64,000 bases of DNA from Escherichia coli (lineage in GTDB: Bacteria > Pseudomonadota > Gammaproteobacteria > Enterobacterales > Enterobacteriaceae): the NCBI RefSeq assembly GCF_009931435.1, contig NZ_CP043414.1; one strand, 5' to 3'. The position numbers and the translations under genes were made by a program. The notes under the pieces were generated by a model. It had not been told where the DNA came from and did no database searches. It saw only the letters and a program-made list of their open reading frames with translations. Of this stretch, positions 1 through 64,000 are shown piece by piece (within the stretch, counting starts at the first letter, position 1; the number at the start of each line of letters is the position of its first letter).

Positions 1-580
1 GATAATTACGCAGCGTTTCTTCGGCTATTTGTAATTGCGCATAAGCCAGTTGCTGATTGAAATAGCTTTGCGCGACATTAGAAACCAGCAGAATATGCAC
101 CGCGCGCTGAGCTTCCTCAGTAGCTAAATAATTTTGTCGCTCGGCTTCGCTCATATTCTTTAAGCGACCGAAAAAATCGAGATCAAAGCTGGCGTTAAGG
201 CCAGTCGAGAACTCCCGCGTCGTGGCGGTATTCCCTTTAAGATTGCCGCTCCAGCTGCCGCTACCCTCGCCATTGAGCTGTGGGTAGCGGTCGGCATCGG
301 TCAGACGATATTGCGCCCGCGCTTCCTGCACTTTCAGCGTCGCCATGCGCAAATCCCGGTTATTCACCAGCGCCTCGCTAATCAGCGTCTTCACCTGATT
401 ATCAACAAAAAAGGTGCGCCAGCCCGCGTTCTGGTAGTTATCTACCGCGTTAACCAGGCCGTTCTGGCTGAGTGAGAACTGCTGCGGCACGGGCATTGCC
501 GGACGCTGATAATCCGGTGCCAGTGAACAACCGGTTAGCGCAAGGGCCACACAAAATGGCAGAAGTTTACAAGGAGACAT
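1..580 (-). CDS. cusC: Copper/silver efflux outer membrane factor CusC, 5' portion only (gene runs off the window start)
   Basis: Reverse-strand translation from about 580 gives a lipoprotein signal peptide and OMF-like N-terminus; divergent from cusRS as in K-12. Confidence 0.8.
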   Translation of the reverse strand, partial: MSPCKLLPFCVALALTGCSLAPDYQRPAMPVPQQFSLSQNGLVNAVDNYQNAGWRTFFVDNQVKTLISEALVNNRDLRMATLKVQEARAQYRLTDADRYPQLNGEGSGSWSGNLKGNTATTREFSTGLNASFDLDFFGRLKNMSEAERQNYLATEEAQRAVHILLVSNVAQSYFNQQLAYAQLQIAEETLRNY

Positions 581-649
581 AGGCACATAATTTCTGGTGA
601 TTTTATGCCGCCAACTTTACACGCCAGGCTCTGATTTTCCGGTGACAGG

Positions 650-671
650 AAAATGACAAAATTGTCATTTT
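650..671. promoter_or_regulatory. CusR box: palindrome AAAATGACAA-nn-TTGTCATTTT in the cusC-cusR divergent intergenic region
   Basis: Perfect inverted repeat read directly; matches the known copper-box consensus by recall. Confidence 0.6.
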
Positions 672-736
672 GCCAATAAGCGATTGCCATCTGATCCCGC
701 TACTCTAGAATTGCCCGGGCAACATGCGGAGGAAAT

Positions 737-1420
737 ATGAAACTGTTGATTGTCGAAGATGAAAAGAAAACCGGCGAATACTTAACCAAAGGGTTAACCG
801 AGGCCGGTTTTGTGGTTGATTTGGCCGATAACGGGCTGAATGGATATCATCTGGCGATGACAGGTGATTATGACCTGATAATCCTCGATATTATGCTGCC
901 GGACGTGAACGGCTGGGATATTGTGCGCATGTTGCGTTCCGCCAATAAAGGGATGCCGATTCTGTTGCTTACCGCGCTTGGCACCATTGAACATCGCGTC
1001 AAGGGGCTGGAGCTGGGAGCGGATGACTATCTGGTGAAGCCGTTCGCTTTTGCTGAACTGCTGGCACGGGTGCGCACTCTACTGCGGCGCGGGGCGGCGG
1101 TAATTATCGAAAGTCAGTTTCAGGTTGCCGATTTAATGGTTGATCTGGTCAGCCGCAAAGTCACCCGCAGCGGCACGCGCATCACTTTGACCAGTAAAGA
1201 ATTTACTCTGCTGGAGTTTTTCCTCCGCCATCAGGGTGAAGTGCTGCCCCGCTCGCTTATCGCCTCGCAGGTGTGGGACATGAATTTCGACAGCGACACT
1301 AACGCTATTGATGTGGCGGTGAAGCGGCTACGCGGCAAAATCGACAATGATTTCGAGCCAAAGTTAATTCAGACCGTACGCGGCGTAGGTTACATGCTTG
1401 AGGTGCCGGATGGCCAGTAA
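737..1420 (+). CDS. cusR: Copper-responsive response regulator CusR (OmpR family)
   Basis: ORF track 227 aa; receiver domain plus winged-helix C-terminus; followed by overlapping sensor kinase gene. Confidence 0.93.
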
Positions 1421-2852
1421 GCCGTTTCAGCGCCCGTTTTCGCTGGCAACCCGCCTGACCTTTTTTATCAGCCTTGCCACCATTGCAGCGTTTTTCGTCT
1501 TTGCCTGGATCATGATCCACTCGGTAAAAGTGCATTTTGCCGAGCAGGATATTAATGATTTAAAAGAGATTAGCGCCACATTCAAGCGCGTTCTTAATCA
1601 TCCCGAAGAGACACAAGCCCGACGCTTAATGACGCTGGAAGATATCGTCAGTGGTTATTCCAACGTGTTGATTTCTCTGGCAGATAGCCACGGTAAAACG
1701 GTGTATCACTCCCCCGGTGCGCCGGATATCCGCGAGTTTGCACGTGATGCCATACCCGATAAAGACGCTCGGAGCGGCGAGGTGTATCTCCTTTCCGGCC
1801 CGACAATGATGATGCCAGGCCACGGTCACGGGCATATGGAACACAGCAACTGGCGGATGATTAACTTGCCGGTTGGCCCGTTGGTGGACGGCAAACCGAT
1901 TTATACGCTCTACATCGCGCTGTCTATCGATTTTCATCTTCATTACATTAATGATTTGATGAATAAACTTATTATGACCGCATCGATCATCAGCATCCTG
2001 ATCGTCTTTATCGTGCTGCTGGCGGTACATAAAGGCCACGCGCCAATTCGCAGCGTCAGCCGTCAAATCCAGAACATTACCTCGAAAGATCTCGACGTTC
2101 GCCTCGATCCACAGACCGTGCCCATTGAACTCGAACAACTGGTGCTGTCGTTCAACCATATGATCGAGCGTATCGAGGATGTCTTTACCCGCCAGTCCAA
2201 TTTCTCAGCGGATATCGCCCACGAAATTCGCACGCCGATTACGAATCTTATAACGCAAACGGAAATCGCCCTCAGCCAGTCGCGCAGCCAGAAGGAGCTG
2301 GAAGATGTGCTCTACTCTAATCTCGAAGAGCTGACGCGAATGGCGAAAATGGTCAGCGATATGCTGTTTCTCGCTCAGGCCGATAACAACCAGTTAATCC
2401 CCGAAAAGAAAATGCTCAACCTGGCGGATGAAGTCGGCAAAGTGTTCGATTTTTTCGAGGCGTTAGCGGAAGATCGCGGCGTGGAGTTGCGGTTTGTTGG
2501 TGACGAGTGTCAGGTTGCGGGCGATCCGCTGATGTTGCGTCGGGCGTTAAGCAACCTGCTTTCTAACGCCCTGCGTTATACGCCGCCCGGAGAGGCAATT
2601 GTAGTGCGCTGCCAGACGGTCGATCACCAGGTGCAAGTTACCGTCGAAAACCCCGGTACGCCCATTGCGCCCGAGCATTTACCGCGTTTGTTTGACCGTT
2701 TCTACCGCGTTGATCCTTCCCGCCAGCGAAAAGGTGAAGGTAGCGGTATTGGGCTGGCGATAGTGAAATCGATTGTTGTCGCGCATAAAGGCACGGTTGC
2801 GGTAACGTCAGATGCGCGGGGAACAAGGTTTGTTATCATATTACCCGCTTAA
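1410..2852 (+). CDS. cusS: Copper/silver sensor histidine kinase CusS
   Basis: ORF track 1398..2852; ATG at 1410 (MASKPF...) overlaps the cusR stop; two TM segments, H-box and HATPase motifs. Confidence 0.9.
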
Positions 2853-3001
2853 TCCTTCAGCAATCGGCAACTTTTATAACCAGTGTAAAAATAACGTGCC
2901 GCAATAATCCTACCTATTAATGATAAAAAGCTGTCACAATTCATAAAAAACTTTAATATACGCCACCCTAAACATAACCAGCGTTAATGTAAGGTTTTTG
3001 T

Positions 3002-5239
3002 GTGGACTGGCTTCTTGATGTTTTTGCAACCTGGCTATATGGCTTAAAAGTAATCGCGATAACGTTAGCGGTCATCATGTTCATCAGCGGGCTGGACGAT
3101 TTTTTTATTGATGTCGTCTACTGGGTACGCCGCATTAAACGCAAGTTGAGTGTTTATCGCCGCTACCCGCGAATGAGTTACCGCGAACTGTATAAACCAG
3201 ATGAAAAACCGTTAGCGATTATGGTTCCGGCGTGGAATGAAACGGGCGTCATCGGCAATATGGCCGAGCTGGCGGCGACCACGCTCGACTATGAAAACTA
3301 TCATATCTTTGTTGGCACCTACCCCAACGACCCCGATACTCAGCGTGATGTTGACGAAGTGTGCGCTCGCTTCCCAAACGTGCATAAGGTAGTCTGCGCT
3401 CGTCCTGGCCCCACCAGCAAAGCCGACTGCCTGAACAACGTGCTGGACGCCATCACCCAGTTTGAGCGTAGCGCCAATTTCGCTTTTGCTGGTTTTATTC
3501 TGCATGACGCCGAAGACGTAATTTCACCGATGGAATTGCGTCTGTTCAACTATCTGGTCGAGCGTAAAGATCTGATTCAGATCCCGGTATACCCATTCGA
3601 ACGCGAATGGACGCACTTCACCAGCATGACTTACATTGATGAGTTTTCAGAACTGCATGGCAAAGATGTTCCGGTGCGTGAAGCCCTCGCCGGACAGGTG
3701 CCCAGCGCAGGCGTCGGTACTTGTTTCAGCCGCCGCGCCGTGACCGCACTGTTAGCTGACGGTGACGGTATTGCTTTCGACGTGCAGAGTCTTACTGAAG
3801 ATTACGACATTGGTTTCCGCCTGAAAGAAAAAGGTATGACGGAAATTTTTGTCCGTTTTCCGGTGGTGGACGAAGCCAAAGAACGCGAGCAGCGTAAATT
3901 TTTACAGCACGCGCGGACGTCAAACATGATCTGCGTGCGCGAATATTTCCCCGATACCTTTTCGACGGCGGTTCGACAAAAGTCTCGCTGGATCATCGGC
4001 ATTGTTTTCCAGGGCTTTAAAACCCATAAATGGACCTCCAGCCTGACACTCAACTACTTTCTCTGGCGCGACCGCAAAGGGGCAATCAGTAACTTTGTCA
4101 GCTTCCTCGCGATGCTGGTGATGATCCAGCTTTTGCTGTTACTGGCGTATGAAAGTTTGTGGCCCGATGCCTGGCATTTCCTTTCTATTTTCAGCGGCAG
4201 CACATGGTTAATGACCCTGCTGTGGCTAAACTTTGGTTTGATGGTTAACCGCATCGTGCAGCGGGTGATTTTTGTCACTGGCTACTACGGTCTGACGCAG
4301 GGGCTGCTATCTGTCCTGCGTCTTTTCTGGGGCAACCTGATTAACTTCATGGCCAACTGGCGCGCGTTAAAACAGGTGCTTCAACACGGCGATCCACGTC
4401 GCGTCGCGTGGGATAAAACAACGCATGACTTCCCCAGCGTCACTGGCGATACCCGCTCGTTGCGCCCGTTAGGTCAAATTCTGCTGGAAAATCAGGTCAT
4501 CACTGAAGAACAACTCGATACGGCACTGCGTAATCGTGTCGAAGGTCTACGCCTGGGCGGTTCAATGCTGATGCAGGGGCTGATTAGCGCCGAACAGCTG
4601 GCACAGGCACTGGCAGAGCAAAACGGCGTGGCGTGGGAGTCCATCGATGCCTGGCAGATCCCTTCTTCGCTGATTGCCGCGATGCCGGCCTCCGTGGCGC
4701 TGCATTATGCGGTGCTACCGCTGCGTCTGGAAAATGATGAGTTAATTGTCGGCAGTGAAGATGGTATTGACCCGGTTTCGCTGGCAGCCCTGACGCGTAA
4801 AGTTGGACGCAAAGTGCGTTACGTCATTGTTCTGCGAGGACAAATTGTCACCGGATTACGTCACTGGTATGCACGTCGACGCGGTCACGATCCACGGGCA
4901 ATGTTGTACAATGCGGTTCAGCATCAGTGGCTCACGGAACAACAGGCCGGTGAAATCTGGCGGCAATATGTGCCGCATCAGTTCCTGTTCGCCGAAATAC
5001 TGACCACGCTCGGTCATATTAATCGTTCAGCAATTAACGTGTTGTTATTGCGCCATGAACGCAGTTCTCTGCCGCTCGGCAAGTTTTTGGTCACCGAAGG
5101 CGTTATCAGCCAGGAAACGTTGGATCGCGTCCTGACAATTCAGCGCGAATTACAAGTTTCGATGCAATCACTATTACTCAAAGCAGGTTTAAACACAGAA
5201 CAGGTTGCGCAACTGGAGTCCGAAAATGAAGGAGAATAA
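3002..5239 (+). CDS. nfrB: Phage N4 adsorption protein B (inner membrane glycosyltransferase family)
   Basis: ORF track 745 aa, alternative (GTG) start; recognised as NfrB; K-12 gene order. Confidence 0.88.
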   Translation: MDWLLDVFATWLYGLKVIAITLAVIMFISGLDDFFIDVVYWVRRIKRKLSVYRRYPRMSYRELYKPDEKPLAIMVPAWNETGVIGNMAELAATTLDYENYHIFVGTYPNDPDTQRDVDEVCARFPNVHKVVCARPGPTSKADCLNNVLDAITQFERSANFAFAGFILHDAEDVISPMELRLFNYLVERKDLIQIPVYPFEREWTHFTSMTYIDEFSELHGKDVPVREALAGQVPSAGVGTCFSRRAVTALLADGDGIAFDVQSLTEDYDIGFRLKEKGMTEIFVRFPVVDEAKEREQRKFLQHARTSNMICVREYFPDTFSTAVRQKSRWIIGIVFQGFKTHKWTSSLTLNYFLWRDRKGAISNFVSFLAMLVMIQLLLLLAYESLWPDAWHFLSIFSGSTWLMTLLWLNFGLMVNRIVQRVIFVTGYYGLTQGLLSVLRLFWGNLINFMANWRALKQVLQHGDPRRVAWDKTTHDFPSVTGDTRSLRPLGQILLENQVITEEQLDTALRNRVEGLRLGGSMLMQGLISAEQLAQALAEQNGVAWESIDAWQIPSSLIAAMPASVALHYAVLPLRLENDELIVGSEDGIDPVSLAALTRKVGRKVRYVIVLRGQIVTGLRHWYARRRGHDPRAMLYNAVQHQWLTEQQAGEIWRQYVPHQFLFAEILTTLGHINRSAINVLLLRHERSSLPLGKFLVTEGVISQETLDRVLTIQRELQVSMQSLLLKAGLNTEQVAQLESENEGE

Positions 5240-8198
5240 CCTTAATCGCGTCATCGGATGGTCTGGTTTACTGCTGACGTCTTTATTGAGTACCAGCGCA
5301 CTCGCAGACAATATCGGCACCAGCGCAGAAGAGCTGGGGCTGAGCGATTATCGCCATTTTGTTATTTATCCCCGTCTCGATAAGGCGCTGAAGGCACAGA
5401 AAAATAACGACGAAGCAACCGCCATCCGCGAATTTGAATATATACACCAGCAGGTGCCGGATAATATTCCGCTGACTTTATACCTTGCGGAAGCCTATCG
5501 CCATTTTGGTCATGATGACCGGGCGCGGCTGTTGCTTGAGGATCAACTGAAACGTCACCCAGGAGATGCCCGACTTGAGCGCAGTCTGGCGGCTATTCCA
5601 GTTGAAGTGAAAAGCGTTACGACTGTTGAAGAACTGCTTGCCCAGCAAAAAGCGTGCGACGCTGCGCCGACCCTGCGTTGTCGCAGTGAAGTCGGGCAGA
5701 ATGCCCTGCGGCTGGCACAATTACCTGTCGCCAGAGCGCAACTGAACGATGCGACGTTTGCTGCATCGCCGGAAGGAAAAACGCTGCGAACCGATCTGCT
5801 GCAACGCGCAATCTACCTGAAACAATGGTCCCAGGCAGATACGCTATACAATGAAGCACGCCAGCAGAACACATTAAGCGCGGCAGAACGCCGTCAGTGG
5901 TTTGACGTGCTTCTTGCCGGGCAGCTGGATGATCGGATCCTGGCGCTGCAATCACAGGGGATCTTCACCGATCCGCAGTCATATATTACTTACGCGACCG
6001 CGCTGGCTTATCGTGGCGAGAAAGCACGCCTCCAGCATTATCTCATTGAAAATAAGCCGCTGTTTACCACGGACGCACAAGAGAAAAGTTGGCTCTATCT
6101 GTTATCTAAATACAGCGCCAACCCCGTTCAGGCGTTGGCGAATTATACGGTACAGTTTGCCGATAACCGCCAGTATGTTGTTGGCGCGACGCTACCGGTG
6201 CTGTTAAAAGAAGGTCAGTACGACGCAGCGCAAAAACTGCTCGCCACCCTCCCCGCCAATGAAATGCTTGAGGAGCGTTATACCGTCAGCGTGGCGACTC
6301 ATAACAAGGCTGAAGCTCTGCGTCTGGCACGATTGCTGTATCAGCAAGAACCGACAAATCTTACCCGCCTGGATCAACTGACCTGGCAACTGATGCAGAA
6401 CGAGCAGTCACGCGAAGCTGCCGATTTGTTGCTGCAACGCTATCCCTTCCAGGGCGATGCGCGCGTCAGCCAGACTTTAATGACGCGACTAGCGTCTCTG
6501 CTGGAAAGTCATCCTTACCTGGCAACTCCGGCGAAGGTGGCGATTTTATCGAAACCCTTACCGCTGGCGGAGCAACGTCAGTGGCAAAGTCAGTTGCCGG
6601 GTATTGCAGATAATTGCCCAGCAATCGTTCGCTTGCTGGGCGATATGTCGCCTTCCTACGATGCCGCCGCCTGGAACCGTCTGGCAAAGTGTTATCGGGA
6701 CACGCTACCCGGTGTGGCGTTGTATGCATGGCTTCAGGCCGAACAACGGCAACCGAACGCCTGGCAACATCGTGCGGTAGCCTATCAGGCGTATCAGGTT
6801 GAGGATTACGCCACCGCACTGGCGGCCTGGCAGAAAATCAGTCTTCACGACATGAGCAATGAGGATCTGCTTGCTGCTGCCAATACCGCCCAGGCGGCAG
6901 GAAATGGTGCGGCTCGCGATCGCTGGCTTCAGCAGGCAGAACAACGTGGGCTGGGAAACAATGCCCTCTACTGGTGGCTGCATGCGCAACGTTACATTCC
7001 TGGTCAGCCGGAACTCGCACTGAACGATCTCACGCGCTCAATCAATATTGCGCCTTCTGCCAACGCTTACGTTGCGCGGGCGACAATTTATCGCCAACGT
7101 CATAATGTCCCGGCGGCGGTGAGTGATTTGCGCGCCGCTCTGGAACTGGAACCGAATAATAGCAACACCCAGGCAGCGCTCGGTTACGCCTTGTGGGATA
7201 GCGGTGATATCGCACAGTCGCGGGAAATGCTCGAACAGGCGCATAAAGGGCTACCGGACGATCCGGCACTTATCCGACAACTGGCCTACGTGAACCAGCG
7301 TCTGGATGATATGCCTGCGACGCAGCACTACGCCCGTCTGGTGATTGATGACATTGATAATCAGGCGCTGATAACCCCACTGACCCCAGAGCAAAATCAG
7401 CAACGCTTCAATTTCCGCCGTCTGCATGAGGAGGTCGGTCGCCGCTGGACGTTCAGTTTCGATTCTTCTATCGGCTTGCGTTCCGGCGCAATGAGTACCG
7501 CTAACAATAATGTTGGCGGCGCAGCGCCAGGGAAAAGCTATCGTAGCTACGGGCAACTGGAAGCCGAGTACCGCATCGGACGCAATATGCTGCTGGAAGG
7601 CGACCTGCTCTCGGTTTACAGCCGTGTATTTGCCGATACCGGAGAAAACGGGGTGATGATGCCGGTGAAAAATCCGATGTCCGGCACCGGTCTGCGCTGG
7701 AAGCCGCTGCGCGATCAGATCTTTTTCCTCGCCGTCGAACAGCAATTGCCGCTGAACGGACAAAACGGCGCATCCGATACCATGCTGCGCGCCAGCGCCT
7801 CATTCTTTAATGGCGGCAAATACAGCGACGAATGGCACCCGAACGGTTCAGGCTGGTTTGCCCAAAACCTGTACCTCGATGCGGCGCAATATGTCCGCCA
7901 GGATATTCAGGCGTGGACGGCAGATTATCGCTTAAGCTGGCATCAGAAGGTGGCGAACGGACAGACTATTGAGCCTTACGCTCACGTTCAGGACAACGGT
8001 TATCGTGATAAAGGCACTCAGGGCGCGCAGCTTGGCGGTGTCGGGGTCCGCTGGAATATCTGGACCGGCGAGACGCACTACGACGCCTGGCCGCACAAAG
8101 TCAGTCTCGGCGTCGAATATCAACATACCTTTAAGGCGATTAATCAACGTAACGGAGAGCGCAACAACGCGTTTCTCACCATTGGAGTGCACTGGTAA
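5226..8198 (+). CDS. nfrA: Phage N4 receptor outer membrane protein NfrA (TPR-containing)
   Basis: ORF track 5205..8198; internal Met (MKENNL) gives 990 aa; signal peptide; overlaps nfrB end. Confidence 0.88.
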   Translation: MKENNLNRVIGWSGLLLTSLLSTSALADNIGTSAEELGLSDYRHFVIYPRLDKALKAQKNNDEATAIREFEYIHQQVPDNIPLTLYLAEAYRHFGHDDRARLLLEDQLKRHPGDARLERSLAAIPVEVKSVTTVEELLAQQKACDAAPTLRCRSEVGQNALRLAQLPVARAQLNDATFAASPEGKTLRTDLLQRAIYLKQWSQADTLYNEARQQNTLSAAERRQWFDVLLAGQLDDRILALQSQGIFTDPQSYITYATALAYRGEKARLQHYLIENKPLFTTDAQEKSWLYLLSKYSANPVQALANYTVQFADNRQYVVGATLPVLLKEGQYDAAQKLLATLPANEMLEERYTVSVATHNKAEALRLARLLYQQEPTNLTRLDQLTWQLMQNEQSREAADLLLQRYPFQGDARVSQTLMTRLASLLESHPYLATPAKVAILSKPLPLAEQRQWQSQLPGIADNCPAIVRLLGDMSPSYDAAAWNRLAKCYRDTLPGVALYAWLQAEQRQPNAWQHRAVAYQAYQVEDYATALAAWQKISLHDMSNEDLLAAANTAQAAGNGAARDRWLQQAEQRGLGNNALYWWLHAQRYIPGQPELALNDLTRSINIAPSANAYVARATIYRQRHNVPAAVSDLRAALELEPNNSNTQAALGYALWDSGDIAQSREMLEQAHKGLPDDPALIRQLAYVNQRLDDMPATQHYARLVIDDIDNQALITPLTPEQNQQRFNFRRLHEEVGRRWTFSFDSSIGLRSGAMSTANNNVGGAAPGKSYRSYGQLEAEYRIGRNMLLEGDLLSVYSRVFADTGENGVMMPVKNPMSGTGLRWKPLRDQIFFLAVEQQLPLNGQNGASDTMLRASASFFNGGKYSDEWHPNGSGWFAQNLYLDAAQYVRQDIQAWTADYRLSWHQKVANGQTIEPYAHVQDNGYRDKGTQGAQLGGVGVRWNIWTGETHYDAWPHKVSLGVEYQHTFKAINQRNGERNNAFLTIGVHW

Positions 8199-9089
8199 AT
8201 GCGTAAGTTCATTTTCGTATTGCTGACACTGCTTTTGGTCAGCCCTTTTTCCTTTGCGATGAAAGGTATTATCTGGCAACCACAAAACCGTGATAGTCAG
8301 GTTACCGATACCCAGTGGCAGGGGCTGATGAGTCAGTTACGTTTGCAAGGCTTCGATACCCTGGTTTTGCAATGGACCCGTTACGGCGATGCATTCACCC
8401 AGCCAGAACAGCGCGCGTTATTGTTTAAGCGTGCCGCAGCTGCGCAACAGGCTGGCCTGAAGCTGATTGTCGGGCTGAATGCCGATCCGGAATTTTTTAT
8501 GCACCAGAAACAGTCATCCGCGGCGCTGGAAAGCTATCTTAATCGCCTGCTGGCTGCCGATCTCCAGCAAGCCAGATTATGGAGCGCCGTACCTGGCGTA
8601 ACGCCGGATGGCTGGTACATCAGCGCGGAAATTGACGACCTGAACTGGCGCAGCGAAGCCGCCCGTCAGCCTTTGCTGACATGGTTAAACAACGCGCAGC
8701 GGTTGATTAGCGATGTTTCAGCAAAACCGGTTTATATCAGTAGTTTTTTCGCCGGAAACATGTCGCCCGATGGCTATCGCCAACTGCTGGAACACGTTAA
8801 AGCAACCGGCGTTAATGTCTGGGTACAGGATGGCAGCGGCGTGGATAAACTTACTGCTGAACAGCGTGAACGTTATCTACAGGCCAGCGCCGATTGCCAA
8901 AGCTCCGCCCCAGCAAGCGGCATTGTTTATGAACTGTTTGTCGCCGGCAAAGGCAAAACCTTTACAGCGAAACCGAAACCGGATGCAGAGATCGCCTCGC
9001 TGTTAGCGAAACGTTCCTCTTGTGGTAAAGACACGCTCTATTTCTCTCTGCGCTATTTGCCCGTCGCGCACGGCATTCTCGAGTATTAA
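8199..9089 (+). CDS. ybcH: Secreted protein YbcH
   Basis: ORF track 296 aa with signal peptide; immediately downstream of nfrA as in K-12. Confidence 0.75.
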   Translation: MRKFIFVLLTLLLVSPFSFAMKGIIWQPQNRDSQVTDTQWQGLMSQLRLQGFDTLVLQWTRYGDAFTQPEQRALLFKRAAAAQQAGLKLIVGLNADPEFFMHQKQSSAALESYLNRLLAADLQQARLWSAVPGVTPDGWYISAEIDDLNWRSEAARQPLLTWLNNAQRLISDVSAKPVYISSFFAGNMSPDGYRQLLEHVKATGVNVWVQDGSGVDKLTAEQRERYLQASADCQSSAPASGIVYELFVAGKGKTFTAKPKPDAEIASLLAKRSSCGKDTLYFSLRYLPVAHGILEY

Positions 9090-9271
9090 ATCTCCTCCAG
9101 GTAAGTCGGGTACGACCTGGCTTACCTCTTTCGCTCTCGTCAGAATTCCATCAAGATTAATTGCTAAAAAGCGTGCTAAAGAAAGAAGATCGTTATCGGC
9201 GAACGGGCCGATCACTCATGCAGGAAGCATAGATCCTTTGAGCGGAGTTTCTGATATCTGAGGAGTGCGAA

Positions 9272-10033
9272 ATGCAATTGAGCAGCAGTGAACCTTGCGT
9301 GGTGATCCTGACCGAAAAAGAGGTAGAGGTAAGCGTCAATAACCATGCCACGTTTACCCTTCCGAAAAATTACCTGGCCGCCTTCGCGTGCAACAATAAC
9401 GTCATTGAACTCTCAACGTTAAATCACGTATTAATCACCCACATCAACCGTAACATCATCAACGATTATCTGTTGTTTTTAAATAAGAACTTAACCTGTG
9501 TAAAGCCCTGGTCGCGGCTGGCTACCCCGGTTATCGCTTGTCATAGCCGTACACCGGAAGTGTTCCGGCTAGCCGCCAACCACAGCAAGCAGCAACCCAG
9601 CAAACCCTGCGAAGCGGAGTTGACGCGCGCATTGCTTTTTACCGTATTGTCTAACTTTCTTGAGCAATCGCGGTTTATTGCCCTACTGATGTATATCTTA
9701 CGCAGCAGCGTCCGCGACAGCGTCTGCCGCATTATTCAAAGCGATATTCAGCATTACTGGAATCTGCGAATTGTCGCCAGTTCGCTCTGTTTAAGCCCCA
9801 GCCTGCTCAAAAAGAAATTAAAAAACGAAAATACCAGCTATAGCCAGATTGTCACAGAGTGTCGTATGCGTTACGCCGTACAGATGTTATTGATGGATAA
9901 CAAAAATATCACTCAGGTGGCACAATTGTGTGGGTATAGCAGCACGTCGTACTTTATCTCTGTTTTTAAGGCGTTTTACGGCCTGACACCGTTGAATTAT
10001 CTCGCCAAACAGCGACAAAAAGTGATGTGGTGA
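9272..10033 (+). CDS. envY: AraC-family porin thermoregulator EnvY
   Basis: ORF track 253 aa; C-terminal AraC-type HTH; K-12 position next to ompT. Confidence 0.8.
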   Translation: MQLSSSEPCVVILTEKEVEVSVNNHATFTLPKNYLAAFACNNNVIELSTLNHVLITHINRNIINDYLLFLNKNLTCVKPWSRLATPVIACHSRTPEVFRLAANHSKQQPSKPCEAELTRALLFTVLSNFLEQSRFIALLMYILRSSVRDSVCRIIQSDIQHYWNLRIVASSLCLSPSLLKKKLKNENTSYSQIVTECRMRYAVQMLLMDNKNITQVAQLCGYSSTSYFISVFKAFYGLTPLNYLAKQRQKVMW

Positions 10034-10078
10034 AGGGCAAAGCGGAAACAGATAAGACTGGCATAAATGAAGAAGAAA

Positions 10079-10123
10079 TGGCGCGCCCTGCAGGATTCGA
10101 ACCTGCGGCCCACGACTTAGAAG
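10079..10123 (-). repeat. 45-bp copy of the 3' end of tRNA-Arg (prophage attachment-site repeat, distal end)
   Basis: Sequence tggcgcgccctgcaggattcgaacctgcggcccacgacttagaag identical to 58383..58427; diverges afterwards. Confidence 0.8.
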
Positions 10124-10546
10124 TTCCTAGAACGACATTTTAAGTCAACAACTTACCGCGCCATCTCTGCGCTCACACGTCCCACTACCTCAAAACATGT
10201 AAAGCCTTGCAAGCCATTGCGAGGCCTTATGTGTCTCAGTTTTGTCCCTCTTTTTTGTACTAAAAAACATAGTAATTGAGGATAAACCTCATGCTATTTT
10301 CGCTTATATGCCTCTAAAGGCATGGCACTTAAATAGATAAAAGCACCACAAAAGCATAAAAAAACCACACAGTAAAACCGAAATATGAAACAATAACAGA
10401 TAATTAAACCAAAAACAGATAGCGCATTGTGATAATCATTCAATACTAAACAAAATATAAACAGTGGAGCAATATGTAATTGACTCATTAAGTTAGATAT
10501 AAAAAATACATATTCAATCATTAAAACGATTGAATGGAGAACTTTT

Positions 10547-11500
10547 ATGCGGGCGAAACTTCTGGGAATAGTCCTGACAACCCCTATTGCGATCAGCTCT
10601 TTTGCTTCTACCGAGACTTTATCGTTTACTCCTGACAACATAAATGCGGACATTAGTCTTGGAACTCTGAGCGGAAAAACAAAAGAGCGTGTTTATCTAG
10701 CCGAAGAAGGAGGCCGAAAAGTCAGTCAACTCGACTGGAAATTCAATAACGCTGCAATTATTAAAGGTGCAATTAATTGGGATTTGATGCCCCAGATATC
10801 TATCGGGGCTGCTGGCTGGACAACTCTCGGCAGCCGAGGTGGCAATATGGTCGATCAGGACTGGATGGATTCCAGTAACCCCGGAACCTGGACGGATGAA
10901 AGTAGACACCCTGATACACAACTCAATTATGCCAACGAATTTGATCTGAATATCAAAGGCTGGCTCCTCAACGAACCCAATTACCGCCTGGGACTCATGG
11001 CCGGATATCAGGAAAGCCGTTATAGCTTTACAGCCAGAGGTGGTTCCTATATCTACAGTTCTGAGGAGGGATTCAGAGATGATATCGGCTCCTTCCCGAA
11101 TGGAGAAAGAGCAATCGGCTACAAACAACGTTTTAAAATGCCCTACATTGGCTTGACTGGAAGTTATCGTTATGAAGATTTTGAACTCGGTGGCACATTT
11201 AAATACAGCGGCTGGGTGGAATCATCTGATAACGATGAACACTATGACCCGGGAAAAAGAATCACTTATCGCAGTAAGGTCAAAGACCAAAATTACTATT
11301 CTGTTGCAGTCAATGCAGGTTATTACGTCACACCTAACGCAAAAGTTTATGTTGAAGGCGCATGGAATCGGGTTACGAATAAAAAAGGTAATACTTCACT
11401 TTATGATCACAATAATAACACTTCAGACTACAGCAAAAATGGAGCAGGTATAGAAAACTATAACTTCATCACTACTGCTGGTCTTAAGTACACATTTTAA
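10547..11500 (+). CDS. ompT: Outer membrane protease OmpT (omptin)
   Basis: ORF track 317 aa; signal peptide; recognised omptin sequence; AT-rich flanks. Confidence 0.9.
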   Translation: MRAKLLGIVLTTPIAISSFASTETLSFTPDNINADISLGTLSGKTKERVYLAEEGGRKVSQLDWKFNNAAIIKGAINWDLMPQISIGAAGWTTLGSRGGNMVDQDWMDSSNPGTWTDESRHPDTQLNYANEFDLNIKGWLLNEPNYRLGLMAGYQESRYSFTARGGSYIYSSEEGFRDDIGSFPNGERAIGYKQRFKMPYIGLTGSYRYEDFELGGTFKYSGWVESSDNDEHYDPGKRITYRSKVKDQNYYSVAVNAGYYVTPNAKVYVEGAWNRVTNKKGNTSLYDHNNNTSDYSKNGAGIENYNFITTAGLKYTF

Positions 11501-11749
11501 GAACGCCAACTAAAATTTCCCCGAGGTGAAAATCGCCCCGGGGAATAACTAGCCATTTCAATGTAACAATTAACCCTTAAAATAAACCCAGAAGGTTATT
11601 AACTAAATCACATAGAAAACCATCAATTATAGTATGTATAAAATAGGCGACAGCAACCCAATTACAAATTAATGGTTCCAGAATATCACATCAAAAAAAA
11701 CGCTGTATAATATTATAATTAACATGTAGACAACTTGTAATAAACATTA

Positions 11750-12499
11750 TCAGTCAATTGTTTTGTTTATTCCATCTGTGACGCCGATTATTTTCTCAAA
11801 ATAATGAGATGGCGTGACACCATAATAATCTTTAAATGCACATATGAAATATGAAGTACTGTTATAGCCACATTTCTGGGCTACGACATTGATAGAATAA
11901 GAGTTTGAAGTTATGAGTTTTTTTGCATACCTCATCCTAGTATCTCTCAATATTTCAGTAAATGACGTTCCTTCATCCCTTAATCTTTTTTTTATTAAAC
12001 TTTCACTCGTATAAATCAATTCCGCAATATCTTTTAAATGCCATTGCCGCTCAATATTAAAACTGATTATTCCAGTAATTTTACAGGTAAATGTATTTAT
12101 ATTTGTTAGTATAAATGAATTTACACTTTCGCGTTTTTTGAACATGGCAAGTAAGGATATACATAGTCTTTCTTTTAACCAAAGGGAGTGTGAGTCTGCT
12201 ATTTTAATCCCTTCAAACAGAGAAAAAACAAGCGATAATGGAGGTTCCTCTTCAGCAATATAGCCATTCTTATCAAGAGTAAATTTGCCAGGCAGCTCAT
12301 TATTCACGTCGATAAAAAAGGATAAACATGTTTTCTTATCTATATCAACAATTCTTAGTTTAGAGGGGCATACTGGTAACTCCCTTCTAATTTTGTCGCT
12401 TACAATAAACAATGAATTTTTTTTGAACGAGATAACTCTCCTGTTTATAATTAAATCAAATGATTGACAGATGAAAACTACGGAGCAAACATAATCCAT
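11750..12499 (-). CDS. appY: AraC-family transcriptional activator AppY
   Basis: ORF track 249 aa; C-terminal AraC HTH; low-GC gene. Confidence 0.82.
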
Positions 12500-13119
12500 C
12501 TTGCACCTATCATAAAATTAAAACAAGTTGATAGTAGTCAAATAACAACCAATTAAATACACAATCATAATCAGGATGATGTGCATTTATATTTTTATAC
12601 ACAAAATTATAGTTTGCAAATTTTAATAAATTTCATTTAAGATTAAATTATTATATGTATGTTGTTTTTTATTCTAACTTATTTCAAAGTTACATTTTTC
12701 AACGCTTACTATGCTTTTTATTAACATAAACTCACTACAACGCACCTGAAACCTCTTGCTATATATATGTCAACCGTTTGAATTTAAAATAAAAAGAGTA
12801 TCATTTTTACTTGCATTTCTTATCAAGTCACATTCAACAACAGTAAAAAAACATTATTAGAACCATTCAATTAACAAAAAACCAACATCCAGCTTGCTTA
12901 ATTTTTCTTTATTAAACGATATTGAAAATCAATTGATAAAATACATCTAAACAACCTTTTGGGGCGCAAAAGCATAACATCAAACAAACAAATAACACAC
13001 CGAAAAAACTCACAATTAATAACCTATGATATACATACTGTTTATTATGGTTGAATAAGCCACTCGATATCTGGTGCTACGGAAGTGTCCACACGGTTTA
13101 GCAGCACCCGATACTTTTT

Positions 13120-13305
13120 TCAGGCTTCCAGCAACGATCTTTCTTCCTCCGTTGCGATTTCCAGATCTACAGCATCCTGCAGTGGCGCAATATACTCACT
13201 GAATTCCTGGATGTAGAACTGTGTAGTGACGGTCTTCCAGCCATTCGGCTCCTGCTGTATTGAAGCATACCAGGCTATTTCAATATCGCTATGCTGCGGC
13301 AGCAT
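13120..13305 (-). pseudogene. tfaX: Tail fibre assembly protein remnant (C-terminal fragment, tfaX-like)
   Basis: 61-aa ORF shares the motif [23 protein letters not shown] with Tfa at 14095..14679; about 130-bp DNA direct repeat. Confidence 0.6.
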
Positions 13306-13443
13306 TTAACCCCTTGTAATTCATTGCCATAATTGATTTAATTCACAAATAAAACTATAACATGGTGAAATTAATAAAAAAACACAGATGATGGGGCTAG
13401 AATTTACACACCACTTACCCTAAAGCTTTATGACTGGTGGGTT

Positions 13444-14040
13444 TTGGGAGTATCAAATCGGCTTGCATGGGGATGTCCTACAAAGGAACACCTTCTTCCA
13501 CACCTTCTTCCACACTTTCTGGAACATTTAGGTAACAACCATCTGGATATTGGTGTTGGAACTGGGTTTTACCTTACTCACGTACCTGAGAGTAGTCTGA
13601 TATCTTTAATGGATTTGAACGAAGCTAGCCTGAACGCGGCATCTACAAGGGCTGGGGAATCAAAAATTAAACATAAAATTAGCCATGATGTTTTTGAACC
13701 TTATCCCGCGGCGTTACATGGTCAATTTGATTCCATTTCCATGTCTTACCTTCTTCACTGCCTGCCTGGAAATATATCTACAAAAAGCTGTGTAATACGC
13801 AATGCGGCGCAGGCCTTAACTGACGATGGAACTCTATACGGAGCCACAATTCTTGGCGATGGAGTTGTGCACAATAGCTTCGGTCAAAAACTGATGCGCA
13901 TTTACAATCAGAAAGGCATCTTTTCAAACACAAAAGATTCCGAAGAAGGCTTAACACATATACTCTCAGAGCATTTCGAGAATGTTAAAACCAAGGTTCA
14001 AGGTACTGTAGTAATGTTTTCCGCTTCAGGAAAAAAATAG
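13444..14040 (+). CDS. ybcY: Putative SAM-dependent methyltransferase-like protein (YbcY-like)
   Basis: ORF track 198 aa; glycine-rich motif LDIGVGTG resembling methyltransferase motif I; lies between tfa and the tfa remnant. Confidence 0.55.
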   Translation: MGVSNRLAWGCPTKEHLLPHLLPHFLEHLGNNHLDIGVGTGFYLTHVPESSLISLMDLNEASLNAASTRAGESKIKHKISHDVFEPYPAALHGQFDSISMSYLLHCLPGNISTKSCVIRNAAQALTDDGTLYGATILGDGVVHNSFGQKLMRIYNQKGIFSNTKDSEEGLTHILSEHFENVKTKVQGTVVMFSASGKK

Positions 14041-14094
14041 CATCCAACCGCAGCATGTTCTTGCTTAAGACGTGCTGCGGCATAATCCCAATGA

Positions 14095-14679
14095 TTACTC
14101 CCTGACAGGGTTCGTAGGCCACTCAATATCAGGTGCAGTTGATGTATCAACACGGTTCAGCAACACCCGATATTTTTTCCAGGCTTCCAGCAATGAGGTT
14201 TCTTCCTCCGTTGCGATTTCCAGATCTACAGCATCCTGAAGTGGCGCAATATGCTCACTGGCTACCTGCATCAGGCTGTTTTTTGTTTCTTCCGCCTCCC
14301 GAATCCGGAACAGTTTTTCTGCTTCTGCATCTTTCACCCAGGCTGTACCGTTCCACTTCTGAAACTCCCCTTCCGGCGATAACCAGGTAACATTTTCCGG
14401 TAACGGACCGAGTTCAGAAATAAATAACGCGTCCCCTGACGCTACGTCATAAACCGTTTTACCCCGATGATCTTCAACGAGATGCCACGATGACTCATCA
14501 CTGTTGAAAACAGCCACGAAGCCAGCTGGAATATCTGGCGGTGCAATGTCGGTACTGTTTGCTGGCAGACCTGTATGAGGCGGAATATATGCGTCACCTT
14601 CACCAATAAATTCATTAGTTCCGGCCAGCAGATTATAAATTGTTATGGTCCGTGGTTGTTCACTCATTCTGAATGCCAT
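14095..14679 (-). CDS. tfa: Tail fibre assembly protein Tfa
   Basis: ORF track 194 aa; start overlaps the stf stop by 1 nt; lambda Tfa-like. Confidence 0.85.
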
Positions 14680-17600
14680 TATGCAAGCCTCACAATATAG
14701 TTAAATGCGATGTTTTTGACGGTGTTTTCCGCGTTACCAGCAGCGTTAACGGTGATGGTGTGTCCATGTGAGCCAATCGCAACCGAGTGCGTATGAGCAC
14801 CAATACCGACAGTATGTGCGTGTGCACCTGCGCTTGCTGCAGTGCCGGACAGTGAGTGGGTATGAGCACCATCTGATGATGTCTTCCCTGCATTACGAGT
14901 CTGGCCACTACCGCTTGTTGTGCTCATAATCCCCGCGCTTGGATTTGAAATCGCGGTATAACCATTAGGGAAAATGCTCGTGTTCGTGCCACCAAATGCA
15001 CCGGAACTCTTGTGTTGGTGCGCACCGGCACTATTTGCGGTCCCGCTAATACTATGGGTATGCGCCCCGGTGTTATTCGTGGATTTGGTTCCGTAATCAA
15101 ACGACGATGTGGTTTTCGTCCCCAAATCCGTACTGGATGCGCTGGCGCTGTGGGTATGCGATTTAATGCCGTCCTGTTCCTGAGACAATACGGCCCGACC
15201 ACTGGCAGGTTTGCCCTTAATCGTCCAGCCACGCATATCAGGGATCACGCCTGACGGATAAGCCGCTGCAAGTTTCGGGTAGGCAGATTTGTCAAAAGCC
15301 TGCCCCTGCATCAGGGCATAGCCAGACGGAACGGTATCTGATGGCCACGGGATTGGTGCGCCGACTGGGTAGCTTTCTGGTGGAAGATTTTTCGAGGTAT
15401 AAACTTCTGCCCAGTCTTCCTCAAAACCATAGCCATCTCTTGAGGAACGGTAGAACAGACCTCCATTTCTGTAATGCGCCTTCATCTGCAGGGTCCGGCA
15501 ACTTCCGACTCCGGTATAGAAGTTAACCAGAATATAGCTGTCGCCAGAGCGGGTGACATTGTAAGCGCCTGATTCGGCATTCCAGGGAACGCCACCATCC
15601 GCATCGGCATATGTATCCGTTGCCCTTCTGGCAAAAGCAGCCACATGCGCGGCGGTTAAAGTAATATCTTTGGAACCATCAAACTCAACACCAGAAACCA
15701 GTCTTGGCGTTTGCAGCTTTGTTGCTGTTAATGCATTACCGTTCAGACTTGCGGACAGTTTGGTTCCAATAATCAGTTCGCCGGTTGCGTTATCAATAGC
15801 AAACGGTCTTAATGTATTCCAGCCACCATAAACATCACCTTGATTGGTAAGCAGCAGGTAAGTTTTAGCGCCATCATTACGCCATAATGCACCATACTCC
15901 CCACCTATCATTCGAATCTGATTACCACCACGCGCTACAATTTCGTCTGTGGCAAAAAGTTTTTTGCACGACAAGTTATCGTTAACGATTAACGAATGAG
16001 ACTCATAAAAACCACGCCCACTCTTAAAATCAAGGATAACGTCCGCCGCGATACATTCAGTCGCCGGATTTGTTGCCCCAAACTTATAGGTCGTATCATT
16101 AACAACGAGATCAGCACCAGGTGCGGATATTGACAGGCCATCTTCGATAAACGCAAAAACAGGGAAAGCAGCGCCATCAACATAGAACACAGAGCGCAAA
16201 TCATCGCCCTTATTACTCATCATTATTGAGTGGATGGCTCGTTCATTGTTTTGATATTGCCAGAACATTCCATAAGCATAACGCCCCCTGTCAGTCCAGC
16301 CACCAGGCATAACAAATCCGTTAAACTCGCAGTTATTCATCGGATCGCCTGCGGTTCGCGTTGCCGTGGTGATAATGACCCTTGATGCCAGTTCGCTTAC
16401 TGAGCCAGCAGAACGCATAACAACAACAGGGTAATATTTTCCAGATGTTGCACCTGCAGGAGCGTTAACCCGCACATAACGCATACCACGCTTATCAGCA
16501 AAGTCTGTTTTACTGACCGCGTTAATGTTGTTCAGGAAGCGTCCCTTATCGGGTATATCAGCGCCGTTCTGGTCTTTCTGCAGACGTTTCTCTGCATTGT
16601 CATAGGCTGATTTTACTGCCTTTGGCGTTGCCGCCAGCGTTTCAGACGTACTGTTGGTCGCACTGCTGAGCTGTACTACCCCCTTTTTCGTCGTGCTCGC
16701 ATCCTCAAGCGCCACGGCGGATGCAATATCCTCTGCCCGTTTTGCCGCTGTCTCGGCGCGCGTTGCCGCGGATTCCGCCGTACTTTTGCTCTGAGCTGCC
16801 GCCGTCGCACTGCCAGCTGCCTCTGTCGCCTTCGTGGATGCCGTCGTGGCGCTGCTCTTCGCTGCTGACGCTTGTCTGGTCGCCTCATCTTTTGAAGCAG
16901 ACGCAGATGATGCCGATGACGCCGCCGAACTGGCTGACGATGCGGCAGCCGTTTTTGAGGATTCTGCGCTGGTTTCCGACGCTTTCGCGTTCGTTTCGGA
17001 TGTCTTCGCTGCGGAAGCAGAACTCGCTGCTGCGCTGGCCTGTTCAGTGGCTTCGCCAGCCTTCGTTGTGGCTGTTGAAGCAGACGATGCGGCACTTTCT
17101 GCCGACTTTCCGGCAGCGGTGGCACTGGCTGAGGCCTGCCCGGCACTTGTTGACGCGGCGCTGGCAGATGATGCAGCCGCTGTTTTTGAGTCTGCTGCTG
17201 CGGAGGCACTCTGTTCCGCTGCCGTCTCAGAAGACTTAGCGTTCGTCTCGGACGTTTTTGCCGCCTTCGCGGAATTTCCTGCCGCCGTTGCCGAGGAAGC
17301 TGCGCTACTGGCGCTCGAGGATGCGTTCGTTTCTGATGATTTCGCTGCCTCTTTTGAGGCCGCCGCATCCCTGGCTGAGGTGGCAGCTTCTGACGCTTTC
17401 CTGGTCGCGGTGGATGCAGAAGTGGCTGCTGATTGTTGTGACGCTGCGGCATTCGTTTCTGACGTTTTCGCCGCACCGGCACTGGTGGCCGCCGCGCTTT
17501 TTGAGGACTCTGCAGCGGCAGCACTTTTTTCCGCTTCAGTGGCCTTTGCTGATGCCGTTCCTGCGCTGGAAGATGCTGACTGAGCCGACGACGCGGCCTG

Positions 17601-18086
17601 TCCGGCTGACGTGCTGGCTGCGCGTGCTGAGCCTGCAGCATCAGTCGCATGGGTTGCCGCCTCACTGGCAGATGTGCTGGCATCGCCGGCTGACTTCTTC
17701 GCGGCTGCCGTGTTTTGTGCCACCGCGGACGCGTTACGCGCCACCTCTTCCACCATCAGTTCAAAACGGCGCAGAGCCTCCGGACGGGCATCATCCTCCG
17801 TCATGGCACCGAGAAAATCATTCAGCGTACCGGGTCGGGAATCTTCATACACGGTGATGGTCCCGGCATGTGACGGCGGGAATCCTTCCACCAACAGAAT
17901 AACGCTGTACTGACCGTACTCAACGTCCATGCTGTAACGCCCGGCTTCATCCGGATTTTCTGAGGCCAGCGTGTTCACCACCACCGCGGTGCTGTTACGT
18001 TTTGCTTTCAGCTGGATTGTGCAGTTCTGTACCGGTTTTCCTGTGCCGTCTTTCAGTACACCTGAAATCTTTACTGCCATATTCAC
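14679..18086 (-). CDS. stf: Side tail fibre protein Stf with Ala/Ser/Thr-rich repeat region and His-rich C-terminal repeats
   Basis: ORF track 1135 aa; N-terminus and C-terminal GAHTHS/GAHAHT repeats match lambda Stf by recall; central region differs. Confidence 0.85.
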
Positions 18087-18144
18087 CCCACAAAAAAGCC
18101 CGCCTGAACAGGCGGGCTGTCATAACACTGTGTTACCTGGCTAA

Positions 18145-18744
18145 TCAGAACTTATAACCGACACCCACGATGAAACCGTCAGTGCGCCAGTCGCCACTGC
18201 CGGAGCCTTCATAAGCAATATCAATGGCCACGGATTCGGTCGGGTTAAACTACACGCCAGCTCCCCACGCCAGAGACGTGTTGCTGTGGCGACCGTCATC
18301 ACTTCCGGTCAGCACGTCGTGCGTTTTCCCCTTGTTGTCAGTTACGCGGAGATAATCCCCGGAGAAAGTCGACACACGGCTGTAAGCCATACCCGCCATC
18401 GCATACGCGCTGAACCATTCATTCACGCGCACAGACGGCCCCACCATCACGCTGAACCAGCGGTTACGCACGGAATCTTCATGCCAGCGGGTATTGCTGT
18501 AACGGGTAAGCTGGCGATTCTTGTCTCCTGCATAGCTGAATGACGTCACCAGCCCCAGTGTGTCCGTAAACTCATAACGGTATTTCACGTTAATCCCGTT
18601 AAGATCATCGCTGCCGGGAACGTTCGTCGAGGCATGAAGATACCCCGCGCTCAGCGTGGACTGATGTTCAGATGCCCATGCAGGCGCACCGGATACGGTC
18701 AGACAAATGGCTGCGGACAAAATGGCGGCATAAAGTTTACGCAT
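18145..18744 (-). pseudogene. lom: Lom-family (Ail/Lom) outer membrane protein gene interrupted by an in-frame amber codon
   Basis: ORF track 18250..18744 (164 aa) ends at TAG; the same frame continues 35 codons to a beta-barrel-type C-terminus ...GVGYKF then TGA. Confidence 0.7.
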
Positions 18745-18813
18745 AATTACCTCTCGCTTTTCTGCAATAAAAAAGGCACCATTTCTGGTGCCCTTATATG
18801 GGTTATAACAATT

Positions 18814-21800
18814 TCAACGAATACTGATGCCGGAAGCGGCTTTTTTGGTCACAATCACCGTACAGTCGGTGATATTACCTGCCCACTGATTGCCTTTATG
18901 GAAAACCTTAAACTCCAGAGTGACGCTTCCCCTGCCACTCGGCATATCAATAACCGCACTGTAGCTACCGGGAATGGCCCCTTTAGTTTCTCTGGATGCG
19001 ATTAATACACCGTTTTTGCGAACTTCAAAACCATAACCCGTGTATCTTGTACCTCCCGGGTTATTACCACTTCCCGGATCGCTATACGCTATTCCGTTAA
19101 AGATAATGGGCGGAATAATGATTTGACGGTCAAAGTTATGATCATCGCTGATGGTGACTGTAACCGTCCCGTTTGGTGTTTCCGTGTTACCCCACGTACC
19201 AGCCTGTTTCGGAAATGATTTGGATACAGCTTTAACGAAGTCACCTCTGACCTGAGTCGCCTCCAGCATGCCCTTAATTGTACAGTTTTCATTTACCGTG
19301 ACATTGTTGAGCGTCCCGGCGTTCGCATTCACACTGCCACTGATATCCGCATTTTTAGCGGTCAGCTTTCCGTCTGATGTCAGGGAAAATACCGGTGGAT
19401 TTCCACCGCTGGTAATGGTGGGGGCCGTCAGGCGCTTCAGGAACACGTCGTTCATGAATATCTGGTTGCCCTGCGCCACAAACATCGGCGTTTCATTCCC
19501 GTTTGCCGGGTCAATAAACGCGATACGATTGGCGGCAACCAGAAACTGGCTCAGCTTGCCTTCCTCCGTGTCCTCCATGCTGAGGCCAATACCCGCGACA
19601 TAATGTTTGCCGTCTTTGGTCTGCTCAATTTTGACGCCCCACATCGCATTCCATTTATCGTTAGCGTCCTTCCACTCTTTCGAAAACTCATCCAGTCTGC
19701 TGGCGTTATCCTCCGTCAGATCAACTTTTTCCAGCAGCTCTTTACCGAGATGGGATTCGGTTATCTTGCCTTTGAAAAAATCCAGGTAACCTTCCGCATC
19801 ATCGCTCGCCCGACCAACAGCCTCCACGAATGCCGATTTGCCAACGGTGTTCACACTGCGAACGTAAAAATAATAATCATGGCCCGGTTTGATATTGATA
19901 CTGGCGGCTATCCAGTACAGTGCCGTACCAAGATAACGCGCGCTGGTTTCAACCTGCCTGATATCCGCAATCCGTTTTTCCGAGAACCAGAACTCAAACT
20001 GTACCGTCGGGTCATAAACCGCAAGATGCGGCGTGGCGGTTATCTGAAAATAGCCCGGCGTCAGCTCAATCCGCGACGGCGCTGCCGGTGCGGCAATCCG
20101 GAACGATACCGACGCCGGATCGCCCTGCTGTCCCCACGCATTTACCGCCCGGACTGTCAGCGTGTACCGTCCCAGCGCCAGTTGCGTGAAGCGGTATGTG
20201 GTTTCCGTCGTCCGGGCCGTGCTGACCAGCCGCTCACTGCCGTCATCCGCTGTTACGGTCAGACGGAGCAGGAAGCTCACGCCCTTCACCACCTTCGGCG
20301 TGTCCCAGCGCGCCAGCACCTGATATTCCCCGCTGTCTGCGGTGACTTCGGCAGTCAGGTGCTGCACCGCTGGCGGCGTGACACCATTCACCGTGCCGCT
20401 CTGGTCGCCGTCAAAGTGCGCCCCGTTATCCACGATGGCTTCTTTTTCCGGTACATGCTGCACGGCGGTGATGGCATACGTGCCGTCGTCGTTCTCACGG
20501 ATACTCACGCAGCGGAACAGGCGCTGGCGCAGCGTCGGCAGCTTCAGCCCCCACACGCTGTATTCAGCAACGCCGTCAGGAACACGGCTCACTTTCACCT
20601 TCACGCCGTCGGTGACGGACTGAACCTCCACGCTGACCGGATTGCCACTTCCGTCAACCAGGCTTATCAGCGTGGTACCGGAGGATGGCAGCGTGATTTC
20701 ACGGTCGAGCGTCAGCGTCCGGGTCTGGCTGTTTACCGCCAGCACGCGCCCGCCGGTGCTGATACCGGCATAGTCATCATCACAGATTTCAATGACATCG
20801 CCCGGCACATGGCGAAGCCCTTCTGCGCCCACGCTGAAGTCCACGGTCTGCGTTTCCAGCAGTTCTGTTTTAATCAGCCATAGCCCGGCGCGATGTGCCT
20901 GCCCCCGGCTGGTACAGCCAAAGGCATCCATCTTCGTGACGTTACGACCGTAACGGGCAATGGCCTGCGTGTCCTCCACAAGCTCTGTCGCCGTCTCCCA
21001 GCCGTTATTCGGGTCAATCCAGTTCACCTCAACGGCATTATGGCGGTCCTTCAGGGCGCTGAAGCTGTAGCGGAACGGCGCGCCATCATCCGGCATCACC
21101 ACATTACTGCGGTTATAGGTCCACACCTTATCCGATGGTCGGTCCTGCACGAACGTCAGCGTCTGCCCGTTCCATACCGGCATACAGCGCATCGCCGAGC
21201 AGAAATCACTGAGCACATCCCACGCCTTGCGCTGTGTGGTCAGGTACGCATTACAGGTGATGCGCGGCTCCGTGCCGCCAAAGCCGTCCGGCACTGACTG
21301 GTCGCAGTACTGGCCGATGACATACAGCGCCCATTTATCCACATCCGCCGCACCAAGACGTTTCCCCATGCCGTAGCGCGGATGGGTCAGCATATCCCAC
21401 AGACACCAGGCCATGTTGTTGCTGTATGCCGGTTTAAACGTTCCGTCCCAGATACCGCTGTATTGCCGCGTCTGCGGGTTATAGTTCGACGGCACCTGCA
21501 GAATGCGCCCGCGCAGATGATAATTACGGCTCACCTGCTGGCTGCCGAACTGCTCCGAATCCACCTGCACGCCGACCAGTGCCGTGTTCGGGTAGCCCTG
21601 TTTCACATCGATGATTTCGGTGTATGACGACCAGAGCGTTTTGTTCTGCAGCTGGTCTGTGGTGCTGTCCGGCGTCATCCTGCGCATCCGGATATTGAAC
21701 GGGCGCGGCGGCAGGTTACCCACCACCACCGAGGCCAGATACTGCGAGGTGGTTTTGCCCTTAATGGTGATGTCTTTTTCCGTCACCCAGCCACCATTAC

Positions 21801-22227
21801 GCTGGATCTGAACCAGCAGGCGGACTTCCGACGGATTCCTGTCCCCCTTTGAGGTGGTTTCCACCAGTGCCTGCACGCCGAAGGTAAAACGCAGTCGGTC
21901 AATGTTTGCCGACGTGATGGTCCGGGTGATCGGCGTGTCGTATTTCACTTCCGTACCCAGCACCGTCTCGGAGCCGGAGGATTCAAATCCCTCCGGCGGT
22001 GTCTGCTCCTGCTCACCGGCCCGGAACACCACCGTGACGCCGGAGATATTGGTATTCCCCTCACTGTCCAGCACTGGCGTACTGTTCAGCAGCACGCTTT
22101 TTAATCCATCCACCGGACCTTCAACCGGCCCTTCGCTGATGGCATCGATCACACTCAGCAACTGCGTGGACTTCAGGTTGTCCTTCGCTTCGCGCGGAGT
22201 ATGCCCCTTACTGCTGCCTTTACCCAT
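18814..22227 (-). CDS. J: Tail tip host specificity protein J
   Basis: ORF track 1137 aa; lambda gpJ-like; follows tail assembly genes. Confidence 0.93.
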
Positions 22228-22286
22228 TCCTCACGCTCCATAAACGACAAAACCGCCCGGAGGCGGTTTCACATAAACGTTTTTCA

Positions 22287-22958
22287 TCAGCGACCAATCA
22301 CCACAACCTGACCACCATCCCCTTCGTCTGCCGTGCTGATCTCCTGAGAGACCACCCGCGACCCCACGCGCATTTCACCGTACAGAACCGGCAGAACATT
22401 GCCCTGGGCAACCATGTTATCCAGTGAGGAGAAATAGGTGTTCTGTTTGCCGTTATCCGTTGTCTGTGTACGGGGAGTTCTGGCTTTCGGTGCCAGCATC
22501 TGCGCCACACCACCGAGCACCATACTGGCACCGAGAGAAAACAGGATGCCGGTCATACCACCGGCCCCAATGGCTGCCCCCCATGCTGCAAGGGTGGCCC
22601 CGGCGGTAAAGAATGATCCGGCAATGGCGGCAGCCCCCAGGACAATCTGGAATACGCCACCTGACTTGGCCCCGGCGACTCTGGGAACAATATGAATCAC
22701 AGCGCCATCAGGTAGAGTCTCATGTAACTGCGCCGTTAATCCGGACGTGCTGACATCCTGCCCGGCAATCCGTACCTGATACCAGCCGTCGCTCAGTTTC
22801 TGACGAAACGCCGGGAGCTGTGTGGCCAGCGCCCGAATGGCTTCAGCCCCCGTTTTCACACGAAGGTCGATGCGGCGGCCAAATCGTTGCAAATCCCCGT
22901 AAAGGCAGATGCGCGCCATGCCCGGTGACGCCAGAGGGAGTGTGTGCGTCGCTGCCAT
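22287..22958 (-). CDS. I: Tail assembly protein I
   Basis: ORF track 223 aa, same length as lambda gpI; position between K and J. Confidence 0.88.
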   Translation of the reverse strand: MAATHTLPLASPGMARICLYGDLQRFGRRIDLRVKTGAEAIRALATQLPAFRQKLSDGWYQVRIAGQDVSTSGLTAQLHETLPDGAVIHIVPRVAGAKSGGVFQIVLGAAAIAGSFFTAGATLAAWGAAIGAGGMTGILFSLGASMVLGGVAQMLAPKARTPRTQTTDNGKQNTYFSSLDNMVAQGNVLPVLYGEMRVGSRVVSQEISTADEGDGGQVVVIGR

Positions 22959-23599
22959 TTGTCGGTATACCTCTCTCGTTTGCTCAGTTGTTCAGGAATA
23001 TGGTGCAGCAGCTCGCCATCACCACAGTAAATGGCGGCATGATTCGGCACCGATGAACCAAAACAGCACAGCAGCACATCGCCCGGTTGTGCTGATGACA
23101 ACGGCACCTGATACAGCCCTGTGGCCTCCAGATTATCCAGATAGAGATTCTGACCGTGACGCCACCAGTCATCCTCGCGATGAAAATCCGGCATCTCAAT
23201 CCCCGCCAGATGATAAGCATCCCGGAATAGCGTGTAACAGTCCGTCACCCCGTGTTCAAAGCGCCGCCCGGTGAGATGCGGCACACAGCGGAACTTATGA
23301 ATCGTCCCCCGGCAGACCAGCCACCACGGCAAATCACTCTGCACCTGCAGCCGCCGGTCAGCCTCACTCAGCCAGGGCAGACCACCGGGGTGGCTGTGGA
23401 CCAGCGCCACAATCTCACCCTGCATCTCTGCCCGCAGCCAGTCCTCCGGCGACATCCGGAAATACTCCTCCGGCTCACCGGAGATATTCACGCAGGGAAA
23501 ATATCTTTCCCCTTCCGGCGTTCTCACCACGAAGCCGCACGACTCCGCTGGCGCACATCGCCGGGCGTGCGCCAGAATCGCTGATTCTGTCTCTGTCAT
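22856..23599 (-). CDS. K: Tail assembly protein K (NlpC/P60-type domain); 3' boundary uncertain
   Basis: ORF track 247 aa overlapping I; lambda gpK-like. Confidence 0.8.
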   Translation of the reverse strand: MTETESAILAHARRCAPAESCGFVVRTPEGERYFPCVNISGEPEEYFRMSPEDWLRAEMQGEIVALVHSHPGGLPWLSEADRRLQVQSDLPWWLVCRGTIHKFRCVPHLTGRRFEHGVTDCYTLFRDAYHLAGIEMPDFHREDDWWRHGQNLYLDNLEATGLYQVPLSSAQPGDVLLCCFGSSVPNHAAIYCGDGELLHHIPEQLSKRERYTDKWQRRTHSLWRHRAWRASAFTGICNDLAAASTFV

Positions 23600-23604
23600 G
23601 GGAT

Positions 23605-24303
23605 TTACTGCGAAAGTTTGTTAATGGAAAGGAAGCCGCCAAAGTTGCCGACATTATTGCGGAACTTACAGCCACTCAGGCATTTGCTGCATTTATCCTT
23701 CGTGATATCGGACGTCGGCTGATCATATTCATCCGCGACAGCCGGACCTTGATAACCGCACTCATCACCGCGATAGGTCCAGGTGCAGGTATTAGCCAGC
23801 ATGATGCGCCCCGGAAAAACGGCACCATCCGTTTCCGTCGGTGTGGACAACACAAAGGAGGCACTGACCGCACTCAGTTCGCTGCACTGCTCGATGCGCC
23901 AGCGGCTGATCACCTCCTGCTCCGGATCGGCGTCGCTGTTTCCGTTGACGAAGTTCACCGCATCCAGAAAACGGGCGTAAACCTTACGCCTGACCACCGT
24001 TCCGCCGACCAGACTCTGCAGGTCTTCCGCCATCCCCGTGACCATGCCGTGCAGGTTAGAAACCGTCAGTATCGGACGGGCAGCACTGCCCTTGCCGTTC
24101 AGTTCAAATCCCGTCCCCTGAATGGGGTATGCCTGATACTGCCGCCCCTGCCAGGTAACCGGCTCACCTTTTTCGTTTTGCTCATTACAGAAAAAATAAC
24201 GTTCTCCACCGACCTCTGTCAGGTCGATTTCCCAGAGCACCACGCTGGCCGACTGCTCCGCACGGGTGCATTCATTCAGTGTTTCCTGCCGGATATCCTG
24301 CAT
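23605..24303 (-). CDS. L: Minor tail protein L
   Basis: ORF track 232 aa; lambda gpL length and position. Confidence 0.9.
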   Translation of the reverse strand: MQDIRQETLNECTRAEQSASVVLWEIDLTEVGGERYFFCNEQNEKGEPVTWQGRQYQAYPIQGTGFELNGKGSAARPILTVSNLHGMVTGMAEDLQSLVGGTVVRRKVYARFLDAVNFVNGNSDADPEQEVISRWRIEQCSELSAVSASFVLSTPTETDGAVFPGRIMLANTCTWTYRGDECGYQGPAVADEYDQPTSDITKDKCSKCLSGCKFRNNVGNFGGFLSINKLSQ

Positions 24304-24632
24304 CAGTTCACCACCTGTTCAAACTCTGCGCTGAACTCAACACGCAGCATACTGACCCGCGACGACCATTTTGCGCAGGTCACCTTTATCTGCCGCCACT
24401 CATAAGGCGGCGTCCACAGAAAGGATTTCCAGCCCCCGTGCTCTTCCAGAAACGACTCCAGTACCGTGGCCTCCTCACGGGGGACAGAAAGCGTCACGCT
24501 GTACGTTTTCAGGTTGGCATTCAGCCCGGCAGGCGCTCGCTGGGAATAGCCATCACCAAAGCGCACCTTTCTTACAGAAGGGACCGAAGCCACATCCATA
24601 CCGGGTTTCACTTTCCAGCGGAAGGTCTTCAT
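24303..24632 (-). CDS. M: Minor tail protein M
   Basis: ORF track 109 aa; lambda gpM length and position. Confidence 0.9.
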   Translation of the reverse strand: MKTFRWKVKPGMDVASVPSVRKVRFGDGYSQRAPAGLNANLKTYSVTLSVPREEATVLESFLEEHGGWKSFLWTPPYEWRQIKVTCAKWSSRVSMLRVEFSAEFEQVVN

Positions 24633-27208
24633 CGTCCACCTCCGGAGAACAGGCCACCATCACGCATCTGTGTCTGAATTTCATCACGGGCACCCTTGCG
24701 GGCCATGTCATACACTGCTTTCATCATCTGTGGACCTGGCAGACCATTCGTACCGTCGTTCTGAATCACCACGTTGTTGTTCTGCTCAAACCTGATACCC
24801 TCTGAACGCCGCATTTGCGCCGGACTTCCGGTGCCACCGACATAACCGCCGGTGGCATAGCCGCGCATCAGCCGGTAGAGATTTCCCACGCCAATCCGGC
24901 TGGTTGCCTCCTTCGTGAAGACAAATTCACCACGGTGAACAATCCCCGCTGGCTCATATTTGCCGCCGGTTCCCGTAAATCCTCCGGTTGCAAAATGGAA
25001 TTTCGCCGCAGCGGCCTGAATGGCTGTGCCGCCTGACGCGGATGCGCCGCCACCAACAGCCCCGCCAATGGCGCTGCCGATACTCCCGACAATCCCCACC
25101 ATTGCCTGCTTAAGCAGAATTTCTGTCATCATGGACAGCACGGAGCGGGTGAAGCTGCGCCAGTTCTGCTCACTGCCGGTCAGCATCGCCGCCATATTCT
25201 GTGCAATACCATCAAAGGTCTGCGTGGCTGCACTTTTTACCTGCGACATACTGTCCGTGGCGCTCTCTTCCCACTCACTCCAGCCGGACTTCAGGCCTGC
25301 CATCCAGCTCCCGCGAAGCTGGTCTTCAGCCGCCCAGGTCTTTTTCTGCTCTGACATGACGTTATTCAGCGCCAGCGGATTATCGCCATACTGTTCCTTC
25401 AGGCGCTGTTCCGTGGCTTCCCGTTCTGCCTGCCGGTCAGTCAGCCCCCGGCTTTTCGCATCAATGGCGGCCCGTTTTGCCCGTTGCTGCTGTGCGAATT
25501 TATCCGCCTGCTGCGCCAGCGCGTTCAGGCGCTCCTGATACGTAACCTTGTCGCCAAGTGCAGCCAGCTGGCGTTTGTACTCCATCGTCTCATCTTTATG
25601 CGCCAGCAGGGATTTCTCCTGTGCGGACAGCTGGCGACGTTGTGCCGCCTCCTCCAGTACCGCGAACTGACTTTCTGCCTTCCACAAATCCCGGCGCTGC
25701 TGGCTGATTTTCTCATTTGCTCCGGCATGCTTCTCCAGCGTCCGGAGTTCAGCCTGAAGCGTCAGCAGGGCAGCATGAGCACTGTCTTCCTGACGATCGC
25801 CCGCAGACACCTTCACGCCGGACTGTTTCGGCTTTTTCAGCGTCGCTTCATAATCCTTTTTCGCCGCCGCCATCAGCGTGTTGTAATCCGCCTGCAGGAT
25901 TTTCCCGTCTTTCAGTGCCTTATTCAGTTCTTCCTGACGGGCGGTATATTTCTCCAGCGGCGTCTGCAGGCGTTCGTAAGCCTTCTGCGCCTCTTCGGTA
26001 TATTTCAGCCGTGATGCCTCAGACTCGACCCAGTCCTTTGCTGCCATCTCTCTGGCCTTTTCAAGATCGGCCTGCAACGTGGCGGCTGAAAGCCCAAGTT
26101 GCGCATTCGCTCTGTCCTCCCATGCTCCCCGGAGATTGGCAAGAAATGCTGAGGTTTTACCGCGCCGGTGGCTCCGGCTCTGATACCACTGCCATTTTTT
26201 GTCCGCCTCATCAAAAGCCTTTTCTGCTTTCTCCAGCATTCCCTGGGCAGTGTCCGGGCGACCAATATCCAGCACCGAATCCCACATGGATTTGAATGCC
26301 CGTGCTGTCCTGTCTGCCCAGGTCTCCAGCGTGCCCATGTTCTCTTTCAGGCGGCGGGTCTGGTCATCAAACCCTTTCGTTGCGGCCTCGTTCGCCGCCT
26401 GCAATGCCCCGGCTTCATCGCCGGAACGCTGCAACTGAGCAACATACGCAATCTGCTCCGCCGTCACGTTATGGAACTGGCGTGCCATCGCCGTCAGCCC
26501 CGACGTCGGGTCTGTGGTCAGCTTCCCGAAGGCTTCAGCGACCTTGTCCACCTCCACGCCGGATGCAGAGGAGAAACGCGCCACACTCTGGCTGATGGAC
26601 GCAATCTGAGCCTCACCGCTTACCCCCGCCTTAACCAGTGCGCTGAGTGACTCGCTGGTCTGGTTAAACGTCAGCCCTGCCGCCTGCCCGGCTCTGGACA
26701 GGACCAGCATGCGATCTGCCGTCAGACCCGACTGATTGCCGGAAAGGACCAGCGTTTTGTTGAAATCGGACAGGGTTGAGTTGCCCTGATACCAGGCATA
26801 CGCCAGCGCACCGGTCGCCACCGCCAGCGAGGTGGCCCCGACCATCGGCAGGGTGATCGCACCGGCAAGCCCCCTGAACATGGGGATCATCCCGCCGAAG
26901 GAGTCCTTAACCTGACCACCCTGTTGCAGCAGGATCAGCCACGGACTTTGCCCGCCTGCAAACTGCGTGGCCACGTCGGTGAACTGTGCAGGCAGCATAC
27001 GCATGGCGGCTTTATACTGCCCGACGGAAATCCCCGCTTTCTGTGCAGCCAGCGCCTGTCGGCTCAGCGACTGTTCAACGACTGCCGCTGTTTTTTTCGC
27101 ATCAGTTTCCGTACCGGAAAAATGACGCCTGACTCTGGCCATCTGCTCGTCAAATCTGGCCGCATCCAGACTTAAATCAACGACCAGATCGCCTACCGGT
27201 TCAGCCAT
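24629..27208 (-). CDS. H: Tail tape measure protein H
   Basis: ORF track 859 aa; coiled-coil/Ala-rich; downstream of G-T. Confidence 0.9.
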   Translation of the reverse strand: MAEPVGDLVVDLSLDAARFDEQMARVRRHFSGTETDAKKTAAVVEQSLSRQALAAQKAGISVGQYKAAMRMLPAQFTDVATQFAGGQSPWLILLQQGGQVKDSFGGMIPMFRGLAGAITLPMVGATSLAVATGALAYAWYQGNSTLSDFNKTLVLSGNQSGLTADRMLVLSRAGQAAGLTFNQTSESLSALVKAGVSGEAQIASISQSVARFSSASGVEVDKVAEAFGKLTTDPTSGLTAMARQFHNVTAEQIAYVAQLQRSGDEAGALQAANEAATKGFDDQTRRLKENMGTLETWADRTARAFKSMWDSVLDIGRPDTAQGMLEKAEKAFDEADKKWQWYQSRSHRRGKTSAFLANLRGAWEDRANAQLGLSAATLQADLEKAREMAAKDWVESEASRLKYTEEAQKAYERLQTPLEKYTARQEELNKALKDGKILQADYNTLMAAAKKDYEATLKKPKQSGVKVSAGDRQEDSAHAALLTLQAELRTLEKHAGANEKISQQRRDLWKAESQFAVLEEAAQRRQLSAQEKSLLAHKDETMEYKRQLAALGDKVTYQERLNALAQQADKFAQQQRAKRAAIDAKSRGLTDRQAEREATEQRLKEQYGDNPLALNNVMSEQKKTWAAEDQLRGSWMAGLKSGWSEWEESATDSMSQVKSAATQTFDGIAQNMAAMLTGSEQNWRSFTRSVLSMMTEILLKQAMVGIVGSIGSAIGGAVGGGASASGGTAIQAAAAKFHFATGGFTGTGGKYEPAGIVHRGEFVFTKEATSRIGVGNLYRLMRGYATGGYVGGTGSPAQMRRSEGIRFEQNNNVVIQNDGTNGLPGPQMMKAVYDMARKGARDEIQTQMRDGGLFSGGGR

Positions 27209-27635
27209 ACCGGACTCCTCCTGCGATCCCTTCTGATACTGTCATCAGCATTACGTCATCCTCCGTCATGTCCGCCACATCCGGGGAAGCGGGGATAACT
27301 TCATTCCCGTCCGGGCCAAAGCGGACACCTCCGGCAAGCCCTGCCGCTTTCTGCATCAGCACATCATCTTCAGGCTCTTCGTCAGCCTCGCGCCGGTTAA
27401 GCAGACTGAAATCCAGCGGATGCATATCCGGATCGCTGAAAAACAGGCTGAGCACGGTGTACGTCAGCCCGGAAAAGTGCATATCCAGCAGAACATCATG
27501 AAAATAATGGGTACTGTAAAAGCGGTGCCAGTCGGCATACTCCGTGGATGACATCCCGGCAAGCATGGCACGCCAGTCGGGTCGCCCCATCTCACGCGCC
27601 AGTTTCAGGGCAAAACTCAGCTCACCGTCGAACAC
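27201..27635 (-). CDS. T: Tail assembly protein T frame (expressed as G-T fusion by -1 frameshift)
   Basis: ORF track 144 aa in -1 frame relative to G, opening at the slippery site GGGAAAG (about 27635..27641). Confidence 0.82.
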   Translation of the reverse strand: MFDGELSFALKLAREMGRPDWRAMLAGMSSTEYADWHRFYSTHYFHDVLLDMHFSGLTYTVLSLFFSDPDMHPLDFSLLNRREADEEPEDDVLMQKAAGLAGGVRFGPDGNEVIPASPDVADMTEDDVMLMTVSEGIAGGVRYG

Positions 27636-28039
27636 TTTCCCGCAGAAACAGGCTCTGCAGGCCCGGCGTCCTCTGTCTGTTCAGGGGTATTATTCACAAC
27701 AAACTCATACATTCCGGACAGCCGGTACACCACGTTTTCAGCATGAGAAATTGCCTCTGTGGGCCAGGTGGTAAGCACTTCCTGTTCAATCTGTTTAACG
27801 GCTTCATTCATGGACGGCATCTGCGTCTTCTTCGGATGGTTATGCCACAGGGACATCGCCACCACACAAGCACCGGTTCTGATGACGTCTTCCACAGTAA
27901 CCTGCCGGTTGCTGTCTGACTCCGCCTGTTCTGCCTGCCGTTTCATCAGGGCGAGATGCTCAATACGCTGCAGGGCTGACAGTTCAGAAAGCGTGACGGT
28001 CACGCCGTTATGTTCAAATGATTCGGTTTTCAGGAACAT
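27617..28039 (-). CDS. G: Tail assembly chaperone G
   Basis: ORF track 140 aa; lambda gpG-like; slippery heptamer 7 codons before stop. Confidence 0.88.
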   Translation of the reverse strand: MFLKTESFEHNGVTVTLSELSALQRIEHLALMKRQAEQAESDSNRQVTVEDVIRTGACVVAMSLWHNHPKKTQMPSMNEAVKQIEQEVLTTWPTEAISHAENVVYRLSGMYEFVVNNTPEQTEDAGPAEPVSAGKCSTVS

Positions 28040-28054
28040 CGCTGACTCTCCGGA

Positions 28055-28825
28055 TTAACTGGCGGTGACGGTGATTTCTGCAACCGCAGCAAACTCACCA
28101 TTACCGGATACGACCGGAATGTTGACCTTACCTGCAGCAACGCCATTCACGGTGATGGTCATACCACTGACCGACACGGTGGCTTTTGTTTTATCCGCTG
28201 ACACCGCACGGAAGCTCTTGTCGGTTGCGCCTTCCGGCTGGAATGCCACGGTCAGCGTGGTGCTCTGCCCTTTCACCACCGAGGTGCTGGCAGGCGTCAC
28301 AGTCATGCCGGTTGTCGCCGTCACCGTGCTGCGATCTTCTGCCATCGACGGACGGCCCACATTGGTGACCTTCACCGTGCGGGTGATCACTTCCTTCGCC
28401 GTCACCGCCTTACCGATACTGCTGACCCAGCCGCGGAACACATCGACCGTGCCGTTCGGGAAGCGGATTTTATAGGCTCGGGTATCCCCTTCATTAAACC
28501 ACGCCAGCAGCGCCTGCTGCCCCTGCTCTCCGGGCATCCACGCCAGCGTGAAGCTGGTATCTCCGGCAGATTTCTGCCCCTGTCCGGTCGCGGTCCAGTC
28601 CGCATCTTCATCATCGAGATAACTGTCGTCATAGGACTCAGCGGTCAGTTCGCCGGGCGTCAGGTCTTTAACTTTAGCCAGACGCGACCAGTCAACGTCT
28701 GAAAGCGGGTTCGCATAAGGGTCACCGTTCCCCTTATAAACCCACAGTGTGGTCCCGGCCCCTTTCACCGGTGCCAGAGGATTTGGTGTTGGCATATCGT
28801 CCTCACATTTCATAGGTAATGACAT
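28055..28825 (-). CDS. V: Major tail protein V
   Basis: ORF track 256 aa; lambda gpV-like. Confidence 0.9.
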
Positions 28826-29198
28826 AAGTCAGATCGGCTGAACTCCACAGGCCCGCATCATCGTCGCGCCGGTAGTCATAGCCACTGGCCACCATACTGG
28901 TGATCAAATCTGACAGTGCCGGGATATCGCTCATCACCGGATAAATCCGGGACTCCATCCACGAATCCAGCTCTGAATCCGGCACCTGAGCAGGCAGGAA
29001 AACTTCAATATGCAGCTCCGCCTGCCAGGTATCGCTGTCCAGCTCTTCGCCCGTGTATTCAGCGCCGGTGAGATAAACGGCAACTGCCGGAAAATCCGCC
29101 TCATCAAAAACAGCGGGGCGACCATCAAAAAACGTCGCCCCGGTGTCATGCTTCTCCAGTGCATCCAGTACGGCTGCACGGAGTTCAGTATGTTTCAT
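28803..29198 (-). CDS. U: Tail terminator protein U
   Basis: ORF track 131 aa; lambda gpU length and position. Confidence 0.88.
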
Positions 29199-29773
29199 CG
29201 CTTTATTACCATCCTCAGTTGATGCTGCAGCGCATAGCCCAGCTCTTTCGGAAGACGCTCACGCCGTATCCGCTCAATATTCTGTTTAAACGCCGTGGTC
29301 AGCGGCACCGCCATCGGAATTTTCACCACATCAATGGGGTAACGATTTTTCCCGGCCACACGCTGCATAACATGCCAGCGGCCATTTTTCAGTTGCTGAA
29401 TAAACGCGCCGGGAATACGACGGTTTCCCACCACAAGCACGCTGCCGCCACCTTTCAGGGCTGAACGCTGCCCCTTTTTACGACGCCTGCGTCGGGACAG
29501 GACAATCCGCGCGTTACCCAGCTTTATTACGGGCAAATCCCCCCGGTTAACCTTGATTCTGGCCTGCGGATTTTTGACCGTGGCCCTTTTCAGCCTGGCC
29601 CTTTCCTTTACCAGTTTCCGGCGTACCTTTGTCTCACGGGCAACCTGTGACGCCGACTGCGATATCGCGGATGAAGCAACGCGGTTAATGGCCATTGCGG
29701 CGGCACCGGGCACCGCCGTTCTGCTGATACGGCTGAGGTTTTCAACGGCCTGCTCAAGACCTTTTATGGCCAT
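29195..29773 (-). CDS. Z: Tail completion protein Z
   Basis: ORF track 192 aa; lambda gpZ length and position. Confidence 0.85.
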   Translation of the reverse strand: MAIKGLEQAVENLSRISRTAVPGAAAMAINRVASSAISQSASQVARETKVRRKLVKERARLKRATVKNPQARIKVNRGDLPVIKLGNARIVLSRRRRRKKGQRSALKGGGSVLVVGNRRIPGAFIQQLKNGRWHVMQRVAGKNRYPIDVVKIPMAVPLTTAFKQNIERIRRERLPKELGYALQHQLRMVIKR

Positions 29774-29784
29774 ACATCCCCCTT

Positions 29785-30138
29785 TCAGCGGCGACGGTTA
29801 ACGGCAGGCGGTACGCCCCGCCCAAGCCAGAGATGACAGCTTCCGCCATCATCCGGCGAAATCCGGTCTATCCAGAAGTTTTCCTCACCGATGGTCAGCG
29901 TGTCGCCGCGCCGCAGCTGCCGCACATCATCAGTCCGGACAAACAGGAACGGGCTGGAGCCTTCAACGCGCACGCCCTGTCCGGCATAGCTGATATTTTC
30001 AGGATCATCAAAAACACCACGTATCACAGCACCGGACTGCTCACCGGATGTCATGGTGGCTGACGTTCCCATGTACCCGCGTATCGTTTCATCGGCGCGG
30101 GCAATGGCAGCATCGAACAGGTTATCGAAATCAGCCAC
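29785..30138 (-). CDS. FII: Head-tail connector protein FII
   Basis: ORF track 117 aa; lambda gpFII length and position. Confidence 0.85.
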   Translation of the reverse strand: MADFDNLFDAAIARADETIRGYMGTSATMTSGEQSGAVIRGVFDDPENISYAGQGVRVEGSSPFLFVRTDDVRQLRRGDTLTIGEENFWIDRISPDDGGSCHLWLGRGVPPAVNRRR

Positions 30139-30149
30139 AGCGCCTCCCG

Positions 30150-30545
30150 TTATTGCATTCTGGCCAGGCCGCGCTCTGTCATTTCAGCTGCCACACCGGC
30201 AGAGACACGGAACGCCGTTCCCGGCAGCACAAATGCCACAGCCTCATCCCGCGTGGCGTGAAGTGCATCAGTATGCAGCGTCACCAGTGCCACAACCGTG
30301 ACCAGATCAGCCGTATCAGTCACGGTATCCGGCTGCGCTGATACAACCTCATTTTCATGTCCGGTCAGCGCATTTTCCGGGCTGACAGATGTGTCCTGAC
30401 CAGCAGCGTCATCCGTGTCATCAAGCTCCTCTTCCAGCTCTGCCACACGGAGTGCCAGTTCTTCTTTCGTCCCCGTCAGGCTGACATCACGGTTCAGTTG
30501 CTCACCCAGCACCTGAAGACGGGCAATCAGTTCATCTTTCGTCAT
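30150..30545 (-). CDS. FI: DNA packaging protein FI
   Basis: ORF track 30150..30584; internal Met (MTKDEL...) start chosen. Confidence 0.78.
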   Translation of the reverse strand: MTKDELIARLQVLGEQLNRDVSLTGTKEELALRVAELEEELDDTDDAAGQDTSVSPENALTGHENEVVSAQPDTVTDTADLVTVVALVTLHTDALHATRDEAVAFVLPGTAFRVSAGVAAEMTERGLARMQ

Positions 30546-30586
30546 GGACTCCTCCACAGAGAGAAAATGGCCCCGAAGGGCCATGA

Positions 30587-31612
30587 TTACGCCAGTTGTA
30601 CGGACACGAACGCATCAGGATCAGCCAGCAGCATCAGCGGTGCTGACTGAATCATGGTGAACTCACGCGCCGGATCGCCGGTGGTCACCCAGTTTTTCGG
30701 GTAGCGGGCAGAGGCGTTAATACCTTCGCGCTGTGCGTCCGCATCCTGAATGCAGCCATAGGTGCGCAGACCGCGTGCCTGAGTGTTCCCCAGCACCATC
30801 GTGTTGTCCGGCAGGAAGTTCTTTTTGACGTCGTTTTCCACGTACTGTCCGGAATACACGACGATCGCCGTATCGCCATACATCCCCTTATAGGACACCG
30901 CTTCGCCCAGATCTTTTACCGCTGTCTCCAGCTCGGAATGAGAGCCGCGACGGGTATCCAGCTTCTCCTTGACGGCTTTGAAGGAACGGAACAGCGCCCA
31001 GCCTTTCGGATCAAACACGATGATATTCACCACACCGCTGGCGTTCAGCGCGTAGGCTTCGATATCGTCGGTCGGGTCATACGTGGACTTGTCACGCTTG
31101 CTCCACTCCGTACCGCCGGACTGCGTGATGTTGTTCGCCACACTGCGGCCCATATCCACTTCAACCGGATCGAAGGCTTCACCGGTCATGGTATATTTGC
31201 CCTTAAGCACGGCAGAAACGGCCTGCATCTCTTCGACCTGAGCAATGGCCAGCTCTTCGTCTCGCATGTTCTGCAGAATGATGCGACGGCGGCGGTAAGC
31301 CGGGTCCGCCAGATTCTGTGGATCTTCATCCGGCAGGCGACGCAGGGTCATCTGCGGATTCACCTCATGCTTCGGCTTGACATATCCCGGTGTAAATTCA
31401 GAGGTGGAGCCGCCACGGGAGCGGATAACCTCACCGGAAACAATCGGCGAAACGTACAGCGCCATGTTTACCAGTCCCGGAATTTGTGAGAGATAGACTT
31501 TCTCCGTGGTGAAGGGATAGCTCTCACGGAAAAAGAGACGCAGAAACAGCGGATCAAACTTAAATTTCTTCTCATTTGCCGCCAGCAGCTGGGCGGTTGT
31601 GTACATCGACAT
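30587..31612 (-). CDS. E: Major capsid protein E
   Basis: ORF track 30587..31639; start at MSMYTT gives 341 aa; lambda gpE-like. Confidence 0.9.
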   Translation of the reverse strand: MSMYTTAQLLAANEKKFKFDPLFLRLFFRESYPFTTEKVYLSQIPGLVNMALYVSPIVSGEVIRSRGGSTSEFTPGYVKPKHEVNPQMTLRRLPDEDPQNLADPAYRRRRIILQNMRDEELAIAQVEEMQAVSAVLKGKYTMTGEAFDPVEVDMGRSVANNITQSGGTEWSKRDKSTYDPTDDIEAYALNASGVVNIIVFDPKGWALFRSFKAVKEKLDTRRGSHSELETAVKDLGEAVSYKGMYGDTAIVVYSGQYVENDVKKNFLPDNTMVLGNTQARGLRTYGCIQDADAQREGINASARYPKNWVTTGDPAREFTMIQSAPLMLLADPDAFVSVQLA

Positions 31613-31667
31613 AAAAAAATCCCGTAAAAAAAGCCGCACAGGCGGCCTTTAGTGATGAAGGGTAAGG

Positions 31668-32000
31668 TTAAACGATGCTGATTGCCGTTCCGGCAAACGC
31701 GGTCCGTTTTTTCGTCTCGTCGCTGGCAGCCTCCGGCCAGAGCACATCCTCATAACGGAACGTGCCGGACTTGTAGAACGTCAGCGTGGTGCTGGTCTGG
31801 TCAGCAGCAACCGCCAGAATGCCAACGGCAGCACCGTCGGTGGTGCCATCCCACACAACCAGCTTACGGGTGGAGGTGTCCAGCATCAGCGGGGTCATTG
31901 CAGGCGCTTTCGCACTCAATCCGCCGGGCGCGGTTGCCGTATGTGCCGGGTCACTGTTGCCCAGCGGCTGGTAATGGGTAAAGGTTTCTTTGCTCGTCAT
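31668..32000 (-). CDS. D: Head decoration protein D
   Basis: ORF track 31668..32006; start at MTSKETF gives 110 aa. Confidence 0.9.
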
Positions 32001-32009
32001 AAACATCCC

Positions 32010-33309
32010 TTACACTGGTGTGTTCAGCAAATCGTTAACGGCATCAGATGCCGGGTTACCTGCAGCCAGCGGTGCCGGTGCCCCCTGCATCAGACGATCC
32101 AGCGCAGTGTCACTGCGCGCCTGTGCACTCTGTGGTGCAGCTGCCAGAATGCGGCGGGCCGTTTCCACGGTCATACCGGGGGTTTCGGCCAGCACGCGTG
32201 CCTGTTCTTCGCGTCCGTGAGCCTCCTCACAGTTGAGGATCCCCATAATGCGACTGTTTTCTGCCGCAACCGCTGCGGTGATCTGCGCGTTCACGTCCGG
32301 CTGCGCCGCGCTGGCGTTCTCGCCCTCCGTCGCTTGCACCACGCCAGTAACGTCAGCCTGCGAAGCAGTGGCTGAAACAGTTGTTGATTGAGTCTCTTTG
32401 GTCATTCGCCCTCCTGAGAGACGGGATTTACGTGCATCCAGTGCATCACGCATGACGGTGATCGCATCGGTACTGTTAACAAGTTCATCAGCCAGTCCGG
32501 CATCAATGGCCTCCTGACCGCTGTACACTGCAGCCTCGGTATCCAGCACAGCCTGCACGGACAGGCCGGTATATGCCGACACCTTCTGTGCAAACATCCG
32601 GCGGGTTGCATCCATCCGGGACTGCAGTGTTTCCCGGACATCATCCGGTAGATGGCTGTAGGGGTTGCCATCCACCTTATGGCTGCCGCTGTAAATCAGC
32701 GTGATTTCCACGCCCTGTTTCTCCAGCGCAGCACCGTAATTACTGTGAGCCATCATGACGCCGATGGAGCCTGTCCGGGCGGTCTGCGTGACCAGACGTC
32801 GGGAGGCGGCGCTGGCAAGCAACTGACCTGCACTGCAGTTCATGTCGTTGGCCAGCGCCCATACCGGCTTTATGTCACGCACACGGGCGATGATGTCAGC
32901 GCAGTCAAATGCCCCTGCCACCATCCCGCCTGGCGTATCCATATCGAGCAGAATGCCGTCCACCATCGGGTCGCTGGCAGCCTGTTGCAGACGGGCGATA
33001 ATGCCGTTGTAACCGGTCATCCCCGAATACGGCTGCAGCGCCCGTGTCCGGCTGACCAGCGTGCCGGAAACCGGCAGCACGGCGATGCCGTTCATGACCT
33101 GATAACTGCGGGCCTGTCGTGGTCCGTCATCATCAACGGATAACGCCAGCGCCGCGGGTGCCTCTCCGGCAGTCAGGCTGTCGCCGGATACCGCATCCGT
33201 CAGGCGGCTGATCCCAAGCTGGCCTGCAAGCGCACAAAAGAAAACCCGCGCATAGGCGGGTTCAAGCATCAGCGGCTCATTAAAGGCCATACTGGCAATA
33301 TGCGGGAGA

Positions 33310-33329
<20 letters not shown>
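32010..33329 (-). CDS. C: Capsid assembly protease C (scaffold Nu3 read from an internal in-frame start)
   Basis: ORF track 32010..33464; 439-aa product if initiated at a Val codon (probable GTG) at about 33329, overlapping the B stop; ClpP-like fold. Confidence 0.8.
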
Positions 33330-37010
<3,681 letters not shown>

Positions 37011-37036
<26 letters not shown>

Positions 37037-37556
37037 TCAGCAACCCCGGTATCAGTTCATCCAGCGCGGCTGCTTTGTTCATGGCTTTGATGATATCCCG
37101 TTTCAGGAAATCAACATGTCGGTTTTCCAGTTCCGGAAAACGCCGCTGCACCGACAGGGGGATCCCGTCGAGAATACTGGCAATTTCACCTGCGATCCGC
37201 GACAGCACGAAAGTACAGAATGCGGTTTCCACCACTTCAGCGGAGTCTCTGGCATTTTTCAGCTCCTGTGCGTCGGCCTGCGCACGCGTAAGTCGATGGC
37301 GTTCGTACTCAATAGTCCCTGGCTGGAGATCTGTCTCGCTGGCCTGCCGCAGTTCTTCAACTTCCCGGCGCAGCTTTTCGTTCTCAATTTCAGCATCCCT
37401 TTCGGCATACCATTTTATGACGGCGGCAGAGTCATAAAGCACCTCATTACCCTTGCCACCGCCTCGCAGAACGGGCATTCCCTGTTCCTGCCAGTTCTGA
37501 ATGGTACGGATACTCGCACCGAAAATGTCAGCCAGCTGCTTTTTGTTGACTTCCAT
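37011..37556 (-). CDS. Nu1: Terminase small subunit Nu1
   Basis: ORF track 181 aa; N-terminal HTH; immediately next to cos. Confidence 0.9.
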
Positions 37557-37733
37557 TGCTCATTCCACGGACAAAAACAGAGAAAGGAAACGACAGAGGC
37601 CAAAAAGCTCGCTTTCAGCACCTGTCGTTTCCTTTCTTTTCAGGGGGTATTTTAAATAAATACATTAAGTTACGACGAAGAAGAACGGAAACACCTTAAA
37701 CCGGAAAATTTTCATAAATAGCGAAAACCCGCG

Positions 37734-37746
37734 AGGTCGCCGCCCC
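37734..37746 (-). other. cos cohesive-end site (cosN; cosB lies between it and Nu1)
   Basis: Reverse complement of 37560..37760 matches the lambda left-end sequence GGGCGGCGACCTCGCGGGTTTTCGCTATTTATGAAAATTTTCCGG... by recall; about 190 bp from the Nu1 start. Confidence 0.75.
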
Positions 37747-37944
37747 GTAACCTGTCGGATCGCCGGAAAGGACCCACAAAATGATAATAATTATCATCTA
37801 CATGTCACAACGTGCATCTACGCCATCAAACCACGTCAAATAATCAATTATGACGCAGGTATCGTATTAATTGATCTGCATCAACTTAACGTAAAAACAA
37901 CTTCAGACAATACAAATCAGCGACACTGAATACGGGGCAACCTC

Positions 37945-38139
37945 ATGTCAACGAAGAACAGAACCCGCAGAACAACAACCCGCAACATCCGCTTTCCTAA
38001 CCAAATGATTGAACAAATTAACATCGCTCTTGAGCAAAAAGGGTCCGGGAATTTCTCAGCCTGGGTCATTGAAGCCTGCCGTCGGAGGCTAACGTCAGAA
38101 AAGAGAGCATATACATCAATTAAAAGTGATGAAGAATGA
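37945..38139 (+). CDS. ylcI: Small hypothetical protein (YlcI-like)
   Basis: ORF track 64 aa; position between cos and bor as in lambda/DLP12. Confidence 0.55.
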   Translation: MSTKNRTRRTTTRNIRFPNQMIEQINIALEQKGSGNFSAWVIEACRRRLTSEKRAYTSIKSDEE

Positions 38140-38303
38140 ACATCCCGCGTTCTTCCCTCCGAACAGGACGATATTGTAAATTCACTTAATTACGAGGGCA
38201 TTGCAGTAATTGAGTTGCAGTTTTACCACTTTCCTGACAGTGACAGACTGCGTGTTGGCTCTGTCACAGGTTAAGTAGTTTGAATGATTAGCAGTTATGG
38301 TGA

Positions 38304-38510
38304 TCAGTCAACCACCAGGGAATAATCCTTCATATTATTATCGTGCTTCACCAACGCTGCCTCAATTGCCCTGAATGCTTCCAGAGACACCTTATGTTCT
38401 ATACATGCAATTACAACATCAGGGTAACTCATAGAAATGATGCTATTAAGCATATTTTTTACACGAATCAGATCCACGGAGGGATCATCAGCAGATTGTT
38501 CTTTATTCAT
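38304..38510 (-). CDS. ybcW: Small hypothetical protein (YbcW-like)
   Basis: ORF track 68 aa; conserved position near cos. Confidence 0.55.
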
Positions 38511-38672
38511 TTTGTCGCTCCATGCGCTTGCTCTTCATCTAGCGGTTAAAATATTACTTCAAATCTTTCTGTATGAAGGTTTGAGCACGTTGGCCTTACA
38601 TACATCTGTCGGTTGTATTTCCCTCCAGAATGCCAGCAGGACCGCACTTTGTTACGCAACCAATACTATTAA

Positions 38673-39206
38673 TTGAAAACATTCCTAATATTTGACATAA
38701 ATCATCAACAAAACACAAAGAGGTCAGACCAGATTGAAGCGATAAAAACGATAATGCAAACTACGCGCCCTCGTATCACATGGAAGGTTTTACCAATGGC
38801 TCAGGTTGCCATTTTTAAAGAAATATTCGATCAAGTGCGAAAAGATTTAAACTGTGAATTGTTTTATTCTGAACTAAAACGTCACAATGTCTCACATTAT
38901 ATTTACTATCTAGCCACAGATAATATTCACATTGTGTTAGAAAACGATAACACCGTGTTAATAAAAGGACTTAAAAAGGTTGTAAATGTTAAATTCTCAA
39001 GAAATACGCATCTTATAGAAACGTCCTATGATAGGTTGAAATCAAGAGAAATCACATTTCAGCAATACAGGGAAAATCTTGCTAAAGCAGGAGTTTTCCG
39101 ATGGATTACAAATATCCACGAACATAAAAGATATTACTATACCTTTGATAATTCATTACTATTTACTGAGAGCATTCAGAACACTACACAAATCTTTCCA
39201 CGCTAA
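38673..39206 (+). CDS. ybcV: Hypothetical protein (YbcV-like)
   Basis: ORF track 177 aa; AT-rich; conserved position next to bor. Confidence 0.55.
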
Positions 39207-39496
39207 ATCATAACGTCCGGTTTCTTCCGTGTCAGCACCGGGGTGTTGGCATAATACAATACATGTACGCGCTAAACCCTGTGTGCATCGTTTTTAATTA
39301 TTCCCGGACACTCCCGCAGAGAAGTTCCCCGTCAGGGCTGTGGACATAGTTAATCCGGGAATACAATGACGATTCATCGCACCTGGCATACATTAATAAA
39401 TATTAACAATATGAAATTTCAACTCATTGTTTAGGGTTTGTTTAATTTTCTACACATACGATTCTGCGAACTTCAAAAAGCATCGGGAATAACACC

Positions 39497-39790
39497 ATGA
39501 AAAAAATGCTACTCGCTACTGCGCTGGCCCTGCTTATTACAGGATGTGCTCAACAGACATTTACTGTTCAAAACAAACAGACAGCAGTAGCACCAAAGGA
39601 AACCATCACCCATCATTTCTTCGTTTCTGGAATTGGGCAGAAGAAAACTGTCGATGCAGCTAAAATTTGTGGCGGCGCAGAAAATGTTGTTAAAACAGAA
39701 ACCCAGCAAACATTCGTAAATGGATTGCTCGGTTTTATTACTTTAGGCATTTATACTCCGCTGGAAGCGCGTGTGTATTGCTCAAAATAA
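39497..39790 (+). CDS. bor: Bor lipoprotein (serum resistance)
   Basis: ORF track 97 aa; lipobox LITGC; recognised Bor sequence. Confidence 0.9.
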   Translation: MKKMLLATALALLITGCAQQTFTVQNKQTAVAPKETITHHFFVSGIGQKKTVDAAKICGGAENVVKTETQQTFVNGLLGFITLGIYTPLEARVYCSK

Positions 39791-39821
39791 TTGCATGAGT
39801 TGCCCATCGATATGGTCAGCT

Positions 39822-40283
39822 CTATCTGCACTGCTCATTAATATACTTCTGGGTTCCTTCCAGTTGTTTTTGCATAGTGATCAGCCTCTCTCTGAGGGTG
39901 AAATAATCCCGTTCAGCGGTGTCTGCCAGTCGGGGGGAGGCTGCATTATCCACGCCGGAGGCCGTGGTGGCTTCACGCACTGACTGACAGACTGCTTTGA
40001 TGTGCAACCGACGACGACCAGCGGCAACATCATCACGCAGAGCATCATTTTCAGCTTTCGCATCAGCTAACTCCTTCGTGTATTTTGCATCGAGCGCAGC
40101 AACATCACGCTGACGCATCTGCATGTCAGTAATTGCCGCGTTCGCTAGCTTCAGTTCTCTGGCATTTTTGTCGCGCTGGACTTTGTAGGCGATTGCGTTA
40201 TCACGGTAATGATTGACCGCCCATGACAGGCTGACGATGATGCAGATAATCAGAGCGGATATAATCGCGGTTACTCTGCTCAC
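39822..40283 (-). CDS. Rz: Spanin inner membrane subunit Rz
   Basis: ORF track 39822..40295; 153-aa product if started at the GTG overlapping the R stop (GTGA); N-terminal TM plus coiled coil. Confidence 0.85.
39881..40063 (-). CDS. Rz1: Spanin outer membrane lipoprotein Rz1, embedded in Rz in another frame
   Basis: ORF track 60 aa; lipobox VVGC; proline-rich; nested inside Rz. Confidence 0.85.
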
Positions 40284-40777
40284 TGTTGCCCCCACAAACA
40301 GACTTCACGCTCAATCTCACGACGAGTCATCAGGCCTTTCCATTGCTTACCGCCAGCGTATGTCCAGCGACGCAGCTGATCACATGCGCCTTTGATATCG
40401 CCCTGGTTTATTTTGCGAAGAAGCGTCGATGTTCTAAAATTGCCAGCACCCACGTTGTAAACGAATGAGTAAAGAGCGCCGCGCGTTGTTTCCGGTATAT
40501 CGACTTTGATATACGGGTTAATTTGTCTGGCGACAGTGGCAAGGTCTTTATTCAAGAGTGCTTTGCATTCTGCTTTGGTATACGTTTTACCGAGCATGAT
40601 GTCTTTTCCGGTGTGTCCGTGACATACAGTCCATACACCAACAATATCTTTGTATGGTATGTAGCTGACACCTTCCAGACCATCGTTACCACTTGGGCCA
40701 GTGATTAACACTGATGCTATAGCAATTGCTCCGCCACCAATAGCAGCAGCAACGGCTTTTCGTAATGATGGAGGCAT
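40280..40777 (-). CDS. R: SAR endolysin (lysozyme with N-terminal signal-arrest-release segment, phage 21 R-like)
   Basis: ORF track 165 aa; hydrophobic Gly/Ala-rich N-terminus followed by lysozyme-type domain. Confidence 0.88.
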
Positions 40778-40992
40778 TATTCACCTCTCGCAGCCTTGCG
40801 CTTATCTTCTTTAATCTTGAAATAAAGGTTTGTCAGGTACGTCAGCAGGCCAAATACCAGGCTACCCAGCACACCTATTGCTGCCCACTGTGAGGGAGTG
40901 ACTTTATCTAGCAGCTGTAAAAACCAGTACCCGGCACTACCTGCTGAGGTGCCATAGGCGACACCCGTTGTTAACTTATCCATGGATTTCAT
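40777..40992 (-). CDS. S: Pinholin (phage 21 S-like) with dual-start motif MKSM
   Basis: ORF track 71 aa; two TM segments; Met1 and Met4 starts. Confidence 0.88.
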
Positions 40993-41108
40993 AACCCCAC
41001 CTCGCAGACAAAGCGGGTGTAAATTGAGGGAATACTACGAAACGTAACAGACTCGGAGTCAGTGAATAACTCAGGTATTGGGTTATCAGCTAATATCGAG
41101 ACTCAAAA

Positions 41109-41140
41109 AATGGAAAAACCCGCTCGACGGCGGGTTTAAG
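41109..41140 (-). terminator. Intrinsic terminator-like hairpin on the late-gene strand, about 115 bp upstream of S
   Basis: Reverse strand reads cccgccgtcgagcggg followed by a T-run. Confidence 0.5.
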
Positions 41141-41564
41141 CTGTGTGACGAAGTAACCACTCTTAACAGCATAACCAATTTTTTACGTACGTAAACCACT
41201 AAATGATATTTGAGAGAATGCTACCGAGTATTGAAAACACCACTACAAATACATAAGCAAATCTCAACAAATAACCAAAAAATAATTTCCAGTGTTATTT
41301 TTAGCCGGTTTAAATTGAACCTTCAAATTATAGAACACTTATAAATAACAGCCGTTAATATAAATTGGCTAATAGATTTATTTTTATTCAGCCAAGAGCC
41401 ATGAATAGGATTCGATAGAAAAAAGTTCAGATAAAAATAGAGATCTACTTCACAAATCAAACGAGAAACCAAAACTTACATCTTGAAATAATCACATTGA
41501 TTAGATGAATATTTATCGCGCAGTGACATCATTTTTTAATAATAGTTCAAAAAAAGGGCTCACG

Positions 41565-42662
41565 ATGAAAAAATTAACAGTGGCAATTTCTGCTGTAGCT
41601 GCATCAGTACTGATGGCGATGTCTGCTCAGGCAGCTGAAATTTATAATAAAGACAGTAACAAGCTGGATCTGTACGGGAAAGTTAATGCTAAGCACTACT
41701 TCTCCTCTAATGATGCAGATGATGGTGATACTACTTATGCCCGTCTTGGCTTCAAAGGTGAAACCCAAATCAACGATCAACTGACTGGTTTCGGTCAGTG
41801 GGAATATGAATTCAAAGGCAACCGCGCTGAATCTCAAGGTTCCTCCAAAGATAAAACCCGTCTTGCCTTCGCTGGCCTGAAATTCGGTGACTACGGCTCC
41901 ATCGATTACGGCCGTAACTACGGTGTAGCATACGACATCGGTGCGTGGACTGACGTCCTGCCAGAATTCGGTGGTGACACTTGGACTCAAACCGACGTGT
42001 TCATGACTCAACGTGCAACTGGTGTTGCAACCTATCGTAACAACGACTTCTTTGGTCTGGTTGATGGTCTGAACTTTGCTGCTCAGTACCAAGGCAAAAA
42101 CGATCGTAGCGATTTCGATAACTACACTGAAGGTAACGGTGATGGCTTCGGTTTCTCTGCTACCTATGAATACGAAGGATTCGGTATCGGTGCAACTTAT
42201 GCGAAATCTGATCGTACCGACACTCAAGTTAATGCAGGGAAAGTTCTTCCTGAAGTATTTGCTTCCGGTAAAAATGCAGAAGTTTGGGCCGCAGGTCTGA
42301 AATATGACGCTAACAACATTTACCTGGCCACTACCTATTCTGAAACCCAGAATATGACTGTATTTGCTGATCACTTCGTTGCTAATAAAGCCCAAAACTT
42401 CGAAGCTGTTGCACAATATCAGTTCGATTTCGGTCTGCGTCCGTCCGTTGCTTACCTGCAATCTAAAGGTAAGGATCTTGGAGTATGGGGCGATCAGGAC
42501 TTAGTCAAATATGTTGATGTAGGTGCAACCTATTACTTCAACAAAAATATGTCTACTTTCGTTGATTACAAAATCAACCTGCTTGACAAAAATGACTTCA
42601 CTAAAGCACTCGGTGTAAGCACTGATGACATCGTTGCTGTAGGTCTGGTTTACCAGTTCTAA
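41565..42662 (+). CDS. nmpC: Outer membrane porin NmpC (OmpC/OmpD family), intact
   Basis: ORF track 41505..42662; start at MKKLTVAIS with signal peptide; C-terminal Phe; no IS interruption. Confidence 0.9.
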
Positions 42663-42851
42663 TCTGATTACGAAAAAGATATGTTGCGGGAGGCGTTGCC
42701 TCCCCAACATATAAGTGGCTCCCTCAAGCCACTTCCTTTAGAAGCACAACCTTGCTTCTAACTATATAAACCTTCTGTTATATATTACCCTTTATTTTTG
42801 GGGGCGTCTCAACGCCCCATTTTTAATAATTTTTAGTAAACAATTGGCATA

Positions 42852-43235
42852 TTAATTAGAGTTATTAACAACGATATCCATCTCTAACCGGATATCTAAT
42901 GCCATTAACATCCCTTCAATTATGCCCTCAGCCTTCTGTAACCTTTTCCCGATATAACCATCAGAGCAGCAATGCTTACCTGCCAGTGACATGAATGTCA
43001 TACCGACTACATAATAATCTACTAATAAATCGTGCAAATCGCTGTTGTTCTTTTTCAGACGGGCCATGCACCCGCAAATGATCATCGCGTCATCGTCACA
43101 ACATTGCGGGCGAGATTTTACTTTTGAAGTAATTAATCCCTTAAAACCGGCGGCAATGGACGACCAGGTCACATCTTCATGATTATTAGCCGCCCACGCT
43201 CCCCAACGCTCAAGAACCATCTGAATATCACGCAT
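42852..43235 (-). CDS. quuD: Late gene antiterminator Q (QuuD-like)
   Basis: ORF track 42852..43250; internal Met gives 127 aa; Cys-rich zinc-binding region. Confidence 0.82.
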
Positions 43236-43457
43236 CAACTTACTCCACAAAAATCAGACCAGAACGCCAATTACAAGCAAAAATCAACAAAACAGTATTA
43301 GTTGATTGTTATCTCTGACTTCATACTCCTGCTCCTGTCAGGGTTTTGGCGTAATTCTTCAGTATTCGGTAATCGGTCAAAACAGAACCGGGGAAACGAT
43401 ATAAGCGCAGACGCCCCCAGCGGTGGCGAAGAAGTTCTGCCATATTAAACTCAAACA

Positions 43458-43820
43458 TCATTCATTCCCCATTTCGGTGATGGTCAGTTCCAGCCTCCCA
43501 CCTTTGGTAACAGGCATCTTCACAACGCGGTAATCAACGACCTGAGCATCATCCAGCCAGAAACCTGCTTTAGTGAGTGCGTCAAAAGCGGCTTTTTGCA
43601 GATTATCCAGGTCACGGCGACGGCGATCCGGCATGTGGCACTCAATGCGGATTTTCACAGGCATAGCCAGGCCGATATCCAGCATTGCGTTTTTAATGAT
43701 TCGGGCGACGTTATCGCGGTATGCCTGCCCCTCTGCGCTGACGTGCGTGCGCCCGCGATTATGGCGGTAATAGCGATTATTGCTCGGAGGCCAGGGTAAT
43801 GTGATGCTGTAGGTATTCAC
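43458..43820 (-). CDS. rusA: Holliday junction resolvase RusA
   Basis: ORF track 120 aa; recognised RusA sequence. Confidence 0.9.
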
Positions 43821-44146
43821 GCCTTAATAACCCCCTCTTTCAGCCAGATAACCTGTGTTCTCGCCATACCTTCCAGCGCGCATTCTTTTGCATATCCAGC
43901 GTCAACAAAATGCGTGCGGCGGTCGATTTCGTCGTGGCAGGCAGAACATGCAATGGTGGCAATCAGGTCTGGCGGTTTCGTACCGGTGCCGCACAATCCA
44001 GTCAGCCGGATATGTGCCAGTACAGACGTTTCAGGGTTGCCATTACATACGCCAGGGATTCTTACCTGGCATTCCCGACCACGCGCTGCTTTTCTCAAAT
44101 CAGCCATGACTCCTCCTTGCTGCCAGTCGCAACCATTTTTTATCAA
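43817..44146 (-). CDS. ybcO: Cys-rich nin-region protein (YbcO-like)
   Basis: ORF track 109 aa; position between ninE and rusA. Confidence 0.65.
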
Positions 44147-44270
44147 CCAAGCTGGCGGTATATCCGAGCAGTGTTGGTATTTCGGATGGCTTCAGCTCAG
44201 GTTTACGCTTACGACGATTTGGTACTCTGTAGATGTGTCCGTTCATGACACGAATAAGCGGTGTAGCCAT
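44100..44270 (-). CDS. ninE: NinE-like protein
   Basis: ORF track 44100..44333; internal Met chosen (56 aa), start overlapping the ybcN stop. Confidence 0.6.
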   Translation of the reverse strand: MATPLIRVMNGHIYRVPNRRKRKPELKPSEIPTLLGYTASLVDKKWLRLAARRSHG

Positions 44271-44725
44271 TACGCCTCCTGCTTGTCGCGCAGCAGCTGG
44301 AACTCGCAGCTCTGTGGAATAGTCAGGTGGCAACCAATATTCATCGCCCAGGCTTCAACCTTACACAGGAAGACATACATCTCTCCGGTATCAAGATCGG
44401 AGGTATGGCGTAACGACTGGATAGTGGTGATATCACCGGTTACGACATCAACCAGGTCTTTGGTTTCATAACCGAGATATGTGTGTTTGAGAGCATCTTT
44501 TACCCAAGCTGGAGTGGCGAACGTTTTACCCCTGCTGATGAGGTATTCACTGATTTCGCTGTACCACATGTGGCTGAGTGCATTCTGGGAAAGACTGCGT
44601 TTCTCACGCCACGGTTTAAGCACCATGCGAAAGCATTTGCCCTCCTCCAGATAAGGCTGGATCTGCCGACCGATAGCGGTGAAGTTGCCGCGATGTAATT
44701 TGATGCCGTCTTGTGAGAGGTTCAC
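44270..44725 (-). CDS. ybcN: nin-region protein YbcN
   Basis: ORF track 151 aa; K-12 DLP12 gene order. Confidence 0.75.
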
Positions 44726-44939
44726 GCTTCCCCTCCGCAGAGGTCAAACGCTAGATGCAAAGAATTGCAGGTGCATTTCTGCATCTGTGAAGGGAGAAGA
44801 GAGTTTGGATTGTATGTGCGCATAAACGTCCCCGTTTAGCGCAGAAGTCACCGGAGTTGTTCAGGCTCCGGTGACATAATTATGCCGTGTTGATTTCCCA
44901 AAATCAAAATCGATAGAATTGCTCCTTCTTAAAACACTT

Positions 44940-45737
44940 TTACTCTCTGGAAGCTTTTCTTATCTCTCTTGGTGTTATATTAAAACGATTATGAAATCTT
45001 TCAGTAAAACGAGAAGGACACTTATAACCATTTTCTCTGGCAATCTCGCTTATAGGTTTTACCGTCGTTTGTATAGCAGACAACGCATTATTTAACCTCA
45101 CATCGTCCAGTATACTTTGGAAACTTACCCCCTCGCTTGCTAGACGGCGATGTAATGTAGAAACAGAAATGTAGAGATATCGAGCAACCTTGTTTGCTGT
45201 CCATTTTGTGCCGGGTTCGGATAGCAGCAGGTTATAACAACGACTTATCAATGATTGTTTACTATATGATAAAAGTAAATGATTAACATGATTCACTCCT
45301 AACGAAAGTAGAACGCCCATTGCTAAGTGCTCCTGAATTTTAGTTGAGAAGCCTCGGGAAACAGATGTTTTTAGTTGCTCCCAACAATATATTAACTCAG
45401 GATTCTGAGGTAAAAAGAAACTTGTTTTGTTACGTATTTGATCAGTTACCGTATAAAGTTTTTGGAAACTCTCAATTAAATCAATGGGTAAGTAAAGCAT
45501 TTCTGCAAGATAAAGCCCTGCTTCAGGATAATTCTCAATATAAAATTCATAACCACAAGGAAATAATATTATTTGATTATTATCAACAGTTAAAGTATGC
45601 GTCTCCCAATTGATAACTTTCTTTCCCTGACGGATACGACACAAAGCTGGCATAAGAGGCTTAACCCTATGAATCTCATGATGTTTATGCATCCGTATTT
45701 CTTCGATCTTTAAGTTAGTCTTACCTCTTGCCAGCAT
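44940..45737 (-). CDS. ybcM: AraC-family transcriptional regulator YbcM
   Basis: ORF track 265 aa; C-terminal AraC HTH; low GC. Confidence 0.78.
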
Positions 45738-45746
45738 ACTCTCACC

Positions 45747-46298
45747 CTACTTTATCTCATAAACTGGTGTTATCTCAGCGGTTGCGATTTTATTAGCATT
45801 AAGCATATAACCAACTAACGCTCCGCTGGAGTTAGAATCTACAGGAATCTTTTCAGTTTTTAGAGCCCATACTTTAAACTGGTAATGATGTGGTTTATCT
45901 CCTTTAGGAGGACATGCGCCACCAAACCCAGCATAGCCAAAATCATTTCGGCCTTGAACAGCACCAGTCGGCAGTTTTGTTCCATCACGTCTCCCTGCAT
46001 CAACGGGCAAATATGTTACTGTTGCTGGAATATTAACAACAGTCCAATGCCACCAACCACTGCCTGTAGGTGCATCTGGATCATATACAGTTACGGCAAA
46101 GCTTTTGGTACCTTCAGGAACACCAGACCAGGTTAATGAGGGCGATGTATTACCACCTTCACACCCAAATCCAGAAAAGACATGAGACGTTGTAAGTTGC
46201 TCTCCTGTTTTTATTTCATTACTAGTGACCTGAAATGCTGCAGCCTGCGCAGAAAATGTTATGAATGCCAATACAGTTGAAACGATAAGTGTTTTCAT
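45747..46298 (-). CDS. ybcL: Periplasmic PEBP-family protein YbcL
   Basis: ORF track 183 aa; signal peptide; recognised YbcL sequence. Confidence 0.82.
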   Translation of the reverse strand: MKTLIVSTVLAFITFSAQAAAFQVTSNEIKTGEQLTTSHVFSGFGCEGGNTSPSLTWSGVPEGTKSFAVTVYDPDAPTGSGWWHWTVVNIPATVTYLPVDAGRRDGTKLPTGAVQGRNDFGYAGFGGACPPKGDKPHHYQFKVWALKTEKIPVDSNSSGALVGYMLNANKIATAEITPVYEIK

Positions 46299-46762
46299 AA
46301 AAACCTCTTTGTTATGACCTATCGTTATTTTATTTGATATTCCTTTATCTCATTATGCATAAAGGCGCAATGTTCATGCAAAAGCAATCACAATTGTACC
46401 CCCAACCCAATTATTTGCCACAATATACACAAAGCACATTGATACTATCTAAAAACTCTGCTTTATTATTAGTAACACCTACGAAAGTCGGTGTTATTTT
46501 TTAACCTACCATTCAAAATACGTGACATACACCATTTTGCTCATAATAATTTGTCACGTATTTTCAGTATTTGAATCTGCGACCAAGAGTTCTCACCTAA
46601 CAAATGATTAAGATTGTATAGCTCATTTACTACCCCAATACAGCCGTACAAAACTCGCTTGTGGGAGCAAACAAAGTAATTACCCATTAAGTTTCGTCAA
46701 AGATAATTAATTCTGTCTTGCACTTTATCACCATAGCATAACTTAAAATCCGAGATCATTAT

Positions 46763-48289
46763 TTAGAAATAAATCTCACCATCAACCATATATTTGAGAG
46801 CACTTATCGCCTGCTGGGCGGATATTACTTTCATTAAAGGATAGTGTTTAAAAACAATGCCATTCATAAAATAGATATCACAGGTTTTATTATCCGTATT
46901 AATTATGATTTTTTCGAATGTTTTATAGGCAAGTGTACGGCATAACTCTCGTCCATTTTTACTGGTTAAGTCAATAGCATAAAAATCACTGAATGAATTT
47001 ACACCTTTACTCTTCAAAGTTTTCAATGATACCGAAGCCCTTCGTAATTCCTTATCTAATAGTCTTATTTTCTCTGCTATAGCGGTAACTTCAGGCGCGA
47101 CAGACAATGCAACGATTAAATTATTAATTTTCATCTGAAGCTCAATAATTTTTAACTCTAAAGTTTCATTAGCATCTTTCTTGTTTTCAACTGGTTGAAT
47201 TTTGCTACAATTAAAAAGCAATTCATTAATGATATTATAATCAACCAAATCTCTTTTTATTGATGGCCTGTCACATCGATGTAATCTTCTCATCGGACAA
47301 ACATAATAGCCATGCAAACTTCCAGATACCGCATGAACAATCATGGTATTACCACAAGCCTCACACTTCATAACTGTTCGAAGTAGATTTATTAGCATAG
47401 GATTCTTGCTACTATTGCTAATACCAAAAGGTGCCAACCGAATTTCCTGTACAGCGTAAAACAAATCATCTGATATGACTCTGGGATAATAGCCAGCGAT
47501 TTCACTTATCCCTTTCCCTCTTGCACGATATGAAGGTACGCAAATACCTATCAGAGCTTTATTCGCTAATAATTTTTCAATTACAGAAGGTCCCCATGCA
47601 CTTTCTTTTCCTGAGAAATTCTTTACAGCATGATCATTTAAATACTTGGCTATTGCATTCAATGAGCGCCTTTCCATCCTGAGTTTAAAAATTAGCTCAA
47701 TAGTTTTCACCCTGTCTGGGTCTGGAACAAAAGCCGTTCTTTTGTCATCTAAGGAGAGCCATCTCGGATAAGACGCCGTCATAATCGTACCTGATTCCAG
47801 TGCATCCTGCCGTTTTTTCTTCCATGATAATTTAACCCGACTTGACTTTATCTCGCTTTCTTCATTTGCCCTTTGTGCTATAAGTATGGCTTTTATTAAT
47901 GAATATGGCTCATTCAAAGAGTCAATATTATAGACTGTATTGTCGCAAAGAGTTATAACATCAATACCGTGATTCAAAATCAATTTCAGACGTTCAATCG
48001 CTTCACCGACTTTTTCTCTTGAAAGTCTGTCCAGACTTTCAACTAACAATGTAGTTCCTGGCAATATATAACCATGCTCTATAGCATCTAAAAATTCCGA
48101 AAAAGCTCCTGATTGTGCATGCTTTCCTTTGAATGCACTTAATCCTAAATCTTCATATGTTATGGTATCAAGATAATAATCACTATTTACCTTTAACCAT
48201 TCAGCAATAAGTCTTCTCTGTCGGTTTAATGAGTCGCCAGACATCTGACCTGGTGATGAAAATCGCATATATGCTATGGCTTTTTTCAT
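46763..48289 (-). CDS. ybcK: Large serine recombinase (YbcK-like)
   Basis: ORF track 508 aa; N-terminal resolvase catalytic motif (YMRFSS), Cys-rich zinc ribbon, C-terminal coiled coil. Confidence 0.82.
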   Translation of the reverse strand: MKKAIAYMRFSSPGQMSGDSLNRQRRLIAEWLKVNSDYYLDTITYEDLGLSAFKGKHAQSGAFSEFLDAIEHGYILPGTTLLVESLDRLSREKVGEAIERLKLILNHGIDVITLCDNTVYNIDSLNEPYSLIKAILIAQRANEESEIKSSRVKLSWKKKRQDALESGTIMTASYPRWLSLDDKRTAFVPDPDRVKTIELIFKLRMERRSLNAIAKYLNDHAVKNFSGKESAWGPSVIEKLLANKALIGICVPSYRARGKGISEIAGYYPRVISDDLFYAVQEIRLAPFGISNSSKNPMLINLLRTVMKCEACGNTMIVHAVSGSLHGYYVCPMRRLHRCDRPSIKRDLVDYNIINELLFNCSKIQPVENKKDANETLELKIIELQMKINNLIVALSVAPEVTAIAEKIRLLDKELRRASVSLKTLKSKGVNSFSDFYAIDLTSKNGRELCRTLAYKTFEKIIINTDNKTCDIYFMNGIVFKHYPLMKVISAQQAISALKYMVDGEIYF

Positions 48290-48543
48290 GGTGACACCTG
48301 CTAACGTATGCTTTTATAAACCTTAGTGGTGGGATATAATTTTTGTTTATTTTTTATTTAAAAAGACAATTAAGGTCACATTATCTTGAATATACAACAA
48401 TAATCGTATTGCAATTTTCTTACGCCATAATCTTGAAAGCACAAAAGAATACATAAAAAATAAAGACATTAACAAAAAGCATAAAACGAGGCTCATATAA
48501 ATATAAGAGCCTCCATATTTTAGTCGTTTAGAAACAAATTATT

Positions 48544-48876
48544 TTAATGTGGTGTGCTTCGTGACAATAAATTAATAATCAACACACCGGCACAAATCAA
48601 CATCATGCCTATAATGGCTGGCAGGTCCAGCCGTTGGCCGAAAAATCCCCATGACAGTAAGCTAATCAGGACAATACCGACTCCTGACCAGATAGCATAA
48701 GCAATCCCTGTAGGAATATAAGCCAGCGTCTGAGCTAATAACCAGAATGATGCACAATAACAAATAATTGTACCAACAGATGGCCATAACCGTGTAAAAC
48801 CTTCTGAAAACTTCATTAAGGTTGTACCAATGACCTCTGCAAGTATTGCACCACCAAGATAAATATAAGGGTTCAT
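48544..48876 (-). CDS. emrE: SMR-family multidrug efflux transporter EmrE
   Basis: ORF track 48544..48930; start at MNPYIYLGG gives 110 aa; four TM segments. Confidence 0.9.
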   Translation of the reverse strand: MNPYIYLGGAILAEVIGTTLMKFSEGFTRLWPSVGTIICYCASFWLLAQTLAYIPTGIAYAIWSGVGIVLISLLSWGFFGQRLDLPAIIGMMLICAGVLIINLLSRSTPH

Positions 48877-48943
48877 AGCATATTCTTTCCTGTTCAAACT
48901 GGAGAGAATTGTACTACAGTTTGAACTCAACTCACCTGTTTCA

Positions 48944-49246
48944 TCATTGTGTTCCCATTGATGTTCTTTTATATACCCTCAATACCCGTTTCATCGCGGC
49001 ACTCTGGCGACACTCCTTAAAAATCAGATTCGTGCTCACCTTTCCTTCCCATTCTTCTCTGGTAGCGAACCGGTAATACACCGTTCGCCAGACCTTACCA
49101 TCAACGACCAGGATTCCTGCCCGCGCCATTTTAGCCGCAGCCTGATTTATGCTGGTTACGGTTGCGCCTGTTACCGCGGCAACGTCCTGTGCACAGAAGC
49201 TCTTATGCGTCCCCAGGTAATGAATAATTGCCTCTTTGCCCGTCAT
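48944..49246 (-). CDS. ren: Ren-like protein
   Basis: ORF track 100 aa; immediately downstream of P as in lambda. Confidence 0.7.
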   Translation of the reverse strand: MTGKEAIIHYLGTHKSFCAQDVAAVTGATVTSINQAAAKMARAGILVVDGKVWRTVYYRFATREEWEGKVSTNLIFKECRQSAAMKRVLRVYKRTSMGTQ

Positions 49247-49944
49247 ACACTTGCTCCTTTCAGTCCGAACTTAGCTTTAATTTCTGCGATCTTCGCCAGA
49301 GCCTGTGCACGATTTAGAGGTCTACCGCCCATAACAGGAAGTTGTTTTACTGGTTCAGGTATCGTCTCACCACGGTTAATTCGCGCTGTCATACAGGTCA
49401 GTTCATCGGCAGCCTTGCGCCGTAATTCCGCGTCAGCCAGCGCATTGGCCCGCATGTTCTGGTACAAGTTGGTAACCAACCAGTAATGCGCGTTCGATTT
49501 CCACGGATAAGACTCTGCATCCGGATACAGGCCACGCTTCCGGCAATACTCGTAAACCATATCAACCAGCTCGCTGACGTTTGGCAGCCCGGCGTTAACA
49601 GATGCTTCTTCCCGGCACCAGGCGACAAACTGCCCGGGTGATGGCAGGAATGGTCGATTCTGCCGACGGGCTACGCGCATTCCAGCGTTAACCTGTTCCA
49701 TTGTGGTGATCCCGTTTTCCCGGAAAGCCAGAACCCACTGGCGGCGGATTTCGTTCAGTTCATTCTGGTCACGGTTAGCCAGGCTAGCCGGGAAAGTTGC
49801 CAGTAACTGGCTGAACACACCGTTGATGATCTGCGCTACCTGCTGTACCTGCGGCTTTTCGTCGTACTGTTCCGGCATATTGTTGGCGATCCGGCGCATC
49901 TGCTCACGGTCAAAGTTAACCATCTGTGCGGCGATGTTTTTCAT
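49243..49944 (-). CDS. P: Replication protein P (DnaB helicase loader)
   Basis: ORF track 233 aa, lambda gpP length. Confidence 0.9.
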   Translation of the reverse strand: MKNIAAQMVNFDREQMRRIANNMPEQYDEKPQVQQVAQIINGVFSQLLATFPASLANRDQNELNEIRRQWVLAFRENGITTMEQVNAGMRVARRQNRPFLPSPGQFVAWCREEASVNAGLPNVSELVDMVYEYCRKRGLYPDAESYPWKSNAHYWLVTNLYQNMRANALADAELRRKAADELTCMTARINRGETIPEPVKQLPVMGGRPLNRAQALAKIAEIKAKFGLKGASV

Positions 49945-50960
49945 AAATCCACCCCGTAAATCCAGTCAGTGTTCGTCAGGTCGAGTTTTGGTTTGCCGGC
50001 TGTCACGCCAGCCTGTTGCTTGTTTCGGTTGATTTCGAGCTGGGTCCACTTGTCGCGGAGTTTGGCCGGACTCAGCACGTTACCGGACCAGAAGTTGTCC
50101 TGGCATGCCCAGCGGAACAGCACGCACATGTCGCGGTGGTTACGTCCGTCACGTTCACGCATCAGGCGGATATCGTTAGCCCACCCTGCAAAATTCGGTT
50201 TTCTGGCTGATGGCGCGATGGTCTTCACCATGTCAAACATCCACTCTGCGGCGGTCAGGTCTTCTGCTGTCCCCCACTTGCTGCCACTCTGAATTGCAGC
50301 ATCCGGTTTCACCACAGGAAGGTCGTTTTCTGGCTGGTCAGAGGATTCGCCAGAATTCTCGGACGAAAAAGGTTTTATATTGTCTTTTGTTAGTTTGTCT
50401 TTTGTGTTTACCTGATTCGGGTAAACGCCTTTACCTGATTTGGGTAAACTTTTCTTACCTGATTCAGGTAAATTTACCTCTTTCAGGTAAACTTTATTTT
50501 TCTTACCTGATTCGGGTAATGTTGACCATTCACTGACCACATTATTAATGCCGATATTTCGCCCGCTCTGAATAAGAATCCCACGCTTTACCAGAACGCT
50601 TTTTGCAGCAGAACACTTGTGCGGCAATATCCCGGTCAATTCGGAAAGTTGCTCGTTGCTCACCCAATCCAGTCTTTTATTAAAGCCATATGTTTTGCGC
50701 ATGACAGCCAGGAAGACCAGAAGCTGGTGCTGTGTTAATCCGGCCAGCATCACAGCTTCCAGCAACTCATTTGCAATGCGCGTATAACCATCATCGAGAT
50801 CTGCCACGCGCGGCTCCTTTTGTGCCGCATCCGGCACTGGAAAATTGAATATCTCAGCAGTGTTTGCCATAATTCCTCCCGCAATGAGTGTGTTACGATT
50901 TGCACCTGAAAGTCGGTTCTGTTCCCGCAGACCGACTTTCGCCATTTCTGAACCTATCAT
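49941..50960 (-). CDS. O: Replication initiator O (lambda-like C-terminal half; non-lambda N-terminal half and iterons)
   Basis: ORF track 339 aa; contains ori iterons and AT-rich segment; start overlaps upstream stop (ATGA). Confidence 0.85.
   Translation of the reverse strand: MIGSEMAKVGLREQNRLSGANRNTLIAGGIMANTAEIFNFPVPDAAQKEPRVADLDDGYTRIANELLEAVMLAGLTQHQLLVFLAVMRKTYGFNKRLDWVSNEQLSELTGILPHKCSAAKSVLVKRGILIQSGRNIGINNVVSEWSTLPESGKKNKVYLKEVNLPESGKKSLPKSGKGVYPNQVNTKDKLTKDNIKPFSSENSGESSDQPENDLPVVKPDAAIQSGSKWGTAEDLTAAEWMFDMVKTIAPSARKPNFAGWANDIRLMRERDGRNHRDMCVLFRWACQDNFWSGNVLSPAKLRDKWTQLEINRNKQQAGVTAGKPKLDLTNTDWIYGVDL
50405..50525. repeat. Phage replication origin: about five iterons of the form TACCTGATTCGGGTAAAC inside the O gene
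   Basis: Direct repeats each with internal dyad TACC..GGTA, read on the + strand; adjacent AT-rich stretch. Confidence 0.7.
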
Positions 50961-51496
50961 ATTGCCCCCAGCATGGTGGTCACCATCGCCATTAATGGAC
51001 CAGCCAGATCCGGGTCCACACGAAACATCGACACAATACCTTCACTCATTTCCTTCAGTTTCTGGTGGCGTGGTGCGTTGAGAATGACAGCCTGTTTTGC
51101 CTCACTGAGTTCCTTTTCCATTTCAGCCAACCGAGTCATGAAGCTATCCTGCTCAACCAGGTAACCGCGATATTCCAGCGGTAGTACCGCCAGAATTGCC
51201 GGGGTCAGTTCACGCACGTTATTTCGGTATTTTTCAGAATCGAATTTGTTATCGAGGAAGCGGAACAGCTTCTGGCGTGCACGGCTGACATCATCAGGGA
51301 AATCGATGGTGCCGTCGCCCTGCTCCCGATACTCATTCACAATGAGTGCGGCAACGACATCCTGATTATCTACAGCCGACCAGGCGCGGACGGCATCACG
51401 GATTTTTTCGTGGCCTGGAGCTTGTTTTGTTTGAGAACGATTTATCACCGCAGTCGGAATAAATCCGCTAGTCTGTTGGTATGTAAGTGGTTGCAT
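50957..51496 (-). CDS. YdaT-like protein at the cII position
   Basis: ORF track 179 aa; follows the Cro-like gene and is coupled to O. Confidence 0.55.
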   Translation of the reverse strand: MQPLTYQQTSGFIPTAVINRSQTKQAPGHEKIRDAVRAWSAVDNQDVVAALIVNEYREQGDGTIDFPDDVSRARQKLFRFLDNKFDSEKYRNNVRELTPAILAVLPLEYRGYLVEQDSFMTRLAEMEKELSEAKQAVILNAPRHQKLKEMSEGIVSMFRVDPDLAGPLMAMVTTMLGAI

Positions 51497-51565
51497 AATT
51501 GACTCCTTTAGTTTGAATTGACTGTTAAGTTGATTGCTTATTGTTAAAGAGCGTGAAATGGAAAT

Positions 51566-51796
51566 TTAAGCTGCGTTCTTTTCGGTGTGTGGAAACAACT
51601 TCGGAAGATCCGGGCGAATCTGGTATGCCTTCACAACTCCACCAGTAGCCGTAACAATGCTGCCGACATGTTCAGGGGATACCTTTGCTTTGTTGTGAAG
51701 CCACTTATAGACGGCCTGCTGTGAAACTTCGCAGGCATCGCCTAGTTTCTTTTGTGAACCAACGATATTGATCGCTGTTTTGATTGCTGGGTTCAT
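51566..51796 (-). CDS. Cro/YdaS-like HTH regulator
   Basis: ORF track 76 aa; HTH (QQAVYKWL); divergent from repressor gene. Confidence 0.7.
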   Translation of the reverse strand: MNPAIKTAINIVGSQKKLGDACEVSQQAVYKWLHNKAKVSPEHVGSIVTATGGVVKAYQIRPDLPKLFPHTEKNAA

Positions 51797-51900
51797 AACA
51801 ACCTCCGTGGTTAATCCGAATCAAGATTAAAACTATGGTTGTTTTTAGTCAACAACCATTTTCGTTTGATGAAATAAAACCTTGGTTGTACATTTGATCT
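51797..51900. promoter_or_regulatory. Right operator/divergent promoter region with ATGGTTGTT-N7-AACAACCAT palindrome and extra TGGTTGT half-sites
   Basis: Inverted repeat read at about 51835..51859 between the divergent repressor and cro-like genes. Confidence 0.55.
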
Positions 51901-52590
51901 ATGAAAACAACACTCTCAGAAAGACTTAAAGAAGCCAGATTAGCGCGAGGCCTTACACAAAAGGCGCTTGGGGATTTGGTCGGGGTTAGCCAGGCTGCTA
52001 TTCAGAAAATCGAAACAGGGAAAGCTAACCAAACAACTAAAATCGTGGAGATCGCGAACGCTTTGGGTGTACGCGCAGAATGGTTATCTTCTGGCGTTGG
52101 AAATATGTCAGACAGTACAGTGCAACCAATACAATCAACTGTCAGCCATTCCAAATACTTCAAAATTGACGTTCTTGATATAGAAGTCAGTGCCGGGCCA
52201 GGTGTAATCAACCGTGAGTTTGTAGAAGTTCTACGCTCGGTTGAGTACTCGTTTGACGATGCTCGTCACATGTTCGATGGCAGGAAGGCGGAAAATATCC
52301 GCATCATTAACGTGCGAGGTGACAGCATGTCAGGGACGATCGAACCAGGTGACCTGCTGTTCGTTGATATCACTGTTAAATCTTTCGACGGTGATGGCAT
52401 CTATGCGTTTCTGTACGACGACACTGCCCATGTAAAACGTCTTCAAATGATGAAGGATAAGCTGCTGGTTATCTCTGATAACAAGAGCTACTCGCCGTGG
52501 GACCCGATCGAGAAAGACGAGATGAACCGGGTGTTCATATTCGGTAAGGTCATTGGAAGCATGCCGCAGACGTACAGGAAGCATGGTTAA
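51901..52590 (+). CDS. Prophage repressor, LexA/S24-peptidase type (CI analogue)
   Basis: ORF track 229 aa; N-terminal HTH plus C-terminal autoproteolysis domain. Confidence 0.85.
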   Translation: MKTTLSERLKEARLARGLTQKALGDLVGVSQAAIQKIETGKANQTTKIVEIANALGVRAEWLSSGVGNMSDSTVQPIQSTVSHSKYFKIDVLDIEVSAGPGVINREFVEVLRSVEYSFDDARHMFDGRKAENIRIINVRGDSMSGTIEPGDLLFVDITVKSFDGDGIYAFLYDDTAHVKRLQMMKDKLLVISDNKSYSPWDPIEKDEMNRVFIFGKVIGSMPQTYRKHG

Positions 52591-52819
52591 TTTATCTACG
52601 ACTTAAGGGAGCGAAGGTTAAGGTTTATACCACTCGGATTAGATATTGCACTAAATTCTCTATAAGAACGCCAAATCTGTTTGCATATTTCAGTAAATAT
52701 TCTCGTTGTTAGCTGAGATTTGTTGCTACTGTCAGCAAAATGTCTCCCTATCTCGTAGCGGTTTTTATTTCGAATCATTATGTTAAGATGTTTCTGATTA
52801 TAATGAATGGAAACATAAA

Positions 52820-53200
52820 ATGAGAAAAATCCTAATCGCTGCCATGATGGCATCTGTATTGGCTGGGTGTGCTTCTTCAGGCAACCAGCAACTCAAAAAT
52901 GAAACTGAAATTAGTGTCCAGTCTAAACTTCAGGAAGGTAAAACAACCAAGAATGAGGTTAAATCTTACTTTGGTTCTCCTGATGCTGTTTCATATACTG
53001 ACAGTGGAAAGGAGATCTGGAAGTACGCCTTTGCAAAAGTAAAAGTTAATGGCACCACTTTTATTCCATTCTATGGATTATTCCATAACGGAACGAACGG
53101 TACGAAAAAAGAACTTACTATTCTTTTTAACGATGACACGATTAAGAAATACACAATGTCAGAAACCCAAATAAACTCGAAATCAGGTTGGGCTGACTGA
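52820..53200 (+). CDS. Putative lipoprotein, unknown function (cargo gene downstream of repressor)
   Basis: ORF track 126 aa; signal peptide with lipobox LAGC; own terminator downstream. Confidence 0.7.
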   Translation: MRKILIAAMMASVLAGCASSGNQQLKNETEISVQSKLQEGKTTKNEVKSYFGSPDAVSYTDSGKEIWKYAFAKVKVNGTTFIPFYGLFHNGTNGTKKELTILFNDDTIKKYTMSETQINSKSGWAD

Positions 53201-53217
53201 TAATCATACCCGGCAAC

Positions 53218-53246
53218 CGCGCCGGGTTTTCTTTTCCTCCCCCTCA
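53218..53246 (+). terminator. Intrinsic terminator after the lipoprotein gene
   Basis: Hairpin cccggc-aaccgc-gccggg followed by ttttctttt. Confidence 0.65.
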
Positions 53247-53476
53247 TAACTCATACCGTCCAAAAAACCACCACACCTCACTTCAGTTATCGCTATGCGA
53301 TGCAAGTCACAAAATAAATCCATCCTAAATACAACCAGTTATATTTAAAACAACCGATAAAACAACTTTTGTTGTTGACGATAAAACAACTATAGTTTTA
53401 AATAAATTCATCGCAACGACACAACGATACGGTAACCACCTGTTTCACCGTTGCGATGACCGCTTAGATCCGCAGT

Positions 53477-53887
53477 TTGAATTTCAGCAGGCTTCGGGGA
53501 GTGCGAGGGGTGAAACGGACGCGTGAACGTCGGTGTGACCAGCTGAAATCAACACAACACTTTATACCTCAGTCGCTTCAACGAGGCGGCTTAGTTATGA
53601 CAACCGGCGGCCATCCACCGCCTGAATACGCGCAGAAGTCTCTATATGTTCAGCAGCCCAGCTTACGGGCAGGAGTTTTTATGGTTCATCAACATTACGG
53701 AACGCAGACCGTTAATCGAGGTGCGGTCATGCCAGGAATGCTGGTCAAACACAAAGATGGTACCTGGACTGCATCAGCTAATTTACGCGGACGGCTTTAT
53801 CTGCATCGCGGCATCGAGCGCACTTATACCCGTGATTTGCTCGTGGAAGTTTTTCTCGACGGACGCGGTAACGGCCTGAATCGCTAA
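53477..53887 (+). CDS. Hypothetical protein at the early-left position (possible start at 53597)
   Basis: ORF track 136 aa from a non-ATG start; first ATG (MTTGG...) has a weak RBS; in frame with and 75 bp upstream of gam. Confidence 0.4.
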
Positions 53888-53962
53888 TCCCCTTTCCTGT
53901 TTTCCTAATCAGCCTGGCATTTCGCGGGCGATATTTTCACAGCCATTTTCAGGAGTTCAGCC

Positions 53963-54259
53963 ATGAACGCTTATTACATTCAGGATCGTCTTGAGGCTCA
54001 GAGCTGGGCGCGTTACTACCAGCAGATCGCCCGTGAAGAGAAAGAGGCAGAACTGGCAGACGACATGGAAAAAGGCCTGCCCCAGCACCTGTTTGAATCG
54101 CTATGCATCGATCATTTGCAACGCCACGGGGCCAGCAAAAAAGCCATTACCCGTGCGTTTGATGACGATGTTGAGTTTCAGGAGCGCATGGCAGAACACA
54201 TCCGGTACATGGTTGAAACCATTGCTCACCACCAGGTTGATATTGATTCAGAGGTATAA
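53963..54259 (+). CDS. gam: RecBCD inhibitor Gam (short form)
   Basis: ORF track 98 aa; recognised lambda Gam C-terminus ...[10 protein letters not shown]. Confidence 0.9.
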
Positions 54260-54264
54260 AACGG

Positions 54265-55050
54265 ATGAGTACAGCACTCGCAACGCTGGCAGGGAAGCTG
54301 GCTGAACGTGTCGGCATGGATTCTGTCGACCCACAGGAACTGATCACCACTCTTCGCCAGACGGCATTTAAAGGTGATGCCAGCGATGCGCAGTTCATCG
54401 CATTGCTGATCGTCGCCAACCAGTACGGCCTTAATCCGTGGACGAAAGAAATTTACGCCTTCCCTGATAAGCAGAACGGCATCGTTCCGGTGGTGGGCGT
54501 TGATGGCTGGTCCCGCATCATCAATGAAAACCAGCAGTTTGATGGCATGGACTTTGAGCAGGACAACGAATCCTGTACATGCCGGATTTACCGCAAGGAC
54601 CGTAATCATCCGATCTGCGTTACCGAATGGATGGATGAATGCCGCCGCGAACCATTCAAAACCCGCGAAGGCAGAGAAATCACGGGGCCGTGGCAGTCGC
54701 ATCCCAAACGGATGTTACGGCATAAAGCCATGATTCAGTGTGCCCGTCTGGCCTTCGGATTTGCTGGTATCTATGACAAGGATGAAGCCGAGCGCATTGT
54801 CGAAAATACTGCATACACTGCAGAACGTCAGCCAGAACGCGACATCACTCCGGTTAACGATGAAACCATGCAGGAGATTAACACTCTGCTGATCGCCCTG
54901 GATAAAACATGGGATGACGACTTATTGCCGCTCTGTTCCCAGATATTTCGCCGCGACATTCGCGCATCGTCAGAACTGACACAGGCCGAAGCAGTGAAAG
55001 CTCTTGGATTCCTGAAACAGAAAGCCACTGAGCAGAAGGTGGCAGCATGA
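54265..55050 (+). CDS. bet: Single-strand annealing recombinase Bet
   Basis: ORF track 261 aa; lambda Bet-like. Confidence 0.95.
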
Positions 55051-55727
55051 TACCGGACATTATCCTGCAGCGTACCGGGATCGACGTGAGAGCTGTCGAA
55101 CAGGGGGATGATGCATGGCACAAATTACGGCTCGGCGTCATCACCGCTTCAGAAGTTCACAACGTGATAGCAAAGCCCCGCTCAGGAAAGAAGTGGCCTG
55201 ACATGAAAATGTCCTACTTCCACACCCTGCTGGCTGAGGTTTGCACCGGTGTGGCTCCGGAAGTTAATGCTAAGGCGCTGGCCTGGGGAAAACAGTACGA
55301 GAACGACGCCAGAACCCTGTTTGAATTCACTTCCGGCGTGAATATTACTGAATCCCCGATCATCTATCGCGACGAAAGTATGCGCACCGCCTGCTCTCCC
55401 GATGGTTTATGCAGTGACGGCAACGGCCTTGAACTGAAATGCCCGTTTACCTCCCGGGATTTCATGAAATTCCGGCTCGGTGGTTTCGAGGCAATAAAAT
55501 CGGCTTACATGGCCCAGGTGCAGTACAGCATGTGGGTGACGCGAAAAGATGCCTGGTACTTTGCCAACTATGACCCGCGCATGAAGCGTGAAGGCCTGCA
55601 TTATGTCGTGATTGAGCGGAATGAAAAGTACATGGCGAGTTTTGACGAGATGGTGCCGGAGTTCATCGAAAAAATGGACGAGGCACTGGCTGAAATTGGT
55701 TTTGTATTTGGGGAGCAATGGCGATGA
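55047..55727 (+). CDS. exo: 5'-3' exonuclease Exo
   Basis: ORF track 226 aa; lambda Exo-like. Confidence 0.95.
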
Positions 55728-55906
55728 CGCATCCTCACGATAATATCCGGGTAGGCGCGATCACTTTCGTCTACTCCGTTACAAAGCGAGGCTGGGTATT
55801 TCCCGGCCTTTCTGTTATCAGAAATCCACTGAAAGCACAGCGGCTGGCTGAGAAGATAAATAATAAACGGGAGGCGGTATGCACAAAGCATCTCCTGTTG
55901 AGTTAA
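55718..55906 (+). CDS. Small hypothetical protein (lambda orf60a-like)
   Basis: ORF track 62 aa; overlaps exo stop. Confidence 0.5.
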
Positions 55907-56070
55907 GAACGAGTATTGAGATGGCACATAGCCTTGCTCAAATTGGAGTCAGGTTTGTGCCAATACCAGTAGAAACAGACGAAGAATTTCATACGTTAGC
56001 CACATCCCTTTCACAAAAGCTGGAAATGATGGTGGCGAAAGCAGAAGCAGATGAGAGAGACCAGGTATGA
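55879..56070 (+). CDS. Small hypothetical protein (lambda orf63-like)
   Basis: ORF track 63 aa. Confidence 0.5.
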   Translation: MHKASPVELRTSIEMAHSLAQIGVRFVPIPVETDEEFHTLATSLSQKLEMMVAKAEADERDQV

Positions 56071-56146
56071 CAACCACTGAATGCATTTTTCTGGCAGCGG
56101 GCTTCATATTCTGTGTGCTTATGCTTGCCGACATGGGGCTTGTTCA

Positions 56147-56362
56147 ATGACACCTCAGCAAGAAAACGCCCTTCGCAGCATTGCCCGTCAGGCTAATTCT
56201 GAAATCAAAAAAGCCAGACAGCATTTTCCGGATAAAAACGTCGATGACATTTGCCGTAGCGTACTAAAGAAGCACCGCGAAACGGTAACGCTGATGGGAT
56301 TCACACCGACTCATTTAAGCCTGGCGATCGGCATGTTGAACGGCGTCTTTAAGGAACGGTGA
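56147..56362 (+). CDS. Small hypothetical protein (lambda orf61-like)
   Basis: ORF track 56081..56362; internal Met (MTPQQEN...) chosen. Confidence 0.5.
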   Translation: MTPQQENALRSIARQANSEIKKARQHFPDKNVDDICRSVLKKHRETVTLMGFTPTHLSLAIGMLNGVFKER

Positions 56363-56460
56363 ACATGAAAAGCAAAATCATCAGGGAGCTACAGGCTCCT
56401 TTTTTATTATTCGCATTTACCCTCAAGCGTATTAACCAACAATTCAGGGATTAATGAAAG

Positions 56461-56679
56461 ATGGCAGACATCATTGATTCAGCATCAGAAATCGAAGAAT
56501 TACAGCGCAATACAGCAATAAAAATGCGTCGTCTGAACTACCAGACTGTATCCGCAACTCATTGTTGTGAGTGTGGCGATCCGATAGATGAGCGAAGACG
56601 CCTGGCTGTTCAGGGTTGTCGGACTTGTGCGAGTTGCCAGGAGGAGATCGAACTTAAGAACAAACAATGGGGACTGTGA
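56461..56679 (+). CDS. DksA/TraR-family C4 zinc-finger protein (lambda Orf73-like)
   Basis: ORF track 72 aa; CxxC...CxxC motif. Confidence 0.7.
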   Translation: MADIIDSASEIEELQRNTAIKMRRLNYQTVSATHCCECGDPIDERRRLAVQGCRTCASCQEEIELKNKQWGL

Positions 56680-56726
56680 TGGCCTCAAAGCAGCAAATTT
56701 CAACATCGTCCAACTGAGGTGTAAAA

Positions 56727-57005
56727 ATGTTCAGAATCATTTTTCCTAACACCTGGTACGTCGACCACCACGGCACTCCCTGCAAAATCCTGCGTTCTAC
56801 CCACAACAAAGTTCACTACATCCGAAAAGGCAGAACATGTATCGCCAGCATGTTCCGCTTTAATCATGACTTTGAACCTGTGAATAAAGCTGATGCAGAT
56901 CGGATAGCAGAAGAGATCGAAACGGCAGAACACATTAAGAAGTTACGTGACATGCGTTCAAAAAGCAGAGGTAACCATGGAATCATACAGCCTCACACTC
57001 GATGA
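56727..57005 (+). CDS. Hypothetical protein
   Basis: ORF track 92 aa; between the traR-like gene and xis. Confidence 0.4.
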   Translation: MFRIIFPNTWYVDHHGTPCKILRSTHNKVHYIRKGRTCIASMFRFNHDFEPVNKADADRIAEEIETAEHIKKLRDMRSKSRGNHGIIQPHTR

Positions 57006-57348
57006 GGCCTGTCAGTTTCTTAAGATATCCAGACCAACCGCCACCAACTGGATACGAACAGGCCGCCTACAGGCAACACGTAAAGATCCAACCAAGCCAA
57101 AATCTCCTTACCTCACAACACGGCAAGCCTGCATTGCGGCGCTTCAGTCTCCGCTGCATACTGTCCAGGTGAGCGCGGGTGATGGCATAACAGAGGAAAG
57201 AAAATGTCACTCTTCCGCAGAAATGAAATATGGTATGCCTCGTATTCGCTCCCGGGCGGGAAACGAATTAAGGAATCTCTTGGCACAAAGGACAAGCGGC
57301 AAGCTCAGGAGTTGCACGACAAGCGAAAAGCAGAACTCTGGCGAGTAG
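56977..57348 (+). CDS. xis: Putative excisionase (HTH, AlpA/Xis-like N-terminus); 3' end uncertain, overlaps int
   Basis: ORF track 56947..57348; internal Met MESYSL..; N-terminal HTH; position upstream of int. Confidence 0.5.
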
Positions 57349-58367
57349 AAAAGCTAGGGGATTTACCTGATGTCACTTTTGAAGAGGCCTGCCTAAGATG
57401 GCTTGAGGAAAAAGCTGATAAAAAATCTCTCGATTCAGATAAAAGCCGGATTGAGTTCTGGCTTGAACATTTTGAGGGTATAAGGCTTAAAGATATCTCG
57501 GAGGCAAAGATTTACTCTGCTGTAAGCAGAATGCATAACAGAAAGACGAAAGAAATATGGAAACAGAAAGTTCAGGCCGCCATCAGGAAAGGTAAAGAAC
57601 TGCCTGTTTATGAACCAAAGCCAGTATCAACTCAGACAAAGGCAAAGCATCTTGCCATGATAAAGGCCATTCTCCGTGCTGCAGAACGCGACTGGAAGTG
57701 GCTGGAAAAAGCGCCTGTCATCAAGATACCAGCGGTCAGAAACAAGCGAGTCAGATGGCTGGAAAAGGAGGAAGCAAAACGCCTTATTGATGAGTGCCCC
57801 GAACCACTGAAATCTGTCGTCAAGTTTGCGCTGGCAACTGGTCTGAGAAAGTCGAACATCATAAATCTGGAATGGCAACAAATCGACATGCAGCGACGAG
57901 TTGCCTGGGTGAATCCAGAAGAGAGCAAATCAAACCGCGCCATTGGTGTGGCGCTGAACGATACCGCCTGTAAAGTGTTGCGTGATCAAATAGGCAAGCA
58001 TCACAAATGGGTGTTTGTACATACCAAGGCGGCTAAGCGAGCAGATGGAACATCAACGCCTGCGGTCAGGAAGATGCGCATCGACAGCAAGACATCATGG
58101 CTATCAGCTTGTCGTCGTGCAGGAATTGAAGATTTCCGTTTCCATGACCTCAGACACACCTGGGCAAGCTGGCTGATTCAGTCAGGCGTCCCATTATCAG
58201 TGCTTCAGGAAATGGGCGGATGGGAGTCCATAGAAATGGTTCGTAGGTATGCTCACCTTGCGCCTAATCATTTGACAGAGCATGCGAGGAAAATAGACGA
58301 CATTTTTGGTGATAATGTCCCAAATATGTCCCACTCTGAAATTATGGAGGATATAAAGAAGGCGTAA
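57204..58367 (+). CDS. intD: Tyrosine integrase (DLP12 IntD-like)
   Basis: ORF track 387 aa; C-terminal catalytic domain; adjacent to tRNA-Arg. Confidence 0.9.
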
Positions 58368-58382
58368 CTGATTGAATTGTAA

Positions 58383-58459
58383 TGGCGCGCCCTGCAGGAT
58401 TCGAACCTGCGGCCCACGACTTAGAAGGTCGTTGCTCTATCCAACTGAGCTAAGGGCGC
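58383..58459 (-). tRNA. argU: tRNA-Arg (anticodon UCU, argU)
   Basis: 77-nt sequence with CCA end matching argU by recall; its 3' 45 nt is the prophage attachment repeat. Confidence 0.88.
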
Positions 58460-58701
58460 GTTGATACCGCAATGCGGTGTAATCGCGTGAATTATACGGT
58501 CAACCCTTGCTGAGTCAATGGCTTTTGATCTGGTTGCTGAACAAGTGAACGACCGCGTCTGATTTTCTGATTTATTTCGCTATAGCGGCAAACAAACGTA
58601 CACCGCTGCGCGTCTGAATCAAGAAAACCCGTATTTTCATGTATCAAAGTACAATTTCCCGCCCTAACGGAAAATTGTCCGATCCTATGAGACTGATAAC
58701 T

Positions 58702-59334
58702 ATGAAACCAACGTCGGTGATCATTATGGATACTCATCCTATCATCAGAATGTCTATTGAAGTTCTGTTGCAAAAAAACAGTGAATTGCAGATTGTCCTG
58801 AAAACGGATGATTACCGCATAACCATCGACTATCTCCGAACCCGTCCTGTTGATTTAATCATTATGGATATAGACTTGCCCGGTACAGACGGTTTTACCT
58901 TCCTGAAAAGGATCAAACAAATCCAGAGTACAGTGAAAGTATTATTTTTATCATCGAAATCAGAATGCTTTTATGCTGGCAGAGCGATACAAGCTGGTGC
59001 TAACGGTTTTGTCAGTAAATGCAATGATCAGAATGATATTTTTCATGCCGTTCAGATGATTCTCTCTGGATACACTTTTTTTCCCAGCGAAACGCTCAAC
59101 TATATAAAAAGCAATAAATGCAGTACGAATAGTTCAACGGTCACTGTGCTATCTAATCGTGAAGTGACCATATTACGTTATCTGGTTAGTGGATTATCTA
59201 ATAAAGAAATTGCCGATAAGTTATTACTTAGCAATAAAACAGTTAGTGCGCATAAATCTAATATTTATGGCAAGCTAGGTTTGCATTCAATTGTAGAGCT
59301 TATCGACTACGCCAAATTATATGAATTAATATAA
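58702..59334 (+). CDS. fimZ: LuxR-family response regulator FimZ
   Basis: ORF track 58639..59334; start at MKPTSVIIMD gives 210 aa; receiver plus LuxR HTH. Confidence 0.85.
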   Translation: MKPTSVIIMDTHPIIRMSIEVLLQKNSELQIVLKTDDYRITIDYLRTRPVDLIIMDIDLPGTDGFTFLKRIKQIQSTVKVLFLSSKSECFYAGRAIQAGANGFVSKCNDQNDIFHAVQMILSGYTFFPSETLNYIKSNKCSTNSSTVTVLSNREVTILRYLVSGLSNKEIADKLLLSNKTVSAHKSNIYGKLGLHSIVELIDYAKLYELI

Positions 59335-59336
59335 TA

Positions 59337-59852
59337 TTAATTATAATTGATCATGAATATCGCATCCGCTTTCGCCACACCTGGTTGGACACCGCTGGCT
59401 AACGCTCGATAATTGGCAAAAAAGTTTAGCGTTACATTGCCATTTGCATCTACCTCCTCAGTCGGGCTCGCCTCGCCCAGCGCAAGCCGGGAGCGATCGC
59501 TCTTGCGTAATTCGATGGCGACGGTTTGTGCCATTGCGGGATCGTCCAGGGCCAGCAGGTTGGCATCGGATGCCGGCGTTCCCGTAAATAAAATCGCGAC
59601 TGATCCCGGAGGACATCCTTCCAGGCGCAGACTAAAAGGAACAAGTGCCGTGGTATCGCCAGCGGCCAGCAATTGTGTCGTGGGCCATCTGCCTAAATCT
59701 ACCGTCTTATCAACATCCGCTGTGTTTACGGTACAGGAGAAATCAACAACGTTACCGTGCAAATTGATATTAATCGTTCCTAAAGGGTCAGCTGCCCATC
59801 CACTGGAACTCCACAGTAGCCCGCAGAAACAGCTAAAGATTACTCTTCTCAT
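59337..59852 (-). CDS. sfmF: Fimbrial minor subunit SfmF
   Basis: ORF track 59337..60047; internal Met with signal peptide gives 171 aa. Confidence 0.78.
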   Translation of the reverse strand: MRRVIFSCFCGLLWSSSGWAADPLGTININLHGNVVDFSCTVNTADVDKTVDLGRWPTTQLLAAGDTTALVPFSLRLEGCPPGSVAILFTGTPASDANLLALDDPAMAQTVAIELRKSDRSRLALGEASPTEEVDANGNVTLNFFANYRALASGVQPGVAKADAIFMINYN

Positions 59853-59862
59853 TCTCCGTACC

Positions 59863-60870
59863 TCATTGATAATCGACGCGTAAATACCCCAGCGCGCTAA
59901 ACGGTCCTTCGGCAGGTTTTTGACCAGTAATACTGATAGGCCAGGCGCGAAGTGTGACATTGGCTGCCGCAGCTGCATCCAGACGGAAAGGAATAACGCT
60001 ATTGAGATCGTTAGGCGTGATCGGCGTATCGTTCTGATCGGCGACAATAAAACCTAAATCCTGATTGTCCGACACCATCGCCTGACCAGAAACGGCACTG
60101 GCTTCCAGACGCATTGTTAAATAAGCCTGCGCAGCAACATTCGTACATTTGATCGCAATATTCTTGGTTTGTGGCATGACACCATTAGGTCGATTCCCCG
60201 GCCCTGCCGCACTAAATAACGATGCACCGATATCACCAAAATCAAATTCAACAATTTGCCCGGCATTTAATTCGCAGTTTTGCGGTACTTCAACCCGGCC
60301 ACCAAAACTAATGGTATAAACAGGTGTAACCAACGGATCGTAAGGCGTTGATGTCACATACACGGTAAACATCACCTGTCTGGGGATCTCCACCATGTTA
60401 ATAAAAGGACGAATAACCTTTAAACGAAATATCAAACGAGAATCCATCACCCCGAACGGAAGGTTTTGCGAAACGTTAGGATCTGTTCCCATACGGATAT
60501 AATTTTGCGGGGGAAACTGAATATCCATCACGCTATCAACCAGACTCATCGCACCTAATAGATAATCATTTAATTGCATATATTTATAATTATCGATAGT
60601 TTCCTGAACAACAAAGTTGGTGACATAACTACGGTATGTATAATTCACCAGCGTGCCGGGTGGGCAAATTGCTGACACACCTACCCAGCCGGATTTTTCC
60701 GGTAAAACAACAATCTGACCTGGCTGGTTATTGGTGCTATTAAAGACATTTGAGAGATCATAGTGTTCATCTTCTGCTACGCCAGTACTATTTGCACAAA
60801 CAGTAGCCCAGGATATGTTTGTTAACCACAAACATGCCATTGCCAATAATGACCTGCAGATTATCTTCAT
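59863..60870 (-). CDS. sfmH: Fimbrial adhesin-like protein SfmH
   Basis: ORF track 335 aa; signal peptide; between usher and sfmF. Confidence 0.78.
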   Translation of the reverse strand: MKIICRSLLAMACLWLTNISWATVCANSTGVAEDEHYDLSNVFNSTNNQPGQIVVLPEKSGWVGVSAICPPGTLVNYTYRSYVTNFVVQETIDNYKYMQLNDYLLGAMSLVDSVMDIQFPPQNYIRMGTDPNVSQNLPFGVMDSRLIFRLKVIRPFINMVEIPRQVMFTVYVTSTPYDPLVTPVYTISFGGRVEVPQNCELNAGQIVEFDFGDIGASLFSAAGPGNRPNGVMPQTKNIAIKCTNVAAQAYLTMRLEASAVSGQAMVSDNQDLGFIVADQNDTPITPNDLNSVIPFRLDAAAAANVTLRAWPISITGQKPAEGPFSALGYLRVDYQ

Positions 60871-60882
60871 TGATAATTTCCT

Positions 60883-63492
60883 TTATGAGCCAGGATGTGT
60901 GCAAACTGCCGAAATAACAGTGACGGCTTGCTGTAAGCTTTGCTTCGGCAATACATAGTGCGCAATGCAACGTGAGTTCGCGCCGTCTCCCCACTGAACC
61001 AGTAATTCACCAGACAATGGCGCACCACTTAAATAAACTTGCCCGTCATCACCCACCATACTGGTTATTCCGGTACTGTTTTCCCGTACCAGTGATCCAA
61101 ACGGCACCGGTTTTCCGCCCTGGGTAACGGTAATGAGCGCCCGCACGCCTATGCGGGTATCAAAATTGGCACGAACCAACGCGCCTTGCGTCGGCACAAC
61201 GCTGCTAATATTTTTTTCAACATCAATGGAATTCCCCATCGTATTGGTATCAAGCGCGATACGGTTATACCGATAAACCGTGGCATACGGCATCACCGCA
61301 TAGCCGCGCCAGTCGGTTAAAATTCCAGTTTGATTTTCAATGCGTACACCGCCTGCGCCAGGCGCTTTAATCAAAACATTGGTATCCCCTAAAGGCTGGC
61401 TCAGCGTTATACCATTTTCATGCCCGACCACACCGCCAGACAGCTGCCAGTTAACGTCATGTTGATCGCGGTCGTAGTTATACCCGACCCCCAGCGTACC
61501 GTAAGCGGCCTGCCAGTTTGCCGTGGCGCTGCCCGTGTACCCATTATTCGAGGTATCGCCCTGGCTTACGTGATAACTCAGGTTGTGGCCTTCCAGTAAG
61601 GTCCCTCCAACGCCTGCCAGCCAGCTATTTTGCCCGTTGCTGTTACGGTTGGCGTTAAAGGAGGCATAAGCGCGATCGAGCGCATTTTCCCGGGTGTAGC
61701 GACGTTTGGTCAGAACATTGAAAGGCACTGAAACATTAAGTCCGACAATACGTTCGTTATCGGGGATCCCTACAGATTCATTCCACGAAAATGAGAGTGA
61801 ATAACTGATGCCAACCCAGCTGCTGGTATACCCCACCTGATACCAGGTATCTGAATCCGAAGTATTCCAGTATTTTTGATGGGTACCAGAAATATAAAGC
61901 GAGCCAAAGTCATTAAGTGATTGTGAAATATTTAACTGCAAACGGTCTTTACGACTAAAGCGTAAATTGTGGTAATTCACGATTATCGGTTCATCGCGAT
62001 GCTCACCGTCATAATCGTAATCATATTCGTACCCCTCCATTCGACGATACGCAACATCATCAAGGGTATAAAAACCTTGTGTCGAATAGCGGTAACCCAT
62101 TAACTGAAAATTGGTGCCGAAAGTGTTCATTGATTTCGCATAGAGGAAGCGAATGGAATCCCCCTCATGACGACTGTCGTCGGCTAACTGACTGCGCGCA
62201 TGCGTTACATCCAGCGACACTGCGCCCCAGTTCCCGAGGTTGCGCCCCAGCCCTAACAAAAAGGCGGTGTAATTTGCAGATAATTGCGTCCCGCCGTAGG
62301 CAGTAAATTCCTGTGGTAAACCGCCGAGTGCCGTGCCCTGAAAAAAGAAAGGCGACGATTGCTGACTATTACCGCTACGAAAATCGCCCGCCGTCAGGTC
62401 AAATTTGAAACGCCCTTCGCGTTGTAAAATTGGCACTGTTGAATACGGAATAGTGTAATTCTGCTGATTACCATCGCGCTCATCGATGGTGACGTCCAGA
62501 TCGCCATTTGAAGATGTCGGGTGCAAATCTGTAATTTCGAAAGCGCCGGGGGAAACATAGCTTTGATAGATAATAAAACCATTTTGCCGAATCGTTAGCT
62601 GGGCCGCCGTACGGGCAATCCCACGTACCGTTGGGGCAAACCCTTGCTGGCTATCTGGATACATATTATCAGAAGAATAAAGCCGTACACCTCGAAATCC
62701 GACGCCATCGAAAATATCACTCCCTGTATTACCGTCTCCCATTACCAGTTCACTTTTCAGCGGAATAATGGCGCGCTGTACCCAGGTGCCAATATTATTC
62801 CACTGTTCTGAATGATATCCATTTCCGCGAAAATAGTTCCAGGAACCATTGTTGCGTAAACGCCACGGGCCAATATTAATCCCACTGAGTTCACTAAAAA
62901 AATAGCTATCGTTACCATTACCTCTGTTACCGGTAAAATTATAATTCAGGAGTAAAGCAGGAATACCTTCATCCCACTCTTCAGGCGGAATGTAACCGTG
63001 AGCGCTACTCAACAACGCTATCTGAGGAATAGTGATGTTCAGGCGCATCGCTGCAAAATCAAAGTTAATTGTGGCATCAGGTACAGCTTTCAGTAAATTA
63101 ATGCATTTATTATTTTGCTGCTGGGCTAACTCGGGGAATGCACTGCTATTAAGGCCAATTCGTTCAAGGAGTGCCTGGTTAAAACAAGGCATTAACCCAC
63201 CTGATTTATCACCTGTATTTACTGTCGTCGATTCAAATACGATATCCTGTGAACCAATGAACTCATCATTACGCCAGAGATCCACCCGATACACACCCGC
63301 AGGTTGATGATTACCTTTCTCAAAGCGCGATAAATCAGCAACGGATGTACCATTCTCTAATAAAAATGCCGGGTTGAAATAACTTTCCGCATAGCTTAAA
63401 AAGGAGGGTAAAATGGCAATAGATGAATAACAAATTCCGGCCAGACACCAGGTATACCTCTGCGGAATATCCGTAGTAGTGGGTATTTTCAT
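60883..63492 (-). CDS. sfmD: Fimbrial usher SfmD
   Basis: ORF track 869 aa; usher family. Confidence 0.9.
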
Positions 63493-63522
63493 AATTAGCT
63501 CTGATATTGTCAGATGATTCGG

Positions 63523-64000
63523 TTAGTTTAAGTTCACTTCTCTGACCGGGGTTACTGAACCATAATCATTAACGGTCTGAAATTTCAGCTTTCCCTGTAC
63601 TCCTGAGGGTAAGGGAATTTGTGAATTAACTCTGGGTGCAGCCATAGCATTCCCCAACTTTTGGCTGCCCACTTGCAGGTTAACCAGGGTGACATAAAAA
63701 GGTGATGGATTATGAACATTGATATAGTTACCGGATCGCGAAAACTTGAGTGTGTCCGGCGCTTCTGCGGGTAATTCTTGTAGTTGAATTGGACGGAGAA
63801 ATAACTTCATGCGCGATAAAATCGCCAGTTGCAAAACATTCCTGCCGTTCAATGCATTTTTATCTACCGAAGGGATCGTCTTAACATTCATCCAGAACAA
63901 AGACTCACGATCTGCCGCCAGCGGTGGACCGGTGTAAATAATACGCAAGGTATTTTCGCTTTTGGGTTCACTAACAAACAGTGGCGGTGTAATGATGAAT
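63523..64000 (-). CDS. sfmC: Periplasmic fimbrial chaperone SfmC, 3' portion (gene runs off the window end)
   Basis: ORF track 63523..63948 is chaperone-like; reading frame continues to the window edge. Confidence 0.78.

What the first reader, a model, noticed from the sequence alone, without database searches (positions are those of the whole stretch)
37945..39206. Three uncharacterised small genes between cos and bor
Three small ORFs (64, 68 and 177 aa) on alternating strands occupy the AT-rich segment between cos and bor. None has a function I can assign. This end-of-genome position is a common cargo site in lambdoid phages.
Basis: partly seen in the sequence, partly recalled or inferred. 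Interest (0 to 1): 0.3.

Follow-up and report, generated by a model that had tools for sequence, protein, structure and literature searches.

The report
Lambda's known ylcI, ybcW, ybcV genes
The three small ORFs between cos and bor are real but already catalogued accessory genes of phage lambda and the E. coli DLP12 prophage (ylcI, ybcW/p79, ybcV/p78), dispensable for phage growth and still without a tested function.

Summary
ORFs of 64, 68 and 177 codons lie on +/-/+ strands in an AT-rich stretch between cosN (37734-37745) and bor (39497-39790). They are not new: the segment is 98.2% identical to the right end of phage lambda and 99.9% identical to E. coli K-12 DLP12. The ORFs are ylcI (YlcI/YnfO family, DUF3950), ybcW (lambda p79) and ybcV (lambda p78, DUF1398; paralogue YdfO solved as PDB 2HH8).

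Refinements:
- The 177-aa ORF is over-extended; the gene most likely starts at ATG 38796 (136 aa).
- The three are separable modules. ylcI travels with cos. ybcW+ybcV form a 1.1-kb optional cassette, absent from about 30 of 80 related loci.
- Compared with the tandem ynfO-ydfO arrangement, a 609-bp ybcW-bearing segment interrupts an ancestral two-gene unit.
- ylcI and ybcV are under purifying selection; ybcW only weakly.
- YlcI looks like an Arc-type ribbon-helix-helix DNA binder. The evidence is weak and consistent, not proven.
- The database labels "head protein" and "envelope protein" for p78 are unsupported.

Overall this is ordinary and of low interest.

The parts
37734..37745 (.). cosN 12-nt cohesive-end sequence (AGGTCGCCGCCC, reverse complement of the lambda left end)
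   Evidence: Read directly. maps window 37746 to lambda 48502.
37701..38156 (.). Conserved cos-ylcI block that stays together even when the Nu1/cosB side is replaced
   Evidence: ylcI lies 389 bp from the Nu1 start in most loci. In L075 and L078 (Nu1 only 41% identical) homology starts at window 37701.
37781..37797 (.). Perfect palindrome ATGATAAT-A-ATTATCAT between cosN and ylcI. It resembles a Fur box and is a candidate protein-binding site; untested.
   Evidence: I4. The Fur-box resemblance is from my own knowledge.
37843..37875 (.). 13-nt inverted repeat (85% complementary, 7-nt spacer) 70-100 bp upstream of ylcI. Candidate operator; untested.
   Evidence: I1.
37945..38139 (+). ylcI: 64-aa basic protein (pI 10.5) of the YlcI/YnfO family (DUF3950), probably ribbon-helix-helix. 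Antisense to the late operon. Not annotated in RefSeq lambda.
   Evidence: searches (phrog_949; PGAP names it ylcI; pN/pS 0.06-0.2), 40/42, 46, 47, 51, 72.
38108..38716 (.). 609-bp segment that replaces 50 bp of the tandem ynfO-ydfO arrangement. It supplies the last ~10 codons of ylcI, all of ybcW and the ybcW upstream region.
   Evidence: blastn of the window against PhiR70_1, L086.
38304..38510 (-). ybcW (lambda p79): 68-aa acidic protein (pI 4.9), narrow family, the only one of the three co-oriented with late transcription.
   Evidence: phrog_657, E 1e-46; pN/pS 0.5-0.7; CRISPRi polarity.
38157..39273 (.). 1,117-bp optional cassette (ybcW + ybcV), replaced by about 55 bp in relatives where bor directly follows ylcI.
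   Evidence: L046, L049 and about 30 other loci.
38718..38734 (.). PdhR box AAGAGGTCAGACCAGAT (reverse complement of the published ATCTGGTCTGACCTCTT). It is homologous to the last codons (QVRPD-stop) of the 77-aa ynfO.
   Evidence: Sequence. The box and RT-qPCR data are from PMC7660256.
38796..39206 (+). ybcV (lambda p78): 136-aa DUF1398 protein (pI 9.2). The 177-aa form from TTG 38673 is an over-extension.
   Evidence: the domain starts at residue 49 of the 177; 2HH8 YdfO, E 5e-71, aligns from M42; the PGAP and CPT annotations use the 136-aa start.
39263..39288 (+). Terminator-like hairpin followed by a T-run downstream of ybcV. It coincides with the right edge of the optional cassette.
39497..39790 (+). 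bor lipoprotein gene (context; the right-hand neighbour).

Best explanation
The segment is the standard right end of a lambda/DLP12-type prophage and carries three already catalogued, non-essential accessory genes. (1) ylcI is a cos-linked gene under purifying selection. It encodes a small basic protein that is most likely an Arc-like ribbon-helix-helix dimeric DNA binder, and I infer it acts as a transcriptional regulator or autoregulator. It is transcribed away from cos, antisense to the late operon. (2) ybcV encodes a 136-aa DUF1398 protein, is also antisense to the late operon like bor, and ends at its own terminator-like hairpin. (3) ybcW encodes a small acidic protein on the late-transcript strand. 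ylcI and ybcV descend from a two-gene ynfO-ydfO unit (small DNA binder followed by a DUF1398 protein). In this lineage a 609-bp ybcW-bearing segment has split that unit. ybcW+ybcV now behave as a 1.1-kb AT-rich moron that is gained and lost as a block. Published work shows the nearly identical K-12 copies respond to host factors: PdhR activates them, Hha binds the region and induces ybcW, and T4 MotB, which alters H-NS-dependent repression, up-regulates them. Shown: identity, gene boundaries, modularity, selection, dispensability. Inferred: the RHH fold and regulator role of YlcI, expression in the lysogen from their own promoters, and any benefit to the host. The biochemical activities of YbcV and YbcW remain unknown.
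For: Identity. The segment is 98.2% identical to lambda and 99.6% to phage PhiR29, and 99.9% to K-12 DLP12 ylcI-ybcW-ybcV. Family hits are, and the PDB 2HH8 YdfO match has E = 5e-71.

Gene start. Five observations point to ATG 38796. DUF1398 begins at residue 49 of the 177. 2HH8 aligns from M42. The PGAP and CPT annotations use the 136-aa start. The 41 extra codons carry only non-synonymous differences. Those codons also overlap the PdhR box and the remnant of the ynfO 3' end.

Modularity. In 80 IMG/VR loci ylcI is fixed next to cos, while ybcW+ybcV are jointly present in about 43 loci and absent in about 30. The breakpoints are at 38157/39273. ybcW occurs without ybcV in L010 and L073. ydfO occurs without ybcW directly after the 77-aa ynfO.

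Selection. The most diverged ylcI allele has 14 synonymous and 3 non-synonymous differences. ybcV shows 4-5 synonymous to 1 non-synonymous. ybcW shows 6-9 synonymous to 17-18 non-synonymous.

Dispensability and orientation. p78 and bor score non-essential. p79 is known to be non-essential and scores as essential only through CRISPRi polarity on the PR' transcript.

Host control. A PdhR site lies between ybcV and ybcW, and both mRNAs drop about 10-fold in a pdhR deletion. Hha binds the region and induces ybcW. MotB up-regulates both. ybcW-ylcI is reported as a convergent excludon.

RHH reading of YlcI. The AF2 model shows an N-terminal coil followed by two helices (19-32, 34-63) joined at G33-S34-G35, with pLDDT 66. 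The only Foldseek PDB hits are RHH-type DNA binders (TCP domain, ArtA). hhalign places NIRFP...G33 in register with Arc NLRWP...G30; 5 of 300 shuffles reach that score. The pI is 10.5.
Against: No experiment in the searchable literature gives a function for any of the three. The RHH assignment is statistically weak: Foldseek E-values exceed 1, hhalign probability is 2%, no RHH Pfam family hits at E <= 1, and a PDB profile search finds no RHH protein. The promoter scan found no more sigma-70-like sites than shuffled sequence (5 against 6.0 expected) and none on the + strand upstream of ylcI or ybcV, so independent expression in the lysogen rests on published data for the DLP12 copies. The proteins were not detected in one proteomics study. 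The weak constraint on ybcW leaves open that it is not a functional protein. The direction of the 609-bp/50-bp replacement (insertion or deletion) is not proven.
Confidence: 0.8

Rival explanations
1. YlcI/YnfO plus YbcV/YdfO form a toxin-antitoxin-like or abortive-infection/defence pair. The RHH protein would be the antitoxin and autorepressor, and the DUF1398 protein the toxin or effector.
For: In the tandem arrangement a small basic RHH-like protein with a variable C-terminal tail precedes the DUF1398 gene on the same strand, with a gap of 42-57 nt. That arrangement is widespread in E. coli. The location is a prophage cargo site.
Against: No PADLOC defence model hits meaningfully (best E = 0.0012, a partial match to a restriction enzyme). 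No toxin or antitoxin Pfam family hits. ylcI occurs alone in many phages: 155 phage records carry ylcI against 43 with ybcV. In the window the two genes are separated and ylcI has a different tail, yet ybcV is intact and under purifying selection. YdfO alone was produced in quantity for NMR (2HH8), which argues against strong toxicity; this last point is an inference.
Confidence: 0.08
2. YlcI is an accessory DNA-packaging or cos-function protein, which would explain why it is always linked to cosN/cosQ.
For: The spacing to cos is invariant, and the 456-bp block is retained even when Nu1 is swapped. The protein is basic and probably binds DNA. Palindromes lie between cosN and ylcI.
Against: The gene is antisense to the late operon, so the late transcript cannot express it. 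By established knowledge, lambda packaging is reconstituted with terminase and IHF without such a factor; I did not test this here. The linkage can be explained by hitch-hiking with the cis-essential cosQ-cosN sequences.
Confidence: 0.07
3. ybcW is not a functional protein gene. It would be a conserved open frame or RNA-level element on the late transcript, kept open by recent common ancestry.
For: pN/pS is 0.5-0.7 against the 78%-identical alleles. The family is extremely narrow and, once nanopore-control junk is removed, has only a handful of real divergent members. There is no Pfam or NCBIfam model. The protein was not detected.
Against: The frame is open in all alleles, including ones 22-45% diverged at the protein level (P0317, L010, L073) with a conserved core YPDVV.ACI...[13 protein letters not shown]. 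The PHROG match is full length. The transcript is regulated. No Rfam family matches.
Confidence: 0.15
4. p78 is a structural (head or envelope) protein of 177 aa, as some database records state.
For: PHROG 413 and RefSeq label it 'head protein', and older records 'putative envelope protein'.
Against: The gene is antisense to the late structural operon. It is absent from about 30 of 80 close relatives that keep the same Nu1/A genes. It scores non-essential. It has no hydrophobic segment (GRAVY -0.46). The N-terminal 41 codons are not part of the domain or of the solved homologue.
Confidence: 0.03

Closest known systems
Phage lambda right end: bor - lambdap78 - lambdap79 - (unannotated ylcI ORF, lambda 48303..48109) - cos
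   Same: Same genes, order, strands and spacing. DNA identity is 98.2% and protein identity 99-100%.
   Different: The window is an integrated prophage with DLP12/21-type lysis genes (RrrD and EssD types) rather than lambda S/R. It has a few point differences; for example the long-ORF start is TTG here and GTG in lambda.
E. coli K-12 DLP12 cryptic prophage genes ylcI, ybcW, ybcV (next to borD and nohD)
   Same: 99.9% DNA identity over 1,750 bp. PGAP names and gene boundaries are identical to my calls, including the 136-aa ybcV.
   Different: DLP12 has a truncated terminase and is defective. The window keeps intact Nu1 (181 aa) and A (641 aa).
Qin prophage / phage PhiR70_1 tandem ynfO-ydfO
   Same: The first ~54 codons of ylcI are 97% identical to ynfO. 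ybcV is 78% (protein) and 80% (DNA) identical to ydfO. The position next to Nu1/cos is the same.
   Different: There the two genes are adjacent and co-oriented, ynfO is 77 aa with a different tail, and ybcW is absent. The window has a 609-bp ybcW-bearing replacement between them.
YdfO solution structure, PDB 2HH8 (DUF1398, structural-genomics target)
   Same: Full-length alignment with E = 5e-71. It gives a fold for YbcV.
   Different: No function was attached to the structure. I could not run a fold comparison because the single-sequence model failed.
Arc/Mnt repressors of phage P22 (ribbon-helix-helix)
   Same: Small size and a basic N-terminal arm. The NIRFP motif aligns with the Arc NLRWP beta-strand, including the DNA-contacting N and R. 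Helix A is followed by a glycine turn and helix B.
   Different: There is no significant sequence or structure score. Dimerisation and DNA binding are untested, and no operator is known. This is 'looks like', not demonstrated membership.

Membership tests
DUF1398 (PF07166; YbcV/YdfO) | Pfam HMM above the gathering score over the whole model | tested here: met
   157.3 bits against a cutoff of 22; model positions 1-119 of 119; residues 49-167 of the 177-aa ORF.
DUF1398 (PF07166; YbcV/YdfO) | Full-length similarity to the solved member YdfO (2HH8) | tested here: met
   E = 5.3e-71; residues 1-136 align to 6-141.
YlcI/YnfO family (NF041551; PF13132 DUF3950) | NCBIfam and Pfam models above their curated cutoffs | tested here: met
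   NF041551 scores 37.6 against 30. PF13132 scores 72.8 against 25. PGAP names the 99.9%-identical K-12 copy ylcI.
YbcW / lambda p79 (PHROG 657) | Full-length match to the family profile and to named ybcW | tested here: met
   phrog_657 E = 1.1e-46 over positions 1-68 of 68. 99% identical to lambda p79. PGAP 'protein YbcW'.
Ribbon-helix-helix (Arc/MetJ/CopG superfamily), for YlcI | Significant sequence-profile match to an RHH family | tested here: not met
   No RHH Pfam family at E <= 1. The PDB profile search finds no RHH protein. hhalign against CopG finds nothing.
Ribbon-helix-helix (Arc/MetJ/CopG superfamily), for YlcI | Strand - helix A - glycine turn - helix B topology in register with a known member | tested here: inconclusive
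   AF2 gives coil 1-18, H19-32 and H34-63 at pLDDT 66. hhalign against Arc is in register but weak, with 5 of 300 shuffles as good. Foldseek hits are only RHH-type proteins, but at E > 1.
Ribbon-helix-helix (Arc/MetJ/CopG superfamily), for YlcI | Obligate dimer with an antiparallel beta-ribbon that binds DNA repeats | not testable with these tools
   Only a single-chain prediction was available. Candidate repeats lie at 37781-37797 and 37843-37875.
Moron / lysogenic-conversion cassette | Presence/absence polymorphism among otherwise near-identical phages, with sharp boundaries | tested here: met
   ybcW+ybcV are present in about 43 loci and absent in about 30. The boundaries are at 38157/39273.
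Moron / lysogenic-conversion cassette | Base composition distinct from the flanking phage genes | tested here: met
   GC is 0.32-0.42 inside against about 0.54 in Nu1/A.
Moron / lysogenic-conversion cassette | Own promoter and terminator, and expression from the repressed prophage | tested here: inconclusive
   A terminator-like hairpin lies at 39263-39288. No promoter was predicted above chance. Transcripts and PdhR/Hha regulation are reported for the DLP12 copies.
Type II toxin-antitoxin pair | Adjacent co-oriented antitoxin-toxin genes, and a recognisable toxin family | tested here: not met
   In the window the genes are 656 bp apart with ybcW between them. No toxin, antitoxin or defence profile hits. 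Adjacency exists only in the Qin-type arrangement.
Virion 'head protein' / 'envelope protein' (database labels of p78) | Late-operon orientation, presence in all phages sharing the head module, and a signal peptide or transmembrane segment for an envelope role | tested here: not met
   The gene is antisense to the late genes. It is absent from about 30 relatives with the same Nu1. It is hydrophilic, with GRAVY -0.46, and non-essential.

The most novel reading that the evidence does not exclude
YlcI/YnfO (an Arc-like RHH DNA binder) and the DUF1398 protein YbcV/YdfO form a conserved two-component prophage module. In the lambda/DLP12 lineage, insertion of ybcW rewired its expression: the former ynfO 3' end became a pyruvate-responsive PdhR site. 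The module would give the lysogen a conditional phenotype, such as phage exclusion or metabolic or stress adaptation. This would assign a first function to two of the last unassigned genes of phage lambda.
Probability: 0.12. Interest if true: 0.5.

Novelty: already known. Interest (0 to 1): 0.15.

Why it matters
It matters little as a discovery. These ORFs have been in the lambda and E. coli K-12 annotations for decades and are present in most E. coli genomes (4,107 of 5,426 complete genomes have a match). The residual value lies elsewhere. They are among the few lambda genes still without a function. The analysis here yields cheap, testable hypotheses: YlcI as an Arc-like DNA binder, and ylcI/ybcV as a split ynfO-ydfO unit. 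It also yields annotation corrections: the 136-aa start for p78, the missing ylcI in RefSeq lambda, and the unsupported 'head protein' label.

Tried and rejected
- AlphaFold2 of YbcV from a single sequence failed (pLDDT 41). No fold search was made for DUF1398, and both prediction jobs are spent.
- The large protein searches returned mostly ~3.5-kb ENA contigs with frameshifted copies of the lambda right end. These are most likely nanopore lambda-control reads. They were useless for building deep alignments, and alignment A1 shows the frameshift junk.
- PADLOC gave no meaningful defence hit.
- Rfam gave no RNA family in 37000-40000.
- The sigma-70 promoter scan found no enrichment over shuffles.
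- Sequence searches of the PDB with YlcI and YbcW gave only chance hits: ribosomal uL16 and an enoyl-CoA hydratase, at E of 0.1 to about 1.5.
- hhalign of YlcI against CopG found nothing.
- Liu et al. 2013 (lambda ribosome profiling) and Casjens & Hendrix 2015 are not held in the library, so I could not check published translation data for these ORFs.
- Fetching the K-12 Qin region by coordinates hit the wrong region because the record is rotated. PhiR70_1 served instead.
- The TraDIS 'essential' call for ydfO was set aside. It appears only in the list of genes found essential by TraDIS alone, and ydfO has a close paralogue in an AT-rich region.

Full report

Yes. GC content falls from about 0.54 in the terminase genes to 0.32-0.45 across 37600-39700. 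The lambda cohesive-end sequence (AGGTCGCCGCCC) is at 37734-37745, and bor is at 39497-39790. The window runs straight through cos, so this is an integrated prophage. The late genes (S, R, Rz ... Nu1, A) are all on the minus strand.

**2. What the ORFs are**

The 1.9-kb segment is 98.2% identical to the right end of phage lambda and 99.6% identical to phage PhiR29. It is 99.9% identical to the ylcI-ybcW-ybcV segment of the E. coli K-12 DLP12 cryptic prophage.

- **The 64-aa ORF is ylcI.** It matches PF13132 (DUF3950) at 72.8 bits against a cutoff of 25, NF041551 (YlcI/YnfO) at 37.6 against 30, and phrog_949. RefSeq lambda does not annotate it, but other lambda records and PGAP do.
- **The 68-aa ORF is lambda p79, or ybcW.** It matches phrog_657 at E = 1e-46 and has no Pfam or NCBIfam model.
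- **The 177-aa ORF is lambda p78, or ybcV.** It matches DUF1398 at 157 bits. Its paralogue YdfO has a solution structure, PDB 2HH8 (E = 5e-71).

The wider window is an intact DLP12-like lambdoid prophage. It has lambda-type Nu1/A, RrrD/EssD-type lysis genes and a porin gene. At least 80% of its central 18 kb occurs in 324 of 5,426 complete E. coli genomes.

**3. Gene boundaries**

The 177-aa form is almost certainly an over-extension.
- The DUF1398 model begins at residue 49.
- 2HH8 aligns from Met42.
- The PGAP and CPT annotations use the ATG at 38796, giving 136 aa.
- That ATG has a GGAAGG 6-11 nt upstream, whereas the TTG at 38673 has no Shine-Dalgarno sequence.
- The 41 extra codons carry only non-synonymous differences among alleles.
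- They also overlap a published PdhR box and a remnant of another gene's 3' end.

**4. The three ORFs are not one unit**

In 80 related IMG/VR loci, ylcI keeps an invariant distance of 389 bp from the Nu1 start in most loci. It stays with cos even where Nu1 is only 37-53% identical. ybcW and ybcV are present together in about 43 loci and jointly absent in about 30, where bor follows ylcI directly. blastn places the breakpoints at 38157 and 39273. This 1,117-bp block is replaced by about 55 bp, and its right edge lies in a terminator-like hairpin.

ybcW also occurs without ybcV, followed by cold-shock-type cargo (L010 and L073). ydfO/ybcV occurs without ybcW. Among sequenced phages, ylcI homologues are in 155 records and ybcV homologues in only 43.

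**5. Evolutionary relationship of ylcI and ybcV**

In phage PhiR70_1, which shares the arrangement of the K-12 Qin prophage, a 77-aa ynfO is followed 42-57 nt later, on the same strand, by ydfO. Window 37500-38107 aligns at 97% to the region up to ynfO codon ~54. Window 38717-39381 aligns at 80% to the ynfO 3' end plus ydfO. The 609 bp between them (38108-38716) replaces 50 bp of the tandem arrangement. This segment supplies a new ylcI tail, all of ybcW and the ybcW upstream region.

The PdhR box reported between ybcV and ybcW (ATCTGGTCTGACCTCTT, PMC7660256) lies at window 38718-38734. It corresponds to the last codons (Q-V-R-P-D-stop) of the 77-aa ynfO. The tandem form appears common in E. 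coli: up to 2,358 genomes cover at least 80% of it, though some split copies may have been joined by the tool. The three-gene form covers at least 80% in 953 genomes. The direction of the event is not proven. The conserved 77-aa tail favours insertion into an ancestral two-gene unit.

**6. Coding evidence**

| Gene | Synonymous : non-synonymous differences | pN/pS | Reading |
|---|---|---|---|
| ylcI | 14 : 3 in the most diverged allele | 0.06; other alleles mostly 0.1-0.2 | Strong purifying selection |
| ybcV | 4-5 : 1 | ~0.05-0.1 | Purifying selection |
| ybcW | 6-9 : 17-18 against the 78%-identical alleles | 0.5-0.7 | Weak constraint |

The ybcW frame stays open in all alleles and a core motif is kept.

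The ybcW family is very narrow. Of 191 representative hits, most are frameshifted copies of the lambda right end on ~3.5-kb contigs. I interpret these as nanopore lambda-control reads.

**7. Expression and dispensability, from the literature**

- A CRISPRi map of lambda scores bor and p78 as non-essential. It scores p79 as 'essential' only because a roadblock there is polar on the 27-kb PR' late transcript, and the authors state that p79 is known to be non-essential (PMC10695390). This fits the geometry: ybcW is the only one of the three on the late-transcript strand.
- For the DLP12 copies, PdhR binds the ybcV-ybcW intergenic region, and both mRNAs fall about 10-fold in a pdhR deletion (PMC7660256).
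- Hha binds the region and induces ybcW (PMC2408971).
- T4 MotB, which alters H-NS-dependent repression, up-regulates both genes more than 1000-fold in BL21(DE3) (PMC7827196).
- ybcW-ylcI is listed as a convergent excludon (PMC12288877).
- Transcripts changed under microaerobiosis, but the proteins were not detected (PMC8910356).
- YnfO and YdfO were still in the E. coli y-ome in 2024 (PMC11551758).
- No paper among those found assigns a function.

**8. What the proteins might do**

*YlcI.* It is basic (pI 10.5). Residues 1-50 are nearly invariant and the C-terminal tail is variable. AlphaFold2 gives an N-terminal coil and two helices joined at G33-S34-G35, with pLDDT 66. The only Foldseek PDB hits are ribbon-helix-helix-type DNA binders (plant TCP domains, ArtA), all at E > 1.

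hhalign puts T12-R-N-I-R-F-P...G33 in register with the Arc repressor segment Q9-F-N-L-R-W-P...G30. That segment covers the Arc beta-strand, which carries its DNA-contacting N and R, plus helix A and the turn. The score is weak: 5 of 300 shuffles reach it. The Arc sequence was verified against PDB 1ARQ.

No RHH Pfam model or PDB profile hit supports the assignment. I rate the RHH reading as likely but unproven, at about 0.55. Two inverted repeats between cosN and ylcI are candidate operators.

*YbcV.* It is a basic, soluble DUF1398 protein (pI 9.2, GRAVY -0.46). Nothing supports the 'envelope' or 'head protein' labels. It is antisense to the late operon, optional among phages with the same head genes, non-essential and hydrophilic.

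*YbcW.* It is a small acidic protein (pI 4.9) of unknown fold.

**9. Rivals**

- **A toxin-antitoxin or defence pair (YnfO + YdfO).** The tandem layout suggests it. However, no defence or toxin profile matches. ylcI frequently stands alone. YdfO alone was evidently produced in quantity for NMR.
- **A packaging role for YlcI.** This would explain the linkage to cos. However, the gene is antisense to the late transcript, and hitch-hiking with the cis-acting cos elements explains the linkage equally well.
- **ybcW as a non-functional ORF.** This remains possible, at about 0.15.

**10. Verdict**

The feature is already known: lambda p78 and p79 and the E. coli y-genes ylcI, ybcW and ybcV. It is ordinary and of low interest. 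The useful by-products are annotation corrections and two testable hypotheses: an Arc-like YlcI, and a split ynfO-ydfO unit.

Noticed in passing
Protein hits P0001-P0240 and P0241-P0387: The public protein collections hold thousands of ~3.5-kb ENA contigs, plus records labelled Staphylococcus aureus, Veillonella and the plant Dovyalis caffra. These encode error-laden, frameshifted copies of lambda ylcI and p79. They are most likely Oxford Nanopore lambda-control amplicon reads. They inflate apparent family sizes and pollute alignments (see A1).
   Followed up: partly
window 37781-37797 and 37843-37875: A perfect palindrome, ATGATAAT-A-ATTATCAT, resembles a Fur box. A 13-nt inverted repeat also lies between cosN and the ylcI start. 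No function is known to me; either could be a regulator-binding site.
   Followed up: no
L075 (IMGVR_UViG_2724679293_000033), locus 3757-4687: The cos-proximal ylcI block (window 37765-38156) is duplicated in tandem, giving two ylcI copies before bor.
   Followed up: no
L037 (IMGVR_UViG_2541047434_000017), locus 5408-6718: A roughly 1.3-kb insertion lies between ybcV and bor at the position of window 39351. It is probably an IS element.
   Followed up: no
L010, locus 4446-6011 (also L073): A 78%-identical ybcW is followed not by ybcV but by minus-strand small ORFs. These include a CspA-family cold-shock protein (71 aa) and a YnfN-like ORF. The same slot therefore carries different cargo in different prophages.
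   Followed up: partly
window 40280-40992 and 41505-42662: The lysis genes are DLP12/phage-21 type (165-aa RrrD-like lysozyme, 71-aa EssD-like holin), while Nu1/A are lambda type. A 385-aa porin-like ORF sits beside a very AT-rich stretch (GC 0.28 at about 41200-41500). This is a mosaic, intact relative of DLP12.
   Followed up: partly
window 38596-38718 (-): A 40-aa ORF annotated in some lambda records (for example OM418626, CPT_lambdaimm434_073) lies in the ybcW-ybcV intergenic region, across the PdhR box. I saw no family support and regard it as probably spurious.
   Followed up: no
NC_001416 (RefSeq lambda) 48109-48303: RefSeq lambda lacks the ylcI CDS, although the ORF is 100% identical in protein to the window's and is under purifying selection. 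RefSeq also labels p78 'head protein' with the long 177-aa start.
   Followed up: yes

Follow-up and report, generated by a model that had tools for sequence, protein, structure and literature searches.

Gene content and identity of the locus

The segment lies at positions 39822–40992 of the window, by which we mean the whole 64,000-nucleotide stretch of Escherichia coli DNA that was analysed. It holds four tightly packed genes on the minus strand, S, R, Rz and Rz1, which were recognised from the list of open reading frames and from Pfam (Table 1). The four proteins match all four of their Pfam families far above the curated cut-offs. The neighbouring bor gene is a member of the lambda-like block that is described below, and lies outside the lysis cassette.

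Over all 1171 bp the segment has 100% nucleotide identity to essD-rrrD-rzpD of E. coli K-12 MG1655, and likewise to many other laboratory strains. The identity to phage 434B (OL657227) is also 100% across the 1171 bp. Because a match of this length and quality is to known genes, chance resemblance is not an issue. The cassette is already known in full: E. coli K-12 has the identical sequence, and a crystal structure of the endolysin exists. The segment is almost certainly the lysis cassette essD-rrrD-rzpD/rzoD of a DLP12-type lambdoid prophage integrated at argU, working by the phage 21 pathway of pinholin, SAR endolysin and spanins. We found no sequence feature that contradicts this reading; the points to be counted against it are the GTG start codon of Rz, which is ATG in lambda, phage 21 and phage 434, and a proline to arginine change (P34R) in the penta-proline motif of Rz1. 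The cassette is among the best-characterised lysis systems, and its importance beyond correct annotation is slight.

Searches outside Pfam added little. In a scan of the four proteins against NCBIfam no family was returned for S, Rz or Rz1, and R gave matches below threshold only. An Rfam search of the whole window at the gathering threshold gave nothing in or near the cassette, and when the cut-off was relaxed to E≤1 over 37500–43500 the only matches near the cassette were two chance microRNA hits far below threshold.

Table 1. Coordinates of the lysis genes and associated features in the window, with the evidence for each assignment
Feature	Coordinates	Strand	Evidence
S (essD), long product S71	40777..40992	-	Open reading frame; PF04971; identity to K-12 essD and to the phage 434B 'antiholin'
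S68, pinholin form from Met4 in the S frame	40777..40983	-	Met4 codon; identical phage 434B CDS 'holin class II'
R (rrrD), SAR endolysin, GH24 lysozyme	40280..40777	-	PF00959; identity to PDB 4ZPU
Rz (rzpD), i-spanin	39822..40283	-	PF03245; similarity to lambda Rz; rzpD / i-spanin annotation
Rz1 (rzoD), o-spanin lipoprotein	39881..40063	-	PF06085; lipobox; phage 434B o-spanin annotation
Lambda homology breakpoint, S/R to the right and lambda-like DNA to the left	40282..40283		BLAST; identity profile in 40-bp bins
quuD, Q-type late antiterminator	42852..43235	-	Open reading frame; quuD in colinear genome; 'antiterminator' in phage 434B
bor, convergent, directly downstream of the cassette	39497..39790	+	PF06291 (E=1e-30); annotated bor

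S, a class II pinholin

The S product has 71 amino acids, begins MKSMDK (Met1, Lys2, Met4) and matches the Pfam family PF04971, 'Bacteriophage P21 holin S', with E=2e-35 and 121 bits against a cut-off of 26. The first-pass annotation had called S a pinholin on the basis of an MKSM dual start and two transmembrane segments, and both features are present. The motif Met1-Lys2-Ser3-Met4 supplies two in-frame Met codons, and phage 434B and phage 21 records annotate both of the corresponding coding sequences (S21-68 in phage 21). The first transmembrane domain, TMD1 (residues 8–28), is rich in Gly, Ala and Ser and weakly hydrophobic, with a mean Kyte-Doolittle value of 0.55, and TMD2 (residues 35–57) is strongly hydrophobic, with a mean of 1.23. 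Residues G40, S44 and G48 are all found in TMD2 of S. In S21 the pattern G40xxxS44xxxG48 is the hole-lining face of TMD2, and TMD1 is weakly hydrophobic and releasable.

Compared with S of phage 21 the amino acid identity is 86% and the nucleotide identity 76.9%, with 10 substitutions in the protein from the cassette. The codon changes between the two genes comprise 33 synonymous and 10 non-synonymous, and this predominance of synonymous differences indicates purifying selection.

The pinholin S21, the SAR endolysin R21 and the dual-start motif have been described (PMC6116005); in phage 21 the shorter of the two products is the hole-former and the longer the inhibitor (phage 21 annotation; PMC6116005). 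The channels formed by S21 are up to 2 nm, so that a folded endolysin does not fit through them, but they suffice to collapse the membrane potential (PMC6116005). By homology to S21, S would thus form small, about 2 nm, depolarising holes that a cytoplasmic endolysin could not pass. Our statements on phage 21 are based on its GenBank annotation and on open-access reviews (PMC6139136, PMC6116005).

RNA folding of the translation-initiation region of S (40950–41040, minus strand) predicts a local hairpin in which CCCGCUUUG is paired with the Shine-Dalgarno stretch CGAGGUGGG. The fold of this region is as stable as that of shuffled sequence (z=0.13), and we therefore claim no regulatory structure.

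R, a SAR endolysin

The start codon of R shares one base with the stop codon of S (TAATG). The 165-amino acid product matches PF00959 with E=1e-45 and is identical to PDB entry 4ZPU, 'Lysozyme RrrD', across all 165 amino acids, differing by two substitutions from R21 (3HDE). A Gly/Ala-rich, hydrophobic N-terminus of the SAR type had been noted earlier, and residues 8–26 do form such a stretch, with Gly and Ala making up 53% of it. The Glu-Asp-Thr triad is found as E35, D44 and T50. In the RrrD and R21 structures the SAR domain is the N-terminal helix, and Glu35 is named as a catalytic residue of R21 (PMC6024848).

Endolysins of the R21 type are exported by Sec, and while the membrane is energised the uncleaved SAR domain keeps them within it in an inactive state; collapse of the membrane potential then leads to their release and refolding (PMC6116005). 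By analogy with R21, R is likely to be exported by Sec, tethered in an inactive form and freed on depolarisation.

Rz and Rz1, the spanin genes

The sequence across the R/Rz junction reads ...CAACAGTGAGCAGAG. As had been reported, Rz begins at a GTG (40283-40281) that overlaps the R stop codon TGA (40282-40280) as GTGA, so that the two frames read CAG-TGA and GTG-AGC. Lambda has a four-base start/stop overlap at the same place, which reads ATGA. The GTG at 40283 corresponds to the position of the ATG in both lambda and phage 21, it has a Shine-Dalgarno sequence, GGGGG, 5 nt upstream, and it is the start annotated in the RefSeq and phage 434B records. A longer reading frame of 157 amino acids beginning at a GTG at 40295 was considered and rejected, as it has no counterpart in lambda or phage 21, no Shine-Dalgarno sequence, and the annotated start is 40283.

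The Rz product contains 153 amino acids and matches PF03245 with E=1e-53. It has an N-terminal transmembrane domain at residues 4–24, with a mean Kyte-Doolittle value of 2.27. Rz1 is nested entirely within Rz in the +1 frame, as the first-pass annotation had proposed and as is also the architecture in lambda, with its start offset by 220 nt from that of Rz. It encodes 60 amino acids that match PF06085 with E=4e-20, including a lipobox, VVGC, with Cys20 and a mature part with nine prolines. The cysteines Rz Cys99, Rz Cys152 and Rz1 Cys29 are all present; these are the intermolecular disulfide positions given in PMC6139136. For lambda and phage 21 alike, Rz and Rz1 are treated as the spanin genes, and spanins are required in both phages (PMC6139136).

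The nucleotide identity of Rz to lambda Rz is 97.0%. At the protein level the differences are V12I, C18S, T32A and A35V, in addition to the GTG in place of ATG. V12I and C18S fall within the membrane anchor; in lambda Rz the anchor can be replaced by an artificial one (PMC5295617). Twelve of the 14 nucleotide differences lie within the first 140 bp of Rz, and the part of the gene that is doubly coding is nearly invariant relative to lambda.

Rz1 is 98.9% identical to its lambda counterpart at the nucleotide level and carries two amino acid changes, L2R and P34R. The second changes the penta-proline stretch (residues 32–36) to PPRPP, in which P32, P33, P35 and P36 are kept and P34 is replaced by Arg. 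It results from a change at base 39963 (codon 34 at 39962–39964, minus strand) that is silent in the Rz frame. Lambda, phage 21 and phage 434 lack the substitution, and K-12 DLP12 and the viable phage 434B have it. In lambda Rz1, position 34 alone of the five prolines tolerates replacement, Ala being the only residue tried (PMC5295617).

The nested rzoD gene is a practical point for annotation. The RefSeq (PGAP) records of the matching E. coli genomes, one K-12 MG1655 assembly among them, do not annotate it, while Rz1 is annotated in the records of phage 21, 434 and lambda.

The R/Rz junction and the origin of the cassette

The first-pass annotation described the cassette as a chimera with the junction between modules exactly at the R/Rz boundary, and comparison with lambda places the breakpoint where it was predicted. 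BLAST similarity to lambda begins at window position 40282, corresponding to lambda 45967 and to the second base of Rz. At exactly this position the identity to lambda in 40-bp bins rises from 30–55% to 82–100%, and the interval 37746–40282 aligns with lambda 48502–45967 at 98.0% by BLAST. Rightward of 40282 a BLAST search against the whole lambda genome gave no similarity until the replication genes. S and R are without detectable similarity to lambda S and R, and forced global alignment gives 45–51% nucleotide and 21–25% amino acid identity. The proteins of lambda are also of a different kind: S is a canonical holin of 107/105 amino acids and R a cytoplasmic transglycosylase of 158 amino acids. 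The lambda pathway needs large holes for the release of R, while the pinholin/SAR pathway needs only depolarisation (PMC6116005).

A breakpoint of this kind could be taken as the mark of a distinctive and possibly recent chimera in the lineage of this genome, in which a phage 21 S/R module has recombined onto lambda Rz/Rz1; S and R unlike those of lambda, next to about 21 kb of lambda homology at 96–98% from base 2 of Rz onward, would fit such an event. We consider it very improbable, because the same breakpoint is shared by phage 21 and phage 434, which depart from lambda at the same point and have Rz/Rz1 that are 94–99% lambda-like. Phage 21 itself is 94.6% identical to lambda at the nucleotide level from the first base of its Rz through bor. 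The window is colinear with phage 21 over all four genes, at 92.7% and with no break at R/Rz, and the mismatch density is unchanged across the boundary, at 4.0% in R and 3.5% in Rz. The phage 21 genes S21-R21-Rz21-Rz1-21 (OL657228) are the same four genes with the same lengths, the same overlaps and the same MKSM dual start as in the window, and the amino acid identities are 98.8% for R, 94.2% for Rz and 98.4% for Rz1; the start codon of Rz is ATG in phage 21 and GTG in the window.

The four genes are also colinear with the window in phage 434, phage 434B and K-12 DLP12, the cassette being identical in the last two. Within the phage collection the Rz module occurs in 454 records and the S/R module in 151, while 51 records cover 80% or more of the whole cassette. 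The same coverage is reached in 3585 of the 5426 complete E. coli genomes. As the same arrangement is present in phage 21, in 434, in 51 phage records and in 3585 genomes, the pairing of a pinholin/SAR module with lambda-type Rz/Rz1 is standard.

Of the chimera proposal, the functional labels and the breakpoint against lambda therefore stand, while a joining specific to this locus does not, given that phage 21, 434, 434B and DLP12 carry the same four genes. A homology search placing all four in one known phage lineage with no junction had been named as the result that would overturn the proposal, and the phage 21/DLP12 lineage is such a case. In terms of sequence, comparison with phage 21, phage 434 and DLP12 already refutes a locus-specific chimera. 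In the suggested alignments to phage 21 and lambda, S/R are of the phage 21 type and Rz/Rz1 are lambda-like; Rz/Rz1 of phage 21 are lambda-like too. The mixed ancestry of the cassette, with S/R unrelated to lambda and Rz/Rz1 97–99% lambda-like, is the canonical phage 21 arrangement, and the R/Rz junction is an old module boundary that is common to many lambdoid phages, not a new event. The locus is a textbook case of lambdoid mosaicism, with a breakpoint that can be placed to the base at a start codon.

A further discontinuity is seen in the comparison with phage 21. Mismatches amount to 23% in S but only 4% in R, and the shift is abrupt: the last dense mismatch is at 40798, close to where S meets R. 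This is a second mosaic joint within the cassette, again between genes.

Proposed lysis pathway and expression

The pathway set out here is drawn from the 86–100% identity of the cassette products to characterised proteins. QuuD, an antiterminator of the Q type, would make the late transcripts resistant to terminators, so that they read into S. S would then be translated from two starts, giving the pinholin S68 from Met4 and S71 from Met1, and the additional Lys-bearing N-terminus of S71 would turn it into an antiholin, by which triggering is delayed. The pinholin would open holes of about 2 nm at a set time and depolarise the inner membrane. R would by then have been exported by Sec, with its Gly/Ala-rich SAR helix keeping it inactive in the membrane; on depolarisation it would be released, refold and cut the peptidoglycan. 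Rz, anchored in the inner membrane, and Rz1, a lipoprotein of the outer membrane, would together bridge the periplasm before disrupting the outer membrane, probably via fusion of both membranes. The Rz-Rz1 complex is known to span the periplasm and to be needed for disruption of the outer membrane in both the lambda and the phage 21 pathways (PMC6139136).

The quuD gene lies upstream of S on the same strand and is presumed to be the activator of late transcription into S. The Q-type antiterminator QuuD has been reported to control the DLP12 lysis operon (PMC7918800). A simple promoter scan of 39400–43400 gave five sites, compared with 8.4 in shuffled sequence, and none of the five is placed to serve S. 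The strand of S carries a terminator-like hairpin at 41116–41137 (-), about 125 nt upstream of its start codon, consisting of AAACCCGCCGTCGAGCGGGTTT and then TTCCATTTTT; late transcripts would have to read through this putative terminator. The gene nmpC, at 41565–42662 (+), separates the Q gene from S and runs against the direction of the late genes; it is an intact porin gene of the NmpC/Lc type that encodes 365 amino acids and matches PF00267 with E=5e-157.

Function of the exact cassette sequence is supported indirectly, as it serves a viable phage, 434B, and causes lysis from a plasmid in K-12. Phage 434B, a clear-plaque mutant of 434, has exchanged about 5.5 kb for the syntenic segment of K-12 DLP12, a stretch that takes in Q, the late promoter and the lysis genes (PMC9119081); its cassette is annotated as antiholin, holin class II, SAR endolysin, i-spanin and o-spanin. 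The DLP12 operon carried on a plasmid gives a lytic phenotype in K-12 (PMC7918800). This bears on the possibility that the cassette is an inert remnant, with reading frames intact by chance that are unexpressed or non-functional, to which the GTG start of Rz, the hairpin upstream of S and the interposed, oppositely oriented nmpC might all be thought to point. Such a remnant is hardly credible when none of the four frames is broken and all of them match exactly a cassette that causes lysis (PMC7918800) and serves a viable phage (PMC9119081), and when the codon changes between S and S21 indicate purifying selection.

The surrounding prophage

The prophage adjoins the tRNA-Arg(tct) gene argU at 58383–58459, and the window is colinear at 96–99% with a stretch of the E. 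coli O169:H41 chromosome. The order of that stretch is cusC...appY, a full-length lambdoid prophage, argU, fimZ and the sfm genes. From the colinear annotation the prophage carries the DLP12 gene set, namely intD, emrE, ybcK-ybcO, rusA, quuD, nmpC, essD, rrrD, rzpD, bor, ybcV, ybcW and nohD, and it also has complete lambda-like terminase, head, tail and tail-fibre genes.

The K-12 prophage DLP12 shares the integration site beside argU, and its essD-rrrD(ybcS)-rzpD/rzoD genes have the same neighbours as in the window (nmpC, quuD, bor, ybcV, ybcW and nohD). In K-12, however, DLP12 is truncated and an IS5 element splits nmpC, while in the window nmpC is intact and there is a full lambda-like set of head and tail genes. 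Phage 434B is a free phage and carries the IS5-split nmpC of K-12. Phage 21 has two tRNA genes upstream of S where the window has nmpC, and diverges from the window after bor. The downstream bor, cos and virion genes of lambda are 96–98% identical to those of the window.

The completeness of the prophage is relevant to whether the cassette could be mainly a domesticated host module that is governed by host regulators and serves to maintain peptidoglycan, control vesicles or bring about lysis in biofilms. K-12 has a defective DLP12 in which the identical operon is conserved and transcribed; when the operon is deleted, more outer-membrane vesicles are produced, and a response to RpoE and Hha has been reported (PMC7918800; PMC2408971). 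We nevertheless regard this as unlikely to be its main role here, since the prophage is of full length, with integrase, recombination, replication, Q, lysis, terminase, head, tail and tail-fibre genes, and since the same cassette serves the viable phage 434B (PMC9119081). With a full-length prophage in the window, lysis for its own progeny is the simplest role for the cassette. A role for the host is compatible with one for the phage but is less economical, because the prophage in the window looks complete.

More tentatively, the window may hold a complete and possibly inducible prophage that resembles the ancestor of DLP12, with nmpC intact, a full set of lambda-like virion genes and the K-12 cassette; the GTG start of Rz, the P34R change and the divergent S could then tune lysis timing or spanin dose. 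This is a speculative possibility, which we think somewhat doubtful.

The lambda-like block extends over about 21 kb, from 19258 to 40282, and is near-continuous at 96–98% identity, with one gap of about 200 bp at 26021–26222. It contains Rz, Rz1, bor, cos, terminase, the head genes and the tail genes up to J, with cos at window 37746/37745, corresponding to lambda 48502/1. Further lambda-like islands are found at 48971–50407 (O/P) and 53881–56656 (gam-bet-exo), and the Q, nin, immunity and integrase regions of the prophage are not lambda-like. A full-length match to the Rfam family IS009 (RF02111) lies close to appY at 14138–14336 (-), in the tail-fibre-assembly end of the prophage, with a score of 228 bits where the gathering score is 117. 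The prophage also carries cargo genes, as in DLP12, comprising emrE (multidrug efflux), ybcK (recombinase), ybcL and ybcM; they lie between the replication genes and the nin-type genes, at about 45700–48900 (-) as estimated from the colinear annotated genome.

Follow-up and report, generated by a model that had tools for sequence, protein, structure and literature searches.

A putative Q-responsive late-control cassette separated from its Q gene by an antisense porin module in an Escherichia coli prophage

The late genes of a prophage of Escherichia coli are predicted to be controlled by a compact cassette at 41105..41195 (minus strand), which is located directly upstream of the holin gene and on which the antiterminator Q would act in trans across a porin cargo. 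We estimate the probability of this reading at about 0.75. All positions are those of the window, the whole stretch of 64,000 nucleotides of contig NZ_CP043414.1 (assembly GCF_009931435.1) that was analyzed. The homology of this cassette to known late promoters, its conservation, its co-variation with Q and the positions of its junctions are observed directly. We infer a start site within the element, a pause, binding of Q to a palindrome and the efficiency of termination, which would be connected as follows. First, a sigma-70 promoter (TTTACG-16 bp-TATGCT) would direct initiation at about 41161..41163, and polymerase that lacks Q would halt at the hairpin and T-run at 41137..41105, leaving a leader of about 50-60 nt. 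Next, Q made 1.69 kb upstream would diffuse to the cassette, bind the palindrome TTTACGTACGTAAA that overlaps the -35 element and spacer, and load onto polymerase paused about 25 nt into a conserved transcribed segment. The polymerase would thereby become terminator-resistant, and S, R, Rz and the morphogenetic genes would therefore be expressed. The porin cargo would lie in a slot bounded by the palindrome and the last conserved Q codons. Plaque-forming phages carry the same arrangement, including the 434B hybrid, which has IS5 inside the porin gene. The features of the region are collected in Table 1.

Table 1. Observed and predicted features of the prophage late region, in window coordinates.
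Feature	Position	Strand	Basis
Q antiterminator gene, quuD type, 127 aa	42852..43235	-	ORF; PF06530 (E 3.9e-53)
3' flank of porin module, run of GC-rich hairpins	42663..42851		Terminator scan, sequence reading
Intact porin gene, nmpC/lc type, 365 aa, ATG at 41565	41565..42662	+	ORF; full-length phrog_410 match (1-365 of 365)
Upstream regulatory region of porin gene, ~28% G+C, holds TATAAT	41197..41564		Matches to porin-bearing phage records only; composition
Predicted -35, TTTACG	41195..41190	-	Homology to 933W pR'
Palindrome TTTACGTACGTAAA over -35 and upstream spacer, candidate Q-binding element	41182..41195	-	Co-variation with Q clade
Predicted -10, TATGCT, 16 bp after the -35	41173..41168	-	Aligned with TATCAT of 933W pR'
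Predicted start site (+1)	about 41161..41163	-	Homology to Stx-phage PR' start site
Putative start site and conserved initial transcribed segment, AAGAGTGGTTACTTCGTCACACAGCTT	41138..41164	-	Near-invariant across 130 loci
-10-like element TACTTC, about +9..+14	41155..41150	-	Within initial transcribed segment
Predicted U residues of pause site, +25/+26	41139/41138	-	Inference
Predicted intrinsic terminator, tR'-like: stem AAACCCGC/GCGGGTTT (41137..41116), then TTCCATTTTTT	41105..41137	-	Scan, fold, conservation
S21-type dual-start pinholin, starts at 40992 and 40983	40777..40992	-	ORF; annotation of 434B and strain 1428 counterparts
SAR endolysin	40280..40777	-	ORF; annotation of 434B and strain 1428 counterparts
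Rz	39822..40283	-	ORF; annotation of 434B and strain 1428 counterparts
Rz1, nested in Rz	39881..40063	-	Annotation of counterparts

Every feature listed in a preliminary description of this DNA is present, namely Q, the porin gene, S-R-Rz, a TATAAT and a hairpin followed by a T-run, and its coordinates for Q, nmpC and S-R-Rz (39822..40992, minus strand) agree with the open reading frames and family matches. Q belongs to a recognised Q family and is encoded in the same element as the lysis genes. In addition to PF06530, it matches phrog_79 (E 1e-52) and, distantly, the Q21 structures 6jnx/6p18 (E 7.6e-7), and it is 78-81% identical to the Q proteins of 933W and other Stx phages (78% for 933W). 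The porin gene is antisense to both Q and the late genes, and RefSeq genomes annotate a 'porin' between quuD and essD. This gene order is that of the well-known DLP12/PA-2-type prophage late region and is already known, because 2397 of 5426 complete E. coli genomes have quuD-porin-essD in this order. Q-type antiterminator control has also been reported for the DLP12 lysis operon (Rueggeberg 2013, as cited in PMC7918800). The finding as first given consequently matters little, since just under half of the complete E. coli genomes show this order as a standard feature of DLP12-like prophages and control by Q is already in the literature. Control of the K-12 lysis cassette by sigma-E (RpoE), pH and osmolarity has been published as well, together with a sigma-E start site approximately 355 nt upstream of the late start predicted here (PMC7918800); its position in the window, ~41516 (minus strand), is back-calculated from the primers and the '-121 to +650' amplicon of that study. 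Because the sigma-E start site lies upstream, Q-independent transcription also enters the cassette.

The late promoter most likely lies at 41195..41168 (minus strand), about 165 bases downstream of the TATAAT. This assignment follows the homology of 41114..41196 (minus strand) to the unit of pR', qut and first hairpin annotated at the end of Q in 933W and VT1-Sakai (77-78% identity), a match found in approximately 280 further records of Stx phages or related phages (identity band 60-80%). The aligned promoter is annotated in 933W as 'pR'; putative late promoter'. TTTACG-16-TATGCT agrees with the consensus at 8 of 12 positions, a weak match that was missed by a consensus promoter scan, which returned nothing anywhere in 41100..41560. 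In a weight-matrix scan of the minus strand (41090..41640), the TATGCT candidate ranks first with an AT-rich background and third with a uniform one. The PR' promoter of the Sakai Stx phages has been mapped by dRNA-seq/Term-seq, with a start site 258 nt from tR' (PMC7547250). Transfer of this mapping places +1 at position 1534-1536 of the 933W locus, equivalent to 41163-41161 in the window, with an accuracy of only about +/- 2 nt because the published Sakai coordinates disagree with NC_002695.2 (offset ~140).

The initial transcribed segment hardly varies across 130 loci, in which Q identity ranges over 41-100%, but 21 of its positions were fixed by the search pattern, and much of the invariance is thus imposed. 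Sigma-dependent pause elements usually end in T. The -10-like TACTTC within this segment has A at position 2 but C rather than T at position 6, and its counterpart in 933W is TACATT. An Rfam E-value scan of 40800..43400 gave two sub-threshold chance matches only, a full-text literature search for the sequence of the transcribed motif returned nothing relevant, and entries for essD, nmpC and quuD are absent from the 3'-end-mapping supplement of a Storz-lab preprint. The 933W-type unit was also considered as a phage 82 pR', as GCC and the U at +25 seemed fitting. This assignment was ruled out via phage 434, in which the Q82-type proteins form an unrelated 229-aa family associated with a different transcribed sequence.

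The preliminary description had instead placed the late promoter at the TATAAT at 41327..41332 (minus strand). On that reading, a lambda-6S-like RNA of about 200-210 nt would run to the same hairpin, and qut would lie near 41300..41330. The hexamer does exist, is a perfect -10 sequence located ~210 nt from the hairpin, and is kept in 29 of the 31 distinct porin-type intergenic sequences despite variable flanks; furthermore, the AT-rich DNA upstream of it could serve as an UP element, and a simple weight-matrix scan of the minus strand places it third to sixth. It nevertheless lacks both a usable -35 (ACGGCT at 17 bp) and an extended -10, and TATAAT occurs in the window at chance level (30 copies versus 27.7 +/- 5.2 in shuffles). 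The hexamer lies in DNA confined to porin-bearing phages (query positions 1-364 match those records only), and the same Q clade works in phages such as 933W and PhiR40_1 that lack this DNA. In K-12, the counterpart region (nmpC/essD) is listed as an H-NS-bound 'promoter island', dense in promoter-like sites (PMC3661553), and the 221-nt RNA that would start from the TATAAT folds no better than shuffled sequences (z -0.38). The hexamer could equally well be conserved as a site that regulates the divergently oriented porin gene, as the AT-rich motifs nearby show the same pattern of conservation. A late promoter at the TATAAT is accordingly considered very unlikely, and the 933W homology points to 41195..41168.

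The hairpin and T-run that had been claimed near 41109..41140 were found at 41105..41137 and correspond to the conserved terminator of the late unit. In the terminator scan, the stem at 41137..41116 (dG -12.0 kcal/mol) is followed by TTCCATTTTT, which provides an intrinsic terminator between the predicted promoter and the first late gene. The scan is not significant by itself, with 3 terminators found versus 1.9 +/- 1.4 expected; it is by conservation that the hairpin is judged to be real. It is homologous to the first hairpin after 933W pR', and 31 distinct porin-type sequences show it with 98-100% conservation. Across 22 distinct sequences 98.5% of hairpin pair cells are paired, although the co-variation is thin, comprising one compensatory change (C-G to U-A) in two sequences. 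Some divergent loci have a different hairpin plus T-run in the same place. Relative to the homology-predicted start, the terminator lies at +27..+48, and the distance from this +1 to the T-run (41115..41105) should give a terminated leader RNA of about 50-60 nt, rather than the lambda-6S-sized RNA of ~200 nt that had been proposed. The +1..+59 RNA of this unit folds with a z of -2.2. At 33238..33263, 26 nt match the 933W hairpin within a long minus-strand open reading frame that resembles a head protease; this match was treated as chance.

It has also been considered that the hairpin at 41116..41137 is not an effective terminator and that lysis is instead controlled by the sigma-E promoter, by H-NS silencing or at the level of S translation, as would fit the published responses of the K-12 cassette to sigma-E, pH and osmolarity. 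In Sakai lysogens, the detected PR' transcript ends at +258, past the homologous hairpin (PMC7547250), and in at least 13 porin-type loci GCTGG replaces GCGGG in the 3' arm, which weakens the hairpin from -12.0 to -5.8 kcal/mol. The first hairpin may be leaky, because the Stx lysogenic transcript passes its homologue to reach the +258 terminator. The Stx data are nonetheless compatible with termination at the first hairpin, since standard RNA-seq libraries usually fail to retain RNAs of <60 nt. Furthermore, the hairpin and T-run are conserved, or swapped for another hairpin, in nearly all loci, and phage 21 has a documented terminator at equal distance. An intact prophage would need the hairpin at 41116..41137, because no second terminator precedes S in the window. 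Lysis control that bypasses this hairpin thus appears unlikely, and the cassette with a functional terminator is preferred.

The window has a single copy of the palindrome and of the transcribed motif, together at 41153..41195. Scanning for the transcribed motif retrieved 120 viral contigs; wherever the upstream DNA of a locus extends far enough, it encodes a PF06530 Q homologue in the same orientation, at a distance of either 17-48 nt or 0.5-3.0 kb. The transcribed segment is constant while the palindrome changes with the Q clade. In 112 loci the type of palindrome co-varies perfectly with Q clade, regardless of the distance to Q, be it 17 nt or 3 kb; the four large clades account for 108/108 matches (57/57, 22/22, 22/22 and 7/7). 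This perfect association partly reflects linkage, because the loci are related by descent. The palindrome is a candidate Q-binding element specific to its cognate Q, and the clade-specific palindromes, such as GCGGTCCGC with its cognate Q, are candidate Q-binding elements for five Q clades. The expectation that the Q site would be remote from Q, just upstream of S and within 41140..41360, agrees with the candidate palindrome (41182..41195), as it does with the predicted pause (41138..41139).

In lambda, 21 and 933W, pR' usually sits directly after Q, and a late promoter in the equivalent position here (42700..42850) would send late transcripts across the porin gene in antisense. Q-modified polymerase would ignore the hairpins. 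However, the consensus scan found no promoter-like site in 42700..42850, this interval does not align with 933W pR' (nor does any of 42663..42851), and the palindrome with its transcribed motif is present only at 41153..41195 in the window. The DNA at the Q stop codon also differs with each cargo class and corresponds to the terminator hairpin of the antisense cargo. A late promoter immediately downstream of Q is therefore highly improbable, which leaves the cassette next to the holin gene as the favored location.

The preliminary description further proposed that nmpC was inserted between Q and its site of action. The porin module does fill that space, but a better description is a fixed slot at which many cargoes, this one among them, are exchanged. 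The sequences that flank the module (Q and pR') are contiguous in 933W, which lacks the cargo; there and in 10 related loci, the Q stop codon and the same promoter unit overlap. The homology common to all cargo classes begins 0-2 nt upstream of the palindrome (TTTAC) and ends after the LEMD codons of Q. The last 8 codons of Q (42875..42852), which follow the conserved LEMD motif, are part of the cargo junction, the C-terminal tail of Q varies with cargo class, and in every class a hairpin abuts the Q stop codon. In the window, the 3' flank of the porin gene contains a plus-strand terminator at 42801..42818 followed by ATTTTTAATA; this terminator of its own and ~370 bp of module-specific upstream DNA are the features of a moron. 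Judged from these features, the porin gene forms an autonomous cargo in antisense orientation, complete with an upstream region and 3' terminators of its own. Expression of lc/nmpC in lysogens was described in the literature of the 1980s, as expected of a moron in a repressed prophage.

The gap between Q and pR' is a recurrent slot for mostly antisense cargo. It holds 32 cargo classes, including the porin, a KAP NTPase, a methylase plus an OLD-like ATPase, NsnA-like genes and many unknowns, and 26 of the 32 are purely antisense, each with a terminator hairpin against Q. One tentative reading is that lambdoid phages with a PF06530-type Q maintain a dedicated cargo slot between the LEMD end of Q and the near-invariant pR' segment, in which antisense placement may function as a built-in switch. 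The cargo would be expressed in the lysogen while insulated from Q-modified late transcription. Induction would then shut it off, through convergent early transcription that is antiterminated and runs across Q. A limited literature search found no published description of such a slot, which is a place to seek prophage cargo, defence genes included.

In practice, these results correct which DNA is relevant for reporters, northern probes and deletions, namely 41105..41195, and the size of the RNA to expect, which is ~50-60 nt and missed by standard RNA-seq rather than 200 nt.

The closest known systems include 933W, VT1-Sakai and Sp5, which share with the window the TTTACGnnCGTAAA palindrome, the position of the -10 and the AAGAGTGGTTAC transcribed motif; the alignment extends from the -35 to the end of the first hairpin. 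In contrast to 933W, where the unit overlaps the Q stop codon, the unit in the window is 1.69 kb away behind the antisense porin module. In addition, 933W encodes the StxS sRNA and has another terminator, at +258, whereas the window matches leader positions 1-49 only and contains neither the 3' 74-nt segment of StxS nor a tR' at +258. DLP12 (qsr') of K-12 and PA-2 have the same genes in the same order (quuD - nmpC/lc - essD). At 99.9% identity, the window segment matches the part of phage 434B that derives from DLP12, and strain 1428 has a full-length prophage that contains the segment unchanged. In K-12, DLP12 has IS5 in nmpC and a truncated late region, whereas the porin gene of the window is intact.

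Phage 21 encodes a distant homologue of Q and lacks DNA similarity to the window, but it has a similar layout, with a QBE between the -35 and -10, an early pause element and a terminator within ~50 nt (annotated +3..+50). The QBE of Q21 is a direct repeat (ATTGAGCA/AATGAGCA), whereas the candidate in the window is a palindrome, and the SDPE of phage 21 is annotated at +2..+8, compared with about +9..+14 for the -10-like element of the window. Similar to the unit proposed here, lambda pR' and phage 82 pR' have a late promoter that is constitutive, a sigma-dependent pause close to it and a terminator early in the transcript (PMC5001585, PMC4914094). In lambda, the 6S RNA measures 194 nt, whereas about 50-60 nt is predicted in the window, which is outside the ~190-200 nt of 6S-type terminated pR' RNAs. 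The 82-type unit of phage 434 ends in a similar hairpin, AAACCCGCTGCCGAGTGGGTTTTTTTT; its Q82-type protein (229 aa) has no similarity to the Q of the window, which places the window unit outside the 82-type cassettes.

The moron concept arose from comparisons of HK97 and HK022, and the lambdoid morons include bor, lom and stx. Like these, the porin module is an autonomous unit between phage genes, with its own upstream region and terminator. stx lies downstream of tR' in the sense orientation, whereas the porin cargo lies upstream of the predicted late promoter and is antisense to it.

The genes here form a lambdoid late-control region of the DLP12/PA-2 type: rusA, ylcG, Q, the pinholin gene (S), the SAR endolysin gene and Rz/Rz1 follow one another on the minus strand. 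The Q protein is distantly related to Q21, whose structure has been solved. Open reading frames and protein matches confirmed the gene coordinates of the preliminary description, including those of an intact plus-strand porin gene between the minus-strand Q and S genes. This Q-porin-S architecture is genuine, and it was known before. Phage 434B, in which IS5 sits in the porin gene, matches the segment at 99.9% identity in its DLP12-derived part. A DNA search recovered most of the segment in 36 phage records, and the annotated order quuD (Q)/porin/essD (S) occurs in 2397 of 5426 complete E. coli genomes. Strain 1428 carries an identical copy inside a full-length prophage whose terminase, head and tail genes lie downstream of it. 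Directly after Rz, a Bor/Iss-type lipoprotein gene forms a second antisense cargo gene inside the late transcription unit.

A sensitive DNA search with 41000..41560 returned two classes of matches. Porin-bearing phages align over the whole query, while in approximately 320 other records, mostly Stx phages, the match is confined to 41114..41196. In the Stx phages 933W and VT1-Sakai it coincides exactly with the unit annotated as 'pR' putative late promoter / qut / first rho-independent terminator' (qut, Q-utilisation site). The general inference that Q acts at a site adjoining S rather than Q was right. In a simple weight-matrix scan of the minus strand over 41090..41640, TTTACG-16-TATGCT ranked first against an AT-rich background and third against a uniform one; a consensus promoter scan found no promoter anywhere in 41100..41560. 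The PR' start (dRNA-seq) and 3' end (Term-seq) of Sakai Stx phages are 258 nt apart (PMC7547250). As the second 933W terminator ends at locus position 1793, this spacing gives a +1 at 1534-1536, which places the predicted window equivalent at 41163-41161. With termination in the T-run at 41115..41105, the RNA would be approximately 50-60 nt, and the lambda-6S-like RNA of approximately 200 nt proposed earlier is most likely wrong.

Features of the late-control region and its surroundings
Feature	Coordinates	Strand	Remark
Q gene, 127 aa	42852..43235	-	full-length PF06530 member
Porin-module terminator	42801..42818	+	inside module
Porin gene, intact, 365 aa	41565..42662	+	between Q and S
Sigma-E-like promoter	41516..41549	-	GAACT-N17-TCACT
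Conserved AT-rich blocks	41285..41375		TTATTTAT, CTATAATT, AATTTAAA, CTAAAAATAAC
TATAAT	41327..41332	-	
Promoter-like site, TTTACG/GATATT	41182..41210	+	17 bp apart
Palindrome, candidate Q-binding element	41182..41195	-	over -35/spacer
-35 TTTACG	41195..41190	-	alignment to 933W unit
Spacer, 16 bp	41189..41174	-	alignment to 933W unit
-10 TATGCT	41173..41168	-	aligned with TATCAT of 933W
Transcribed segment AAGAGTGGTTAC...	from 41164	-	alignment to 933W unit
Hairpin AAACCCGC / GCGGGTTT	41137..41116	-	alignment to 933W unit
Pinholin	40777..40992	-	dual start
SAR endolysin	40280..40777	-	
Rz/Rz1	39822..40283	-	
Bor/Iss-type lipoprotein gene	39497..39790	+	antisense

A scan of viral contigs with the transcribed motif TAAGAGTGGTTACWTYGYCAC gave at least 120 loci. 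The comparison set comprises 112 loci with a usable upstream Q among the matches listed, the window and phage records included. All 112 carry a PF06530 Q homologue (41-100% identity) upstream on the same strand. In 21 loci 17-48 nt separate the Q stop codon from the motif, and in the other 91 the distance is 0.5-3.0 kb. Clades of Q were defined by clustering the proteins at 75% identity, and each clade was compared with the sequence covering the -35/spacer. Among the matches listed, the clade of the window and 933W has TTTAC(G/A)nnCGTAAA (57/57 loci), and the second, third and fourth clades have GCGTACGC (22/22), GCGGTCCGC (22/22) and GTTATAAC (7/7), each element being followed by an A-tract. 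Across these 112 loci the association of Q clade with element is perfect, to which linkage contributes, since the loci share ancestry. Within a clade the element is the same whether Q is adjacent or separated by cargo, and the transcribed segment is unchanged, an invariance partly imposed by the search pattern. A clade-specific element beside a constant transcribed segment is the pattern expected of a Q-binding element (QBE) plus a host-recognised pause segment. In the case of 82Q, a dimer is believed to bind the QBE inside the promoter (PMC4914094), which fits a palindromic element. Within the 64-kb window there is a single copy of the palindrome and a single copy of the transcribed motif, and neither lies just downstream of Q. 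Because the candidate element is a palindrome, it also yields a -35-like TTTACG on the plus strand, part of a promoter-like site directed toward the porin gene.

The preliminary description had taken TATAAT as the -10 of a candidate late promoter. The hexamer and the hairpin with its T-run are both present, approximately 210 nt apart. Assignment of TATAAT as the late promoter is most likely wrong, as it lacks a -35 partner and is absent from phages with the same Q clade. It ranked third to sixth in the weight-matrix scan. The hexamer is unremarkable on its own: local G+C is approximately 28%, and the window holds 30 copies versus 27.7 expected. In K-12, the corresponding intergenic DNA is catalogued as a 'promoter island' bound by H-NS (PMC3661553). 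TATAAT is kept in 29 of 31 distinct porin-type sequences, within the least conserved intergenic part; this retention suggests some function, with a secondary promoter being a low-probability explanation. The nearby AT-rich blocks are separated by hypervariable 5-9-bp blocks in about three haplotypes. The arrangement resembles a phased series of sites for protein binding ahead of the porin gene, and TTATTTAT, AATTTAAA and CTAAAAATAAC look more like protein-binding sites serving the divergent promoter of that gene than like a late promoter. A published RpoE-dependent start of the K-12 lysis cassette, deduced from the primers and '-121 to +650' description in PMC7918800, falls at approximately 41516 on the minus strand. 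The sigma-E-like motif lies just upstream, overlapping the porin 5' region on the opposite strand, and transcripts from this start would also meet the leader hairpin.

The leader hairpin alone is predicted at -12.0 kcal/mol, and the +1..+59 RNA has a z of -2.2 versus shuffles. Across 22 distinct sequences 98.5% of hairpin pair cells are paired, with one compensatory C-G to U-A change, and in several divergent loci an unrelated hairpin, GC-rich and with a T-run, lies a few bases downstream. The hairpin may nevertheless not be a strong terminator: the 258-nt transcript from Sakai lysogens passes the homologous hairpin (PMC7547250), although those libraries would have missed short RNAs. At least 13 porin-type loci (including L097, L085 and L093) also have GCTGG for GCGGG in the 3' arm (41116..41123), lowering the predicted stability to -5.8 kcal/mol, and basal lysis-gene expression may be higher in those prophages. 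At 33238..33263 (minus strand), 26 nt match the leader hairpin of 933W at 92%; this stretch sits in a long ORF reading like a head-protease gene (...EPAYARVFF...), and the match was taken as chance.

Where loci belong to the same Q clade as the window, similarity starts 0-2 nt upstream of TTTAC on the promoter side and stops right after the conserved LEMD codons on the Q side. These limits give a porin module spanning approximately 42875 to 41197, and the proposal of cargo between Q and its site of action held. The module includes approximately 370 bp of upstream DNA containing TATAAT. The final few Q codons vary from one cargo class to another, and within 5-40 nt there follows a GC-rich hairpin that is the antisense cargo's 3' terminator. 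Among the matches listed, the gap between Q and the palindrome holds 32 cargo classes (26 purely antisense, 4 sense, 2 mixed) with G+C of 0.31-0.46. Mostly antisense, low-G+C cargo occurs in L009, L011, L013, L018, L028, L029, L043, L050, L059, L073, L076, L089, L105, L107 and L129, and named phages with cargo include SfII, PhiR40_1, Stx1_499 and phi467. Some cargo match known or candidate defence proteins in PADLOC: PDC-S20 (a KAP NTPase), HEC-04/OLD-like ATPase plus methylase, NsnA/PD-T4-2, PDC-M53A and PDC-S42. PADLOC gave no match for many classes, among them several two-gene sets of approximately 390 + 400 aa.

The Q of 933W is 78% identical to that of the window. In 933W and VT1-Sakai the pR' unit overlaps the Q end, the Q stop codon of 933W lying inside the palindrome, whereas in the window the porin module separates the two. 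Phage 434 has an unrelated, Q82-type late unit that ends in a similar hairpin, AAACCCGCTGCCGAGTGGGTTTTTTTT (L133 3500..3560), and an early terminator may be a module common to unrelated Q families. The layout predicted for the window is also that annotated for phage 21, the source of the solved Q21, with the QBE between -35 and -10 and the terminator at +3..+50.

Follow-up and report, generated by a model that had tools for sequence, protein, structure and literature searches.

The annotated emrE–ybcK–ybcL–ybcM cargo cluster of a DLP12-type Escherichia coli prophage and its apparently functional large serine recombinase YbcK

The closest described counterpart of the region is the DLP12 prophage of E. 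coli K-12 with the genes emrE, ylcJ, ybcK, ybcL, ybcM, ylcH and ybcN. In the window, i.e. the whole stretch of 64,000 nucleotides that was analyzed, these genes are found in the same order and orientation; the ybcK copies of the window and of K-12 share 99.9% identity, and a 5.1-kb query is 100% identical in K-12 derivatives. In the BW25113 record the query match is split by an annotated IS3 element, whereas ren of the window is uninterrupted. The IS3 insertion presumably lies in ren, and the replication region is presumably missing from the K-12 prophage. The region is the already annotated emrE–ybcK–ybcL–ybcM accessory cluster of a DLP12-type, lambda-like E. coli prophage and is ordinary phage cargo. 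As it is textbook-annotated DLP12 content, no novelty is claimed for the cluster itself.

Like other lambdoid morons (bor and lom of lambda, the nmpC porin gene of DLP12), the cluster is AT-rich, lies between conserved modules, acts on the host and outlasts prophage decay, but it differs by holding a recombinase gene, which is atypical for a host-acting moron. The recombinase YbcK resembles the large serine integrases of phages (phiC31, Bxb1, A118/LI, TP901-1) in its domain order, catalytic residues, zinc ribbon with coiled coil and fold. However, it is very divergent from them (13–20% identity in structural alignments, no sequence or profile match in the PDB), and it is encoded inside a prophage that also has a tyrosine Int/Xis, with no attP/attB or RDF identified. 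XisF, SpoIVCA, TnpX and CcrAB belong to the same superfamily, but YbcK is not associated with a repeat-bounded excisable element. Pin, Gin, Cin and Hin are prophage-borne serine recombinases as well, and relatives of ybcK elsewhere often follow tail-fibre genes. These proteins comprise about 190 aa with a C-terminal HTH, in contrast to the 508 aa of YbcK with its recombinase and zinc-ribbon domains, and ybcK has neither a flanking inverted repeat nor an oppositely oriented tail-fibre segment nor an inversion polymorphism. The features of the region are as follows:

44270..44725, minus strand: ybcN, gene at the NinB position; conserved left flank of the slot, not cargo
44722..44823, minus strand: ylcH, 33-codon ORF overlapping the ybcN start; conserved beside every cassette variant
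44847..44907, no strand: boundary element, hairpin and palindrome, conserved in the comparison of cassette variants
44940..45737, minus strand: ybcM, AraC-family transcription regulator (Pfam HTH_18, 61.5 bits against a cut-off of 33.6, residues 185–261)
45747..46298, minus strand: ybcL, periplasmic PEBP/Raf-kinase-inhibitor-like protein (Pfam PBP, NCBIfam), K-12-type allele with Val at precursor residue 99 (PMC4810123)
46299..46453, no strand: region upstream of ybcL, which travels with ybcL-ybcM and is also present in a ybcK-less island beside fliE
46454..46721, no strand: AT-rich spacer of 268 bp, confined to the full block of the K-12 type (one copy in each of 674 genomes)
46763..48289, minus strand: ybcK, 508-aa large serine recombinase (Pfam Resolvase, Recombinase and Zn_ribbon_recom)
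48347..48496, minus strand: ylcJ, gene of a 49-aa small protein between emrE and ybcK
48488..48513, minus strand: terminator-like hairpin 3′ of emrE (GAGGCTC, 12-nt loop, GAGCCTC, then a U-rich tract)
48544..48876, minus strand: emrE, SMR multidrug/quaternary-cation efflux pump (Pfam Multi_Drug_Res)
48944..49246, minus strand: ren, conserved right flank of the cargo slot; annotated as ren in relatives

The four cargo ORFs and their minus-strand orientation, as given in an earlier note on this sequence, match the coordinates of the ORF list exactly, and the accessory status of the block between the replication and nin modules was upheld. The lower G + C content noted there was confirmed as well, with 36.3% in the block against 48.8% in the left and 50.8% in the right flank (ybcN 50.4%; ren 50.2%, P 53.4%), and the AT-rich gap between ybcL and ybcK, estimated at 460 bp, measures 464 bp with 33% G + C. 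Two small genes, ylcJ and ylcH, had been missed. YlcJ is identical to a validated K-12 small protein (PMC6001520), and its start codon belongs to the 3′ arm of the terminator-like hairpin behind emrE. This hairpin was omitted by a simple terminator scan because its loop is longer than 8 nt; a consensus scan of the AT-rich block for promoters and terminators yielded nothing better than shuffled sequence. The 268-bp spacer contains a perfect 13-bp inverted repeat with 24-nt spacing (46515–46564), a plus-strand terminator-like hairpin (46475–46503) and a 48-codon ORF of doubtful reality. The Rfam scan of the block gave no match at E ≤ 1, and the four block proteins had no match to the PADLOC anti-phage defence models at E ≤ 0.01.

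A replacement of lambda ninB-ninD by the block had also been proposed, and here the description needs correction: in lambda, 73 bp separate ren from the next gene, ninB, and no gene is replaced. Since ybcN occupies the NinB position, the block is an insertion between ren and the ninB equivalent. The Pfam NinB match of ybcN is weak (E 1.9e-4, below cut-off); in phage Perceval, the gene carries the annotation Orf/NinB homologue. At the position of ylcH, relatives with other cassettes carry a 102-nt hypothetical CDS. As extra DNA between conserved modules that is missing from close relatives and deviates in composition, the block agrees in these respects with a moron or lysogenic-conversion locus.

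The family assignments of the three cargo proteins other than YbcK are clear. EmrE belongs to the EmrE-type SMR family (NCBIfam NF042984, 239.7 bits, cut-off 226, residues 1–110 of 110) and YbcL to the YbcL-type kinase inhibitor family (NF007330, 400.3 bits, cut-off 277). YbcL further matches Pfam PBP with 144.5 bits and has a hydrophobic N-terminus ending in AQA, which reads as a signal sequence. YbcM contains the C-terminal HTH of the AraC/XylS family, with HTH_18 above cut-off, and reportedly represses motility genes and activates biofilm genes (PMC8249747, PMC9966839). Expression of emrE, ybcL and ybcM has been described in K-12 and UPEC (PMC4810123, PMC8249747).

The distribution of the block was determined in 5,426 complete E. 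coli genomes. In total, ybcK is present in 1,423 and the full block in 667–674 of them, whereas in 2,628 genomes a decayed prophage remnant next to fliE has emrE fused directly to ybcL-ybcM and lacks ybcK. This fli island matches window positions 44733–46453 and 48537–48952 and skips ybcK; phages of the O157 type match 46722–49400 and 44000–44909 and skip ybcLM. Judged by these sequence matches, the block is a composite in which emrE-ylcJ-ybcK and ybcL-ybcM with its own upstream region assort independently, so that the single block of the earlier note gives way to at least two modules within a mosaic hotspot. Within phages, emrE is always linked to ybcK (80 IMG/VR loci), and ybcK has a single genomic context in E. 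coli. It was lost by deletion in O104:H4 and in strain wlxctx60, and one nonsense allele was found. As some lineages have deleted it, the host does not need ybcK, and the prophage, too, can at least sometimes do without it. The block is not invariant among relatives; its invariance, combined with a dead recombinase, had been named as the finding that would speak against a cargo block.

The slot after ybcK begins 41 bp past its stop codon and holds at least four alternative, unrelated cassettes. Its left side is marked by the boundary element, which consists of a hairpin with a 10-bp stem (GTCACCGGAG...CTCCGGTGAC, 44847–44875) and the palindrome TTGATT-N6-AATCAA (44890–44907); homology among all cassette variants ends just past it, at 44907–44910. 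This arrangement could suggest that YbcK is an integron-like recombinase which captures or exchanges the cassettes directly downstream of its gene, and the remarkably constant left boundary at a palindrome as well as the partial direct repeats of the downstream gene that flank the cassettes in L018 and L187 would fit such a platform. However, the left breakpoint is common to all cassette types, including those of the phages L017 and L018, which lack ybcK. On the ybcK side, different pairs gave different breakpoints (positions 3501, 3720 and 3747 of L015), while one crossover site would yield one breakpoint. Furthermore, neither a repeat search nor a comparison of the flanks revealed an att-like motif repeated at both cassette ends, and the relatives of ybcK in other genera have no variable slot comparable to that of E. 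coli. An integron-like role of YbcK is for these reasons regarded as highly improbable. By eye, the conserved flanks on either side of the cassette (44878–44893 and 46727–46741) agree at about 12 of 16 positions; this symmetry is treated as a chance resemblance of AT-rich sequence and is not kept in other cassette variants.

YbcK has an N-terminal catalytic domain and a recombinase domain, then a four-Cys zinc ribbon with an inserted coiled coil, and ends in a small domain. Pfam Resolvase is matched with 69.1 bits (cut-off 23.3), and Recombinase and Zn_ribbon_recom are also above their cut-offs. The best NCBIfam match is XisF with 47.6 bits; as this is far under the cut-off of 375, YbcK is not an XisF equivalog. 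Sequence and profile searches of the PDB returned only a spurious RING2 match, and because nothing meaningful was obtained in this way a fold search was adopted. The AF2 model (pLDDT 79, long helices at 346–430) gave full-length Foldseek matches to serine integrase complexes (E 6e-19) at the low identity stated above.

Neither the 19 orthologues nor any of the 50 E. coli alleles deviates at R9, S11, Q15, D47, S51, D87, R88 or R91. Relatives with only 41–61% identity to the protein of the window retain all of these residues as well as E143, E144 and the zinc-ribbon residues C309, C312, C331 and C339. The active-site serine, whose absence the earlier note had named as a possible objection, is therefore present as Ser11 and does not vary. 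Among the E. coli copies of ybcK, 85 of 86 are intact, and pN/pS over the 50 alleles is 0.088. On the evidence of alignment and model, YbcK looks like a conserved, apparently functional large serine recombinase.

The gene might instead be a decaying integrase relic that is passively carried and has no current function. It has no known target, some lineages and the fli island have lost all or part of it, and in K-12 a Rho-dependent terminator was mapped upstream of ybcK, which is silenced there (PMC4150792). Decay is, however, hard to reconcile with the low pN/pS and the intact copies, with catalytic and zinc-ribbon residues that stay invariant at 41–61% identity, and with full-length orthologues of 505–522 aa across the Enterobacterales, and we consider a relic very unlikely. 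In the literature, ybcK is listed among 16 site-specific recombinases of K-12, with no target given (PMC5426353). In line with a silenced gene, its DNA was reported to be bound by Hfq/polyP (PMC10954037).

A search for traces of YbcK action near its gene followed the suggestion of the earlier note to look for target repeats. Its statement that no inverted-repeat substrate is visible locally holds: within 44000–50000 no inverted repeat exceeds 25 nt or a complementarity of about 80%, and only short pairs at chance level were found. The perfect 13-bp inverted repeat of the spacer was ruled out as a general YbcK site because the spacer is limited to the K-12-type block; in the window it has no further copies above chance. 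An IMG/VR scan with the family alignment retained 80 loci, all near-identical E. coli copies, which inform slot statistics and not distant contexts. The order P-ren-emrE-ybcK-cassette-ylcH-ybcN is held in all 80, and no inverted segment was detected among them, which speaks against a serine invertase. A chimeric query of ren and cassette sequence beyond ybcK, representing one cassette type, was matched in one piece in none of the 5,426 genomes, i.e. no precise empty site was found. Across the 80 loci and 5,426 genomes there is no sign that YbcK rearranges its own neighbourhood, and the suggested hunt brought no target to light.

In other genera, the cargo hotspots of prophages and plasmids harbour relatives of ybcK as single-gene units, frequently just after tail-fibre and tail-fibre-assembly genes. 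Some lie 0.5–3.3 kb from the point where the tail-gene end of a prophage meets host DNA, for instance at ssrA in Atlantibacter, at tRNA-Ser in Enterobacter and at argU in Cedecea. The units are compact, with a 5′ boundary 68–135 bp upstream of the start codon in differing contexts. Among 13 contexts, a shared upstream non-coding stretch was found between close relatives only (68 nt for L003 and L187, 120 nt for L103 and L187); there is no conserved downstream flank, and nothing is common with E. coli.

These compact units, at least two copies of which occur in Edaphovirga, could mean that the whole block, or emrE-ylcJ-ybcK alone, entered the phage as a discrete mobile element of the Tn4451/SCC type with its own serine recombinase. 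Such an origin would also fit the low G + C content, the sharp edges and the constant linkage of emrE to ybcK in phages. It is nevertheless a most improbable account: terminal repeats are absent, the genome search uncovered no precise empty site, the gene has its sole E. coli context here, and elsewhere the homology between contexts ends at the stop codon with emrE unlinked. More speculatively, the YbcK family might be a distinct clade of large serine recombinases of the Enterobacterales, a single-gene unit that enters cargo hotspots of plasmids and of prophages (in the latter at the tail-end junction or in the replication-nin gap) and, in trans, seeds or mobilizes adjacent cargo or backs up integration. 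This is rather unlikely; if true, the clade would be a recombinase-driven generator of phage cargo diversity instead of a conventional prophage integrase.

The host prophage is DLP12-type lambdoid and apparently intact. Over the first 20 kb of the isolated phage PhiR34_1, phage and window are colinear and 97–99% identical; the window carries cI, cro, a cII-like gene, O and P in addition to the uninterrupted ren. The tyrosine integrase gene intD (57204–58367) adjoins tRNA-Arg(TCT) at 58383–58459. In all 80 E. coli loci ybcK is internal, with phage DNA on both sides within 10 kb. YbcK is not the integrase of its own prophage; this role is filled by IntD at argU.

YbcK could still serve as a second, alternative integrase that recombines a phage attP with a secondary host attB when argU is occupied. 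The full-length fold similarity to phage serine integrases and the purifying selection on ybcK in viable phages are in line with this, as are the relatives near prophage-host junctions, a position that an integrase could occupy. On the other side stand the internal position in every E. coli locus and the tyrosine Int/Xis found in every annotated ybcK-bearing E. coli phage examined. Moreover, the attP sites of serine integrases normally adjoin the int gene (phiC31, Bxb1, A118). An alternative integrase is accordingly doubtful, though it deserves some consideration.

The reading that we prefer, with a probability of roughly 70%, is a composite moron cluster in the ren-ninB gap of an argU DLP12-type prophage, built by mosaic recombination, with YbcK as a competent recombinase that is not the integrase of the prophage and may act elsewhere. 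Ordinary lambdoid mosaic recombination would assemble the cluster at the hotspot, the left edge of which may be pinned by the conserved hairpin and palindrome upstream of ylcH-ybcN. The genes emrE, ybcL and ybcM would be host-acting conversion genes for an efflux pump, a periplasmic PEBP protein and an AraC regulator. They may be useful enough for about half of the E. coli genomes to retain them beside fliE, where the remnant would have shed the phage genes and ybcK.

In the same reading, ybcK would encode a catalytically competent recombinase of the integrase type that is kept by purifying selection in viable phages and does not act on its own neighbourhood. It would be silent in the lysogen due to the intrinsic and Rho-dependent terminators upstream. 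As its position and one terminator study in K-12 suggest, N-antiterminated read-through from pR during lytic growth or infection could lead to its expression. YbcK may then act in trans on att-type sites outside the block; this step is an argument by exclusion, since no target site, binding site or product has been identified.

For E. coli, the analysis shows two homes of emrE, ybcL and ybcM, namely viable lambdoid phages and a fixed remnant beside fliE, which matters for the reading of their roles in drug efflux, neutrophil suppression and motility/biofilm control as well as of their mobility. YbcK is an apparently active orphan recombinase of the integrase type without a known site. As its carrier phages can be grown in the laboratory, it offers a tractable case for asking why a second recombinase is kept by a phage that already has a tyrosine integrase, and it may provide a new orthogonal recombinase for engineering.

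ORF calling reproduced exactly the four minus-strand ORFs at 44940-48876 described in the earlier note, whose account of cargo genes, strand, coordinates and G + C content was correct; its gene list was incomplete, since the small genes ylcJ and ylcH had been overlooked. The feature itself is already known and ordinary.

Features in and around the block, and the integrase of the window prophage
44722-44823, ylcH, overlapping the start of ybcN
44940-48876 (block), minus strand, ybcM, 265 aa, AraC-type regulator (HTH_18)
44940-48876 (block), minus strand, ybcL, 183 aa, PEBP family
44940-48876 (block), minus strand, ybcK, 508 aa, Resolvase, Recombinase and Zn_ribbon_recom domains
48347-48496, ylcJ, between emrE and ybcK, product identical to the 49-aa protein validated in K-12 (PMC6001520)
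44940-48876 (block), minus strand, emrE, 110 aa, SMR family
57204-58367, tyrosine integrase, abutting tRNA-Arg(TCT)

The G + C content of the block (36.3%) is indeed lower than that of its flanks (48.8% and 50.8%), and the AT-rich gap between ybcL and ybcK comprises 464 bp with 33% G + C. As had been noted, no inverted-repeat recombination substrate for YbcK is present in the block. Neither an RNA family in the block (Rfam) nor a defence system among its proteins (PADLOC) was matched. A 268-bp spacer unique to the K-12-type block contains the stretch 46475-46564 (fold z-score -2.7) with a perfect 13-bp inverted repeat (AAAATACGTGACA / TGTCACGTATTTT, 24-nt spacing). A hairpin adjoining it, AACACC...GGTGTT with a T6 tract behind it, resembles a terminator on the plus strand and forms the end of a 56-codon ORF of that strand (46334-46504). 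Another perfect inverted repeat of 10 bp (GTTCAAACTG / CAGTTTGAAC, 15-nt spacing) is located at 48893-48927 in the 67-bp ren-emrE gap and could serve as terminator or as operator before emrE.

The window prophage is lambdoid, of the DLP12 type, and runs in reverse: cI, cro, a gene at the CII position, O, P and ren lie on the right-hand side of the block, and ybcN, ninE, ybcO, rusA, Q and a gene for an nmpC-like porin on the left-hand side. PhiR34_1, an isolated phage with the same full block, is colinear over its first 20 kb with the region 36896-58384 (97-99% identity). The porin gene, an intact nmpC-type gene at 41505-42662 downstream of the Q gene, is a further cargo gene of this prophage and is also retained in the fli island, a prophage remnant beside fliE; in K-12, nmpC is interrupted by IS5. 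In lambda, ren is followed by ninB at a distance of 73 bp, whereas in the window the block lies in between, and the ninB position is occupied by ybcN. For this reason, the block has to be regarded as an insertion between ren and the ninB equivalent, and not as a replacement of ninB-ninD as had been proposed.

The YbcK orthologues across the Enterobacterales are full-length (505-522 aa, 41-61% identity). In an alignment of 19 of them, the nucleophile Ser11, R9, Q15, D47, S51, D87, R88 and R91 are invariant, as are an AQRANEESE motif and four zinc-ribbon cysteines. An AlphaFold2 model (pLDDT 78.9) comprises catalytic, recombinase and small C-terminal domains as well as a long E-helix, a zinc ribbon and a coiled coil, and matches serine-integrase complexes (phiC31, Bxb1, LI and others) over the full length with E-values down to 6e-19. 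Sequence and profile searches of the PDB with YbcK gave no match. The gene is intact in 85 of 86 E. coli copies, and 50 distinct alleles show a pN/pS of 0.088, with 91 of 137 segregating sites at third codon positions. Thus, selection acts on ybcK, and its product, with the fold of an integrase, is apparently a live enzyme. The alternative of a dead recombinase in an unchanging block is contradicted in both parts, by the invariant catalytic residues, intact copies and low pN/pS on the one hand and by the variability of the block on the other. Independent inactivations of ybcK were found in three compared loci, L016 (O104:H4), L190 (strain wlxctx60) and L056: in one, loss of 1.1 kb has fused emrE with the 3' half of ybcK, in another a deletion joins codon ~50 of ybcK to ylcH, and the third is a nonsense allele at codon 31.

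A role as prophage integrase was rejected, since the window prophage and every annotated ybcK-bearing E. coli phage that was examined encode a tyrosine integrase. The order P-ren-emrE-ylcJ-ybcK-cassette-ylcH-ybcN was found in 80 of 80 IMG/VR loci, none of which contains an inverted segment, and none of 5,426 complete E. coli genomes gave an unbroken match to a chimeric empty-site query (ren joined to cassette sequence past ybcK). Due to the fixed position and the lack of inversions and empty sites, the 80 loci and 5,426 genomes give no comparative sign that YbcK excises, inverts or transposes its own surroundings. Judged from these comparisons, YbcK does not act locally and is not the prophage integrase.

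The cassette slot between ybcK and ylcH-ybcN is variable. O157-type and other phages keep ren-emrE-ylcJ-ybcK, and ybcL-ybcM is replaced by a 280-bp segment with a small ORF, by an alpha/beta-hydrolase gene, or by P22AR-domain and hypothetical genes. All cassette variants share the left end of homology at 44907-44910, just past two elements upstream of ylcH, a conserved hairpin with a 10-bp stem and the palindrome TTGATT-N6-AATCAA, and this endpoint is used even by phages without emrE and without ybcK. The ybcK-side breakpoints vary between compared pairs. Such breakpoints and boundaries are those of a hotspot for lambdoid mosaic recombination and not of a single site-specific crossover. In two loci, the cassettes have partial direct duplications of the downstream gene on both sides, which suggests that cassettes accrete by unequal or illegitimate recombination. 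In L187, ~200 bp of a DUF1367 gene are duplicated around ybcK-KGG-dinI (9652-9851 and 12633-12831), and in L018 the P22AR-HEPN genes lie between two copies of a 129-bp piece of the ylcH region (4375-4503 and 2056-2184). In both cases, what is duplicated is the 5' portion of the conserved gene that comes next, and the cassettes sit in the replication-nin gap.

Among the 5,426 complete E. coli genomes, ybcK was found in 1,423 and the full K-12-type block in 667-674, and in 2,628, about half, emrE is joined straight to the ybcL upstream region without ybcK. This ybcK-less form, the fli island, is located between yedK and fliE (L001 6286-10143; L189) and is colinear with window 41228-42950, 44733-46453 and 48537-48952, with only a 4-bp junction between emrE and the ybcL upstream region. 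Because of this colinearity, it is regarded as the decayed remains of a DLP12-like prophage from which ybcK and the genes from Q to ybcN have been lost. Only cargo is retained, namely the nmpC-like porin gene (or IS200/605 instead), ybcM, ybcL and emrE, so that three block genes were kept by the host after phage decay. The earlier cargo reading stands in outline, but not as a single block: the hotspot holds a composite cluster of cargo genes.

YbcK relatives in several genera are located close to the prophage end that bears the tail genes, at 0.5-3.3 kb from the junction with host DNA. The Atlantibacter relative (DHIB01000016) is located beside ssrA, that of Yersinia abuts a P2-like prophage, those of Erwinia and Ewingella lie at the tail-gene end near the host junction, the Enterobacter relative, with a KGG gene, is beside tRNA-Ser (E. 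ludwigii, CEFQ01000005), and that of Cedecea (NZ_JAERMU010000009) is 3.3 kb from argU. The relatives in a lambdoid prophage of Pantoea dispersa and in an Atlantibacter-like phage, the latter also carrying SIR2, KGG and DinI cargo, lie between the replication genes and Q, and some relatives occur alone on plasmids. Since homology between contexts is confined to the coding sequence and 68-135 bp upstream, the gene behaves in cargo hotspots as a compact unit of promoter and coding sequence. In two unrelated prophage contexts (L182 10001-12214, L187 10001-11814), the ybcK relative is followed by a small convergent gene for a KGG-domain (stress-protein-like) product, and in Enterobacter ludwigii the pair is directly beside tRNA-Ser(GGA). 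In Edaphovirga cremea, three contigs of one assembly (L113, L116, L118) break inside a ybcK relative; as two copies have unrelated DNA upstream of -135, this genome contains at least two, each in its own context.

EmrE is a characterised efflux pump, and this identity is backed by the family match. According to a meeting report (PMC9966839), YbcM represses motility genes and activates those for biofilms, and it is listed as a regulator of its own operon (PMC8249747); the fli-island copy of ybcM sits inside the flagellar region. YbcL of uropathogenic strains suppresses neutrophil migration, a single residue separating active and inactive alleles (PMC4810123). The window copy (45747-46298) and the fli-island copy (L001 9015-9566) differ in 7 of 183 residues, including precursor residue 99, which is Val in the former and Thr in the latter. 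This residue is probably the V78T position (mature numbering) by which the UPEC form, which suppresses neutrophils, differs from the non-suppressive form of K-12. In that case, the fli-island copy and not the phage copy would be the 'virulence' allele of ybcL.

For ybcK, a preceding Rho-dependent terminator (PMC4150792), binding of its DNA by Hfq/polyphosphate (PMC10954037) and a higher sabinene tolerance upon overexpression, for which no mechanism was offered (PMC7181518), were described. The gene would be silent in the lysogen, and antiterminated transcription from pR may continue past the hairpin of emrE and the Rho site, leading to ybcK expression. YbcK may act in trans, on sites outside the block. 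The analysis thereby narrows the YbcK question to an enzyme that, from conservation and modelling, is apparently alive, is not the prophage integrase and does not act locally, and it points out laboratory phages in which the question of its target can be tested.

Follow-up and report, generated by a model that had tools for sequence, protein, structure and literature searches.

The replication region of the 64-kb stretch of DNA analysed here (the window) very probably represents the origin and initiator of a DLP12-type lambdoid prophage, which is a member of the lambda O/ori family with a different origin-specificity class and a recombinant O gene. The N-terminal domain of its O protein and the iterons embedded in the gene are of a non-lambda type, and the C-terminal half of O, the P gene and ren are lambda-like. 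These observations support the original prediction that the DNA-binding domain and its iterons had been exchanged as a pair, with the P-interaction domain retained, and on alignment with lambda neither the N-terminus of O nor the iterons were identical to their lambda counterparts. A mosaic O of this kind is the known modular design of lambdoid phages, a principle that dates back to the 1970s.

The O genes of lambda, 434, 21, phi80, P22, HK97, SEN34, GZ7, 1W and a widespread Salmonella prophage were included in the comparison. Across these genes, the N-domain type and the C-domain type assort independently, and the iteron class goes with the N-domain type. The iterons are TCCCTCAAAACGAGGGA in lambda, 434 and 21, TTCCCGAAAACGGGAA in phi80, TTACCAGATCGGTAA-like in P22, TTAGC-N7-GCTAA in HK97 and SEN34, and TTACC-N7-GGTAA in the window, 1W, GZ7 and the Salmonella prophage. 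Phages 21 and phi80, against which the prediction was to be checked, both differ from the window: phage 21 is lambda-type, with four lambda iterons, and phi80 falls into another specificity class, with its own iterons and a gp15-type N-domain. The simplest reading of these sequence relationships is that homologous or short-homology recombination in the ori core moved the N-domain with its iterons against the C-domain with its helicase loader. The features of the region are listed in Table 1.

Table 1. Positions of the features of the O/ori region in the window
Feature	Position	Strand	Description
O-type replication initiator gene	49941..50870	-	309 aa; probable start ATG at 50870
N-terminal origin-binding domain, non-lambda type (aa 1-115)	50526..50870	-	assigned by homology
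Predicted recognition helix (aa 83-95)	50586..50624	-	PHKCSAAKSVLVK; AlphaFold helix H83-95
Iteron 1	50503..50519	-	TTACCCGAATCAGGTAA on coding strand
Iteron 2	50474..50490	-	TTACCTGAAAGAGGTAA on coding strand
Iteron 3	50455..50471	-	TTACCTGAATCAGGTAA on coding strand; most symmetric copy (16/17 positions)
Iteron 4	50431..50447	-	TTACCCAAATCAGGTAA on coding strand
Iteron 5	50408..50424	-	TTACCCGAATCAGGTAA on coding strand; adjoins AT-rich tract
AT-rich tract, presumed unwinding element	50368..50407	-	ACACAAAAGACAAACTAACAAAAGACAATATAAAACCTTT on coding strand; 40 bp
Conserved imperfect palindrome, right edge of ori	50346..50367	-	TTCGTCCGAGAATTCTGGCGAA
Lambda-type C-terminal half of O, presumed P-binding domain	49941..50367	-	similarity to lambda
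P gene, helicase loader, lambda type	49243..49944	-	Pfam Phage_lambda_P (PF06992), E=2e-61
Candidate oop-like antisense RNA unit	50845..50940	+	between cII-like gene and O

The O gene and its five iterons

The O reading frame matched the Pfam family Phage_rep_O (PF04492) over the full 95-position profile (E=4.1e-34; score 117 bits, cut-off 28.7 bits) and was aligned with lambda O by BLASTP at E=1e-148. In the program-made list of open reading frames, the longest version of O extends from 49941 to 50960 (339 aa), and this is also the version found in public annotations. The BLASTP alignment, which places MANTAEIF... of the window O against MTNTAKIL... of lambda O, opens at M31 of this frame. 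The ATG at 50870 is preceded by a GGGAGGA Shine-Dalgarno sequence, and both line up with their counterparts in lambda O and phi80 gene 15. Thus, the start of O was set at 50870, which is probably the true start rather than 50960. The segment 50871-50960, which the original prediction had included in O, is probably non-coding for this gene, and public annotations of the allele begin O probably 30 codons early and leave the origin unmarked.

A separate observation concerns the opposite strand between the cII-like gene and O. A promoter scan found a promoter-like site at 50845-50873 (TTGAAT-17-TGnCATAAT), lying over the O start codon, and a hairpin is present at 50908-50940 (inverted repeat; RNA fold z=-3.8). 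This candidate oop-like unit occupies the same position as the M3 RNA of phi80 and the oop RNA of lambda, and it matched no Rfam family.

Directly after the N-domain, five 17-bp dyad-symmetric repeats with the consensus TTACCYGAWTCRGGTAA are located inside the O gene at 50408-50519. When the consensus was searched with up to three mismatches, five matches were obtained in the 64-kb window, all within the O array, compared with a mean chance expectation of 0.37 matches; none of 100 dinucleotide shuffles reached five. The original prediction of about five iterons in the ori was thus accurate, the TACCTGATTCGGGTAAAC type that it described being what the copy at 50406-50425 reads on the plus strand. 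It had also held these iterons to be unlike those of lambda, and the lambda type that it gave is correct: lambda (J02459) contains four TCCCTCAAAACGAGGGA-type copies with a spacing of 20/24/23 bp. With iterons that differ throughout and an N-domain that is 49% identical in amino acid sequence, the window lies outside the ori specificity class of lambda, 434, 21 and the Stx phages.

The five iterons of the window are spaced by 29/19/24/23 bp. Since the 19/24/23-bp spacing of iterons 2-5 resembles that of the lambda array, and the alignment agrees, iterons 2-5 correspond by position to lambda iterons 1-4. Iteron 1 has no counterpart in the lambda array and is placed 29 bp upstream of iteron 2, within a 30-nt insertion in the alignment, and iteron 2 deviates from the consensus at its centre. 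A full-text literature search with the iteron motif returned no match, and the TTACC-N7-GGTAA class appears to be undescribed in the searchable literature. A scan of 48.5-53.5 kb against Rfam gave nothing real, with chance sub-threshold matches on the iterons only.

As the repeats are translated, and three of the five encode LP(E/K)SGK, they might be regarded as the by-product of a repeated linker peptide in O (LPESGKK-like units) rather than as protein-binding sites. We consider this very improbable. Depending on the copy, the DNA motif falls into one of two codon phases, and the peptides encoded are unrelated, being of the LPESGK type in one phase and of the VY(L/P)(K/N)(E/Q)VN type (VYLKEVN, VYPNQVN) in the other, and between 12 and 16 of the 17 positions of each iteron are self-complementary, a symmetry that would be meaningless for a peptide. 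In addition, when the iterons of the window, GZ7 and the Salmonella prophage were compared as three lineages, TTACC (positions 1-5) and the GGTAA-side half-site (AGGTA, positions 12-16) were invariant in 15 of 15 copies, while the centre was variable. The two codon phases and the invariant half-sites indicate that the iterons are conserved at the DNA level and not at the peptide level, and together with the dyad symmetry they speak against the peptide-repeat explanation, which was rejected. The position and spacing of the repeats also agree with those of the experimentally defined lambda iterons.

The N-terminal domain and its predicted recognition helix

The N-domain of the window O (aa 1-115) shares 83% amino acid identity with that of GZ7, 60% with P22 gp18 and 39% with phi80, in addition to the 49% shared with lambda. 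An AlphaFold model of residues 1-124, built from seven sequences, had a mean pLDDT of 73.6, rising to about 90 over residues 71-110. The modelled domain is a winged helix-turn-helix, with helices at 47-63, 72-79 and 83-95 and a beta-hairpin at 99-108. A Foldseek search of the model against the PDB returned weak matches to generic winged-helix regulators, none at E <= 0.001, and thus no specific structural relative is claimed; a sequence search found no solved structure of any O homologue.

Among seven O proteins (lambda, phi80, P22, HK97, SEN34, GZ7 and the window), the stretch at aa 81-92, which comprises the turn and the third helix, varies with the iteron class. It reads ILPHKCSAAKS in both the window and GZ7 and ILPHKCSSAKS in the Salmonella O. 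The equivalent stretch is MAPTKCSTAKN in P22, IHHTHVCAAKR in HK97, KHHTHCSTAKN in SEN34, LPVKRCNEAKL in lambda and LSDTHVSDALK in phi80. HK97 and SEN34 both possess TTAGC...GCTAA iterons, yet their N-domains are only 38% identical overall, which indicates that specificity is predicted by the helix-turn-helix stretch and not by the similarity of the whole domain. By homology with lambda O, the window N-domain would bind the TTACC-N7-GGTAA iterons, and the co-variation, seen in a few independent types, and the medium-confidence model are suggestive of a role for helix 83-95 in reading the iteron half-sites.

The lambda-like half and the presumed crossover zone

The similarity between the window and lambda changes along the O gene. 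In 30-column blocks of the nucleotide alignment, identity ranges from 10 to 77% up to the AT-rich tract and from 93 to 100% between 50367 and 49941, and the near-identity starts at the palindrome. The coding sequence of the C-terminal half contains 16 mismatches to lambda in 427 nt (about 96% nucleotide identity). At the protein level, O is 94% identical to lambda from the TKD motif, encoded in the AT-rich tract, to its end, and BLASTP showed that the tail from SSENSGESSDQPEND (SSENSGESSDQ) to the C-terminus differs from lambda O at two residues. The P gene overlaps the stop codon of O by 4 nt, and 227 of the 233 residues of its product (97%) are identical to lambda P. A lambda-type C-half of O followed by an adjoining PF06992 P gene reproduces the features of the lambda O-P pair.

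The AT-rich tract, whose GC content is 0.325 in two 40-nt windows that begin at 50360 and 50380, behaves differently. It is identical to lambda at 28 of 40 positions (about 70%), and its similarity to the equivalents in SEN34, GZ7 and P22 is at least as high. The ACACAAAAGACA motif of the tract is common to lambda, P22, HK97 and GZ7, and SEN34 has CCACAAAAGACA. This tract is thus conserved across the family and is not specific to lambda. The original prediction had considered both the AT-rich segment and the C-terminal half of O to be lambda-like, a description that fits the C-half but not the AT-rich segment. The palindrome is found in lambda, 434, phi80 and SEN34, all of which have P-type partners, and is absent in P22, HK97 and GZ7. 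Both elements occupy their lambda positions relative to the iterons.

A single blastn match joins window 50407-48971 to lambda 39119-40555 (1437 nt, 93.8%) and takes in the AT-rich tract, the O C-half, P and nearly all of ren. The tract of GZ7-like homology extends from 50879 to 50378 (80.5%). As the two tracts overlap only at 50378-50407, inside the AT-rich core, the AT-rich tract is the likely crossover zone, and the recombination junction of the mosaic O likely lies within it. The left part of O, with the N-domain and iterons, very probably belongs to a lineage in common with Klebsiella and Salmonella prophages, and the right part, consisting of the O C-half, P and ren, is a 1.4-kb lambda-like tract. 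Under this model, the conserved AT-rich ori core would supply the short homology needed for module exchange. As the binding sites are embedded beside the domain that would read them, the N-domain and iterons would be inherited as one unit, which could then be combined with different helicase-loader modules.

The architecture, homology, mosaic boundaries and DNA-level conservation given here were observed, and the way in which binding, unwinding and P recruitment might proceed can be modelled on lambda. The N-terminal part of lambda O is DNA-binding, its C-terminal part is P-binding, and a dimer occupies each iteron (PMC6022878, citing Furth & Yates 1978, Wickner & Zahn 1986, Tsurimoto & Matsubara 1981). 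Similarly, dimers of the window O would bind the five TTACC-N7-GGTAA iterons through the winged-helix N-domain (aa ~25-115, with the recognition helix at ~83-95). The resulting nucleoprotein complex would destabilise the adjoining 40-bp AT-rich tract, in keeping with a scheme in which iterons and the neighbouring AT-rich tract form the unwinding unit (PMC7466680, citing Dodson et al. 1986). The lambda-type C-half of O would finally recruit the lambda-type P carrying host DnaB.

Prophage setting and relation to known systems

The prophage is located at the tRNA-Arg(TCT) gene argU (58383-58459), beside an integrase reading frame at 57204-58367. In a genome with a 100% identical O, the region is annotated with intD, exo/bet/gam, an S24 repressor, YdaS-/YdaT-like regulators, a 'replication protein' and P, as well as emrE, ybcK, ybcL/M/N, ninE, rusA and quuD. 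This gene set is that of the DLP12 family. The full-length O allele is present at 97-99% nucleotide identity in 15 deposited phage genomes, including 4A7, Lambda_4C10, 1W, 3W, Perceval, several PhiR phages, Turner and IdasGreatGrand; those inspected are classed as Bievrevirus, and the gene is annotated as replication protein O. Among 5426 complete E. coli genomes, 2241 (about 41%) carry the allele when a match over at least 80% of the O gene length is required, and about 1049 further genomes match part of O only, presumably the lambda-like half. The N-module occurs widely in E. coli, Salmonella, Klebsiella and Scandinavium. It is a tentative suggestion, of which we are slightly more doubtful than confident, that the TTACC-N7-GGTAA and ILPHKCSAAKS pair represents an origin-specificity class never experimentally characterised, though among P-linked O types it would be the most frequent in E. 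coli genomes.

Two other explanations bear on how this locus should be read. Near-identical O C-half and P sequences occur in several prophages, in up to five places per genome, and can mislead assemblers; the mosaic might then be an assembly or annotation artefact, that is, a chimeric contig of two prophages with lambda-like P genes. The chance of this is negligible, because the identical junction, over at least 80% of the gene, recurs in the 2241 complete genomes and the 15 independently sequenced phages, and the artefact explanation was accordingly rejected. It is also conceivable, although unlikely, that the structure is as described but is the inert relic of a cryptic prophage that no longer fires as an origin. 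The argU site with intD, emrE and ybcK is as in DLP12, and DLP12 of K-12 is a defective prophage; moreover, the occurrence of the allele in 41% of complete E. coli genomes suggests that many copies are vertically inherited and possibly decaying. However, the O and P reading frames are intact here, and the region from ~14 to 58 kb contains reading frames that, mostly by size, resemble tail, head, terminase, lysis, recombination and integrase genes. The nin region is continuous, whereas ybcN of strain GPEC1446 carries an IS3, and O alleles 97-99% identical to that of the window are found in phages isolated on E. coli C, MG1655 and ECOR13. The preferred reading thus remains that of a lambda-family origin and initiator with a recombinant O.

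These results confirm the classical modular view of lambdoid replication genes for an allele that is very common among E. coli prophages, which in itself is of little discovery value. The gains are a corrected gene start, explicit ori coordinates, a crossover zone and a small helix-iteron series. The replicon specificity would be distinct from that of lambda and Stx phages despite the same P-recruiting half, which bears on cross-talk between co-resident prophages: as the class has its lambda-type C-half and P in common with Stx/lambda-type prophages, prophages residing together could, if this holds, use or compete for a common P and yet retain origins of their own. The natural recognition-helix/iteron pairs of lambda, phi80, P22, HK97/SEN34 and the window could guide work on swapping O specificity, and such a natural series of classes could, if true, be used to read how O-type winged-helix initiators recognise DNA.

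Among the closest known systems are the Bievrevirus-type coliphages (4A7, Lambda_4C10, 1W, 3W, Perceval, PhiR30_1 and others), with the same full-length O allele and the same neighbours (YdaT-like cII, P, ren, emrE and ybcK) and no substantive difference; the feature table of phage 1W, where the gene is annotated as O, contains no iteron annotation. Klebsiella phage GZ7 and the Salmonella prophage O (P0084) have N-domains 83-84% identical to that of the window and, as in the window, five iterons with identical half-sites at gene nt 352/381/400/424/447. Unlike that of the window, their C-terminal domains are unrelated to lambda's, and their partners are an IstB/DnaC-like ATPase in GZ7 and a divergent P (36% identical to the window P) in Salmonella. 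SEN34 has a lambda-like O C-part (79%) and P together with another N-domain and iteron class.

P22 and HK97 have a common C-domain type (64%) and a DnaB-like partner, and their N-domains and iterons differ. The iterons of P22 gene 18 have TTACC/GGTAA ends, and the AT-rich tract starts with ACACAAAAGACA, as in the window, but the iteron core is 15-16 bp, the C-domain is unrelated and the partner is the DnaB-like helicase gp12. With no meaningful similarity to the C-part of gp18 and with a P partner instead of a helicase, the window does not belong to the P22 gp18 class. Lambda, together with 434 and 21, resembles the window in the order cII-like/O/P/ren, the origin within O, the dyad-symmetric iterons, the AT-rich tract and the palindrome; the window has five iterons instead of four and a linker 10 aa longer.

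In phage 82, the left half of O is reported to be non-lambda, whereas its right half and P are reported to resemble lambda, and there may be five repeats. The iteron class of the window may be the classical phage-82 type, the comparison with phage 82 covering its nin-Q fragment (X92588), to which the nin region of the window (43331-44956) is 97.3% identical; literature searches found nothing on the phage 82 origin. If the window did match ori-82, the present finding would simply be an 82-type origin.

More generally, O-type proteins of different origin specificity have different sequences, and each comes with its own iterons (PMC8022706). PMC6022878, citing Furth & Yates (1978), describes how crossovers within O yield functional hybrids and how the two-domain model of O was derived in 1978 from lambda-phi80 and lambda-82 hybrids. 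The same account assigns ori specificity to the N-part and P specificity to the C-part of these hybrid O proteins, and the mosaic O of the window follows the same principle.

Possible exchangeable units within O

The O protein of Salmonella phage SEN34 (1501-2406) looks mosaic within its N-domain. Its first ~75 aa resemble window-type O, while its helix-turn-helix stretch, KHHTHCSTAKN, and its TTAGC...GCTAA iterons are like those of HK97; its C-half and its P are of lambda-like type (79%). This pattern points to aa ~76-100 as the probable seat of O specificity.

At the other end of the protein, the O proteins of Klebsiella phage GZ7 and of a Salmonella prophage (P0084) have the same N-module and iterons and, for the most part, the same C-domain, and the difference between them lies in the last ~25-30 residues. 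GZ7 O is partnered by an IstB/DnaC-like ATPase, P0084 by a member of the P family. A third unit of exchange, fitted to the loader, may lie in the extreme C-terminal tail of O.

In phage D2 (OM475427), the first 246 nt of the O gene (1591-2522) are window-type, and the remainder switches to lambda sequence, lambda iterons included. The switch is accompanied by a ~30-nt duplication and a frameshift, and two CDS are annotated for the gene. Either D2 O arose by natural recombination within the N-domain and is broken, or the sequencing or assembly is at fault.

The O start and the immunity region

The promoter-like site at the O start (see table) has a -10 element that overlaps the O start codon, as in lambda pO, and together with its downstream hairpin it occupies the same position as lambda oop and phi80 M3 RNA. 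These features suggest a candidate oop-like antisense RNA between the cII-like gene and O, and they speak against the 30 extra N-terminal codons that the annotation gives O (50871-50960) being genuine.

The immunity region (51566-52590) is not lambda-like. It encodes YdaS- and YdaT-type proteins, which have been argued to be Cro and CII analogues rather than toxins (PMC8630535), and the two repeats in its divergent promoter region look like candidate operators.

Features of the window around O
Feature	Position	Strand	Remarks
Large serine recombinase (ybcK)	46763-48289
SMR efflux pump (emrE)	48544-48930
Promoter-like site, TTGAAT-17-TGnCATAAT	within 50845-50955	+	between cII-like (YdaT-type) gene and O start
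Strong hairpin	50908-50940	+	downstream of promoter-like site; RNA fold z=-3.8
YdaT-type CII analogue	50957-51496	-	67.6% nt identity to phi80 cII region
YdaS-type Cro analogue	51566-51796	-
15-nt direct repeat	51828 and 51875		divergent promoter region
9-bp perfect inverted repeat	51835-51859		divergent promoter region
S24/LexA-like repressor	51901-52590	+

Cargo and the nin-Q junction

Between ren and the nin region lie emrE, ylcJ and ybcK (46763-48930), which are cargo inside the early-right operon and are also carried by the isolated phages 1W and D2. The nin region itself (43331-44956, ybcN-ninE-ybcO-rusA-ylcG) matches fragment X92588 of phage 82 at 97.3% identity. This similarity ends just before the Q gene; the Q region of the window is therefore not similar to Q82 at the nucleotide level, and the edge is a further mosaic junction.
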